From Agathobacter sp. (GTDB lineage Bacteria > Bacillota > Clostridia > Oscillospirales > Oscillospiraceae), in the NCBI GenBank assembly GCA_963636325.1, contig CAVHKA010000004.1, positions 1 through 32,674 of the forward strand: DNA of 32,674 nt, given 5' to 3'. A program made the position numbers and the translations under genes. Below the pieces are notes generated by a model. The model saw only the letters and a program-made list of their open reading frames with translations, made no database searches and was not told the DNA's origin. How positions within the stretch are numbered: the first letter of the stretch is position 1; each line of letters begins with the position of its first letter. This document shows, in pieces, positions 1 to 32,674 of this stretch.

Positions 1-357
1 ATCGGCTTCGTGATGCTGGTGGGCATCATCGTCAACAACGGCATCGTGCTGGTGGACTATATCAACCAGCAGCGCCTTGCGGGCATGGAGCGGCGGGAGG
101 CCATCATCGACGCGGGCGTCACCCGCCTGCGGCCTATCCTCATGACCTCCCTGACCACCATTCTGGGCCTGATCGTCACGGCGCTGGCGAAAAACGCCGG
201 TACGTCCCTGATCCAGCCGGTGGCGCTGGTGTGCATCGGCGGACTGCTGTACGCCACACTGATGACGCTGTTCGTGGTGCCCTGCATGTACGAGCTGGTC
301 AGCAAGAAGAACCTGCGTAAGATCGACGAGAAGGAGCTGGAGATCCTGGAGGACTGA
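1..357 (+). CDS. AcrB/AcrD/AcrF-family RND efflux permease, C-terminal fragment (5' truncated by window)
   Basis: GIIVNNGIVLVDYINQ and RLRPILMTSLTTILG are the TM10/TM11 RND signatures; TGA at 355-357. Confidence 0.92.
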   Translation: MGFVMLVGIIVNNGIVLVDYINQQRLAGMERREAIIDAGVTRLRPILMTSLTTILGLIVTALAKNAGTSLIQPVALVCIGGLLYATLMTLFVVPCMYELVSKKNLRKIDEKELEILED

Positions 358-375
358 TTTCGGTATCAAAAAACG

Positions 376-412
376 AAAAGCGGACACGGAAAAATTTCCG
401 TGTCCGCTTTTT
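376..412. terminator. Bidirectional intrinsic terminator between convergent RND gene and yqeC
   Basis: AAAAGCGGACACGGAAA-aa-TTTCCGTGTCCGCTTTT inverted repeat with A/T tracts on both sides. Confidence 0.85.
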
Positions 413-435
413 GCGTGTGGACTCCATCGTATGAA

Positions 436-510
436 GTAGGGGCGACCCTTGCGGTCGCCCGAACTGGTGCCGAACGGACATTCACGGGCGGCCGCAAGGG
501 CCGCCCCTAC
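436..510. repeat. GTAG-type REP inverted doublet
   Basis: GTAGGGGCGACCCTTGCGGTCGCCC (436-460) and inverted variant GGGCGGCCGCAAGGGCCGCCCCTAC (486-510). Confidence 0.85.
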
Positions 511-532
511 AAATATTCTATCGGTAATACCC

Positions 533-1204
533 CTACAAAATAATGCGATACGCCCGCTCCCACAGGCTCCCCGCGACCACCTTACCGGGCAGCAGGGCGG
601 CCAGGGTCTCGGCGTTGTGCCAGTCCTCCGGCGTTTCCACCTTGTTGATATACACCCAACCGGTATCGTAGCACTCCGCGTGGAGCACCTTTGCCTCCAA
701 TGCGGGCGTGACGATGTCATCCTCCGCCGCGCCGCACAGGGCGGCGTACCGCTCCGGACGGTGGCACACCTGCCGGATGGGATGGCCAAAGCCGTCGGCC
801 CCCACCACATAGATGGTCTGGCGGGCATTGGCGGGGATCACCGGCTCGTGTGGGGCGTGGGCCTTCAGCGGCAGGCGCTTGGCGCCGTCGGCCTCCACCA
901 GCACGAAATCCGCCAGCGCCGCCAGCACCTCAAAGGACAGCGGCGGAGCGCACAGCTTGCCCTCCGCCGTTTCCCCGGCCACGCATACCGCGCCATGCTC
1001 CGCCAGCGCGGCGGCCACGTCGTCCGCCGCCGTCAGCACCGGGTACTGCTCCGGCCTTTGAATGTGGGTGGAGGTGGTGACGATCACCGTGCCCCGGCGG
1101 CGCAGTTCCTCCGCCAGCGTGTACATGAGGGTGGTCTTGCCGCCGCCGCCGATCAGGGCGGTGACGCCTTTTTCCACCCCCAGCAGGGCGGAAATGTCCA
1201 TCAT
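533..1204 (-). CDS. yqeC: Selenium-dependent molybdenum hydroxylase accessory protein YqeC
   Basis: GGGGKTT P-loop, VIVTTSTHI, LVEADGAKRLPLKAHAPHEPVIP; ATG overlaps upstream stop (ATGA 1204-1201). Confidence 0.85.
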   Translation of the reverse strand: MMDISALLGVEKGVTALIGGGGKTTLMYTLAEELRRRGTVIVTTSTHIQRPEQYPVLTAADDVAAALAEHGAVCVAGETAEGKLCAPPLSFEVLAALADFVLVEADGAKRLPLKAHAPHEPVIPANARQTIYVVGADGFGHPIRQVCHRPERYAALCGAAEDDIVTPALEAKVLHAECYDTGWVYINKVETPEDWHNAETLAALLPGKVVAGSLWERAYRIIL

Positions 1205-1764
1205 ATGTCCTCCGGCACCCGCACCCATCTGACGGGCGCGCCGTCTTCAAACGTCACCTGATAGCCGGTGCCCGCCTTGCGGTACCAGTCCACACGCAGC
1301 CCGCCGAACCACGTCATCATGAATCCGGCGATAACGCCGCCGTGGATGACGCACACCGCGTCGCTGTCCTCCGCCAGCACCGTCTCCATGGCCTTCAGGT
1401 TCCGCACCGTGGTCTGGGGCGCGCTCTCCCCGTTGGGGCAGGGCAGATGCTCGCTGTCGGTCATCCAGTGCTGGAAGGCGGGATCATCCTTCATCTGCTC
1501 ATAGCTGCGCATCTCGAAATCACCGAAGTCCATCTCCCGCAGGCCCGGCAGCGCCGTGTGGGGCGCGTCGCCGTAGATGGCCCGGAAGGTCTGCTCCGTC
1601 CGCAGCATGCCGCTGGTGAAGTACCGCTTCGCGGTGGGATAGCGGGCGGCGTTTTCGTGCAGCTCCGCCAGCGATTCCGGCAGCACCGGGATATCCGCCG
1701 CGCCGTAGTAAAGCTCGTTGATGCTGCCCGCGGTCTGTCCGTGGCGTATCAGTGTCAGGATCAT
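1201..1764 (-). CDS. cobC: Histidine phosphatase, alpha-ribazole/adenosylcobalamin-phosphate phosphatase CobC-like
   Basis: LIRHGQT, LREMDFGDFE, PNGES, VIHGGVI motifs; located in cob operon; ATGA overlap. Confidence 0.8.
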   Translation of the reverse strand: MILTLIRHGQTAGSINELYYGAADIPVLPESLAELHENAARYPTAKRYFTSGMLRTEQTFRAIYGDAPHTALPGLREMDFGDFEMRSYEQMKDDPAFQHWMTDSEHLPCPNGESAPQTTVRNLKAMETVLAEDSDAVCVIHGGVIAGFMMTWFGGLRVDWYRKAGTGYQVTFEDGAPVRWVRVPEDI

Positions 1765-2111
1765 TTCAATACCTCCGTCAGTCCGCATAAAACGCGGGTC
1801 ACATGTGTCGCTTCCCGGGCCAGACGCTGCACCAGTGTGCCGTGTACCTCACGCCAGGCCCGTTCTTCTCCGTCCATGGGGACGATGCCGCCGCCCACCT
1901 CCCGGCTGATGACCACCGCGTCCGCGAAGAGGGGCAGATATTGTTCCGCGTCATCGCAGCGGCGGGTCAGGGCCTCCAGATGCCAATAGCACTTCTTTCC
2001 CGGTACGGGGTCTCCCGCCGCCAGATCGCACACATCGGCCATGGTCAGGCCGTAATGCTGGAGCGCCCAGGTCAGCTTCCCCTGAAACGCGCCGCCGATC
2101 ACCAATTCCAT
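1761..2111 (-). CDS. Short CobU/CobP-family protein (cobinamide kinase-like half)
   Basis: IGGAFQGK P-loop and SREVGGGIVP...ERAWRE..G...QRLA...A..V C-terminal CobU signature; 116 aa; GAGGTG RBS upstream. Confidence 0.8.
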   Translation of the reverse strand: MELVIGGAFQGKLTWALQHYGLTMADVCDLAAGDPVPGKKCYWHLEALTRRCDDAEQYLPLFADAVVISREVGGGIVPMDGEERAWREVHGTLVQRLAREATHVTRVLCGLTEVLK

Positions 2112-2116
2112 ACTCG

Positions 2117-2848
2117 TCACCTCACCAAAGTCAATACCGCCAGGCCGCACAGCTCCCCCAGCGTCAGGGCAAAGCCCGACACGTCGCCGGACATGCCGCC
2201 CAGCTGCTTATCGGCGTGCCATACCGCCAGCCAGTAGCCCGCAGCCGCCGCCGGCGGGGCGAAGCTGCCCCACAGCGCCAGCGGCACAATGGCCGCCGCG
2301 GCCATCACGATCGCGGCAAAGGCCACATAGGGGACCTTTCTGCCCGCCATGGTTGCGTACTGGCTGGTGGTCATGGGCCGCAGCGTCAGCACCGCCAGCG
2401 CCGCGCAGGCGCGGGACGCCACCGGGATCACCAGCAGCGGCAGCAGAGGGACGCTCTCCCCCGCCATGGCCACGCTCCACTGGCTCAGCGCCAGCAGCAC
2501 CATGCCGATGACAGCGAAGGCCCCGCAGTGGGAGTCCTTCAATATCTCCTGCCGCCGGGGCAGGTCGCGGCGGCTCAGCACCGCGTCACACACGTCCATA
2601 AAGCCGTCTAGATGAAGAAAGCCCGTCACCAGCCACGGCGCGGCGGCGATGAGCAATCCCGCCACGCTTTGGGGCAGCAAGCGGCCCGCATACGCCGCCA
2701 GCACCCATATGCCGCCCACCACGAAGCCCACAAGGGGCAGACAGCAGATCATTTTGCTGCGGGCCTTTTCGTTCCATATTTTCAGCGGGCAGGGCACCGC
2801 CAGAAACATGCCCCACGCCATGAAAAAGCCGTAGATCCAATCCTTCAC
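2117..2848 (-). CDS. cobS: Adenosylcobinamide-GDP ribazoletransferase (cobalamin synthase)
   Basis: TGFLHLDGFMDVCD, ILKDSHCGAFAV, LGGMSGDVSG motifs; polytopic membrane protein; GTG start overlapping cobU stop (GTGA). Confidence 0.92.
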   Translation of the reverse strand: MKDWIYGFFMAWGMFLAVPCPLKIWNEKARSKMICCLPLVGFVVGGIWVLAAYAGRLLPQSVAGLLIAAAPWLVTGFLHLDGFMDVCDAVLSRRDLPRRQEILKDSHCGAFAVIGMVLLALSQWSVAMAGESVPLLPLLVIPVASRACAALAVLTLRPMTTSQYATMAGRKVPYVAFAAIVMAAAAIVPLALWGSFAPPAAAAGYWLAVWHADKQLGGMSGDVSGFALTLGELCGLAVLTLVR

Positions 2849-3378
2849 AGGGGCCACGCTCCTTTCCACACATGGGGCAGCCCCGCCGCCATGTCGCACA
2901 CCACGTCAAATTCCGCCGCCAGCGCGCGGCACACCTGGGCAAGGCCACGGACGTAGACCTCCGTCCAGTCCTGATAGTCCTCGCCGCCCCGCCACAGATC
3001 GTCGCACACGCAGACGAAGTGGGCGCTGTGGCGGCTGACAGCCAGCAGCTCCGCCGTTACGGTCTCCGCCGCGTTGGCGTCGAACTCCGGGCCGAACATG
3101 GCCTCGGACAGGGCGGCGGTGACACTGTCCAGCAGCACCGCGCCGCGCTTGTCCACCTCCGGCAGTGCGGCGGTCAGGCCGGTGCTGCGCTCGATGGTCT
3201 GAAAGCCCCAGCCCGCCCGGTCGGCAATGTGCCGCAGGACGCGTTGGCGGTCCTCGCCGTCACGGGGCGTCATGGTGGCCCAGTAGTACATGGGGCCGCC
3301 CGCCGCCAGATGGCGGCACAGATGCTGGGCGGCGGTGCTTTTGCCGCTTTTGCTGCCGCCGGTCAGTAAAATTCTCAT
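2845..3378 (-). CDS. cobU: Adenosylcobinamide kinase/adenosylcobinamide-phosphate guanylyltransferase family protein
   Basis: TGGSKSGKS P-loop, YWATM, RVLRHIADR (GMP-accepting His motif), FQTIE, VLLDSVT. Confidence 0.88.
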   Translation of the reverse strand: MRILLTGGSKSGKSTAAQHLCRHLAAGGPMYYWATMTPRDGEDRQRVLRHIADRAGWGFQTIERSTGLTAALPEVDKRGAVLLDSVTAALSEAMFGPEFDANAAETVTAELLAVSRHSAHFVCVCDDLWRGGEDYQDWTEVYVRGLAQVCRALAAEFDVVCDMAAGLPHVWKGAWPL

Positions 3379-4478
3379 ACCTTTTCCACCGTAAAGCTGT
3401 CGCCGGAGCGGATGGGCTCCAGATAGTCGTCCTCAATGGCGGCCTCGGAGAATGTCGCCATGTTCTTCATCACGCCGCAGGCGCCCTCCAGCACCCGGAA
3501 CAGCAGCGGGCAGCCGCTGCCCTCCCCCAGCCGCATGTCCAGCGCAAGGCAGGGACTGAGGCCCAGCGCCTGGGCCGCTTTAGCGTAGCCCAGCTCATAG
3601 GACTGGTGGGACAGGAACAGATAGTCCCCCACGGCGGGGCACAGCCGCACGGCGCACAGGGCCGCCGCCACGGAGATGTAGCCGTCCACCGCGGCGGCAA
3701 TGCCCTCATGGGCGCAGCCCAGAAACGCGCCGGTCATGGCGGCGATATCCAGCCCGCCCACCTTGTGCAGCACGTCCAGCACGTCGTTTTGATCGGGATG
3801 GTGCAGTTGGAGCGCACGGCGCAGCACCTGCTTCTTCCGGTCAAAGCCCTCGTCGGTCAGGCCGCCGCCCCGGCCGGTAACGGCCTCCACCTCCGTATCC
3901 AGCAGTACCGAGAGCACGGCGGCGCTGGTGGTGGTGTTGCCGATGCCCATTTCCCCGATGCCCAGCACCGAGATGCCGTCGGCCTTGGCCTGGGCGGCGG
4001 CTTCCACGCCCACCGCCAGCGCCTGAAGGGCTTCCGCGCGGGTCATGGCGGGCTCCACCGCCAGATCGGCGGTGCCATAGCGCACCTTGCGGTCGATCAC
4101 GTCGGGACAATGGACGTCGGCGGCGATGCCCACGTCATATACGGCCACATCGTCACCGAAGGTTTTCGCCAGCGCCGACATGCCGGTCTTGCGGCGTGTC
4201 ATGTTGACCGCCTGCCGCAAGGTGACGGACTGGGGCGCGCAGGACACCCCCTCGGCCACCACGCCGTTGTCGGCGGCGAACACCGCCACCCGGCACTTTT
4301 TCACTTCCGGGCAGACCTGGCCCGTGACGCCCGCCATGCGGACGGCCATCTCCTCCAGCCTGCCAAGGCTTCCCGGCGGCTTGGCCAGCTCCGCCTGACG
4401 GCGGCGGGCAGCGGCCATGGCGGCCTCGTCCGCCGGTCGGATGGCCGCGATATAGGCTTGCAGTTCCTGCTCGGTCAT
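3375..4478 (-). CDS. cobT: Nicotinate-nucleotide--dimethylbenzimidazole phosphoribosyltransferase
   Basis: LAKPPGSLGRLE, FAADNGV, GEMGIGNTTTSAA, VTGRGGGL, LDMRLGEGSG motifs. Confidence 0.96.
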   Translation of the reverse strand: MTEQELQAYIAAIRPADEAAMAAARRRQAELAKPPGSLGRLEEMAVRMAGVTGQVCPEVKKCRVAVFAADNGVVAEGVSCAPQSVTLRQAVNMTRRKTGMSALAKTFGDDVAVYDVGIAADVHCPDVIDRKVRYGTADLAVEPAMTRAEALQALAVGVEAAAQAKADGISVLGIGEMGIGNTTTSAAVLSVLLDTEVEAVTGRGGGLTDEGFDRKKQVLRRALQLHHPDQNDVLDVLHKVGGLDIAAMTGAFLGCAHEGIAAAVDGYISVAAALCAVRLCPAVGDYLFLSHQSYELGYAKAAQALGLSPCLALDMRLGEGSGCPLLFRVLEGACGVMKNMATFSEAAIEDDYLEPIRSGDSFTVEKV

Positions 4479-5251
4479 AGTGTGATCTCTCCCAGATAGC
4501 CATGCGCCGCCAGCCAGTCAAGGGACGGGGCGCAGTTCATGTTTTCGATGGTGTAGGTGGCGGCGGGGCATTGGGCCAGCAGGGTATCCAGCACCCGCGC
4601 CATGGGGATATTGCCCTCCCCCAGTGGGTTGTGCAGGTCCCAGCCGCCGAAGTTGTTGTGGATATGCACATGCCGCAGCCAGGGCGCCAGCGGCGCGATC
4701 CAGTCCATGGGCGGCGTCTTGCTGACGGTGGTGTTGGCGTGGCCCACGTCAAGGCATACCCCCAGCCGGGGATCGTCCACGCCCTTCATGATGGCCGCCA
4801 GCATGTCCGGGCCATCGTCCATGACATTTTCCAGCGCGATGGTCATATCCTCCGGCACCTCCGGCAGGAAGCCACGCCAGAAGTCGATGGACTGTTCAAT
4901 GAACCACTCCGGAAAGTACACAAAGGGCACATACCCGTCGTGGATGACGATGCGTTTCACGTTCAGGCGGCGGGCCATGGCGATGGTCTGGCGGTAGCGC
5001 CGCGCCGCGATATCCCGCACCAGCGGGTCGATGGCGCAGGGGTGCAGCTCGGCAAAGGGCGCGTGGAGCCACAGGCTGTCCACGCCTGCCGCCGCCCGCT
5101 CCGCTGCGGTGAAGGCGGCGCTGTCCTCCAGCGCGGACGCCATGCAGAAGGCGGTGATCTCATAGCCCAGACCGTACCGCCGGGCCAGCGGGGCGGCGGT
5201 ATCGTCAATACCGGACAGATGCAGTTTTCCTCTCAGCGCGGCGCGGTCCAT
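4475..5251 (-). CDS. AP endonuclease 2 / sugar-phosphate isomerase-epimerase family metal-dependent TIM barrel; first gene of cob operon
   Basis: LHAPF, IHDG, LENV, CLDVGH, HVHIHNN..DLH.PLGEG, TIE metal-ligand pattern; GGGAGG RBS; stop overlaps cobT start. Confidence 0.85.
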   Translation of the reverse strand: MDRAALRGKLHLSGIDDTAAPLARRYGLGYEITAFCMASALEDSAAFTAAERAAAGVDSLWLHAPFAELHPCAIDPLVRDIAARRYRQTIAMARRLNVKRIVIHDGYVPFVYFPEWFIEQSIDFWRGFLPEVPEDMTIALENVMDDGPDMLAAIMKGVDDPRLGVCLDVGHANTTVSKTPPMDWIAPLAPWLRHVHIHNNFGGWDLHNPLGEGNIPMARVLDTLLAQCPAATYTIENMNCAPSLDWLAAHGYLGEITL

Positions 5252-5282
5252 AGGCGGCCTCCCTTTGTCTCAGATGGCTTCT

Positions 5283-5311
5283 ATTATAACGGCTCCGGCG
5301 GAGAAAAGCAA
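5283..5311 (-). promoter_or_regulatory. Sigma-A promoter for cob operon
   Basis: Minus strand TTGCTT (5311-5306)-17 bp-TATAAT (5288-5283). Confidence 0.65.
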
Positions 5312-5390
5312 CCGGCGGCGGAAAAAGGCAGCCGGGCCTCATAAAAGCGCTATCCTCGCACGAAAATCCGACCATACCGAACACACCGTA

Positions 5391-5419
5391 TTGCGCGAAA
5401 AAGAATAACGCTGTAAAAT
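5391..5419 (+). promoter_or_regulatory. Sigma-A promoter for ABC importer operon
   Basis: TTGCGC (5391-5396)-17 bp-TAAAAT (5414-5419); AAGGAGGAG RBS follows. Confidence 0.6.
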
Positions 5420-5455
5420 ATAATATTAAAAGACCATCGGAAGGAGGAGCCGCTC

Positions 5456-6490
5456 ATGAAGCAAACGCCGCACCGCACCGCCGCCGACCGCCGCGCCGCG
5501 CTGTGGATCGCCGCTCTGGCCGTGGCGCTTCTGGCGCTGTTCCTTCTGTCCTTCGTGCTGGGCCGGTACGATGTGCCCATCTGGCAGGTGGTGCGCATCC
5601 TGCTGTCGAAGGTCTTTCCCATGGAGGAGACGTGGACGGCCAATATGGCGGTGGCGGTGCTGAACGTGCGGCTGCCCCGTATCCTGCTGGCCTGTCTGGT
5701 GGGCTGCTCCCTGTCCGCCGCCGGGACCGCCTATCAGTCGGTGTTCCGCAACCCCATGGCCGCGCCGGACATTCTGGGCGCGTCGTCGGGGGCCTGCTTC
5801 GGCGCGGCGCTGGCCATTCTGCTGGGCTTCAGCCGCTTCGGCGTCACGGCGCTGGCCTTTGCCGCCAGTCTGGTGACGGTGACGCTGGTGTACGTCATCG
5901 CCCGCCGCATCCGGGGCAATCAGGTGGTGAACCTGCTGCTGTCGGGCATCATGATCTCGTCCCTGTTCTCGGCGGGCACCTCCTATATCAAGCTGGTGGC
6001 CGACCCCACCAACCAGCTGCCCGCCATCACCTACTGGCTCATGGGCAGTCTCAGCGGCACGCGGATGAAGGACGTGCTTTTTGCTCTGATCCCCATGGTC
6101 ATCGGCGCGGTGCCGCTGCTGCTGCTGCGCTGGCGCGTCAATCTGCTGACCCTCAGCGAGGAGGAGGCCCGCTCCATGGGCGTCAACACCACTGCCCTTC
6201 GTCTGGCGGTGATATTGTGCGCCACGGTGCTGACCGCCGCCAGCGTCTCCGCCAGCGGCATGATCGGCTGGGTGGGCCTTGTGATCCCCCATCTCAGCCG
6301 CAAGCTGGTGGGCAGCGACTGCCGCCGCCTGCTGCCGGCGGCCATGCTGCTGGGCGCCATTTTCCTGCTGGCGGTGGACAACGTGTCCCGCAATCTGCTG
6401 GCGGTGGAGATCCCCATCGGTATCCTGATGGCCTTCATCGGCGCGCCCTTCTTCATCTATCTCATGACCAGAAAGGAGCATGTGCTATGA
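5456..6490 (+). CDS. FecCD/BtuC-family type II ABC transporter permease
   Basis: VRLPRILLA, QSVFRNPMAAPDILGASSGA, GMIGWVGLVIPH, EIPIGILMAFIGAPFF. Confidence 0.93.
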   Translation: MKQTPHRTAADRRAALWIAALAVALLALFLLSFVLGRYDVPIWQVVRILLSKVFPMEETWTANMAVAVLNVRLPRILLACLVGCSLSAAGTAYQSVFRNPMAAPDILGASSGACFGAALAILLGFSRFGVTALAFAASLVTVTLVYVIARRIRGNQVVNLLLSGIMISSLFSAGTSYIKLVADPTNQLPAITYWLMGSLSGTRMKDVLFALIPMVIGAVPLLLLRWRVNLLTLSEEEARSMGVNTTALRLAVILCATVLTAASVSASGMIGWVGLVIPHLSRKLVGSDCRRLLPAAMLLGAIFLLAVDNVSRNLLAVEIPIGILMAFIGAPFFIYLMTRKEHVL

Positions 6491-7269
6491 GCCTTTCTGT
6501 GGAAAACCTGTCCTTTTCCTACGGCAAGACCCCCGTCCTGCGGGACGTGACCTTCACGGCGGAACAGGGGGAGCTGCTGTCGGTCCTGGGACCCAACGGC
6601 GTGGGCAAGACCACGCTGTTCCGCTGCGTGCTGGGAACGCTGACGCCCGCGTCGGGCCGCGTCACCGTGGACGGCTGCGACCTGACGGCCCTGCCGCCCC
6701 GCGAGCGGGCGCGGCGCGTCGCCTACATCCCCCAGATCCACCCCGCCACCTTCGGCTACACGGTGCTGGATACGGTGCTGATGGGCGCGGCCCGCCAGCT
6801 GAACGCCTTCCAGCAGCCGGGCGCGGCGCAGATCCGTCAGGCGGAGGAGGCGCTGGAGCAGGTAGGCGCGGTCCACCTGCGGGAGCGGAACTTCACCCAC
6901 CTCTCCGGCGGCGAGCAGCAGCTGGTGCTGATCGCCCGGGCGCTGGCCCAGCACGCGGAGGTGCTGATGATGGACGAGCCCACCTCGGCGCTGGATTACG
7001 GCAACCAGCTGCGGATCTTGCAGATGGTGCGCCGTCTGGCGGCCCAGGGCTATACGGTGGTGCTCAGCACCCACAATCCCCAGCATGCCCTGACCTTCGC
7101 CCACCGGCTGCTGGTGCTGCAAGGCGGTACCACCGCCGCGCTGGGACGGCCCGCTGATGTGCTGACGCCGGAGCTGATGGCGTCGCTGTACGGCGTGCAG
7201 GTGGATTTTCTGGACACGGCCTCCGGCCCGGTGCTGGCGCCCCGTGTGGAGGGAGCGACCCATGTTTGA
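6487..7269 (+). CDS. ABC transporter ATP-binding protein (FepC/BtuD-like)
   Basis: Walker A GPNGVGKTT, LSGGEQQ, MMDEPTSALD, STHNP; ATGA overlap with permease; AAAGGAG RBS. Confidence 0.93.
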   Translation: MSLSVENLSFSYGKTPVLRDVTFTAEQGELLSVLGPNGVGKTTLFRCVLGTLTPASGRVTVDGCDLTALPPRERARRVAYIPQIHPATFGYTVLDTVLMGAARQLNAFQQPGAAQIRQAEEALEQVGAVHLRERNFTHLSGGEQQLVLIARALAQHAEVLMMDEPTSALDYGNQLRILQMVRRLAAQGYTVVLSTHNPQHALTFAHRLLVLQGGTTAALGRPADVLTPELMASLYGVQVDFLDTASGPVLAPRVEGATHV

Positions 7270-8002
7270 GTGGAACGCGGACAAGGTCCGCTTTATGGAG
7301 GACGCCGCCGCGTGGGGCGACTTTCACGCCCGTCTGGCGGCGGCGCTGGCCCCGTATCTGCCCAAGGAGGGCCGCATCTGCGACGCGGGCTGCGGCACGG
7401 GACACCTGTCGCTGGCGCTGTCGCCCTATGTGAAGCAGGTGACGGCGGTGGACGTCAGCGGCGAGGCGCTGGCCCTGCTGGCGGACAACTGCCGCAAGCG
7501 GAACATCCGCAACATCGACATTCGCCGCGGCGACATCGCCCGGCTGCCGCCGGAGACGCCCTATGACGCCATGGTGTTCTGCTTCTTCGGCCATATTGAG
7601 GAGATACTGGCCATTTCGGCGGCCCAGTGCCGGGGCACGGTGCTGGCCATCATGCGCAACGACGCAGCCCACCGGTTCTCCGCCGCACAGAGCGCCATCC
7701 GTCACGGCGGCTATCCCCGCGGCGTGGCGGAGCTGACGGCCCGGGGCATCCCCTTCCACGCCTGCGAGATGGAGCTGCCCATGGGACAGCCCTTCCGCAC
7801 CCTGGATGACGCCCGGCGGTTCTTCCACTTGTACCGCCGTCCGGGCGACACCACCCCGGTCACTGACGACTTCCTGCGCGCACGGCTGACGGCCACGGGA
7901 CGGGAGGACTTTCCTCTCTATCTGACCCAGAGCCGGTGCTTCGGCCTGCTGCGCTGGGAGACGTGTGAGATATCAAACGAAGAAAAAGGAGAAAACGGAT
8001 GA
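7262..8002 (+). CDS. Class I SAM-dependent methyltransferase
   Basis: ICDAGCGTGHLS motif I, VTAVDVS motif II, GDI, YDAMV; overlaps both neighbours. Confidence 0.88.
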   Translation: MFEWNADKVRFMEDAAAWGDFHARLAAALAPYLPKEGRICDAGCGTGHLSLALSPYVKQVTAVDVSGEALALLADNCRKRNIRNIDIRRGDIARLPPETPYDAMVFCFFGHIEEILAISAAQCRGTVLAIMRNDAAHRFSAAQSAIRHGGYPRGVAELTARGIPFHACEMELPMGQPFRTLDDARRFFHLYRRPGDTTPVTDDFLRARLTATGREDFPLYLTQSRCFGLLRWETCEISNEEKGENG

Positions 8003-9096
8003 AAAAGACCCAAAAGCTTCTGGCGCTGCTGTTGGCGCTGGTGATGACCCTGAGTCTGGCCGCCTGCGGCGGTCAGGCCAACACCCCGGCGGAGGACGAG
8101 AACACCGCCGCCGAGACCCGCGTGTTTACCGATTCCACCGGCCGCGAGGTCACCGTTCCCGCCCAGATCGACAAGGTGGCCATCTCCGGCCCTCTGGCCC
8201 AGATCGTGGTGTTCGCCCTGTGCCCCGATAAGCTGGTGGGCGTGGCCAACGAGTGGGACGAGAGCGCCCAGCAGTACCTGGACGAGAAGTACTATAACCT
8301 GCCCCTGCTGGGCCAGCTGTACGGCGGCAAGGGCGAGCTGAATCTGGAGACTCTGCTGGCCAGCGAGGCCCAGGTGGTCATCGACGTGGGCGAGGCCAAG
8401 AGCACCATCGTGGAGGATATGGACGCCCTGCAGGAGCAGACCGGCATCCCCTTCGTCCACATCGATGCCAAGCTGGCCTCCATGGACGAGACCTATACCA
8501 TGCTGGGCGACCTGCTGGGCATGACCGACGAGGCCAAGACCCTGTCCGACTACTGCCGCGCCACCTATGACAAGGTCAGCGCCATTGCCGGCGGCGTGGA
8601 GAAGGCGAACCTGCTGTACGTCACCGGCGACACCGGCCTGAACGTCATTGCCCAGGGCTCCTTCCATGCCGAGGTCATCGACCTGCTCAGCAACAATCTG
8701 GCCGTGGTGGACGAGCCCAGCAGCAAGGGCAGCGGCAACGAGGTGGACATGGAGCAGATCCTCAACTGGAACCCCGACGTGATCCTGTTCGCCCCCGGCA
8801 GCATCTATGCAACCGTGGGTGAGGACGCCGCGTGGCAGGGCGTGACCGCCATCAAGGACGGCGCGTATTACGAAGTCCCCATGGGCCCCTATAACTGGAT
8901 GGGCTTCCCTCCCTCCGTGCAGCGTCTGCTGGGCATGCTGTGGATGGCCAAGGTGCTGTATCCCGATGCCGCCGACTATGACCTGTACACCGAGGCGGCC
9001 AACTACTTCCAGCTGTTCTATCACTGCGACCTGACCCAGGAGCAGTACGACGCGCTGGTGGCCAATTCCCTGCCCCAGCTGGACGCGGCCGCGTAA
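7999..9096 (+). CDS. ABC transporter substrate-binding lipoprotein (helical-backbone, Peripla_BP_2 type)
   Basis: Lipobox LAAC after signal peptide; FTDSTGREVTVP, NLETLL, EVDMEQILNWNPDVI. Confidence 0.9.
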   Translation: MKKTQKLLALLLALVMTLSLAACGGQANTPAEDENTAAETRVFTDSTGREVTVPAQIDKVAISGPLAQIVVFALCPDKLVGVANEWDESAQQYLDEKYYNLPLLGQLYGGKGELNLETLLASEAQVVIDVGEAKSTIVEDMDALQEQTGIPFVHIDAKLASMDETYTMLGDLLGMTDEAKTLSDYCRATYDKVSAIAGGVEKANLLYVTGDTGLNVIAQGSFHAEVIDLLSNNLAVVDEPSSKGSGNEVDMEQILNWNPDVILFAPGSIYATVGEDAAWQGVTAIKDGAYYEVPMGPYNWMGFPPSVQRLLGMLWMAKVLYPDAADYDLYTEAANYFQLFYHCDLTQEQYDALVANSLPQLDAAA

Positions 9097-9142
9097 CGCC
9101 CAGCGATAAAAACGCACAAACCACCCGCTGTGTTTACCGTGC

Positions 9143-9280
9143 GGCGGGGTGAGGGCACCCCGCCCTACGATAAAAAGGGAAGGACTGCGTTCGATAGTTG
9201 TCGTAGGGGCGACCCTTGCGGTCGCCCGAATCAGGAAGTTTCGCTTTGCCTGTAGAGGCGACCACAAGGGTCGCCCCTAC
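9143..9280. repeat. Cluster of three GTAG-type REP palindromes
   Basis: Copies at 9143-9168 (inverted), 9203-9227 and 9255-9280 (inverted). Confidence 0.85.
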
Positions 9281-9330
9281 ACAAAATAACAGAGAAAGCG
9301 CCATAACATCTCCCCGAAAGGAGCACCAAC

Positions 9331-10302
9331 ATGAATGGAATCTTCACCACTCTGCTTTATGAAATGGAAAAGCACCATGACACGGTGCTGTGTACCATCA
9401 TCGCTGACAGCGGCTCCACCCCCCGTGGGATGGGCGCCCAGATGCTGGTGGGCGAAAAGGGCCTTCTCTGCGGCACCATCGGCGGCGGCGCGGTGGAGGG
9501 CCAGAGCATCGAACTGGGCAAAAAGCTCCTTCAGGAGCGCCGCAGCACCGTCCATGAGTATAAGCTCCACCATAACAACACCGAGGACATCGGCATGGTG
9601 TGCGGCGGCGACGTGACGGTGCATCTGCAATTCATCGCCGCCGATGATGCGGCGTGGCAGAAGCTGGCCGGTGAGGTGCTGCGCCGCATCGCCCTGCGGC
9701 AGCCGGGATGGCTGGTGCTGGCGCTGAACGGCGGCACGCCTGTTTTGCAGGATACCGCCGAAACCGACAGCGCCCATGTGGCCCTGCCTCTTCCCATCGG
9801 TGAGCGGGCCATCCTGTTCGGCGCGGGCCACTGCTCGCTGGCCCTGTGCCCGCTGCTGACCACCGTGGGCTTCCGGGTGACGGTGGTGGACGACCGGCCG
9901 GAGCTGGTGACAAAGGAGCGCTTCCCCACCGCCGACGCGGTGGTGTGCTGCGACCTTGACCATCTGGCCGACACCGTGCCCGTGGGCGGCGAGGACTATG
10001 TGGTGGTCATGACCAACGGCCACAGCCACGACTTCGCCGTGCAGGAGCAGGTGCTGCGGGGACAGTACGCCTACATCGGCGTCATCGGCTCCCGCAGCAA
10101 GACCGCCAGCGTCAACGCCCGCCTGCGGGCGGCAGGCATCAGCGAAGATGCCATCGCCACCGTCCACACCCCCATCGGTACCGCCATCAAGGCGGTGACG
10201 CCGGAGGAGATCGCCGTGTCCATCACCGGTGAGATGATCTGCGTGCGGGCCACCCGCCGGGAGAACGCCGGTGTGCAGCTTCACGGCTGCCCTATGCATT
10301 GA
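9331..10302 (+). CDS. xdhC: XdhC/CoxI-family xanthine dehydrogenase accessory (Moco chaperone) protein
   Basis: GSTPRGMGAQM, GTIGGGAVE, GMVCGG, LFGAGH, VVDDR, YIGVIGSRSK, PIGTAIKAVTPEEIAVSI. Confidence 0.92.
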   Translation: MNGIFTTLLYEMEKHHDTVLCTIIADSGSTPRGMGAQMLVGEKGLLCGTIGGGAVEGQSIELGKKLLQERRSTVHEYKLHHNNTEDIGMVCGGDVTVHLQFIAADDAAWQKLAGEVLRRIALRQPGWLVLALNGGTPVLQDTAETDSAHVALPLPIGERAILFGAGHCSLALCPLLTTVGFRVTVVDDRPELVTKERFPTADAVVCCDLDHLADTVPVGGEDYVVVMTNGHSHDFAVQEQVLRGQYAYIGVIGSRSKTASVNARLRAAGISEDAIATVHTPIGTAIKAVTPEEIAVSITGEMICVRATRRENAGVQLHGCPMH

Positions 10303-10312
10303 GGGTTCGGCC

Positions 10313-10804
10313 ATGACGGGACATCTGTTTCTGACCGGCCCCAAGGGCGCGGGCAAATCCACTCTGATCCGGGGCCTGCTGGCGGAGGAGCGCGGCCCGC
10401 TGGGCGGCTTCTTCACCGTGAAGCATGAGGGCGGCGTCTATCTGCTGCCTGCCGCGCAGGAGCGGGCCTTTACGCCGGAGAACTTCCTGTTCCGCTGCGG
10501 CCACGGCGGCGACCCGGCCCGGTTCGACCATCTGGGCTGCGCCGCGCTGGCGGATACCGCCGGATGCCGTCTGCTGGTGATGGACGAGCTGGGCCCCCAC
10601 GAGGCGGAGGCCAGACAGTTCCAGACGGCGGTATTCCGCGCACTGGACGGGGAGATCTCCATCCTCGGCGTTTTGCAGCAGGCGGAAAGCGAGTTTCTCC
10701 ACCGCATCGCCCGCCACTCCCGGGTGACGGTGCTGACGGTATCGGTGGAAAACCGGGACACTCTGGCGGCGGAGCTGCGCCGCTGGCGGGAAATGCAAGG
10801 ATAA
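10313..10804 (+). CDS. Nucleoside triphosphatase (NTPase_1/THEP1-like)
   Basis: LFLTGPKGAGKST Walker A, GGFFT, LVMDELGPHE Walker B, VENRD. Confidence 0.82.
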   Translation: MTGHLFLTGPKGAGKSTLIRGLLAEERGPLGGFFTVKHEGGVYLLPAAQERAFTPENFLFRCGHGGDPARFDHLGCAALADTAGCRLLVMDELGPHEAEARQFQTAVFRALDGEISILGVLQQAESEFLHRIARHSRVTVLTVSVENRDTLAAELRRWREMQG

Positions 10805-10809
10805 TAAAG

Positions 10810-10842
10810 AAAGCACCTGGCCGCAGGCCAGGTGCTTTATTT
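10810..10842 (+). terminator. Intrinsic terminator after NTPase
   Basis: AAAGCACCTGGCC-gca-GGCCAGGTGCTTT followed by T-rich run. Confidence 0.8.
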
Positions 10843-10873
10843 ATATCTGTCAGACGGTGCCGGAGGGATCGTC

Positions 10874-10898
10874 GTAGGGGCGACCCTTGCGGTCGCCC
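10874..10898 (+). repeat. Single GTAG-type REP
   Basis: Identical to 436-460 and 9203-9227. Confidence 0.85.
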
Positions 10899-10920
10899 GC
10901 AAAAATATCTTCCGTAAAAC

Positions 10921-10974
10921 AACCCCTCAGTCAGCCTTACGGCTGACAGCTCCCCTTACACAGGGGAGCCTTTG
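10921..10974 (+). repeat. Second repeat family (two-hairpin unit)
   Basis: AACCCCTCAGTCAGCCTTACGGCTGACAGCTCCCCTTACACAGGGGAGCCTTTG; relatives at 15892-15947, 15955-16008 and partial 13050-13073. Confidence 0.8.
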
Positions 10975-10991
10975 AATACCGGCATGCCGGT

Positions 10992-11894
10992 TTACTGCAC
11001 CATATGCACGCCCTCGATCTGCTGGATCTCCGTGCGGATGTCCTCCAGCAGCAGCTGGGCCGCGGGACTGAGAGCCTCGCCCCGGCGGGTCATGAGATAG
11101 GACACCCGGTCGGGGACCGGGTCGGTCAGATGGCAGATCCGCGCGCGGCCCGCCTGCTCCAGTGTACGGGCGGCGGCCAGCGGCACAATGGCCCACATCA
11201 TCTCGTTGCCAAGGAAGGTGTCTACCGCCTGCATGGAGTCGGCGTACAGCAGCGGCGTGGCCGTCAGGCCGAACCAGTGATCCCGCCAGTCCTGCACGGC
11301 CTTGCGCCAGGACACCACGATCTCGTTGTTGGGGTCCAGCTCCTTGGGGGAGATCACATCGCCGTAGGGGCTGTCCGGCGAGCAGGCCACCACCGTTTCC
11401 TCGCTGCACAGGGGCGTCAGCTCCAGCTGGGGATGGTAGAAGCTGTCGCCGTCCATCAGGGCCATCTCCAGCTCGCGGCGGGCCACCGGCTGCGCGCCGT
11501 CATAGCCGGTGCCCGGCAGGGTCTGCACCCACAGGGCCACCGGCAGCTTCCGGTGGAGAAACCGGCGATAAGCCGCCGGAAGGATGTACTGGTTGGTGGA
11601 GAACACCGCGCCGATGCGGAGGTATTCCCGTGTGGCGGTTTCCGCCACGCCCTTCGTCTCCTCCAGAAGGGATTGCCAGCGGTAGGCCAGCGGCAGGAAC
11701 CGCTGTCCCGCCTCGGTCAGCTCGATGTGGCGGATGCCCTTGCCCCGGTGGAACAGCTGCGCGCCCACCTCCGCCTCCAGCGCCTGGATGCGGTTGGTCA
11801 GCGTGGGCTGGGTGATGAACAGCGCCTCGGCCGCCGCCGTCAGTGTGCCGTGCTCCAGCACCGCCCAAAAGGTCTCCATATCGGTGTTGTTCAT
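10992..11894 (-). CDS. LysR-family transcriptional regulator
   Basis: TLTAAAEALFITQPTLTNRIQALEAEVGAQLFHR...LTEAG HTH; 300 aa; AGGAGG RBS. Confidence 0.95.
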   Translation of the reverse strand: MNNTDMETFWAVLEHGTLTAAAEALFITQPTLTNRIQALEAEVGAQLFHRGKGIRHIELTEAGQRFLPLAYRWQSLLEETKGVAETATREYLRIGAVFSTNQYILPAAYRRFLHRKLPVALWVQTLPGTGYDGAQPVARRELEMALMDGDSFYHPQLELTPLCSEETVVACSPDSPYGDVISPKELDPNNEIVVSWRKAVQDWRDHWFGLTATPLLYADSMQAVDTFLGNEMMWAIVPLAAARTLEQAGRARICHLTDPVPDRVSYLMTRRGEALSPAAQLLLEDIRTEIQQIEGVHMVQ

Positions 11895-11913
11895 GCCGCG
11901 CCTCCTGTGTATA

Positions 11914-11934
11914 AATATAGATTTTGCCTATATT
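11914..11934. promoter_or_regulatory. LysR recognition box (T-N11-A dyad)
   Basis: AATATAG-N7-CTATATT perfect inverted repeat with central TAG-N7-CTA; overlaps lysR promoter TTGTAA-17-TATAAT (11960-11932, minus). Confidence 0.7.
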
Positions 11935-11987
11935 ATATGAGGGTTTTATCCGTTTTACAAGTGCGGATTTGTGTGATATGGTATAGT

Positions 11988-12142
11988 CACAACAGAAAAT
12001 GATACGGATTCTCCTGAAAAACAGGATAAACCTCCACTTTATCCGACTTAATTGAACTGTTTTCTTTTCTTTCTTATTTTCTCTCTTTGTTCCTGCATCC
12101 CTGTAAAGAAAAAACCGGACGGAAGTCCGGTTTTTTCTTTTT
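11988..12142 (+). ncRNA. Candidate LysR-regulated small RNA (about 150 nt)
   Basis: Promoter TTTACA-17-TATGGT (11954-11982) or TGGTATAGT; hairpin GGATAAA-CCTCCAC-TTTATCC; long C/U tract; own terminator; no RBS-led ORF. Confidence 0.55.
12105..12142 (+). terminator. Intrinsic terminator (symmetric, could act on both strands)
   Basis: AAAGAAAAAACCGGAC-ggaa-GTCCGGTTTTTTCTTT. Confidence 0.85.
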
Positions 12143-12153
12143 GTGTGGGGGTG

Positions 12154-12182
12154 AAAGAAGGGCGGCCGCAGGCCGCCTTTCT
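12154..12182 (-). terminator. hpf terminator
   Basis: AGAAGGGCGGCC-gca-GGCCGCCTTTCT hairpin about 12 nt after hpf stop. Confidence 0.7.
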
Positions 12183-12193
12183 CCCATATATAA

Positions 12194-12730
12194 TTACTCC
12201 TGCGTCTCGATGATGCCGTAGCCGCCGTTGTTGCGGCGATAGACCACCGAGATGGTGTCGTCCGCCACATTGCGGAACACATAGAAGGTATGATCCAGCA
12301 GGTTCATCTGCAAGATGGCCTCGTCGATGGTCATGGGCTTGACGGTGAAGCGCTTGGTGCGCACCACATGGAACTCGTCCTCCTCTTCCACATGGAACTC
12401 AGGCAGCTCCGGTTCCATGACCTCCGGCCGCAGGTTCTTGGCCAGGCGGGTCTTGTTCTTGCGGATGCGGCGCTCGATGAAACTGACGGTCCCGTCGATG
12501 GCGCCCCGCATGTCACCGTCGGGATCCTCGGCCTGGGCACGGAACAATGTGCCGTTGGCGGCGCGGATGGTCAGCTCCACGGTGCAGCGGTTTTTCTTTT
12601 CCACGGCAAAGGTCACAAATGCGTCCGCTTCCTCCGCGAAGTACCGGTCGAGCTTACTGATCTTCTTCTCGGCGTACTCCTTAATGGAGTCGTTCAGCGC
12701 GATCTTCTTGCAGGCGAATGTGAACTTCAT
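12194..12730 (-). CDS. hpf: Ribosome hibernation promoting factor, long HPF/RaiA
   Basis: IKEYAEKKISKLDRYF, ERRIRKNKTRL, C-terminal VRTKRFTVKPMTIDEAILQMNLLDHTFYVF..VVYRRNNGGYGIIE. Confidence 0.96.
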   Translation of the reverse strand: MKFTFACKKIALNDSIKEYAEKKISKLDRYFAEEADAFVTFAVEKKNRCTVELTIRAANGTLFRAQAEDPDGDMRGAIDGTVSFIERRIRKNKTRLAKNLRPEVMEPELPEFHVEEEDEFHVVRTKRFTVKPMTIDEAILQMNLLDHTFYVFRNVADDTISVVYRRNNGGYGIIETQE

Positions 12731-12798
12731 ATTGGTTGCTCCTTTCTTGGGGTACGGAACAAAGGGTCGGGGAGGGATTTCCCCTTATCCTTGTCCGC

Positions 12799-12827
12799 AT
12801 TATAGCACATTGCCCTGCATTTGAAAA
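12799..12827 (-). promoter_or_regulatory. Sigma-A promoter of hpf
   Basis: Minus strand TTTTCA-17 bp-TATAAT with extended TG. Confidence 0.65.
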
Positions 12828-12965
12828 GACCATCACAGTAAATTTAGGGAAAGTTCACAAAAGTGAAACAATTTTTGTGCGTTTCGACGAGGTGTGCCGA
12901 AAATCGTGAAAAAGCGGCAAAACCTCCTATGGACAAGACGGGGGCAGATGGTGTACCATAATACC

Positions 12966-13028
12966 CGGAAGCTTTCCAATATCCCACCCGCTTGAGCCGT
13001 GTCCCGAAAAGGGACGCGGCTCCTTTTT
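12966..13028 (+). ncRNA. Candidate very short sRNA (about 60 nt)
   Basis: TGGACA(12930)-18-TACCAT or CATAAT promoter, C-rich single strand ATCCCACCCG, strong terminator GAGCCGTGTCCC-gaaaa-GGGACGCGGCTC-CTTTTT with no plus-strand gene upstream. Confidence 0.45.
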
Positions 13029-13049
13029 ATAATTTGAGGTACGGCAACT

Positions 13050-13277
13050 CAAAGCCTCCCCTGTGTAAGGGAGTGAAATGGGTGGATAAAATGTTGTAGG
13101 GGCGGACGACTCTGTCCGCCCCAAAATCCCGTATGAATATCGTCAGGGCGGACAGGGTCGTCCGCCCCTACAAATGGAAGCAAGGAGCCGCTGCGCCATC
13201 GCGGCGGGACACGCGGGTCCCGCCCTACGGGTGTCTGCCGCCGGTGCTCTCGTAGGGCGGGGCCAATGTGCCCCGCC
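13050..13277. repeat. Repeat cluster: partial two-hairpin unit plus four GTAG-type REPs
   Basis: Partial unit 13050-13073; REPs at 13096-13121, 13146-13171, 13203-13228, 13252-13277. Confidence 0.85.
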
Positions 13278-13297
13278 GGGGAAACATCTCCCCAACC

Positions 13298-13326
13298 TTG
13301 CCATTTTCCCCTTTGTGTGGTATGCT
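13298..13326 (+). promoter_or_regulatory. Sigma-A promoter of radical SAM cassette
   Basis: TTGCCA-17 bp-TATGCT with extended TG; AGGAGG RBS before ATG 13366. Confidence 0.7.
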
Positions 13327-13365
13327 TGGGGCACGGGGGCGTATGCCGCCCCACAGGAGGATTCT

Positions 13366-14745
13366 ATGAAGCATATGACATTCCGGGAGCGGCGCTATCG
13401 CCGCGCCCATCTGGACTGCGTGCGCCACATCACCCTGAACCCCAAGGGCCCCGGCGTGGTGCGCATCCACATGATACCGCCCAGGGATGAAACGCCGGAC
13501 GCGCCGTTCCTGCTGCTGCTCAACGGCGCGTCGCTGGTGCCGCTGAATCTCAGCTGGGCCATCATGCTGGCCAACCTGATGGACCAGTGGCAGGCCTATG
13601 AGGGGCAGGAGCTGGAGGAGCGCCAGTGGGAGGCCCTGCTGACGGCGGCGGTGGAGGAGACCCACCGCACCTATCCCCGCACCAAACGCCAGCAGCTGGC
13701 CGCCGACATGCACCTGATGCTGACCAGCCTCATCGCCATCGCCCAGGGCCGGGAGCCGGAAGCGGAGGTGGCGCTGCTGACGCTGGCGGACTGCGCGCCG
13801 GAGATGACCGCGCCCCACCGGATGGATCTGATGGTCAGCGCCATGGAGAAGGACGGTGCGTGGCACTGCAACCAGAAATGCCTGCACTGCTACGCCGCGG
13901 GCCAGCCCATGGGCGAAACGCCGGAGTTATCCACCGAGCAGTGGAAAACCCTTCTGGATACCCTGCGGAAAGCCAACATCCCCCAGGTGACCTTCACCGG
14001 CGGCGAGCCGACCCTGCGGAGCGATCTGGTGGAGCTGGTGCGCGCGGCGGAGTGGTTCGTCACCCGTCTGAACACCAACGGCCGCGCCCTGACGCCGGAG
14101 CTGTGCGCCGGGCTTTACGACGCCAGTCTTGACAGCGTGCAGGTGACACTGTACAGCGCTGAGGGCAACATCCACAACCAGCTGGTGGGCGTCAACGGCT
14201 TCAACGACACGGTGCAGGGCATCCGCCACGCGGTGGAGGCCAGGCTGATCGTGTCGGTGAACACGCCGCTGTGTTCCCTCAATACCCACTATGCCGACAC
14301 GCTGCGGTTCGCCCACAGTCTGGGCGTGCGGTACGCCACCTGCTCCGGGCTGATCCCCTCCGGCAGCGCCTGCGGACAGGAGAGCCGGGCCACGGCCCTG
14401 ACCCCCGATGAGCTGACGGACATCCTCCGTCAGGCGGTGGAGACGGCCCGGGAGCTGGGCATGGAGCTGGACTTCACCTCCCCCGGCTGGCTCAGCGAAA
14501 GGACGCTGCGCTCGCTGGGGCTGAACCTGATCCCCAGCTGCGGCGCGTGTCTCTCCAACATGGCGGTGACGCCGGACGGCAAGGTGGTGCCCTGTCAAAG
14601 CTGGCTGTCCGATGAGCCGCTGGGCGACCTGCTGCAAGATGACTGGAAGGACATCTGGAACAGTCCCCGCTGCGCCGCCATCCGGGCGGAGAGCGTGAAA
14701 ATGGAGCACCTCTGCCAGCTGAAGGGAAAGGAGGCGGCGGAATGA
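13366..14745 (+). CDS. Radical SAM protein with N-terminal RRE/PqqD-like extension and C-terminal SPASM/Twitch domain
   Basis: CNQKCLHC (Cx3Cx2C), FTGGEPTL, LNTNG, SCGACLSNMAVTPDGKVVPCQ...LGDL...WKDIWNS; start set by RBS AGGAGG. Confidence 0.9.
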   Translation: MKHMTFRERRYRRAHLDCVRHITLNPKGPGVVRIHMIPPRDETPDAPFLLLLNGASLVPLNLSWAIMLANLMDQWQAYEGQELEERQWEALLTAAVEETHRTYPRTKRQQLAADMHLMLTSLIAIAQGREPEAEVALLTLADCAPEMTAPHRMDLMVSAMEKDGAWHCNQKCLHCYAAGQPMGETPELSTEQWKTLLDTLRKANIPQVTFTGGEPTLRSDLVELVRAAEWFVTRLNTNGRALTPELCAGLYDASLDSVQVTLYSAEGNIHNQLVGVNGFNDTVQGIRHAVEARLIVSVNTPLCSLNTHYADTLRFAHSLGVRYATCSGLIPSGSACGQESRATALTPDELTDILRQAVETARELGMELDFTSPGWLSERTLRSLGLNLIPSCGACLSNMAVTPDGKVVPCQSWLSDEPLGDLLQDDWKDIWNSPRCAAIRAESVKMEHLCQLKGKEAAE

Positions 14746-15827
14746 AAAAGCTTCTCACTTTGCTGTTGGGCCTTGGCTTGGCCCTGTGTCTCAGCGTGAT
14801 GGCCTGGGCGGATTACGACTACATCAACGATTACAGCGTGGACGTCCAGCCCAACACCGATGACGGCAGCCTGAACATCACCGTTTCCCTGACATGGACG
14901 GCGCTGGAGTCCCTGCCCTACGGGCAGGAGCTGAAGATCGGCATCCCCAACGGTTCCATCCGGGAGGAGACGGCCCTGACCGACAACATCGAGCGGCTGG
15001 AATACGACAACAGCTATATGTATGTCTACCTTGACCGGGCCTACGACGAGGGCGAGACCTTCACCTTCGCCTATTCCTGGGTGCAGGAATATATGTATAC
15101 GCTGGACGGCGATACGGTGTCCTACGACTATACCCCCGGCTGGTTCGACGAGGCCAAGATCGGGAAAATGACCCTGCTGTGGCGGGACCCCGCCGGTCTT
15201 ACCGGCGATTTCAGTGACACCTCCGCCAGCGGCGACGTGGCGCGGGAGGACGGCCTGTTGGCCATTACCGACGCCGGTCTGGACTACGGCGAGACCATGA
15301 ACGTCCGGGTGCGGTATGCCGACTGGCCCACCGTGCTGGATCAGGCGTACAGCGCCGACAATGTGCCCGCCGACTACAACGGCGGCTACTATGACGATTA
15401 TGACGATGATTACGGCTATGGCGACGGCAGCCTTGTGGTGCTGGCCATTTTCGTGGTGATCATCTTTCTGGTGATCATCTGGGCCAGCAGAAACGACGGC
15501 TACCGGGGCGGCTTCGGCACACATTATGTGTTCGTCAACCATCTCTGGTACCCTGCCGGGCCTGACGGCAGGCCCCGGCCCGGCAGCGTGGGCACCAAGA
15601 CGCGGCCCCGCCCGCCCCGCAGCGGCGGTGGCGGCTTTGGCGGCGGAAGCCGGGGCGGCGGATTTGGCGGAGGCGGCTTCGGCGGCGGAGGCCATTGCGC
15701 CTGCGCCAGCAGCTGTGCCTGTGCGTGCGCCTGCGCCTGTGCCGGCGGCGGCCGTGCCGGATGCAGCGCCAAGAATCTCTACGGCGCCGTGAAGCTGAGC
15801 CGCGAGGTAACGGAAAAGCTGCAATAA
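14742..15827 (+). CDS. Signal-peptide, single-pass membrane protein with acidic beta-rich ectodomain (DUF2207-like) and Gly-rich/(Cys-Ala)n cytoplasmic tail
   Basis: Signal peptide ending AWA; INDYSVDVQPNTDDGSLNITV start of ectodomain; TM LVVLAIFVVIIFLVIIWA; tail GGGGFGGG...HCACASSCACACACACAGGGRAGC; AAGGAGG RBS and ATGA overlap. Confidence 0.88.
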   Translation: MKKLLTLLLGLGLALCLSVMAWADYDYINDYSVDVQPNTDDGSLNITVSLTWTALESLPYGQELKIGIPNGSIREETALTDNIERLEYDNSYMYVYLDRAYDEGETFTFAYSWVQEYMYTLDGDTVSYDYTPGWFDEAKIGKMTLLWRDPAGLTGDFSDTSASGDVAREDGLLAITDAGLDYGETMNVRVRYADWPTVLDQAYSADNVPADYNGGYYDDYDDDYGYGDGSLVVLAIFVVIIFLVIIWASRNDGYRGGFGTHYVFVNHLWYPAGPDGRPRPGSVGTKTRPRPPRSGGGGFGGGSRGGGFGGGGFGGGGHCACASSCACACACACAGGGRAGCSAKNLYGAVKLSREVTEKLQ

Positions 15828-15840
15828 GGAGAAATCATGC

Positions 15841-16008
15841 GGCGGCCTGAGGGCAGGCCGCCCTACGGATGCTGAAGGCACGTTCTTTGACCAAAGCCTC
15901 CCCTGTGCAAGGGGAGGTGGCACGGCGTATGCCGTGACGGAGGGGTTGATGGTCAATCCCCCAGTCAGCCTTGCGGCTGACAGCCCCCTTTACACAAGGG
16001 GGCCTTTG
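15841..16008. repeat. One GTAG-type REP plus an inverted pair of two-hairpin repeat units
   Basis: REP 15841-15866; units 15892-15947 (minus) and 15955-16008 (plus). Confidence 0.85.
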
Positions 16009-16036
16009 GTGTACCGCCGCAGCCGTTTCCCCAAAC

Positions 16037-16068
16037 AAAAAAAGAGACAGCCAGGGCTGTCTCTTTTT
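16037..16068. terminator. Bidirectional terminator between Cys-tail gene and divIC
   Basis: AAAAAGAGACAGCC-ag-GGCTGTCTCTTTTT. Confidence 0.8.
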
Positions 16069-16076
16069 CCATAATT

Positions 16077-16379
16077 TCAATGATTCACGTCGTAGAAGAT
16101 CCGCTCGCCGTCCTCGGCCAGACCCAGCAGATCCCGGGCCAGCGCCTTGATGAAGCTCTCGTCGTCCTTCTTGGAAAGGTCGGAGCGCAGGGCGTCGTTC
16201 TCCTGTTGCTGCTGGGTCAGCTGCTGGTTCAGCACCGATTCCTCCCGCTGGGCGGTTTTCAGCTGGCCATATACCTTCACGATCTGGATGCCCAGCACCG
16301 CCACCAGCGCCAGGATCACCACCACCAGCACTGCCGGGGGACGCTTTTTTGTCCGCTTGGTTTTCTTCTTGTCTGCCAT
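16077..16379 (-). CDS. divIC: Septum formation initiator DivIC/FtsB family
   Basis: Basic N-terminus, one TM, coiled coil, FIKALARDLLGLAEDGERIF signature; own AAGGAGG RBS before ATG 16379. Confidence 0.88.
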   Translation of the reverse strand: MADKKKTKRTKKRPPAVLVVVILALVAVLGIQIVKVYGQLKTAQREESVLNQQLTQQQQENDALRSDLSKKDDESFIKALARDLLGLAEDGERIFYDVNH

Positions 16380-16868
16380 GGCGCTGCCTCCTTCCTGCTG
16401 CCGCGCGGCGTTGTCATGGCCCTTGCGCCATGCTTCCACCCTTATTGTAGCGCAGCCGCGCAGAAAAGAAAAGCCCTTTTTGACGGATTCTGCCAGTTTT
16501 TTTGTGCCCCGCCACAAAAAAACGAAGGGCAGCCCCACAAGACGGCACACCGCCACCAGCGCCGCCGCCCAGAAATCCCATACCGGTCGCAGCAGCCGGG
16601 AGGGGACGCAGAACCACAGCACCGCGCCCAGCGCCATGCCCGTGACCATATAGAGCCGCAGCTCCCCCTCCCCCACCACCAGCGCCAGCCACAGCACGCC
16701 CGCGCCCAGCAGCGCCACGAACAGCGCGTCCAGCAGATGGGTCAGCAGCCGGTCCCGGCGGTCCAGGAGCCGGGCGGCCCGCAGTACGTCATACACAAGG
16801 CCGCCTGCCGCGCCCAGCGCCACCGCCGCGCCCAACTGCTGCAGCTGGGCCGCCACATAGTTCTCCAT
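16077..16868 (-). CDS. yabQ: Spore cortex protein YabQ, reading in frame into divIC (no stop before 16077)
   Basis: GLVYDVLR, LLDALF, GELRLYM motifs; follows yabP with 1-nt overlap. Confidence 0.8.
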   Translation of the reverse strand: MENYVAAQLQQLGAAVALGAAGGLVYDVLRAARLLDRRDRLLTHLLDALFVALLGAGVLWLALVVGEGELRLYMVTGMALGAVLWFCVPSRLLRPVWDFWAAALVAVCRLVGLPFVFLWRGTKKLAESVKKGFSFLRGCATIRVEAWRKGHDNAARQQEGGSAMADKKKTKRTKKRPPAVLVVVILALVAVLGIQIVKVYGQLKTAQREESVLNQQLTQQQQENDALRSDLSKKDDESFIKALARDLLGLAEDGERIFYDVNH

Positions 16869-17158
16869 CAGGCGAACAGCCGGCTGAACAGGCCGCCGCC
16901 GCGGCTGGGCTGATCCTCCTCATAGTTGACGCCGTCGATGCGGCCGTCCACATGCAGCTCGCCGCCATCCAGACTCAGCTTGCCGATGTGCAGCCCCTCG
17001 CCGGTCACCACCAGCGTCCCGGCGCAGGTGGACATGACGATGCAGTTCTCGTCAAAGCGCTCCACGTCCTCCACACCGCCCACCGTCAGCTTTTCCCGGC
17101 CCTCCAGCGTCAGCCGGTGGTACACGGCATTGCCGCCGCCGTTCATGTCATATGCCAA
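16868..17158 (-). CDS. yabP: Sporulation protein YabP
   Basis: HRLTLEGREKLTVGGVEDVERFDE...GTLVVTGEGLHIGKLSLDGGELHVDGRID; TTG start inferred from RBS (ATG 17146 is an alternative). Confidence 0.9.
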   Translation of the reverse strand: MAYDMNGGGNAVYHRLTLEGREKLTVGGVEDVERFDENCIVMSTCAGTLVVTGEGLHIGKLSLDGGELHVDGRIDGVNYEEDQPSRGGGLFSRLFA

Positions 17159-17190
17159 AAGAAACACCCTCTCCCGCAAAGCGTTACTGC

Positions 17191-17219
17191 ATTGTATGAG
17201 AGGGTGTGTGAAATTATAA
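17191..17219 (-). promoter_or_regulatory. Sigma-E-type sporulation promoter for yabPQ
   Basis: Minus strand TTATAAT-14 bp-CATACAAT; yabPQ is sigma-E dependent in Bacillus subtilis. Confidence 0.65.
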
Positions 17220-17459
17220 CGCGGTCTCCCGGTACATGGCGGCGGCGTCGGCCTTGCCCACATTGTCGGCCACCGACAGCACCTCCACCGACAGGGTCTT
17301 CTGGCCGAAGCGGATGGTGATCACGTCGCCCACCTTCACGTCGTAGGAGGCCCGGGCCACCCGTCCGTTGACGGTGACCCGCTCGTTGTCGCAGGCCTCG
17401 TTGGCCACGGTGCGCCGCTTGATCAGGCGGCTGACCTTCAGGTATTTATCCAGTCTCAT
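17214..17459 (-). CDS. yabO: S4-domain RNA-binding protein YabO (RqcP/Hsp15-like)
   Basis: [23 protein letters not shown]...[12 protein letters not shown]. Confidence 0.95.
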
Positions 17460-17480
17460 GGTACGTCCTCCTTGGGGATA

Positions 17481-17510
17481 AAAAGAAAAGCGGCAGCGCC
17501 GCTTTTCTTC
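17481..17510 (-). terminator. hup terminator
   Basis: AAGAAAAGCGGC / GCCGCTTTTCTT dyad with T tract on minus strand. Confidence 0.7.
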
Positions 17511-17523
17511 TATACTTATTTTT

Positions 17524-17796
17524 TTACTTGATAACGTCCTTCAGCGCCTTGCCGGCCTTAAAGGTGGGAACCTTGGAAGCGGCGATGGTGACGGGCTCCT
17601 TGGTGCGGGGGTTCAGGCCGGTACGCTCGGCGCGATGCTTCACCTCAAAAGAGCCGAAGCCCACCAGCTGCACCTTCTCGTCGGCCTTCAGGCCCTCGGT
17701 AATGGCGGACAGGGTGGCGTTGACAGCAGCCTCGGCAGCCTTCTTGGACAGGCCGGCCTTCTCAGCGACGGCATTGATCAGTTCGGTTTTATTCAT
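17524..17796 (-). CDS. hup: DNA-binding protein HU
   Basis: [19 protein letters not shown]...[22 protein letters not shown]...[12 protein letters not shown]. Confidence 0.97.
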
Positions 17797-17900
17797 GGGT
17801 ATTTCCTCCTAAAAATTTTTTCATTGGTATGACCATATCCTAAAACGAAGCGTATCGTATTAAGAACAAATGAAAGGCCCCAACACAAAGGGCAATAGAA

Positions 17901-17929
17901 AATTTACCATATTTGCCGCTCCATTGCAA
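17901..17929 (-). promoter_or_regulatory. Sigma-A promoter of hup
   Basis: Minus strand TTGCAA-17 bp-TAAATT with extended TG. Confidence 0.65.
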
Positions 17930-17956
17930 GCCTTTTTCCACAGAAAACGCAAAAAA

Positions 17957-19534
17957 TCACCGAAGATGCAGGCGCTGCGCCCATTTTTTCCCCCTGGGAA
18001 AGTGCCGCAGGTCGTCTCCGGTCACCGCGCCCAGCGCCAGCGCCAGAATGACGTATACAGCGGCCGCGGCGGCAATGGCGGCGACAGCTGCCAGATTCTG
18101 GGAAATATAGCGGCCCAGCAGCGTATAGGCGGAGTGTGCCCCCAGCGCCATCACCACGGTGCAAAGGCCCGGCCGCCACAGGCAGCGGAAGAAATCCACC
18201 CTGCCCTTCATGCAGCGGTGTACGGCGATCATGTTCAGCACCACGATCAGGGCGTAGCTGTACAGCGTGCCCACCGGCGCGCCCCGGATGCCCATGTCGG
18301 GATTGCCCACCATTAAATAGTTGGTGACGATCTTCAGCGCGCCGCCCGCCAGCAGCGTCCAGATGGGGACGCGCTCCCTGCCGTTGGCCTGCAAAATGCC
18401 GTTGGTCACCACCATCAGGCACACGAAGATGCTGGCGATACCCAGCACCGTCAGGTGATAGGCGGCGGCCTGTGCCGTCTCCGGCACGGCGGGATACAGA
18501 AGGTGCAGGATCGGCCCTGCCAGAACGGAAAGCCCCGACCCCATGGGGAAGGCCAGCAGCGCCGTGATCCGCAGGGCCGAGGCGGTGAGCCGCCCGGCGG
18601 CAGCCCCGTCATGGCGGGAGCGCGCCTGGGTGATGGCGGGGATCAGGGACACCGACAGCGGGTAGATGAACGACGGCGGCAGCACGAACAGCGTCATGCC
18701 GAAGGTGTACTGGCCGTACAGCTCCGCGGCGGCTTTGGCGCTGAGTCCCAGGGTGGATTGCAGCGTGCCCAGCACCAGCGACTGATCCAGCAGCGTCATC
18801 AGGCTCATGCCGCCGCCCGCCACGGTGATGGGCACGCCGATCTTCAGCAGCGCCCCCATGGTATCGCCCAGCGGTTCCGGCGTGTCGTGACCGGAGGGGC
18901 GAAAGCGCCGCAGCGCCCACAACAGGAACAGGAAGCCCAGCGCCGTGCCGCAGGTGACGCCCGCGATGGCCCCGGCGGCTCCGGTCTCGGGGCCCGCGCC
19001 GTTACGGAGCAGAAAGAAGCAGAGGCCCAGTCCGACCACCAGCTTGCAGGCGGATTCGATGATCTGGCTGACAGCGGTGGGGGTCATGTCGCCCAAGCCC
19101 TGGGTATAGCCCCGGATAGCGGAGGTCAGACACACGCACAGCACCGACGGGGCCAGCACCCGGATGGCCGCCGCCGCCATGGGATCGTGGAGGGCGCGGG
19201 CCATGGTCTCCGGCAGACAGAACATCAGCGCCGAGAACGCCAGTCCCACGCTGCCCAGCAGCACCAGCGCCGCCCGGAATACCTGCCGGGCCTGCCGTGG
19301 CCGTCCCAGCGCGCAGGCGCTGGCCGTCAGCCGCGAGGCGGCCAACGGCAGTCCCGCCGTGGACAGCATCAGCAGCAGGTTATACACGTTATAGGCGGCG
19401 TAAAAGTGGGCCATGCCCTGACTGTCCAGCAGGTTCCCCAGCGGGATCTTATACAGGGCGCCCAGCACCTTGGTCACGGCCACCGCGCCCGCCAGAATGG
19501 CCGCGCCGCTCAAAAAGCTCTGTCTGCGCTGCAA
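17957..19534 (-). CDS. MOP-superfamily polysaccharide/lipid II flippase, SpoVB/YabM-like
   Basis: SFLSGAAILA..VTKVLGALYKIPL, STAGLPLAAS, RGYTQG..MTPTAVSQIIE; TTG start after AAGGAGGTG. Confidence 0.88.
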   Translation of the reverse strand: MQRRQSFLSGAAILAGAVAVTKVLGALYKIPLGNLLDSQGMAHFYAAYNVYNLLLMLSTAGLPLAASRLTASACALGRPRQARQVFRAALVLLGSVGLAFSALMFCLPETMARALHDPMAAAAIRVLAPSVLCVCLTSAIRGYTQGLGDMTPTAVSQIIESACKLVVGLGLCFFLLRNGAGPETGAAGAIAGVTCGTALGFLFLLWALRRFRPSGHDTPEPLGDTMGALLKIGVPITVAGGGMSLMTLLDQSLVLGTLQSTLGLSAKAAAELYGQYTFGMTLFVLPPSFIYPLSVSLIPAITQARSRHDGAAAGRLTASALRITALLAFPMGSGLSVLAGPILHLLYPAVPETAQAAAYHLTVLGIASIFVCLMVVTNGILQANGRERVPIWTLLAGGALKIVTNYLMVGNPDMGIRGAPVGTLYSYALIVVLNMIAVHRCMKGRVDFFRCLWRPGLCTVVMALGAHSAYTLLGRYISQNLAAVAAIAAAAAVYVILALALGAVTGDDLRHFPRGKKWAQRLHLR

Positions 19535-19566
19535 GCCGTCACCTCCTTGGATCGGGTAAGTCATGC

Positions 19567-19591
19567 GTAGGGGCGACCCCTGCGGACGTTT
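19567..19591 (+). repeat. Degenerate GTAG-type REP
   Basis: GTAGGGGCGACCCCTGCGGACGTTT, 3' arm decayed. Confidence 0.65.
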
Positions 19592-19612
19592 ATCCGGATG
19601 TGCCATGCACCC

Positions 19613-21106
19613 TCATTTCCCCGGATTTTCCAGCATCTCCCGGTGGAACGCGGCAAACCTTTCCAGATTCCCGGCCACCTGTTCCTGCCGCTGGATATAC
19701 TCCAGCGGATATTTGGGGTGGAACAGCCGCTCGATCCGGTCGTCCCGGCGGATATCCACCATTTTGGTGGAGCCGCCCGCGCCCAGCGACAGAATGCTGT
19801 GCAGCTCCTCCATGATGTAGATATTATACAGTCCCTCCGCGCCGGATATGCACCAGCCCACATTTTCAAAGCTGCCGGACATGTACTTCTGGCGATAGAG
19901 GTAGTAGGGGGCGAAGCCCGCCGAGCGCAGGGTGGGGTCGGCGTAGTCCAGCATTTCCGCCACCGCCTCCGCCGAGGGGATGGGACTGCCCTCCAGCGTC
20001 AGGCGGCTGCCCTTTTTCAGCGCCAGTGTGTGGACGGTGATGTTGTCCGCGCCGCTTTTGACGCACTGATCCAGCGTTTTCCGGAAGCCCTCCGGCGTGT
20101 CGGCGGGCAGGCCCGCGATGAGATCCATGTTCACATGGGGAAAGCCCATGGAGGTGGCCAGCTCCATGGCGGCCAGAATGTCCGCCGCCGAGTGCCTGCG
20201 GCCGATGGCCCGCAGCACTTTGTCGTCCAGCGACTGGGGGTTGACGCTGATGCGGTCGGCCCCGTGGTCAAGGAGCACCTGTAATTTCTCCCGGTCGATG
20301 GTGTCGGGGCGGCCCGCCTCGATGCAGTACTCCACCGCATGGCTCATGTCAAAGCTGCGGTTCAGGTGGGTCAGCAGATGATTCATCTGCTTCGCCGACA
20401 GCGTGGTGGGGGTGCCGCCGCCCATGTAGAAGGACTTGATGCGCAGGCCCGTGTCCTTCACCATTTGAGCTGCCAGCGTGATCTCCCGCTCCAGCGCCTC
20501 CAGATACGGCTCCATCAGCTTGAAGGAGCGCTCCACCGCCTGAGAGACGAAGCTGCAATAGGCGCAGCGTGTGGGGCAGAAGGGGATGCCGATATACAGG
20601 GAGATGTCGTTGGGTTGGAGCGCCTCCTTGGCGGCGATGCCCGCCTGGGCCGCCTCGATGCACATGCGGCGGCGGGGCGCGGATACCTGATAGGTGCGGT
20701 CCAGCTCACGGTCGGCCTGACGGGGCGTCATGCCGCCGCGCAGCAGCCGTGCCGCCAGCTTGGCGGGCCGCACGCCGGTCAGGCTGCCCCAGGCGGGGAC
20801 GCGGCCCAGGATCTCCACCGACGCCTTGAAAAAGCTCATTTTCAGCGCCCGCTGCCGCAGGCCCTCCTGCTGATAGGGGGTCAGCGCGGGGTCGATGCGC
20901 ACGCGGGAAAGACCGCGGCCCTCCCGCCCCTGATACCGGATGCGGGTGGTCGCGGTGGTGTAGGTATTTCCCTCGGATAATTTCACCCAAGCGCAGCTGT
21001 CCTCCTCCGCCTCCGGATCGTATACCGGACGCTCGTTGGGGAAGAAGGCCAGCAGATCCTGCTCGATGGCGTAACGGTCGTTATGACCGGTAAAGATCAG
21101 CTTCAT
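19613..21106 (-). CDS. hemZ: HemZ, HemN-like radical SAM protein
   Basis: WGSLTGVRPAK, SLYIGIPFCPTRCAYCSF, EAGRPDTI, PYYLYRQK, YNIYIMEE; usual position after dtd-MBL. Confidence 0.93.
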   Translation of the reverse strand: MKLIFTGHNDRYAIEQDLLAFFPNERPVYDPEAEEDSCAWVKLSEGNTYTTATTRIRYQGREGRGLSRVRIDPALTPYQQEGLRQRALKMSFFKASVEILGRVPAWGSLTGVRPAKLAARLLRGGMTPRQADRELDRTYQVSAPRRRMCIEAAQAGIAAKEALQPNDISLYIGIPFCPTRCAYCSFVSQAVERSFKLMEPYLEALEREITLAAQMVKDTGLRIKSFYMGGGTPTTLSAKQMNHLLTHLNRSFDMSHAVEYCIEAGRPDTIDREKLQVLLDHGADRISVNPQSLDDKVLRAIGRRHSAADILAAMELATSMGFPHVNMDLIAGLPADTPEGFRKTLDQCVKSGADNITVHTLALKKGSRLTLEGSPIPSAEAVAEMLDYADPTLRSAGFAPYYLYRQKYMSGSFENVGWCISGAEGLYNIYIMEELHSILSLGAGGSTKMVDIRRDDRIERLFHPKYPLEYIQRQEQVAGNLERFAAFHREMLENPGK

Positions 21107-21726
21107 ACGTCCATGCCCTGCTTCATATAGGGGTTATACTTCCGCTCATAGTCCATGTCGGTGGCGGAATCGTGGCCGGGATAGACGGTGTACTGGCCCT
21201 CCAGCGCGCCCAGACGGGCCAGAGACTTCAGCATGGCCCGATAGTCGCCGCCGGGAAAGTCGCACCGGCCGCAGGAGCCCCGGAACAGGGTGTCTCCGGC
21301 GAAGAGCACGCCCTGCCCCTCCACCAGCAGACACACGGAACCGGTGGAATGGCCGGGGGTCTCCAGCACGTCCAGCGTCAGGCCGCCCACCGTCAGCTTG
21401 TCGCCCTCCTTGTAGTACCGCTGGTTCTTCTCCCCCAGCCGGTGGAACAGGAGGTCGCCGCCGCTGCTGTCGGTCACGTCGTTCCTGTGGATATAGACCG
21501 GCAGCTCCGGCCACGTCTCCAGCAGGCCCGCCACGCCGGTGCAGTGGTCAAAGTGGCCGTGGGTCAGCAGGATCATGATGGGGGTGCAGCCGCTGGAGGC
21601 GATCATGGCCTCGACGCGCTTCGGCTCGTCGCCGGGATCGATGACGGCGCAGACCTTGGCGGTCTCGTCGCAGAGGATGTAGCAGTTGGTCATGATGGGG
21701 CCCACCATCAGAGAGAGTACCTTCAT
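21103..21726 (-). CDS. MBL-fold metallo-hydrolase (glyoxalase II-like)
   Basis: THGHFDH, TPGHSTGS, AGDTLF, YPGH. Confidence 0.93.
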   Translation of the reverse strand: MKVLSLMVGPIMTNCYILCDETAKVCAVIDPGDEPKRVEAMIASSGCTPIMILLTHGHFDHCTGVAGLLETWPELPVYIHRNDVTDSSGGDLLFHRLGEKNQRYYKEGDKLTVGGLTLDVLETPGHSTGSVCLLVEGQGVLFAGDTLFRGSCGRCDFPGGDYRAMLKSLARLGALEGQYTVYPGHDSATDMDYERKYNPYMKQGMDV

Positions 21727-21739
21727 CCGTGCGCCCTCC

Positions 21740-22186
21740 TTACAGCTGGTCGGTGTCCACCACCAGCGTCAGCGGGCCGTCGTTCAGGCTGTCCACCTGC
21801 ATATAGGCGCCGAACTCGCCGGTCTCGGTGTGGAAGCCCTTGGCGCGGCACAGCTCCACGAACTTCTCGTACAGAGGGATGGCCACCTCGGGACGCGCGG
21901 CGGCCAGAAACTCGGGGCGGCGGCCCTTCTTGCAGTTGCCGTACAGGGTGAACTGGGAAACGATCAGCAGCTCGCCCTTCACCTCGTCCAGGCCACGGTT
22001 CATCTTGCCGTTCTCGTCCTCGAAGATGCGAAGGCCTGTCAGCTTGTCCGCCAGCTTGACGGCCTGCGCCTCGGTATCCTCGTGGGTGATGCCCAGCAGG
22101 ATCAGGAAGCCCTCGCCGATCTGGCCGTGTACTTTTCCGTCGATGGTGACGGAGGCGTGCTTCACGCGGGTCAATACAGCGCGCAT
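21740..22186 (-). CDS. dtd: D-aminoacyl-tRNA deacylase
   Basis: [42 protein letters not shown]. Confidence 0.96.
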
Positions 22187-22227
22187 AATTTGTTCTCCTT
22201 TATACAGAATGTTATCAGATTTGCTGC

Positions 22228-22459
22228 GTGGGGGCGACCCTTGCGGTCGCCCGGATCGATCAATTGCCGTGTGGGCGACCGCAAGGGTCGCCCCTACACA
22301 CGGCACGGGTACGATAGAACTTCGTAGGGGCGGACGACTCTGTCCGCCCTGACGATGACGGTATGATTTCTTGCGGGCCGACAGAGTCGTCGGCCCCTAC
22401 ACACGGTATAACGTACCTGCCCGTTCATCGTGCGGCGGGCCACACGGCGCCCGCCCTAC
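22228..22459. repeat. Cluster of five GTAG-type REPs between rel and dtd
   Basis: 22228-22252, 22273-22297, 22324-22349, 22375-22400, 22434-22459. Confidence 0.88.
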
Positions 22460-22512
22460 GGTGGGATTTCGATGGCATGGCAATGAAATCGAAGATTTCA
22501 TGCCAGTTATTT

Positions 22513-24726
22513 TTATCCCGCCGGCCGCGTCACCTTCATGACGCCCTGGATCTGCTCCAAGCGGTTCATGACGGTTTTCAGCTGATCCCGGCCATTTACC
22601 TCGATGCCCAGATCCAGCAGGGCGAAGCCGTCCGGCGTGGAGCGGGCGTTCAGGGACAGCACACGGGTCTTGGTGGCCGACAGCACCGTGGACACATCCA
22701 CGATCAGGCTGATGCGATCCTTGGCTACCACCTGCAGCATGGTGTGATAGCTCTCGCTGGTCTTGTCGGCCCAGCTGACCCGGATCCAGCGGCCCGCCTC
22801 GGCGGGATTGTCCTTGGAGCGCAGCACGTTGGGACAGTCCGCCCGGTGGACGGACACGCCGTAGCCCCGGGTGATGAAGCCCACGATGTCGTCCCCCGGC
22901 ACGGGAGAACAGCACTTGGAGAACTTCACCAGACAGTTGCTGAGGCCCTCCACGATGATGCCGTGCTCGCCCTTCCGCTGGGGCACGGCGGGCCGCATCA
23001 CCTCCGGCTGGCCCGCCACAGGCACCTCCGCCTGCCGCTCGGCCTGATGCTGGTGCAGGATACGCTGGATATCCTCCCGCAGACGGCCGATGACCTTCAG
23101 GGCCGTGACGCCGCCGTAGCCGATGGCGGCGTACATATCGTCCACGGAGTTGAAGCTGAGCTTCTTCAGCACATTGGGCACGTTCTCGTCGGCCAGCAGC
23201 TCCTTCAGAGAGATCCCGGTACGCTTCAACTCCGACTCGAAGCTCTGGCGGCCGTTGACGATGTTCTCGTCCCGCTTCTCCCGCTTGAACCACTGGCGGA
23301 TCTTGCTGCGGGCGTTGCTGGAGCGGGCGATCTTGATCCAGTCGCGGCTAGGGCCGTGGGCACTCTGGCTGGTGGTGACCTCCACCACGTCGCCGTTTTG
23401 CAGCCGGTGATTCAGCGGCACGATGCGGCCGTTCACCTTGGCGGACACCATGTGGTTGCCCACGGCGGAGTGGATGTTATAGGCAAAGTCGATGGGTGTG
23501 GCTCCGGCGGGCAGGTTGATCACGTCGCCGTTGGGAGTGAACACGAACACCTCGTCAGCGAACATGTCCACCTTCAGGGAGTGGATAAAGTCCTCGGCGT
23601 CGGCGCCCTCCTGATTCTCCAGCAGGCGGCGCACCCACTCGTAGCTGCGCTCGTCGCCTGCGCCCTGCCCGTTCTGCTTGTACTTCCAATGGGCGGCCAC
23701 GCCGTACTCGGCGATCTCGTGCATCTCCTTGGTGCGGATCTGCACCTCGAAGGGGATGCCGCTCTCGCCCACCACCGTGGTGTGCAGGCTCTGGTACAGA
23801 TTGGGCTTTGGCGTGCCGATATAGTCCTTGAACCGGCCCAGAATGGGCTTGAACAGGTCGTGGATAATGCCCAGCACGTTATAGCAGTCCGCCACCGTGT
23901 CCACGATGACACGGAAGGCGAACAGGTCGAACACGTCGTCCAGGCTCTTGTTCTGGGTATACATCTTCCGGTAGATGGAGTAGGGGTGTTTCATGCGGCC
24001 GTAGACGGTGGCCTCGATGCCCTCCTCATGGAGCCGCGTCACGATCTGGTCGTGGATGGCGGACATGAAGCCGTCGTACTCCGCCGCCTTCTCGTCCAAC
24101 GCCTCGGTGATCTCCCGGTAGCCCACGGGATCCAGATATTTCAGGCTGAGATCCTCCAGCTCCCACTTCATCTTCTGCATGCCCAGCCGGTGGGCGATGG
24201 GCGCGTAGATCTCCATGGTCTCGAAGGATTTCTGCGTCTGCTTCTCCGGCGTCTGATACTCCATGGTGCGCATGTTGTGGAGCCGGTCGGAGATCTTGAT
24301 GAGGATGACCCGGATGTCCTTGCTCATGGCCATCAGCATCTTCCGCAGGTTCTCCATCTGCTCCTCCTCCTTGGAGGTGTAATGGACGCGGGTCAGCTTG
24401 CTGACGCCCTCCACCAGATCGGCCACCGTGGGAGAGAACAGCTTGGCCAGCTGCTCATGGGTGGCGGCGGTATCCTCGATGGTGTCGTGCAGCAGCGCCG
24501 CCTCGATGGATTCACTGTCCAGATGCAGCTCCTCCGCCACGATCTGGGCCACCGCCAGCGGGTGGGTGATGAAGGGGGAGCCGTCCTTGCGCAGCTGTGT
24601 GCCGTGCAGGTCCCGGGCGAATTCATAGGCCTGCCGGATCAGCTGGAAGTTGGCCGAGGGGTTATAGCTCCGCACCGTATCCTCCAGATGCTGATACATG
24701 GCCTCGATATCCACGTTTTTGGTCAT
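22513..24726 (-). CDS. relA: Bifunctional (p)ppGpp synthetase/hydrolase Rel (HD, synthetase, TGS, ZFD, ACT)
   Basis: LLHDTIED, DRLHNMRT, RFKDYIGTPKPNLYQSLHT, EVQIRT, FAYNIHS, KCCSPVPGD, C-terminal ACT. Confidence 0.97.
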   Translation of the reverse strand: MTKNVDIEAMYQHLEDTVRSYNPSANFQLIRQAYEFARDLHGTQLRKDGSPFITHPLAVAQIVAEELHLDSESIEAALLHDTIEDTAATHEQLAKLFSPTVADLVEGVSKLTRVHYTSKEEEQMENLRKMLMAMSKDIRVILIKISDRLHNMRTMEYQTPEKQTQKSFETMEIYAPIAHRLGMQKMKWELEDLSLKYLDPVGYREITEALDEKAAEYDGFMSAIHDQIVTRLHEEGIEATVYGRMKHPYSIYRKMYTQNKSLDDVFDLFAFRVIVDTVADCYNVLGIIHDLFKPILGRFKDYIGTPKPNLYQSLHTTVVGESGIPFEVQIRTKEMHEIAEYGVAAHWKYKQNGQGAGDERSYEWVRRLLENQEGADAEDFIHSLKVDMFADEVFVFTPNGDVINLPAGATPIDFAYNIHSAVGNHMVSAKVNGRIVPLNHRLQNGDVVEVTTSQSAHGPSRDWIKIARSSNARSKIRQWFKREKRDENIVNGRQSFESELKRTGISLKELLADENVPNVLKKLSFNSVDDMYAAIGYGGVTALKVIGRLREDIQRILHQHQAERQAEVPVAGQPEVMRPAVPQRKGEHGIIVEGLSNCLVKFSKCCSPVPGDDIVGFITRGYGVSVHRADCPNVLRSKDNPAEAGRWIRVSWADKTSESYHTMLQVVAKDRISLIVDVSTVLSATKTRVLSLNARSTPDGFALLDLGIEVNGRDQLKTVMNRLEQIQGVMKVTRPAG

Positions 24727-26822
24727 TGGGTGCCGCCTCCTCCCCGTCCGGTCTCCGCGTCGGTCAGACGCCGTATGTAGACGGAATCCTCCAGCCGGAC
24801 CTTCTTGTCCCGCCCGGCCAGCTGTATGTCAATGTCGTCGCCGTGCACCGCCAGCTCCAGCAGGCCCCGCTCCCGGAACACCGCCAGACAGAAGGCGCTG
24901 CGCAGGAAGCCGTCGGCCTTGCCCGTGGCCGCCGACAGGGACCGTAGCAGCGGCAGATATGCCGTGTGCAGCGCGCCCTCCGGCGTCAGGTGGACCAGCG
25001 TCCGCCACACCGCCGCGTACTGCTCCCGGGAGGGCAGCATCCGGTGGGCGTTCCTGGCGGATACCGTCTCTCCGGCGGTGCATTGCTCCACCAGCGTCAG
25101 GCACTCCTGCTCCCGGCTGCTGGCCGAGAGGGAGGGCCGGATGTCCACCATTTGCAGCTGCACCGTGCGGCTGCCCCGGAACTCGTTCACTTGCAGATAG
25201 AAGGCCGCGTCCACCCGGTCGCCCTCGGCGCAGCCGCAGGCGGCGGAGCTGGTGGAAAAGAAGATGCCGTCAAACTGGACGTTGCCCTTGCCCAGCCGCA
25301 GCTTGAGATGGCGGTTCTGGCCCACGCTCTGGGTCCGCAGCAGCGTGGCGCCCATGAGACAGAACAGGGGCCGGGCGTTGCCGCTGCCGTAGGGCTCCAG
25401 CGCCGTCAGCGCCTCCACCTCCCGCAATGTCACCCGGCCGGGCTGGCGGATCTCCACATCCACTTCCAGCGCCGACTCCGGCGTTTTGCCCACCCAGTAT
25501 TCGGCGGCGTACTGGTTCATCCGCGCCCGGAAGGCGGGGATGTTGGCCTCGTCGATGGTAAAGCCCGCCGCCAGCTCATGGCCGCCGAAGCCCAGCAGCA
25601 GGTCGGAGCAGCTCTCCAGCGCGGCGAACAGGTTGAAGCCGCCCCAGCTGCGGCAGGAGCCCTTGCCCACGCCGCCGTTGAGATGGATCATGAAGCTGGG
25701 CCGGGAGTATTTCTCGCTGAGGCGGGAGGCCACGATGCCCACCACGCCCTGGTGCCACGTCTCCGACGCCAGCACCAGCGCCCGGCGCTGATCCTCCGGC
25801 AGCTCCTCGATCATGGCCTCGGCCTGGGAATAGATGGTCTGCTCCACACTCTGCCGCTCCCGGTTCAGGGCGCACAGGGCCTTGGCCAGCTCCTCCGCCT
25901 GCGCGGCGTCCTGACACAGCAGCAGGTCGGCGGCCATGTCCGCCGCGCCCATACGGCCCGCCGCGTTGATGCGGGGCGCCAGCACGAACCCGATCTGTAC
26001 GGAGGAGAGCTCCCGTCCGGCCAGACCCGCCTCCTTCAGCAGGGCGTGCAGCCCGATAAAGTCCGAGCGGTCCAACGAGGCAAGGCCACGGGACACGATG
26101 GTGCGGTTCTCACCGGTCATCTGCATCACGTCCGCCACCGTGCCGATGGCCGCCAGCGTGCAGTACCGGGAGAACAGGGCCTCCTCCCTGTCGGGGCCGC
26201 CCAGCGCCAGCACCAGCTTCAGCGCCACGCCGCAGCCCGCCAGATGCTTGAAGGGGTATTCACAGTCGGTGCGGCGGGGGTCCACCACCGCGGCCGCCAC
26301 CGGCAGCGTCTCCTTGCACTCGTGGTGGTCGGTGACCACCACGTCCATGCCGATGGACCGGGCATAGGCCACCTCCTCCACGCCGGTGATGCCGCAGTCC
26401 ACGGTCACCAGCAGCGTGGCGCCGCCCTTGCGCAGCCCCTCGATGGCCTCGCGGCTGAGGCCGTAGCCGTCCTCGATGCGCCGGGGGATGTAGTGCACCA
26501 CGTCGGCGCCCCGGCCTTTCAGATAATCCACCATGATGCAGGTGGCGGTGATGCCGTCCACGTCATAGTCACCGAAAATGGCGATCTTCTCGCCGTCGGC
26601 CAGCGCCCGGTCGATCCGGGCCACGGCCTGGTCCATGTCCTTCATCAGAAAGGGCGAGTGGGACAGCGTGGTCTCCTGTGTCAGATATTCCGTGGCCTGC
26701 TCCGGACAGTTCACGCCGCGGCTGGCCAATACGTTGGACACCAGATAGGGGTAGCCCGCGTCCGTCAGCCGCTCTACCGCGGCGCAGTCCGTCTGCGCCA
26801 CACGCCAGACGGGAAACTTCAT
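24723..26822 (-). CDS. recJ: Single-stranded-DNA-specific exonuclease RecJ
   Basis: GDYDVDG, TVDCG, TDHH, GTVADV, PRINAAGR, GGHELAAG, LEPYGSGN. Confidence 0.97.
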   Translation of the reverse strand: MKFPVWRVAQTDCAAVERLTDAGYPYLVSNVLASRGVNCPEQATEYLTQETTLSHSPFLMKDMDQAVARIDRALADGEKIAIFGDYDVDGITATCIMVDYLKGRGADVVHYIPRRIEDGYGLSREAIEGLRKGGATLLVTVDCGITGVEEVAYARSIGMDVVVTDHHECKETLPVAAAVVDPRRTDCEYPFKHLAGCGVALKLVLALGGPDREEALFSRYCTLAAIGTVADVMQMTGENRTIVSRGLASLDRSDFIGLHALLKEAGLAGRELSSVQIGFVLAPRINAAGRMGAADMAADLLLCQDAAQAEELAKALCALNRERQSVEQTIYSQAEAMIEELPEDQRRALVLASETWHQGVVGIVASRLSEKYSRPSFMIHLNGGVGKGSCRSWGGFNLFAALESCSDLLLGFGGHELAAGFTIDEANIPAFRARMNQYAAEYWVGKTPESALEVDVEIRQPGRVTLREVEALTALEPYGSGNARPLFCLMGATLLRTQSVGQNRHLKLRLGKGNVQFDGIFFSTSSAACGCAEGDRVDAAFYLQVNEFRGSRTVQLQMVDIRPSLSASSREQECLTLVEQCTAGETVSARNAHRMLPSREQYAAVWRTLVHLTPEGALHTAYLPLLRSLSAATGKADGFLRSAFCLAVFRERGLLELAVHGDDIDIQLAGRDKKVRLEDSVYIRRLTDAETGRGGGGTQ

Positions 26823-26862
26823 GGTCTGTCGACTCCTTTCGTTTCCTTCTATAATAAATTAT

Positions 26863-26891
26863 AGTATACCAAGTTTTGCGGCAAAGGTAAA
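26863..26891 (-). promoter_or_regulatory. Sigma-A promoter of recJ operon
   Basis: Minus strand TTTACC-17 bp-TATACT with extended TG. Confidence 0.6.
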
Positions 26892-26913
26892 GGAAAAAAT
26901 CTGTCGTCTTCTG

Positions 26914-26942
26914 TTGCAATCGGGGGAAGTGTACCGTATAAT
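26914..26942 (+). promoter_or_regulatory. Sigma-A promoter of E2-like gene
   Basis: TTGCAA-17 bp-TATAAT. Confidence 0.75.
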
Positions 26943-26976
26943 GGAAATGAAAACCACAGAATCGAGGAACCAGCCT

Positions 26977-27798
26977 ATGCGCCCTGACGGTACCCGCGTC
27001 AAAGACCTGCCGCCTATCGTGGCGGCCATCCCCTATATCATGCCCAAGCGGTATGACGCACAGAACACCATCACCGAGTATATCGATGAGGAGCTGATCA
27101 AGTCCTATATCCGGGAGAAGCGCCGCGGCGGCGTCCGGATCAATCATATGGCCGTGATCATCGCCGCCTATTACCGGGCGGTGATGTATAACCCCAAGCT
27201 GAACTACTTCATCATGAACAGCAAGGTCTATAAGCGGAACCATTTCTGCGTATCCTTCGTGATCCTGAAGAAGCTGGCGGACGGGCGGCCCGACGAAACG
27301 TCCCTGAAGATCTTCCTGACGCCGGAGGACACCGTATTCACCATCCAGCAGAAGATCACCGACGCGGTGTCCGCCAACTCCGCCACCGAGCAGAAGAACA
27401 GCACCGATAAGTTCGCCCGCATGATGTTCTCCTTTTCCCTGCTGCCCAAGCTGGTCATCTGGCTGGCGTACCATCTGGACAAGCTGGGTCTGCTGCCCCG
27501 GAAGATCATCGACCTGAGCCCCTTCCACACCAGCATGTTCATCACCAACCTGGCCTCCATCAAGACCAGCTACATCCACCACCATTGCTATGAGTTCGGC
27601 ACCACCAGCGTGTTCGTCTGCATGGGAAAGCCCGTGCCGGATTACATGAGCGGCAATCTCAACAAGAAGATCATGCCCCTGGGCGTGGTGATGGACGAGC
27701 GCATCTGCACCGGCTATGAATACGCCGCCTTCTGCAACGATTTCCGCAAGTTCCTCCGCAAACCGGAGGAGCTGGAAGTGCCTTATAAAGCGGAATAA
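26977..27798 (+). CDS. Stand-alone 2-oxoacid dehydrogenase E2-like (CAT-like) acyltransferase domain protein
   Basis: P.LNYFI, SMFITNLASI, MPLGVVMDERICTGY aligning to E2 DHRxxDG region; start placed after promoter and GAGGA RBS. Confidence 0.75.
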   Translation: MRPDGTRVKDLPPIVAAIPYIMPKRYDAQNTITEYIDEELIKSYIREKRRGGVRINHMAVIIAAYYRAVMYNPKLNYFIMNSKVYKRNHFCVSFVILKKLADGRPDETSLKIFLTPEDTVFTIQQKITDAVSANSATEQKNSTDKFARMMFSFSLLPKLVIWLAYHLDKLGLLPRKIIDLSPFHTSMFITNLASIKTSYIHHHCYEFGTTSVFVCMGKPVPDYMSGNLNKKIMPLGVVMDERICTGYEYAAFCNDFRKFLRKPEELEVPYKAE

Positions 27799-27804
27799 AT
27801 GAAG

Positions 27805-27832
27805 AAAAGCTGCCCGCGAGGGCAGCTTTTTT
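27805..27832 (+). terminator. Intrinsic terminator
   Basis: AAAAGCTGCCC-gcga-GGGCAGCTTTTTT. Confidence 0.85.
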
Positions 27833-27841
27833 GTTTTGTGC

Positions 27842-28071
27842 GGGCCGATGTGGGCATCGGCCCCTACGCAATTCTATCGTACCGATTCGTAGGGGGCGAT
27901 GCCCACATCGCCCCGCACGGAAGGTGCAGCAGGTCCGGTAAACATTTGTAGGGGCGGACGACTCTGTCCGCCCCAGAAAACACAGCGAACATCGGCAGGG
28001 CGGGCAGAGTCGCCCGCCCCTACAGCTGACTGTCGATAGAATTGCGTAGGACGGCCTGCCCTCAGGCCGCC
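27842..28071. repeat. Cluster of five GTAG-type REPs
   Basis: 27842-27867, 27889-27914, 27948-27973, 27998-28023, 28046-28071. Confidence 0.88.
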
Positions 28072-28087
28072 GTGCCCCCAACAACCA

Positions 28088-28119
28088 GGAAAAGGGAGGA
28101 CTTGCGTCCTCCCTTTTCC
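28088..28119 (-). terminator. Terminator of downstream atoE-like copy
   Basis: GGAAAAGGGAGGAC-ttgc-GTCCTCCCTTTTCC. Confidence 0.8.
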
Positions 28120-28165
28120 ACACCATATAAACCACAGGGCGGCAGATCGCCGGGTATACGGAAGA

Positions 28166-29509
28166 TCAGAACCAGGCGGCCCAGGCCAGGAAGCCCAGGC
28201 AGGCCACGACGCCGGTGAACAGCAGCACGATCACCAGATAGCCCATGATGTCGCGGGCGGACAGCTTGGCGATGCCAAGGGCCGGCAGCGCCCAGAAGGG
28301 CTGGATCATGTTGGTCCACTGGTCGCCCCAGGCGATAGCCATGGCGGTACGGCCGTTCTCGATACCCATGGCCATACCGGCGGGCATCATGATGGGGCCC
28401 TGAACAGCCCACTGGCCGCCGCCGGAGGGCACGAAGAAGTTCACCACACCGGCCGCCAGGAAGGTCAGCATGGGGAAGGTGACATTGGTGGAGATGCTGA
28501 CGAAGAACTCGGAGATAACGCCCGCCAGAGACACGCCCTGGTCGTTGGCGGCCACCATCATGCCCATGATACCGGCATAGAAGGGGAACTGCAGCAGGAT
28601 ACCGGCGGCGCCGGCGGCAGCGTCGGAGATGGCGTCCACATAGCGGCGCAGATCACCGTGCAGCAGGATGCCCAGGAACATGAAGATCATGTTGACGATG
28701 TTCAGGCCCAGGGTGAAGCCGTTCTGCACGAAGTAGTAAATGATGTAAACAAAGCCGCCCACCAGCGTGATGACCCACAGGATCTTGGAGTGCTCCATCT
28801 TATCGGCAGGGGTCTTGATCTCATAGGTGCGGCCCTCTTCCTCCACCAGCAGAGAGGGGTCGATGGTGACGGTATGATCCTTATCGGGATGCATGGCGTA
28901 GTTGACGAAGGGCATGGCCAGCAGGATCACGCCCACCATGATCAGGTTCACGGGGTGGAACACGGTGTCGGTAATGGGCGCCTGATACAGCACCTCGCCG
29001 AAGGTCTTACCGGCCACCAGATCCAGCGGAATGGAGCCGGACAGGCCCGCGTGCCAGATGACGAAGCCGGAGTAGGCGGAGGCGATCAGCAGGGGATAGT
29101 CCACCGTAGGCACACGGCGCACCACCTCCTTGGCCAGCAGCGCGCCGATGACCAGACCAAAGCCCCAGTTGAGCCAGCAGCAGATGGTGGAAATAAAGGT
29201 GGTCACCACAATGGCCTGCATGTTGTTGCGGCACAGGCCGGCGGCGGCCCGCAGCGCCTTCTTACAGGGTTTCGCGGAAGCCATGGCGCTGCCCAGCACC
29301 AGCACCAGCGCCATCTGCATGGAGAAGGACAGCAGGCCCCAGAAGCCCTTGTCGTTACCCCATGCGGTCAGCACCTTCAGCGGGCCCATTCCCGTGGCCA
29401 GCATGGCGCCGATGAAAACGATGATGCTCAGAATAATGGCAAACAGGAAGGCGTCAGGAAGCCATCTGTTGACTACGCGCACGCAGCCGTTGGTGAATTT
29501 TTTGAACAC
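28166..29509 (-). CDS. atoE: Short-chain fatty acid transporter, AtoE family (copy 2)
   Basis: RWLPDAFLFA, FSMQMAL, WLNWGFGLV, DYPLLIASAYSG, QFPFYAGIMGMM, FVPSGGGQWAVQGP, WGDQWTNMIQPFWALP; GTG start after GAGGAG. Confidence 0.9.
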   Translation of the reverse strand: MFKKFTNGCVRVVNRWLPDAFLFAIILSIIVFIGAMLATGMGPLKVLTAWGNDKGFWGLLSFSMQMALVLVLGSAMASAKPCKKALRAAAGLCRNNMQAIVVTTFISTICCWLNWGFGLVIGALLAKEVVRRVPTVDYPLLIASAYSGFVIWHAGLSGSIPLDLVAGKTFGEVLYQAPITDTVFHPVNLIMVGVILLAMPFVNYAMHPDKDHTVTIDPSLLVEEEGRTYEIKTPADKMEHSKILWVITLVGGFVYIIYYFVQNGFTLGLNIVNMIFMFLGILLHGDLRRYVDAISDAAAGAAGILLQFPFYAGIMGMMVAANDQGVSLAGVISEFFVSISTNVTFPMLTFLAAGVVNFFVPSGGGQWAVQGPIMMPAGMAMGIENGRTAMAIAWGDQWTNMIQPFWALPALGIAKLSARDIMGYLVIVLLFTGVVACLGFLAWAAWF

Positions 29510-29587
29510 AGATCTCACTCTCCTCACAAAAATTTGCGGCGCCGGCAGCTGTGTCGGACGGTCGGCGTCCTGTTAGAATCGCGTCGA

Positions 29588-29638
29588 TTGTTCACGATTT
29601 AACAATTTCATTATAATCCTCGCCGCGGGAAATTGGAA
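29588..29638 (-). promoter_or_regulatory. Sigma-A promoter with Rex-like operator
   Basis: Minus strand TTCCAA-17-TATAAT (29638-29610); TTGTTCACGATTTAACAA at 29588-29605 matches TTGTTAANNNNTTAACAA with one mismatch. Confidence 0.65.
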
Positions 29639-29714
29639 TCAAGGAGCTGTGAAGGTTGCGAAGCGCGGTATTAAGACACTGTGTATAAAGGATGGAAAAC
29701 CATATACAAAAGAT

Positions 29715-29751
29715 AAAAGGCAATGAGAGAGCAAAACTCTCTCATTGCCTT
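29715..29751 (-). terminator. Terminator of upstream atoE-like copy
   Basis: AAGGCAATGAGAGAG-caaaa-CTCTCTCATTGCCTT. Confidence 0.82.
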
Positions 29752-29796
29752 CACCATATAAACCACAAGGCGGCAGATCGCCGGGTATACGGAAGA

Positions 29797-31140
29797 TCAG
29801 AACCAGGCGGCCCAGGCCAGGAAGCCCAGGCAGGCCACAACGCCGGTGAACAGCAGCACGATCACCAGATAGCCCATGATGTCGCGTGCGGACAGCTTGG
29901 CGATGCCAAGGGCCGGCAGGGCCCAGAACGGCTGGATCATGTTGGTCCACTGGTCGCCCCAGGCAATAGCCATGGCGGTACGGCCGTTCTCGATACCCAT
30001 AGCCATACCGGCGGGCATCATGATGGGGCCCTGAACGGCCCACTGGCCGCCGCCGGAGGGAACGAAGAAGTTCACCACACCGGCTGCCAGGAAGGACAGC
30101 ATGGGGAAAGTGACATTGTTGGAAATGCTGACAAAGAACTGGGAGATAACGCCCGCCAGAGACACACCCTGGTCGTTGGCGGCCACCATCATGCCCATGA
30201 TACCGGCATAGAAGGGGAACTGCAGCAGGATACCGGCGGCGCCGGCGGCAGCCTCGGAGATAGCGTCCACATAACGGCGCAGGTCGCCATGCAGCAGCAG
30301 ACCCAGGAACAGGAAGATCATGTTGACGATGTTCAGGCCCAGGGTGAAGCCGTTCTGCACGAAGTAATAAATAATGTACACGAAGCCGCCCACCACGGTG
30401 ATGACCCACAGGATCTTGGAGTGCTCCATCTTGTCGGCAGGGGTCTTGATCTCGTAAGTCTTATCCTCGTCCTCCACCAGCAGAGAGGGGTCGATGGTGA
30501 CGGTATGATCCTTATCGGGATGCATGGCGTAGTTGACGAAGGGCATGGCCAGCAGGATGACGCCGCACATAATGAGGTTCATGGGATGGAACACGGTATC
30601 AGTGATGGGGGCCTGATACAGCACCTCGCCGAAGGTCTTGCCGGCCACCAGATCCAGAGGAATGGAGCCGGACAGACCGGCGTGCCAGATCACGAAGCCG
30701 GAATAGGCGGAGGCGATCAGCAGCGGATAGTCCACGGTGGGAACGCGGCGGACCACTTCCTTGGCCAGCAGCGCGCCGATGACCAGGCCGAAGCCCCAGT
30801 TCAGCCAGCAGCAGATGGTGGACACGAAGGTGGTGACCACGATGGCCTGCATGTTGTTGTGGCACAGACCGGCGGCAGCCCGCAGCGCCTTCTTACAGGG
30901 TTTCGCGGAGGCCATAGCGCTTCCGAATACCAGCACCAGCGCCATCTGCATGGAGAAGGCCAGCAGGCCCCAGAAGCCCTTGGCGTCGCCCCATGCGTTC
31001 AGGACGGCGAGAGGACCCATTCCTGTGGCCAGCATCGCGCCGATATAGACGATGATGCTCAGAATAATGGCGAACAGGAAGGCGTCGGGCAGCCATCTGT
31101 TGACTACGCGCACGCAGCCGTTGGTGAATTTTTTGAACAC
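29797..31140 (-). CDS. atoE: Short-chain fatty acid transporter, AtoE family (copy 1)
   Basis: Same motifs and length as copy 2; GTG start after GAGGAG. Confidence 0.9.
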   Translation of the reverse strand: MFKKFTNGCVRVVNRWLPDAFLFAIILSIIVYIGAMLATGMGPLAVLNAWGDAKGFWGLLAFSMQMALVLVFGSAMASAKPCKKALRAAAGLCHNNMQAIVVTTFVSTICCWLNWGFGLVIGALLAKEVVRRVPTVDYPLLIASAYSGFVIWHAGLSGSIPLDLVAGKTFGEVLYQAPITDTVFHPMNLIMCGVILLAMPFVNYAMHPDKDHTVTIDPSLLVEDEDKTYEIKTPADKMEHSKILWVITVVGGFVYIIYYFVQNGFTLGLNIVNMIFLFLGLLLHGDLRRYVDAISEAAAGAAGILLQFPFYAGIMGMMVAANDQGVSLAGVISQFFVSISNNVTFPMLSFLAAGVVNFFVPSGGGQWAVQGPIMMPAGMAMGIENGRTAMAIAWGDQWTNMIQPFWALPALGIAKLSARDIMGYLVIVLLFTGVVACLGFLAWAAWF

Positions 31141-31256
31141 AGATTTCACTCTCCTCACAAAAATTTTCAGGCGAACGGTTGTGTCGGGCCGCCCGCTTCG
31201 TAAAAAGGCCTGCGGTGAGAATGACGTTTCTCCGCCGCGGGTCAGCTACCGCTATC

Positions 31257-31284
31257 ATTATAACGTAAATAAAAGGAAAATCAA
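31257..31284 (-). promoter_or_regulatory. Probable sigma-A promoter of atoE copy 1
   Basis: Minus strand TTGATT-16 bp-TATAAT in AT-rich region. Confidence 0.5.
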
Positions 31285-31382
31285 ATCGAGAGATTAACAA
31301 AAAATTCACAAAATACTTGTGTAAATTGTCAAAACATAAACGAAGTCAGAGGAAACCAAACAAAAATTTTACGCCGGAACAG

Positions 31383-31417
31383 AAAAACGCCGCCGGACGC
31401 GCTGGCGTCCGGCGGCG
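31383..31417 (-). terminator. Terminator of DUF975 gene
   Basis: CGCCGCCGGACGC-gctg-GCGTCCGGCGGCG with T5 on minus strand. Confidence 0.8.
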
Positions 31418-31431
31418 GGAGAGGGAAACGA

Positions 31432-32202
31432 TCACCATTCAGGGCCCTGACCGCCGCCGAAGCGGTCGTCGGAGCGGAACTGGTCGTCACGGGGCGGCTG
31501 ATAGCCGATGCCGGACATCTCCTTGATAGCCTGGAAATAGCCGATGTCCGTCTGCTGGATATAGGGCGTGATCCAGATGCTCAGGATGCCCAGGGTCAGA
31601 GCGCACAGGAGGCTCCAGCCGATCCAGCTGAGGTCCAGCACGAACAGCTCCCACTTGTGGCCCCGTGTCTGGGCCTTGCTCATGTTGATGGCCTCCATCA
31701 CGCCCATCTCCGGATTTTCGCACAGGTTATACAGGGCGAAGCGGTACCGGTATCCGGCGATGATGCCGGGGATGATGAACAGCAGCGACCACAGGAAGAT
31801 GAAGATATACTGCACGATGGACAGCAGGATGATCTTCCCCACGAACAGGAAGCCGTCGAACATGGTGGAATAGGGGGTCTCCAGCCCCTTGCGGACGTTC
31901 AGGGCGTACAGGATATAACCGGCGCTGAGCACCACCGTCACCAGTGACACCACGATGGAGATAAAGCCCGATACCGCTGCCGGCAGGGCCAGCGGCGAGT
32001 TCAGATACACGCTGACGTCCACACCCATGTAGTTCTCCACATAGGTCACCACATCGTTCCGGGTGCCGCCGGACACCAGCCAGTCCACGCCGTCCAGCGC
32101 CAGGCCGATGGCCAGATACAGCAGCGTGAACAGATAGGCCGAGACCCTGGCGTTTTTGGTGATGGCCTTGGCCTCCATTTTCAATTGTACACGGTCAAGC
32201 AT
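31432..32202 (-). CDS. DUF975-family integral membrane protein
   Basis: DRVQLKMEAK, IFLWSLLFIIPGIIAGYRY, EAINMSK..TRGHKWELFVLDLSWIGW, IWITPY. Confidence 0.88.
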   Translation of the reverse strand: MLDRVQLKMEAKAITKNARVSAYLFTLLYLAIGLALDGVDWLVSGGTRNDVVTYVENYMGVDVSVYLNSPLALPAAVSGFISIVVSLVTVVLSAGYILYALNVRKGLETPYSTMFDGFLFVGKIILLSIVQYIFIFLWSLLFIIPGIIAGYRYRFALYNLCENPEMGVMEAINMSKAQTRGHKWELFVLDLSWIGWSLLCALTLGILSIWITPYIQQTDIGYFQAIKEMSGIGYQPPRDDQFRSDDRFGGGQGPEW

Positions 32203-32273
32203 AGAACCGCTCCTTTCTTATCACTCCGCCGACAGACATGCCGCCTGCCGGAAATTCCCAGCTGTTACCATAT

Positions 32274-32302
32274 ATTGTAGCACACGAAAGCGCGGAACGC
32301 AA
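32274..32302 (-). promoter_or_regulatory. Sigma-A promoter of DUF975 gene
   Basis: Minus strand TTGCGT-17 bp-TACAAT with extended TG. Confidence 0.65.
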
Positions 32303-32381
32303 GAGCGTCCGGGCTTCCGGGAAAAACAGCTAAGTAACCGACAAAAAAGGCAAAATTTCAGGAAGAATTCCCGCATAAGAC

Positions 32382-32440
32382 TGGACAACAGCAAGTTTTT
32401 GTTGTATGATAAAACGCAGTGTGAGGTGGTCTAACCACCT
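32382..32440 (+). promoter_or_regulatory. Sigma-A promoter of rnf operon with downstream dyad operator
   Basis: TGGACA-17-TATGAT (32382-32410); AGGTGGT-cta-ACCACCT (32424-32440). Confidence 0.6.
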
Positions 32441-32538
32441 GAAGTAGCCGATGGTGAAGATCAGGCGTGCGGACTTGGAACCCCCGCGCGTGTGATTCTC
32501 ACCATCAGATACGAATGCAGTAAGATGAGGTGAAGACA

Positions 32539-32674
32539 ATGGCACAAGCTTTCTTTGGCGGCGTTCATCCCAATGACATGAAGGCCGCGACCAATGAAAA
32601 GGCCATCGAACAGCTGGCAGCGCCGGCTGAGGTGGTCATTCCCATGTCTATGCACATCGGTGCGCCTTGCAAGC
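32539..32674 (+). CDS. rnfC: Rnf electron transport complex subunit C, N-terminus (3' truncated by window)
   Basis: Own translation: MAQAFFGGVHPNDMKAATNEKAIEQLAAPAEVVIPMSMHIGAPCK; GGVHP and PMSMHIGAP are RnfC N-terminal motifs; GAGGTG RBS. Confidence 0.8.
   Translation, partial: MAQAFFGGVHPNDMKAATNEKAIEQLAAPAEVVIPMSMHIGAPCK

Follow-up and report, generated by a model that had tools for sequence, protein, structure and literature searches.

What does a radical SAM (rSAM) enzyme act on when its constant companion is the gene of a membrane protein that ends in a run of alternating Cys and Ala residues? The question is raised by a two-gene unit in Agathobacter sp. DNA (contig CAVHKA010000004.1, positions 1 to 32,674; this whole stretch of 32,674 nucleotides is the window referred to below). 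A first-pass annotation of the window, made from the sequence alone, took the Cys-rich tail of the second protein to be the substrate of the first. After computational follow-up we lean, with some reserve, toward a dedicated enzyme-substrate pair in which a tail tethered to the membrane would receive a RiPP-like, probably thioether, modification, a chemistry that we infer.

Both ORFs of the unit are on the + strand (Table 1), and the overlap reported between them, an ATGA at 14742-14745 in which the stop of gene 1 runs into the start of gene 2, is read directly from the sequence. The neighbours identified by Pfam (a LysR regulator, a ribosome hibernation factor (S30AE), YabQ+DivIC, YabP, S4, HU and a Polysacc_synt/MurJ-like protein) lie on the opposite strand, in agreement with the earlier description of a unit running against its housekeeping surroundings. 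The terminator placed by that description at 16037 corresponds to a 13-bp hairpin with a T run (dG -18 kcal/mol, z -5.4; 0 of 200 shuffles equally stable), which is missed by a simple terminator scan, is picked up by a shuffle-based stability test, and could be used by both converging units. The promoter ascribed to the unit is present as a promoter-like site that amounts to a consensus match, in a region (12700-16200) in which four such sites are seen vs 0.7 expected from shuffles. Position 13298, which had been given as the start of the unit, proves to belong to the first hexamer of this site; coding begins at 13366, where the ATG is most likely the start of gene 1. An Rfam scan of 12000-16300 yielded nothing near a gathering score.

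Table 1. Features of the two-gene unit and its flanks (window coordinates; residue numbers refer to the respective protein)
Feature	Position	Strand	Basis
Short repeat; second copy at 15892-15913, the copies flanking the two-gene unit	13050..13071	+	family D4, 95% identity
Promoter-like site TTGCCA-17-TATGCT, TG before -10	13298..13326	+	consensus match only, 9/12
Ribosome-binding site AGGAGG, 5 nt ahead of gene 1 ATG	13355..13360	+	sequence reading
Gene 1, radical SAM / degenerate SPASM (Twitch-like) enzyme, 459 aa	13366..14745	+	Pfam, homologues, model
N-terminal domain, residues ~20-126, RRE-like	13423..13743	+	AlphaFold2 model: four strands, then three helices
CX3CX2C radical SAM cluster motif, C168, C172, C175	13867..13890	+	invariant in 30/30 homologues
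Auxiliary-cluster region, residues 392-451: C392-x2-C395-x9-G405-x4-C410, then C436 and C450 only	14539..14718	+	Pfam SPASM
Gene 2, membrane protein, 361 aa	14742..15827	+	start overlaps gene 1 stop (ATGA)
Signal peptide, residues 1-23, ...MAWA/DYDY	14742..14810	+	helix 2-17 in model; cleavage site inferred
Acidic Cys-free beta-sandwich ectodomain, residues 24-228	14811..15425	+	model, Foldseek, composition
Single transmembrane helix, residues 229-251 (about)	15426..15494	+	model, charge analysis
Cytoplasmic Pro/Gly/Arg-rich linker, residues 252-318, basic, modelled as disordered	15495..15695	+	tail pI 9.5
Cys-Ala motif HCACASSCACACACACAGGGRAGC, residues 319-341, 8 Cys	15696..15764	+	alignment of relatives
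Follower S-x-K-N-L-Y... to C-terminus, residues 342-361	15765..15824	+	conserved after last Cys
Terminator hairpin, A run before, T run after	16039..16068		folding vs shuffles

Gene 1 was described from the sequence as an rSAM enzyme with a Cx3Cx2C motif and a SPASM-type auxiliary domain. The first part stands: Radical_SAM (PF04055) matches with 64.4 bits (cut-off 29.5), and the cluster motif is conserved throughout the homologues. The second part needs qualification. A full SPASM domain has seven Cys, in the arrangement CX9-15GX4C ... CX2CX5CX3C ... C, and two auxiliary clusters. Gene 1 does match SPASM (PF13186) over residues 392-451 (42.4 bits, cut-off 21.5), but its clade has deleted the CX2CX5CX3C block, which sister clades keep, and for this reason the auxiliary domain is better described as Twitch-like, that is, as a degenerate SPASM.

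The nearest solved relatives of the enzyme act on peptides at Cys, as the annotation had supposed of its kin. SkfB is both the best PDB match by sequence (E 3.1e-20) and the top structural match (Z 27.6, rmsd 4.8, 338 residues aligned over 32..448 of the model, 23% identity), followed by SuiB (Z 26.1, 363 residues aligned over 22..459) and by anSME and CteB (Z 24-25); NifB-type cluster-building rSAMs and the epimerase EpeE match more weakly (Z ~18). The SkfB and SuiB alignments begin at model residues 32 and 22 and so take in the N-terminal domain, in which AlphaFold2 places strands at residues 20-24, 32-37, 48-52 and 56-60 and helices at 62-78, 85-102 and 108-126. Predicted fold and alignment end points together make this domain look like a RiPP recognition element (RRE). 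The Pfam PqqD model matches none of ten N-terminal domains, a point against the enzyme-substrate reading, and the Atlas lead for this domain is weak (0.86, with PqqD in 11% of one cluster).

Assignment of gene 1 to a described family fails among the best-scoring models. None of the best 25 of 56 NCBIfam matches reaches its curated cut-off (the models considered include the rSAM/SPASM maturases PqqE, MftC, ScmE/F, GeoRSP, WgkB, TIGR04133 and others); the top match, NirJ2, scores 96.5 bits against a cut-off of 500, the SkfB model TIGR04403 scores 63 against 300, and the CrpC model TIGR04463 is absent from those best 25 of 56, so that any score it has is below 45.2 bits. Three sister-clade enzymes likewise fall below the NCBIfam rSAM/SPASM maturase cut-offs. 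A known defence system was also considered and set aside: gene 1 draws only generic viperin-type rSAM matches from PADLOC, and gene 2 draws none. The expectation that the pair lies outside described systems is thus borne out, in that no NCBIfam, Pfam or PADLOC match names it. A point against the enzyme-substrate reading is that the rSAM gene carries an in-frame TAA in one of the eight pair-bearing Clostridia genomes (G309).

The anatomy proposed for gene 2 (signal peptide, Cys-free acidic ectodomain, one transmembrane (TM) helix, Cys-rich cytoplasmic tail) is recovered, with the eight tail Cys lying within 23 residues. The AWADYDY sequence at the end of the signal peptide is invariant among close relatives. 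The ectodomain has a pI of 4.05 (43 D+E vs 10 K+R), is modelled with pLDDT >90 over approximately residues 26-192, and gives Foldseek matches to the N-domain of M1 aminopeptidases/LTA4H and to OST1. It is likely to be remotely related to the N-terminal domain of DUF2207: 21 of 67 relatives give weak, sub-threshold matches to that domain (best E 1.9e-5), P0140 among them with 20.1 bits for PF09972 (cut-off 24.4), and of the named Atlas clusters DUF2207 comes nearest (score 0.88, which we take as no more than a lead). The window's own protein has no DUF2207 match at E<=0.1. DUF2207 and TPM proteins commonly end in Gly-rich tails. A Pfam suggestion of the 'putative bacteriocin' YxzE in 8 of 67 relatives was rejected; it covers the TM helix and a Gly-rich segment and never exceeds 26 bits, where the cut-off is 40. 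The Cys residues of gene 2 are at positions 16, 319, 321, 325, 327, 329, 331, 333 and 341. With a single TM helix after a signal peptide, and a net charge that is more positive after the helix in 48 of 66 relatives, the tail should lie in the cytoplasm, the compartment of the enzyme.

The tail motif, (CA)nGGGRAGC-S-x-K-D/N-F/L-Y, is near-invariant among proteins of 30-40% overall identity, and is kept while the ectodomain falls to ~30% identity. Its 13-residue core, CACACAGGGR[A/V]GC, is written in 64 different ways at the DNA level, and 13 of 13 positions show synonymous changes; in the window's own genome the core occurs once. To judge from these comparisons of sequence, the tail is under strong protein-level selection, far beyond chance. 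Among 66 relatives the number of tail Cys ranges from 5 to 9, by way of extra C-A/V-H/S-S-S units; C329, C331 and C341 are invariant, C327 and C333 are present in at least 90%, and the minimum conserved set is four Cys. The residues that follow the last Cys are also constrained: S in 54, K in 66, D/N/E in 60, F/L in 63 and Y in 57 of the 66, with the fourth position occupied by D (49), N (7), E (4), G (4), Q (1) or H (1). A third subfamily, whose ectodomain is homologous (hhalign probability 98.5%, E 1.6e-15), has a tail ending in ...CACACACASSGGCT. The tail is modelled as disordered (pLDDT ~40). Glycyl-radical sites are of the R-V-x-G-Y type and the sulfatase motif recognised by anSME is C-x-P/A-x-R; both were considered as readings of the tail, and its sequence fits neither.

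The linkage of the two genes is strict. In 72 of 72 related loci the gene 2 homologue has an rSAM homologue directly beside it, which lies upstream in 69 (three of these being truncated at a contig end) and downstream in 3. Of 399 scored Clostridia genomes, 8 contain the rSAM clade (E<=1e-40), with the genes adjacent in all eight, and the gene 2 family is found in the same eight plus one weak partial match. More distant rSAM homologues, in 15 further genomes from other Bacillota classes among 401 Bacillota genomes, extend the pattern: 14 of 14 inspected loci have an adjacent large protein composed of ectodomain, TM helix and (CA)n tail, and the gene 2 profile picks out 12 other Bacillota genomes, every one of which belongs to those 15. 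(What this means is that the adjacency and co-occurrence that the first-pass annotation asked for are found near and far.) Nothing else travels with the pair. Across 16 divergent loci only the two genes are shared, and no third gene family, leader protease or exporter is common to them. One sister subfamily has the pair followed by TPM-domain and LemA genes (L099; Pfam 28.2 and 63.4 bits). The module is abundant: gene 2 has more than 2,400 relatives at E<=0.001 among 7,999 scored, forming 478 clusters at 50% identity, and the pair is present in ~2-4% of Bacillota genomes sampled. Gut and rumen Clostridia are among its carriers.

The annotation had noticed no short precursor ORF in the unit, and none is conserved in or beside the pair across 21 divergent loci. 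A hidden precursor was sought there by clustering every frame of 15-100 aa between two stops in the vicinity of the pair; the clusters that span lineages turned out to be shadow frames of the pair itself, low-complexity sequence or Oscillospiraceae synteny. Stand-alone short tails were also rejected. There are 77 proteins of <198 aa that match gene 2 residues 290-361, and those inspected (11, plus 8 further short proteins) begin inside the protein or join unrelated N-termini; for instance, DnaJ J-domains are spliced on where both proteins have a Gly/Phe-rich stretch, and in one case the rSAM is fused to gene 2. Most of those inspected come from one or a few contigs, and they are probably fragments and assembly chimeras.

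The enzyme-substrate reading draws on several of these lines together: strict linkage of the rSAM gene with the tail-bearing gene, conservation of the pair alone with no third gene or small ORF, the apparent protein-level selection on the tail, the resemblance of gene 1 to peptide-modifying rSAMs that act at Cys (SkfB, SuiB, anSME, CteB), the compartment that tail and enzyme would share, and the precedents of CrpC/CrpA (PMC13692751) and PapB (PMC12373016), as far as the accessible parts of those reports describe them. Modelling of the complex, which had been proposed as a check, gave a weak pass (score 0.60 vs 0.00 for the best of three controls, with no interface returned). Of 157 solved complexes 116 reach the pass mark, as do 2 of 215 mismatched pairs, but only 18 of the 157, together with both passing mismatches, score at or below 0.60. 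In this range a pass is wrong in more cases than it is right, except where the pairing was already likely. Between runs at least 33% of the contacts agree, and partner pLDDT is at least 51. The prediction lends weak support to the enzyme-substrate reading.

On this enzyme-substrate reading, gene 2 would be exported by way of its signal peptide and anchored by its one TM helix, its basic, disordered tail staying in the cytoplasm. The soluble gene 1 enzyme would recognise the tail there, probably by way of an RRE-like N-terminal domain on its own side and, on the side of the tail, the invariant stretch centred on GGGRAGC-S-x-K-D/N-F/L-Y. The CX3CX2C cluster would cleave SAM, a hydrogen atom would be abstracted from a tail residue, and a Cys sulfur would be joined to the resulting carbon, as in sactionine or ranthionine synthases. 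One candidate unit is C341-x3-N345 (C-x3-D in most relatives), with the upstream Cys-Ala units, variable in number, as further donor sites. The fourth position past the last Cys cannot be an obligatory acceptor, since it is not invariant (D in 49 of 66). As the pair is accompanied by neither protease nor exporter, the product would stay attached to the membrane, and its biological role may be linked to the envelope-associated DUF2207/TPM/LemA modules.

Some of the same features would also suit a metal or cluster site. The tail might be a metal or iron-sulfur module at the inner face of the membrane, with the rSAM enzyme assembling or inserting its centre, or drawing electrons from it, and with the ectodomain possibly coupled to cytoplasmic radical chemistry. 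A minimum of four conserved Cys (CxCxC...GC), with invariant intervening Ala and an invariant GGGRAGC, is what a fixed geometry might be expected to require. NifB-type enzymes are among the structural matches, and a cluster from outside could compensate for the CX2CX5CX3C block lost by the clade, a motif that typical thioether synthases keep and the loss of which argues against the thioether reading. On the other hand, sister clades with a full SPASM carry the same kind of tail, a Cys number that ranges from 5 to 9 is more like that of repeated substrate sites, and the best relatives of the enzyme are peptide modifiers with an N-terminal peptide-binding domain. Disorder in the modelled tail points the same way, although an apo metal site would be expected to look alike. 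We regard a metal or cluster function of the tail as unlikely.

The tail might instead be a substrate for other chemistry. One can think of formylglycine or dehydroalanine formed by oxidation of Cys, in the manner of anSME, of epimerised Ala or Cys, as made by EpeE/YydG, and of C-C or other cross-links. Structural matches to anSME (Z ~25) and EpeE (Z ~18), and an alternation of Cys and Ala that offers no obvious acceptors for many thioether rings, are consistent with such outcomes, but the top match in sequence and in structure is a thioether synthase, SkfB, the sulfatase motif is absent from the tail, and a PapA-like C-x3-D/N/E unit follows the repeat in 60 of 66 relatives (PMC12373016, in its accessible part), all of which makes a product other than thioether distinctly improbable. 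Least of all do we expect that the enzyme targets a peptide or small molecule encoded elsewhere, with gene 2 an accessory (anchor, immunity protein or sensor): the evidence that ties the enzyme chemically to the tail is indirect, and some weak matches in NCBIfam and the PDB are rSAM/SPASM enzymes that act on small molecules (NirJ, AhbD, BlsE, MoaA), but the NCBIfam scores, among the best 25 of 56, are far below cut-off, the pair is self-contained across unrelated genomic contexts with no conserved small ORF beside it, and the Cys-Ala tail co-varies with the enzyme across three subfamilies.

As far as we have found, this two-gene module is without a name in Pfam, NCBIfam, PADLOC or the searched open-access literature. 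No description of the pair was found in the main texts of open-access papers and preprints; motif strings retrieved DNA primers or unrelated text, and a search for DUF2207+LemA+TPM returned noise only. rSAM maturases have been mined almost only beside short peptides, and tail substrates of membrane proteins of 300-500 residues are for that reason invisible to mining pipelines. If the tail is modified, RiPP-type chemistry reaches integral membrane proteins, and the DUF2207/LemA/TPM envelope modules, large and so far uncharacterised, would yield an initial clue to what they do. Being short, invariant and placed at the C-terminus, the motif lends itself to a direct test of the tail hypothesis. 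A bolder generalisation, about which we are doubtful, is that the pair is the first example of a whole class of membrane-tethered RiPP-like tails. Cytoplasmic (Cys-Ala)n peptides on DUF2207-superfamily envelope proteins of Bacillota would be turned by a dedicated rSAM enzyme into a new covalent structure, such as a thioether ladder or a protein-derived sulfur/metal cofactor; an envelope sensor would thereby gain a permanent module for signalling or redox work in the cytoplasm, and no natural product would be secreted.

How, then, does the pair compare with what is known? Described DUF2207 proteins lack the Cys-Ala tail and an rSAM partner, and the C-terminal domain of DUF2207 is multi-TM, unlike the single helix of gene 2; a study of one such protein, S. 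mutans SMU.243, concerns stress tolerance and biofilm (PMC10457818, in its accessible part). Sactipeptide and ranthipeptide systems have a short leader-core precursor, whereas here the sole Cys-rich candidate is the tail of a 361-residue protein. The sporulation killing factor sactisynthase SkfB (PDB 6EFN) resembles gene 1 in its rSAM core, its reduced (Twitch-type) auxiliary domain and its N-terminal peptide-binding domain, which in gene 1 is a putative one, and it acts on Cys of a polypeptide encoded next to it. Its substrate SkfA, in contrast, is a short exported peptide that comes with a protease/transporter set, and no processing or export genes are conserved here. PapB, of the ranthipeptide freyrasin, links Cys to Asp in CXXXD motifs (its model substrates are written CSAN-x) and resembles the present case in the repeated Cys donors of PapA, each with an acceptor four residues downstream (PMC12373016, as far as its accessible part goes). 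The counterpart in the tail is the last Cys followed by S-x-K-D/N/E. The Cys-Ala repeat itself is without Asp or Glu partners, unlike PapA, which is moreover a short leader-core peptide, and PapB has two auxiliary clusters. Another precedent is CrpC of Methanococcus voltae, an rSAM/SPASM enzyme with an RRE that puts ranthionine links on the 28.8 kDa Cys-rich protein CrpA and is presented by its authors as a case of RiPP-like protein modification (PMC13692751, in its accessible part). The earlier remark that no characterised system has this architecture holds for the pair itself, which remains unmatched, but the concept is less unprecedented than it then seemed, since an rSAM/SPASM enzyme that acts on a large, Cys-rich protein encoded beside it has now been published. 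The substrate of CrpC, like that proposed here, is the C-terminal, repetitive Cys-rich region of a full-size adjacent protein. According to the same source, CrpC is an archaeal TIGR04463 enzyme with three clusters, and the model of that family is not among the best 25 of 56 NCBIfam matches of gene 1; CrpA is a soluble-type protein with ten 17-residue repeats and C-x-x-Q/D motifs, whereas gene 2 encodes a membrane protein with a (CA)n tail.

Homologues of gene 1 (the radical SAM, or rSAM, enzyme) and of gene 2 (the membrane protein with a Cys-Ala tail) directly adjoin each other in all 72 related loci, which come chiefly from Oscillospiraceae MAGs of gut, rumen and faeces, with some from Lachnospiraceae and other Clostridia; Vescimonas sanitatis, a culturable carrier, is named among them. 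The rSAM gene lies upstream in 69 of these loci (contig ends truncate L011, L037 and L070) and downstream in the other three, L071-L073. Even sampling of Clostridia (399 genomes scored) yielded the gene 2 profile in nine genomes, including a weak partial match in G022, and the rSAM clade, at a threshold of E<=1e-40, in eight, identical with eight of these nine and with the two genes adjacent in every one; the rSAM scores leave a gap between 1e-124 and 1e-40 with nothing inside. Comparison of 16 divergent loci found no gene family common to them beyond gene 1 and gene 2, and no small ORF outside the two genes is conserved across divergent loci. The rSAM homologue of one sampled genome (G309:C79:12983-14332) carries a single in-frame TAA, which may reflect either a pseudogene or a mistake in sequencing; the neighboring tail-bearing gene is intact up to the contig limit. 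In another genome, G340, gene 2 is present in two tandem copies with the motif on both. (At this locus, L089, G340:C14, 6767-10078, the copies precede the rSAM gene and their tails read CACACACACAGGGRAGC and CACACAYACACAGGGRAGC.) Database proteins P0431, P0440, P0447 and P0123, in which the Cys-Ala tail is attached to a DnaJ J-domain or to the N-terminal half of the rSAM enzyme, probably arose as chimeras during metagenome assembly, with the junction in Gly/Phe-rich or neighboring sequence.

More distant rSAM homologues occur in 15 further genomes of a 401-genome Bacillota sample, and 14 of the 15 extra loci were retrieved (G603 was left out). A large protein with signal peptide, ectodomain, one TM segment, cytoplasmic stretch and Cys-Ala run adjoins the enzyme in all 14, and the 12 other genomes of this sample that match the gene 2 profile all fall among the 15 with the enzyme. 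Thus, the constant companion of this enzyme lineage is the Cys-Ala tail, borne by a membrane-anchored ectodomain protein. NCBIfam has no name for any protein of these sister-subfamily pairs. The enzymes of the second subfamily (eight loci) are 38-42% identical to gene 1 across the full length, and the partner tail reads ...CACVSCACACACAGG[R/G]GAGC[A/T]-x-KF. Pfam assigns the next two genes at L099 of this subfamily to a TPM-domain and a LemA protein, and subsequent ORFs with the same conserved ends, as judged by eye, are present in L095-L097, L100 and L102. Gene 2 is fused in one frame with a downstream TPM-like part in L098 (2443-4284) and L100 (2364-4439), so that the Cys-Ala run is there internal and not C-terminal. 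The third subfamily (six loci; enzyme 30-36% identical) retains a full SPASM domain; its 475-535 aa partner has the exact C-terminus ...CACACACA[SS/GG]GGCT and an ectodomain that hhalign shows to be homologous with the gene 2 ectodomain (98.5%, E 1.6e-15).

Gene 1 belongs to no named equivalog, since the best of its 56 weak NCBIfam matches, to NirJ2, scores 96.5 bits where the cut-off is 500. Its Pfam domains are Radical_SAM, at 64.4 bits, and SPASM, at 42.4 bits. When 30 homologues drawn from related loci are aligned, no substitution is seen at C168, C172 and C175, nor at C326, C392, C395, C410 and C436, and C450 is almost invariant. A SPASM/Twitch motif is present in its first half, C395-x9-G-x4-C410. 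Sister clades retain the CX2CX5CX3C block, which is deleted in the gene 1 clade, and the auxiliary domain is therefore a degenerate, Twitch-like SPASM, with which the enzyme would be expected to hold two clusters. In an AlphaFold2 model (mean pLDDT 86.8) the barrel is preceded by an N-terminal domain built of four strands and three helices. Structural alignment of this model has SkfB as its top match (Z 27.6, rmsd 4.8, 338 residues, model 32..448) and SuiB as the second (Z 26.1, 363 residues, model 22..459), both alignments reaching into the N-terminal domain, with anSME and CteB next (Z 24-25, starting about residue 148). SkfB is also the top PDB sequence match (E 3.1e-20). The N-terminal domain of SkfB and SuiB is a RiPP recognition element (RRE). 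We term the modeled domain of gene 1 RRE-like, and not an RRE, because the PqqD Pfam matched none of the 10 N-terminal domains that were scanned and PqqD is only a weak lead in Atlas.

Gene 2 of the window matches no family in Pfam, NCBIfam or PADLOC. Its β-sandwich, a non-catalytic, binding-type fold, finds Foldseek matches in OST1 and in the N-domain of M1 aminopeptidases/LTA4H, with E values of about 4e-7 to 5e-7 and TM-scores near 0.3-0.4. Weak N-terminal DUF2207 matches are found in 21 of 67 relatives; this DUF2207-like ectodomain, together with the TPM/LemA neighbors in one subfamily, may hint at an envelope-associated function of the pair. The ectodomain is acidic (pI 4.05) and devoid of Cys; the tail (pI 9.5) has Cys at 319, 321, 325, 327, 329, 331, 333 and 341. 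The signal peptide and single TM helix place the tail in the cytoplasm, and in 48 of 66 relatives the part after the TM helix carries a more positive net charge than the part preceding it.

The tail motif HCACASSCACACACACAGGGRAGCS-KN-Y is invariant among close relatives of gene 2 (about 67-86% identity). Among representatives at 27-61% identity, with a mean column identity of 25%, C329, A330, C331, A334, G335, G337, R338, G340, C341 and K344 are still invariant. Of the residues that follow the last tail Cys in 66 relatives, position +1 is S in 54, +2 is variable, +3 is K in every sequence, +4 is D in 49, N in 7, E in 4 and G, Q or H in 6, and +5 is F in 54 and L in 9, with Y next in 57. Tails carry between 5 and 9 Cys, depending on how many extra C-A/V-H/S-S-S units stand upstream. 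The 13-residue core exists in 64 distinct DNA versions with synonymous changes at all codons, implying constraint on the protein and not a DNA repeat; it occurs once in the window's own genome.

The first-pass annotation recognized two real ORFs here, but started the unit at 13298, which is where a σ70-like site begins; coding most likely starts at the ATG at 13366. This is the best start of gene 1, since an AGGAGG lies just upstream and the alternative longer frame, from 13174, has no site of this type and crosses palindromic repeats. Flanking genes on the opposite strand encode, by Pfam, a LysR regulator, ribosome hibernation factor, YabQ+DivIC, YabP, S4, HU and a Polysacc_synt/MurJ-like protein. 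Seven or more Oscillospiraceae loci (L019, L035, L039, L046, L057, L060 and L063) keep the shadow frames of the non-coding stretch before gene 1; the stretch matches nothing in Rfam and could be a small RNA or a leader of the hibernation-factor gene. The inverted-repeat pairs look like REP-type palindromic elements, and their matches to miRNA families of Rfam are spurious. Additional hairpin-forming repeat sequence lies within the 220 bp from the gene 2 stop to the terminator. After the ORF that combines YabQ spore-cortex and DivIC septum-formation domains come YabP, S4, HU and a SpoVB/MurJ-like gene, which makes this a sporulation-type neighborhood.

Table. Features of the two-gene unit and its surroundings (window coordinates, or residues of gene 2)
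Feature	Position	Strand	Remarks
Non-coding stretch	12930-13030		between hibernation-factor gene and gene 1
Promoter-like site	12930-12959	+	within non-coding stretch
GC-rich hairpin with T run	12994-13022		12 bp; within non-coding stretch
Direct repeat, 22 nt	13050-13071 and 15892-15913		95% identical; on both sides of the unit
Inverted-repeat pairs, 28 nt	13094-13173 and 13202-13278		96% and 82% complementary; type TGTAGGGGCGGAC...; just upstream of gene 1
σ70-like site	13298-13326	+	consensus match 9/12
Gene 1	13366 (ATG) to 14745 (stop)	+	459 aa; AGGAGG 5 nt before ATG
Gene 2	14742-15827	+	361 aa; ATG overlaps gene 1 stop as ATGA
Signal peptide of gene 2	N-terminal helix		model
β-sandwich of gene 2	residues about 26-192		model, confident
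TM helix of gene 2	residues 229-251		model
Tail of gene 2	C-terminal part		model, low confidence
Hairpin with T run	16039-16068		closes the unit; dG -18 kcal/mol, z -5.4
YabQ+DivIC ORF	16077-16868	-	YabQ, residues 13-87; DivIC, residues 184-260

Gene 1 and gene 2 would, on the simplest reading, be an enzyme-substrate pair, and we lean slightly toward the view that gene 1 is a maturase dedicated to modifying the gene 2 tail, probably by thioether formation. The nearest characterized relatives of gene 1 bind their peptide through the N-terminal domain and form the bond at a Cys. No other conserved Cys-rich element lies near gene 1 than the tail, which is in the enzyme's own compartment. The repeated Cys units of the tail would provide multiple modification sites, like the repeats of PapA and CrpA, and the last tail Cys with D/N/E four residues on may constitute a PapB-like CXXXD site; since six of the 66 relatives have G, Q or H there, this unit cannot be the sole site. 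Complex prediction for the enzyme with its tail partner gave 0.60, a weak pass (best of three controls, 0.00). Of 157 solved complexes 116 attain the mark, as do 2 of 215 mismatched pairs, but scores of 0.60 or less are those of only 18 of the 157 solved complexes, and of both passing mismatches. At least 33% of contacts agreed in these runs and partner pLDDT was at least 51. The main rival, in which a metal or Fe-S center bound by the tail works with the enzyme, is a good deal less probable; invariance of the tail Ala and of GGGRAGC speaks for it, as does the fact that the enzyme has lost its own second cluster motif in the gene 1 clade. Tail modification by a different chemistry is rather unlikely. 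That the enzyme acts on a substrate unlinked to the pair is very improbable.

The gene 1/gene 2 module thought of as a dedicated modification system works like an rSAM RiPP maturase system, but the short precursor and the protease or exporter of that class are absent. The pair attains no family cut-off, and neither it nor its motif is described in the open-access papers and preprints that were searched. The concept of an rSAM/SPASM enzyme cross-linking a full-size Cys-rich neighbor protein is already published for CrpC/CrpA (2026, PMC13692751); enzyme family, substrate and organism all differ from those of the present pair. The variable number of Cys units in the gene 2 tail is similar to the ten repeats described for CrpA (PMC13692751) and resembles the repeated sites of PapA, for which six CXXXD motifs are described, and the last tail Cys, with D/N/E at +4, is reminiscent of the CXXXD site of PapB (both PMC12373016).
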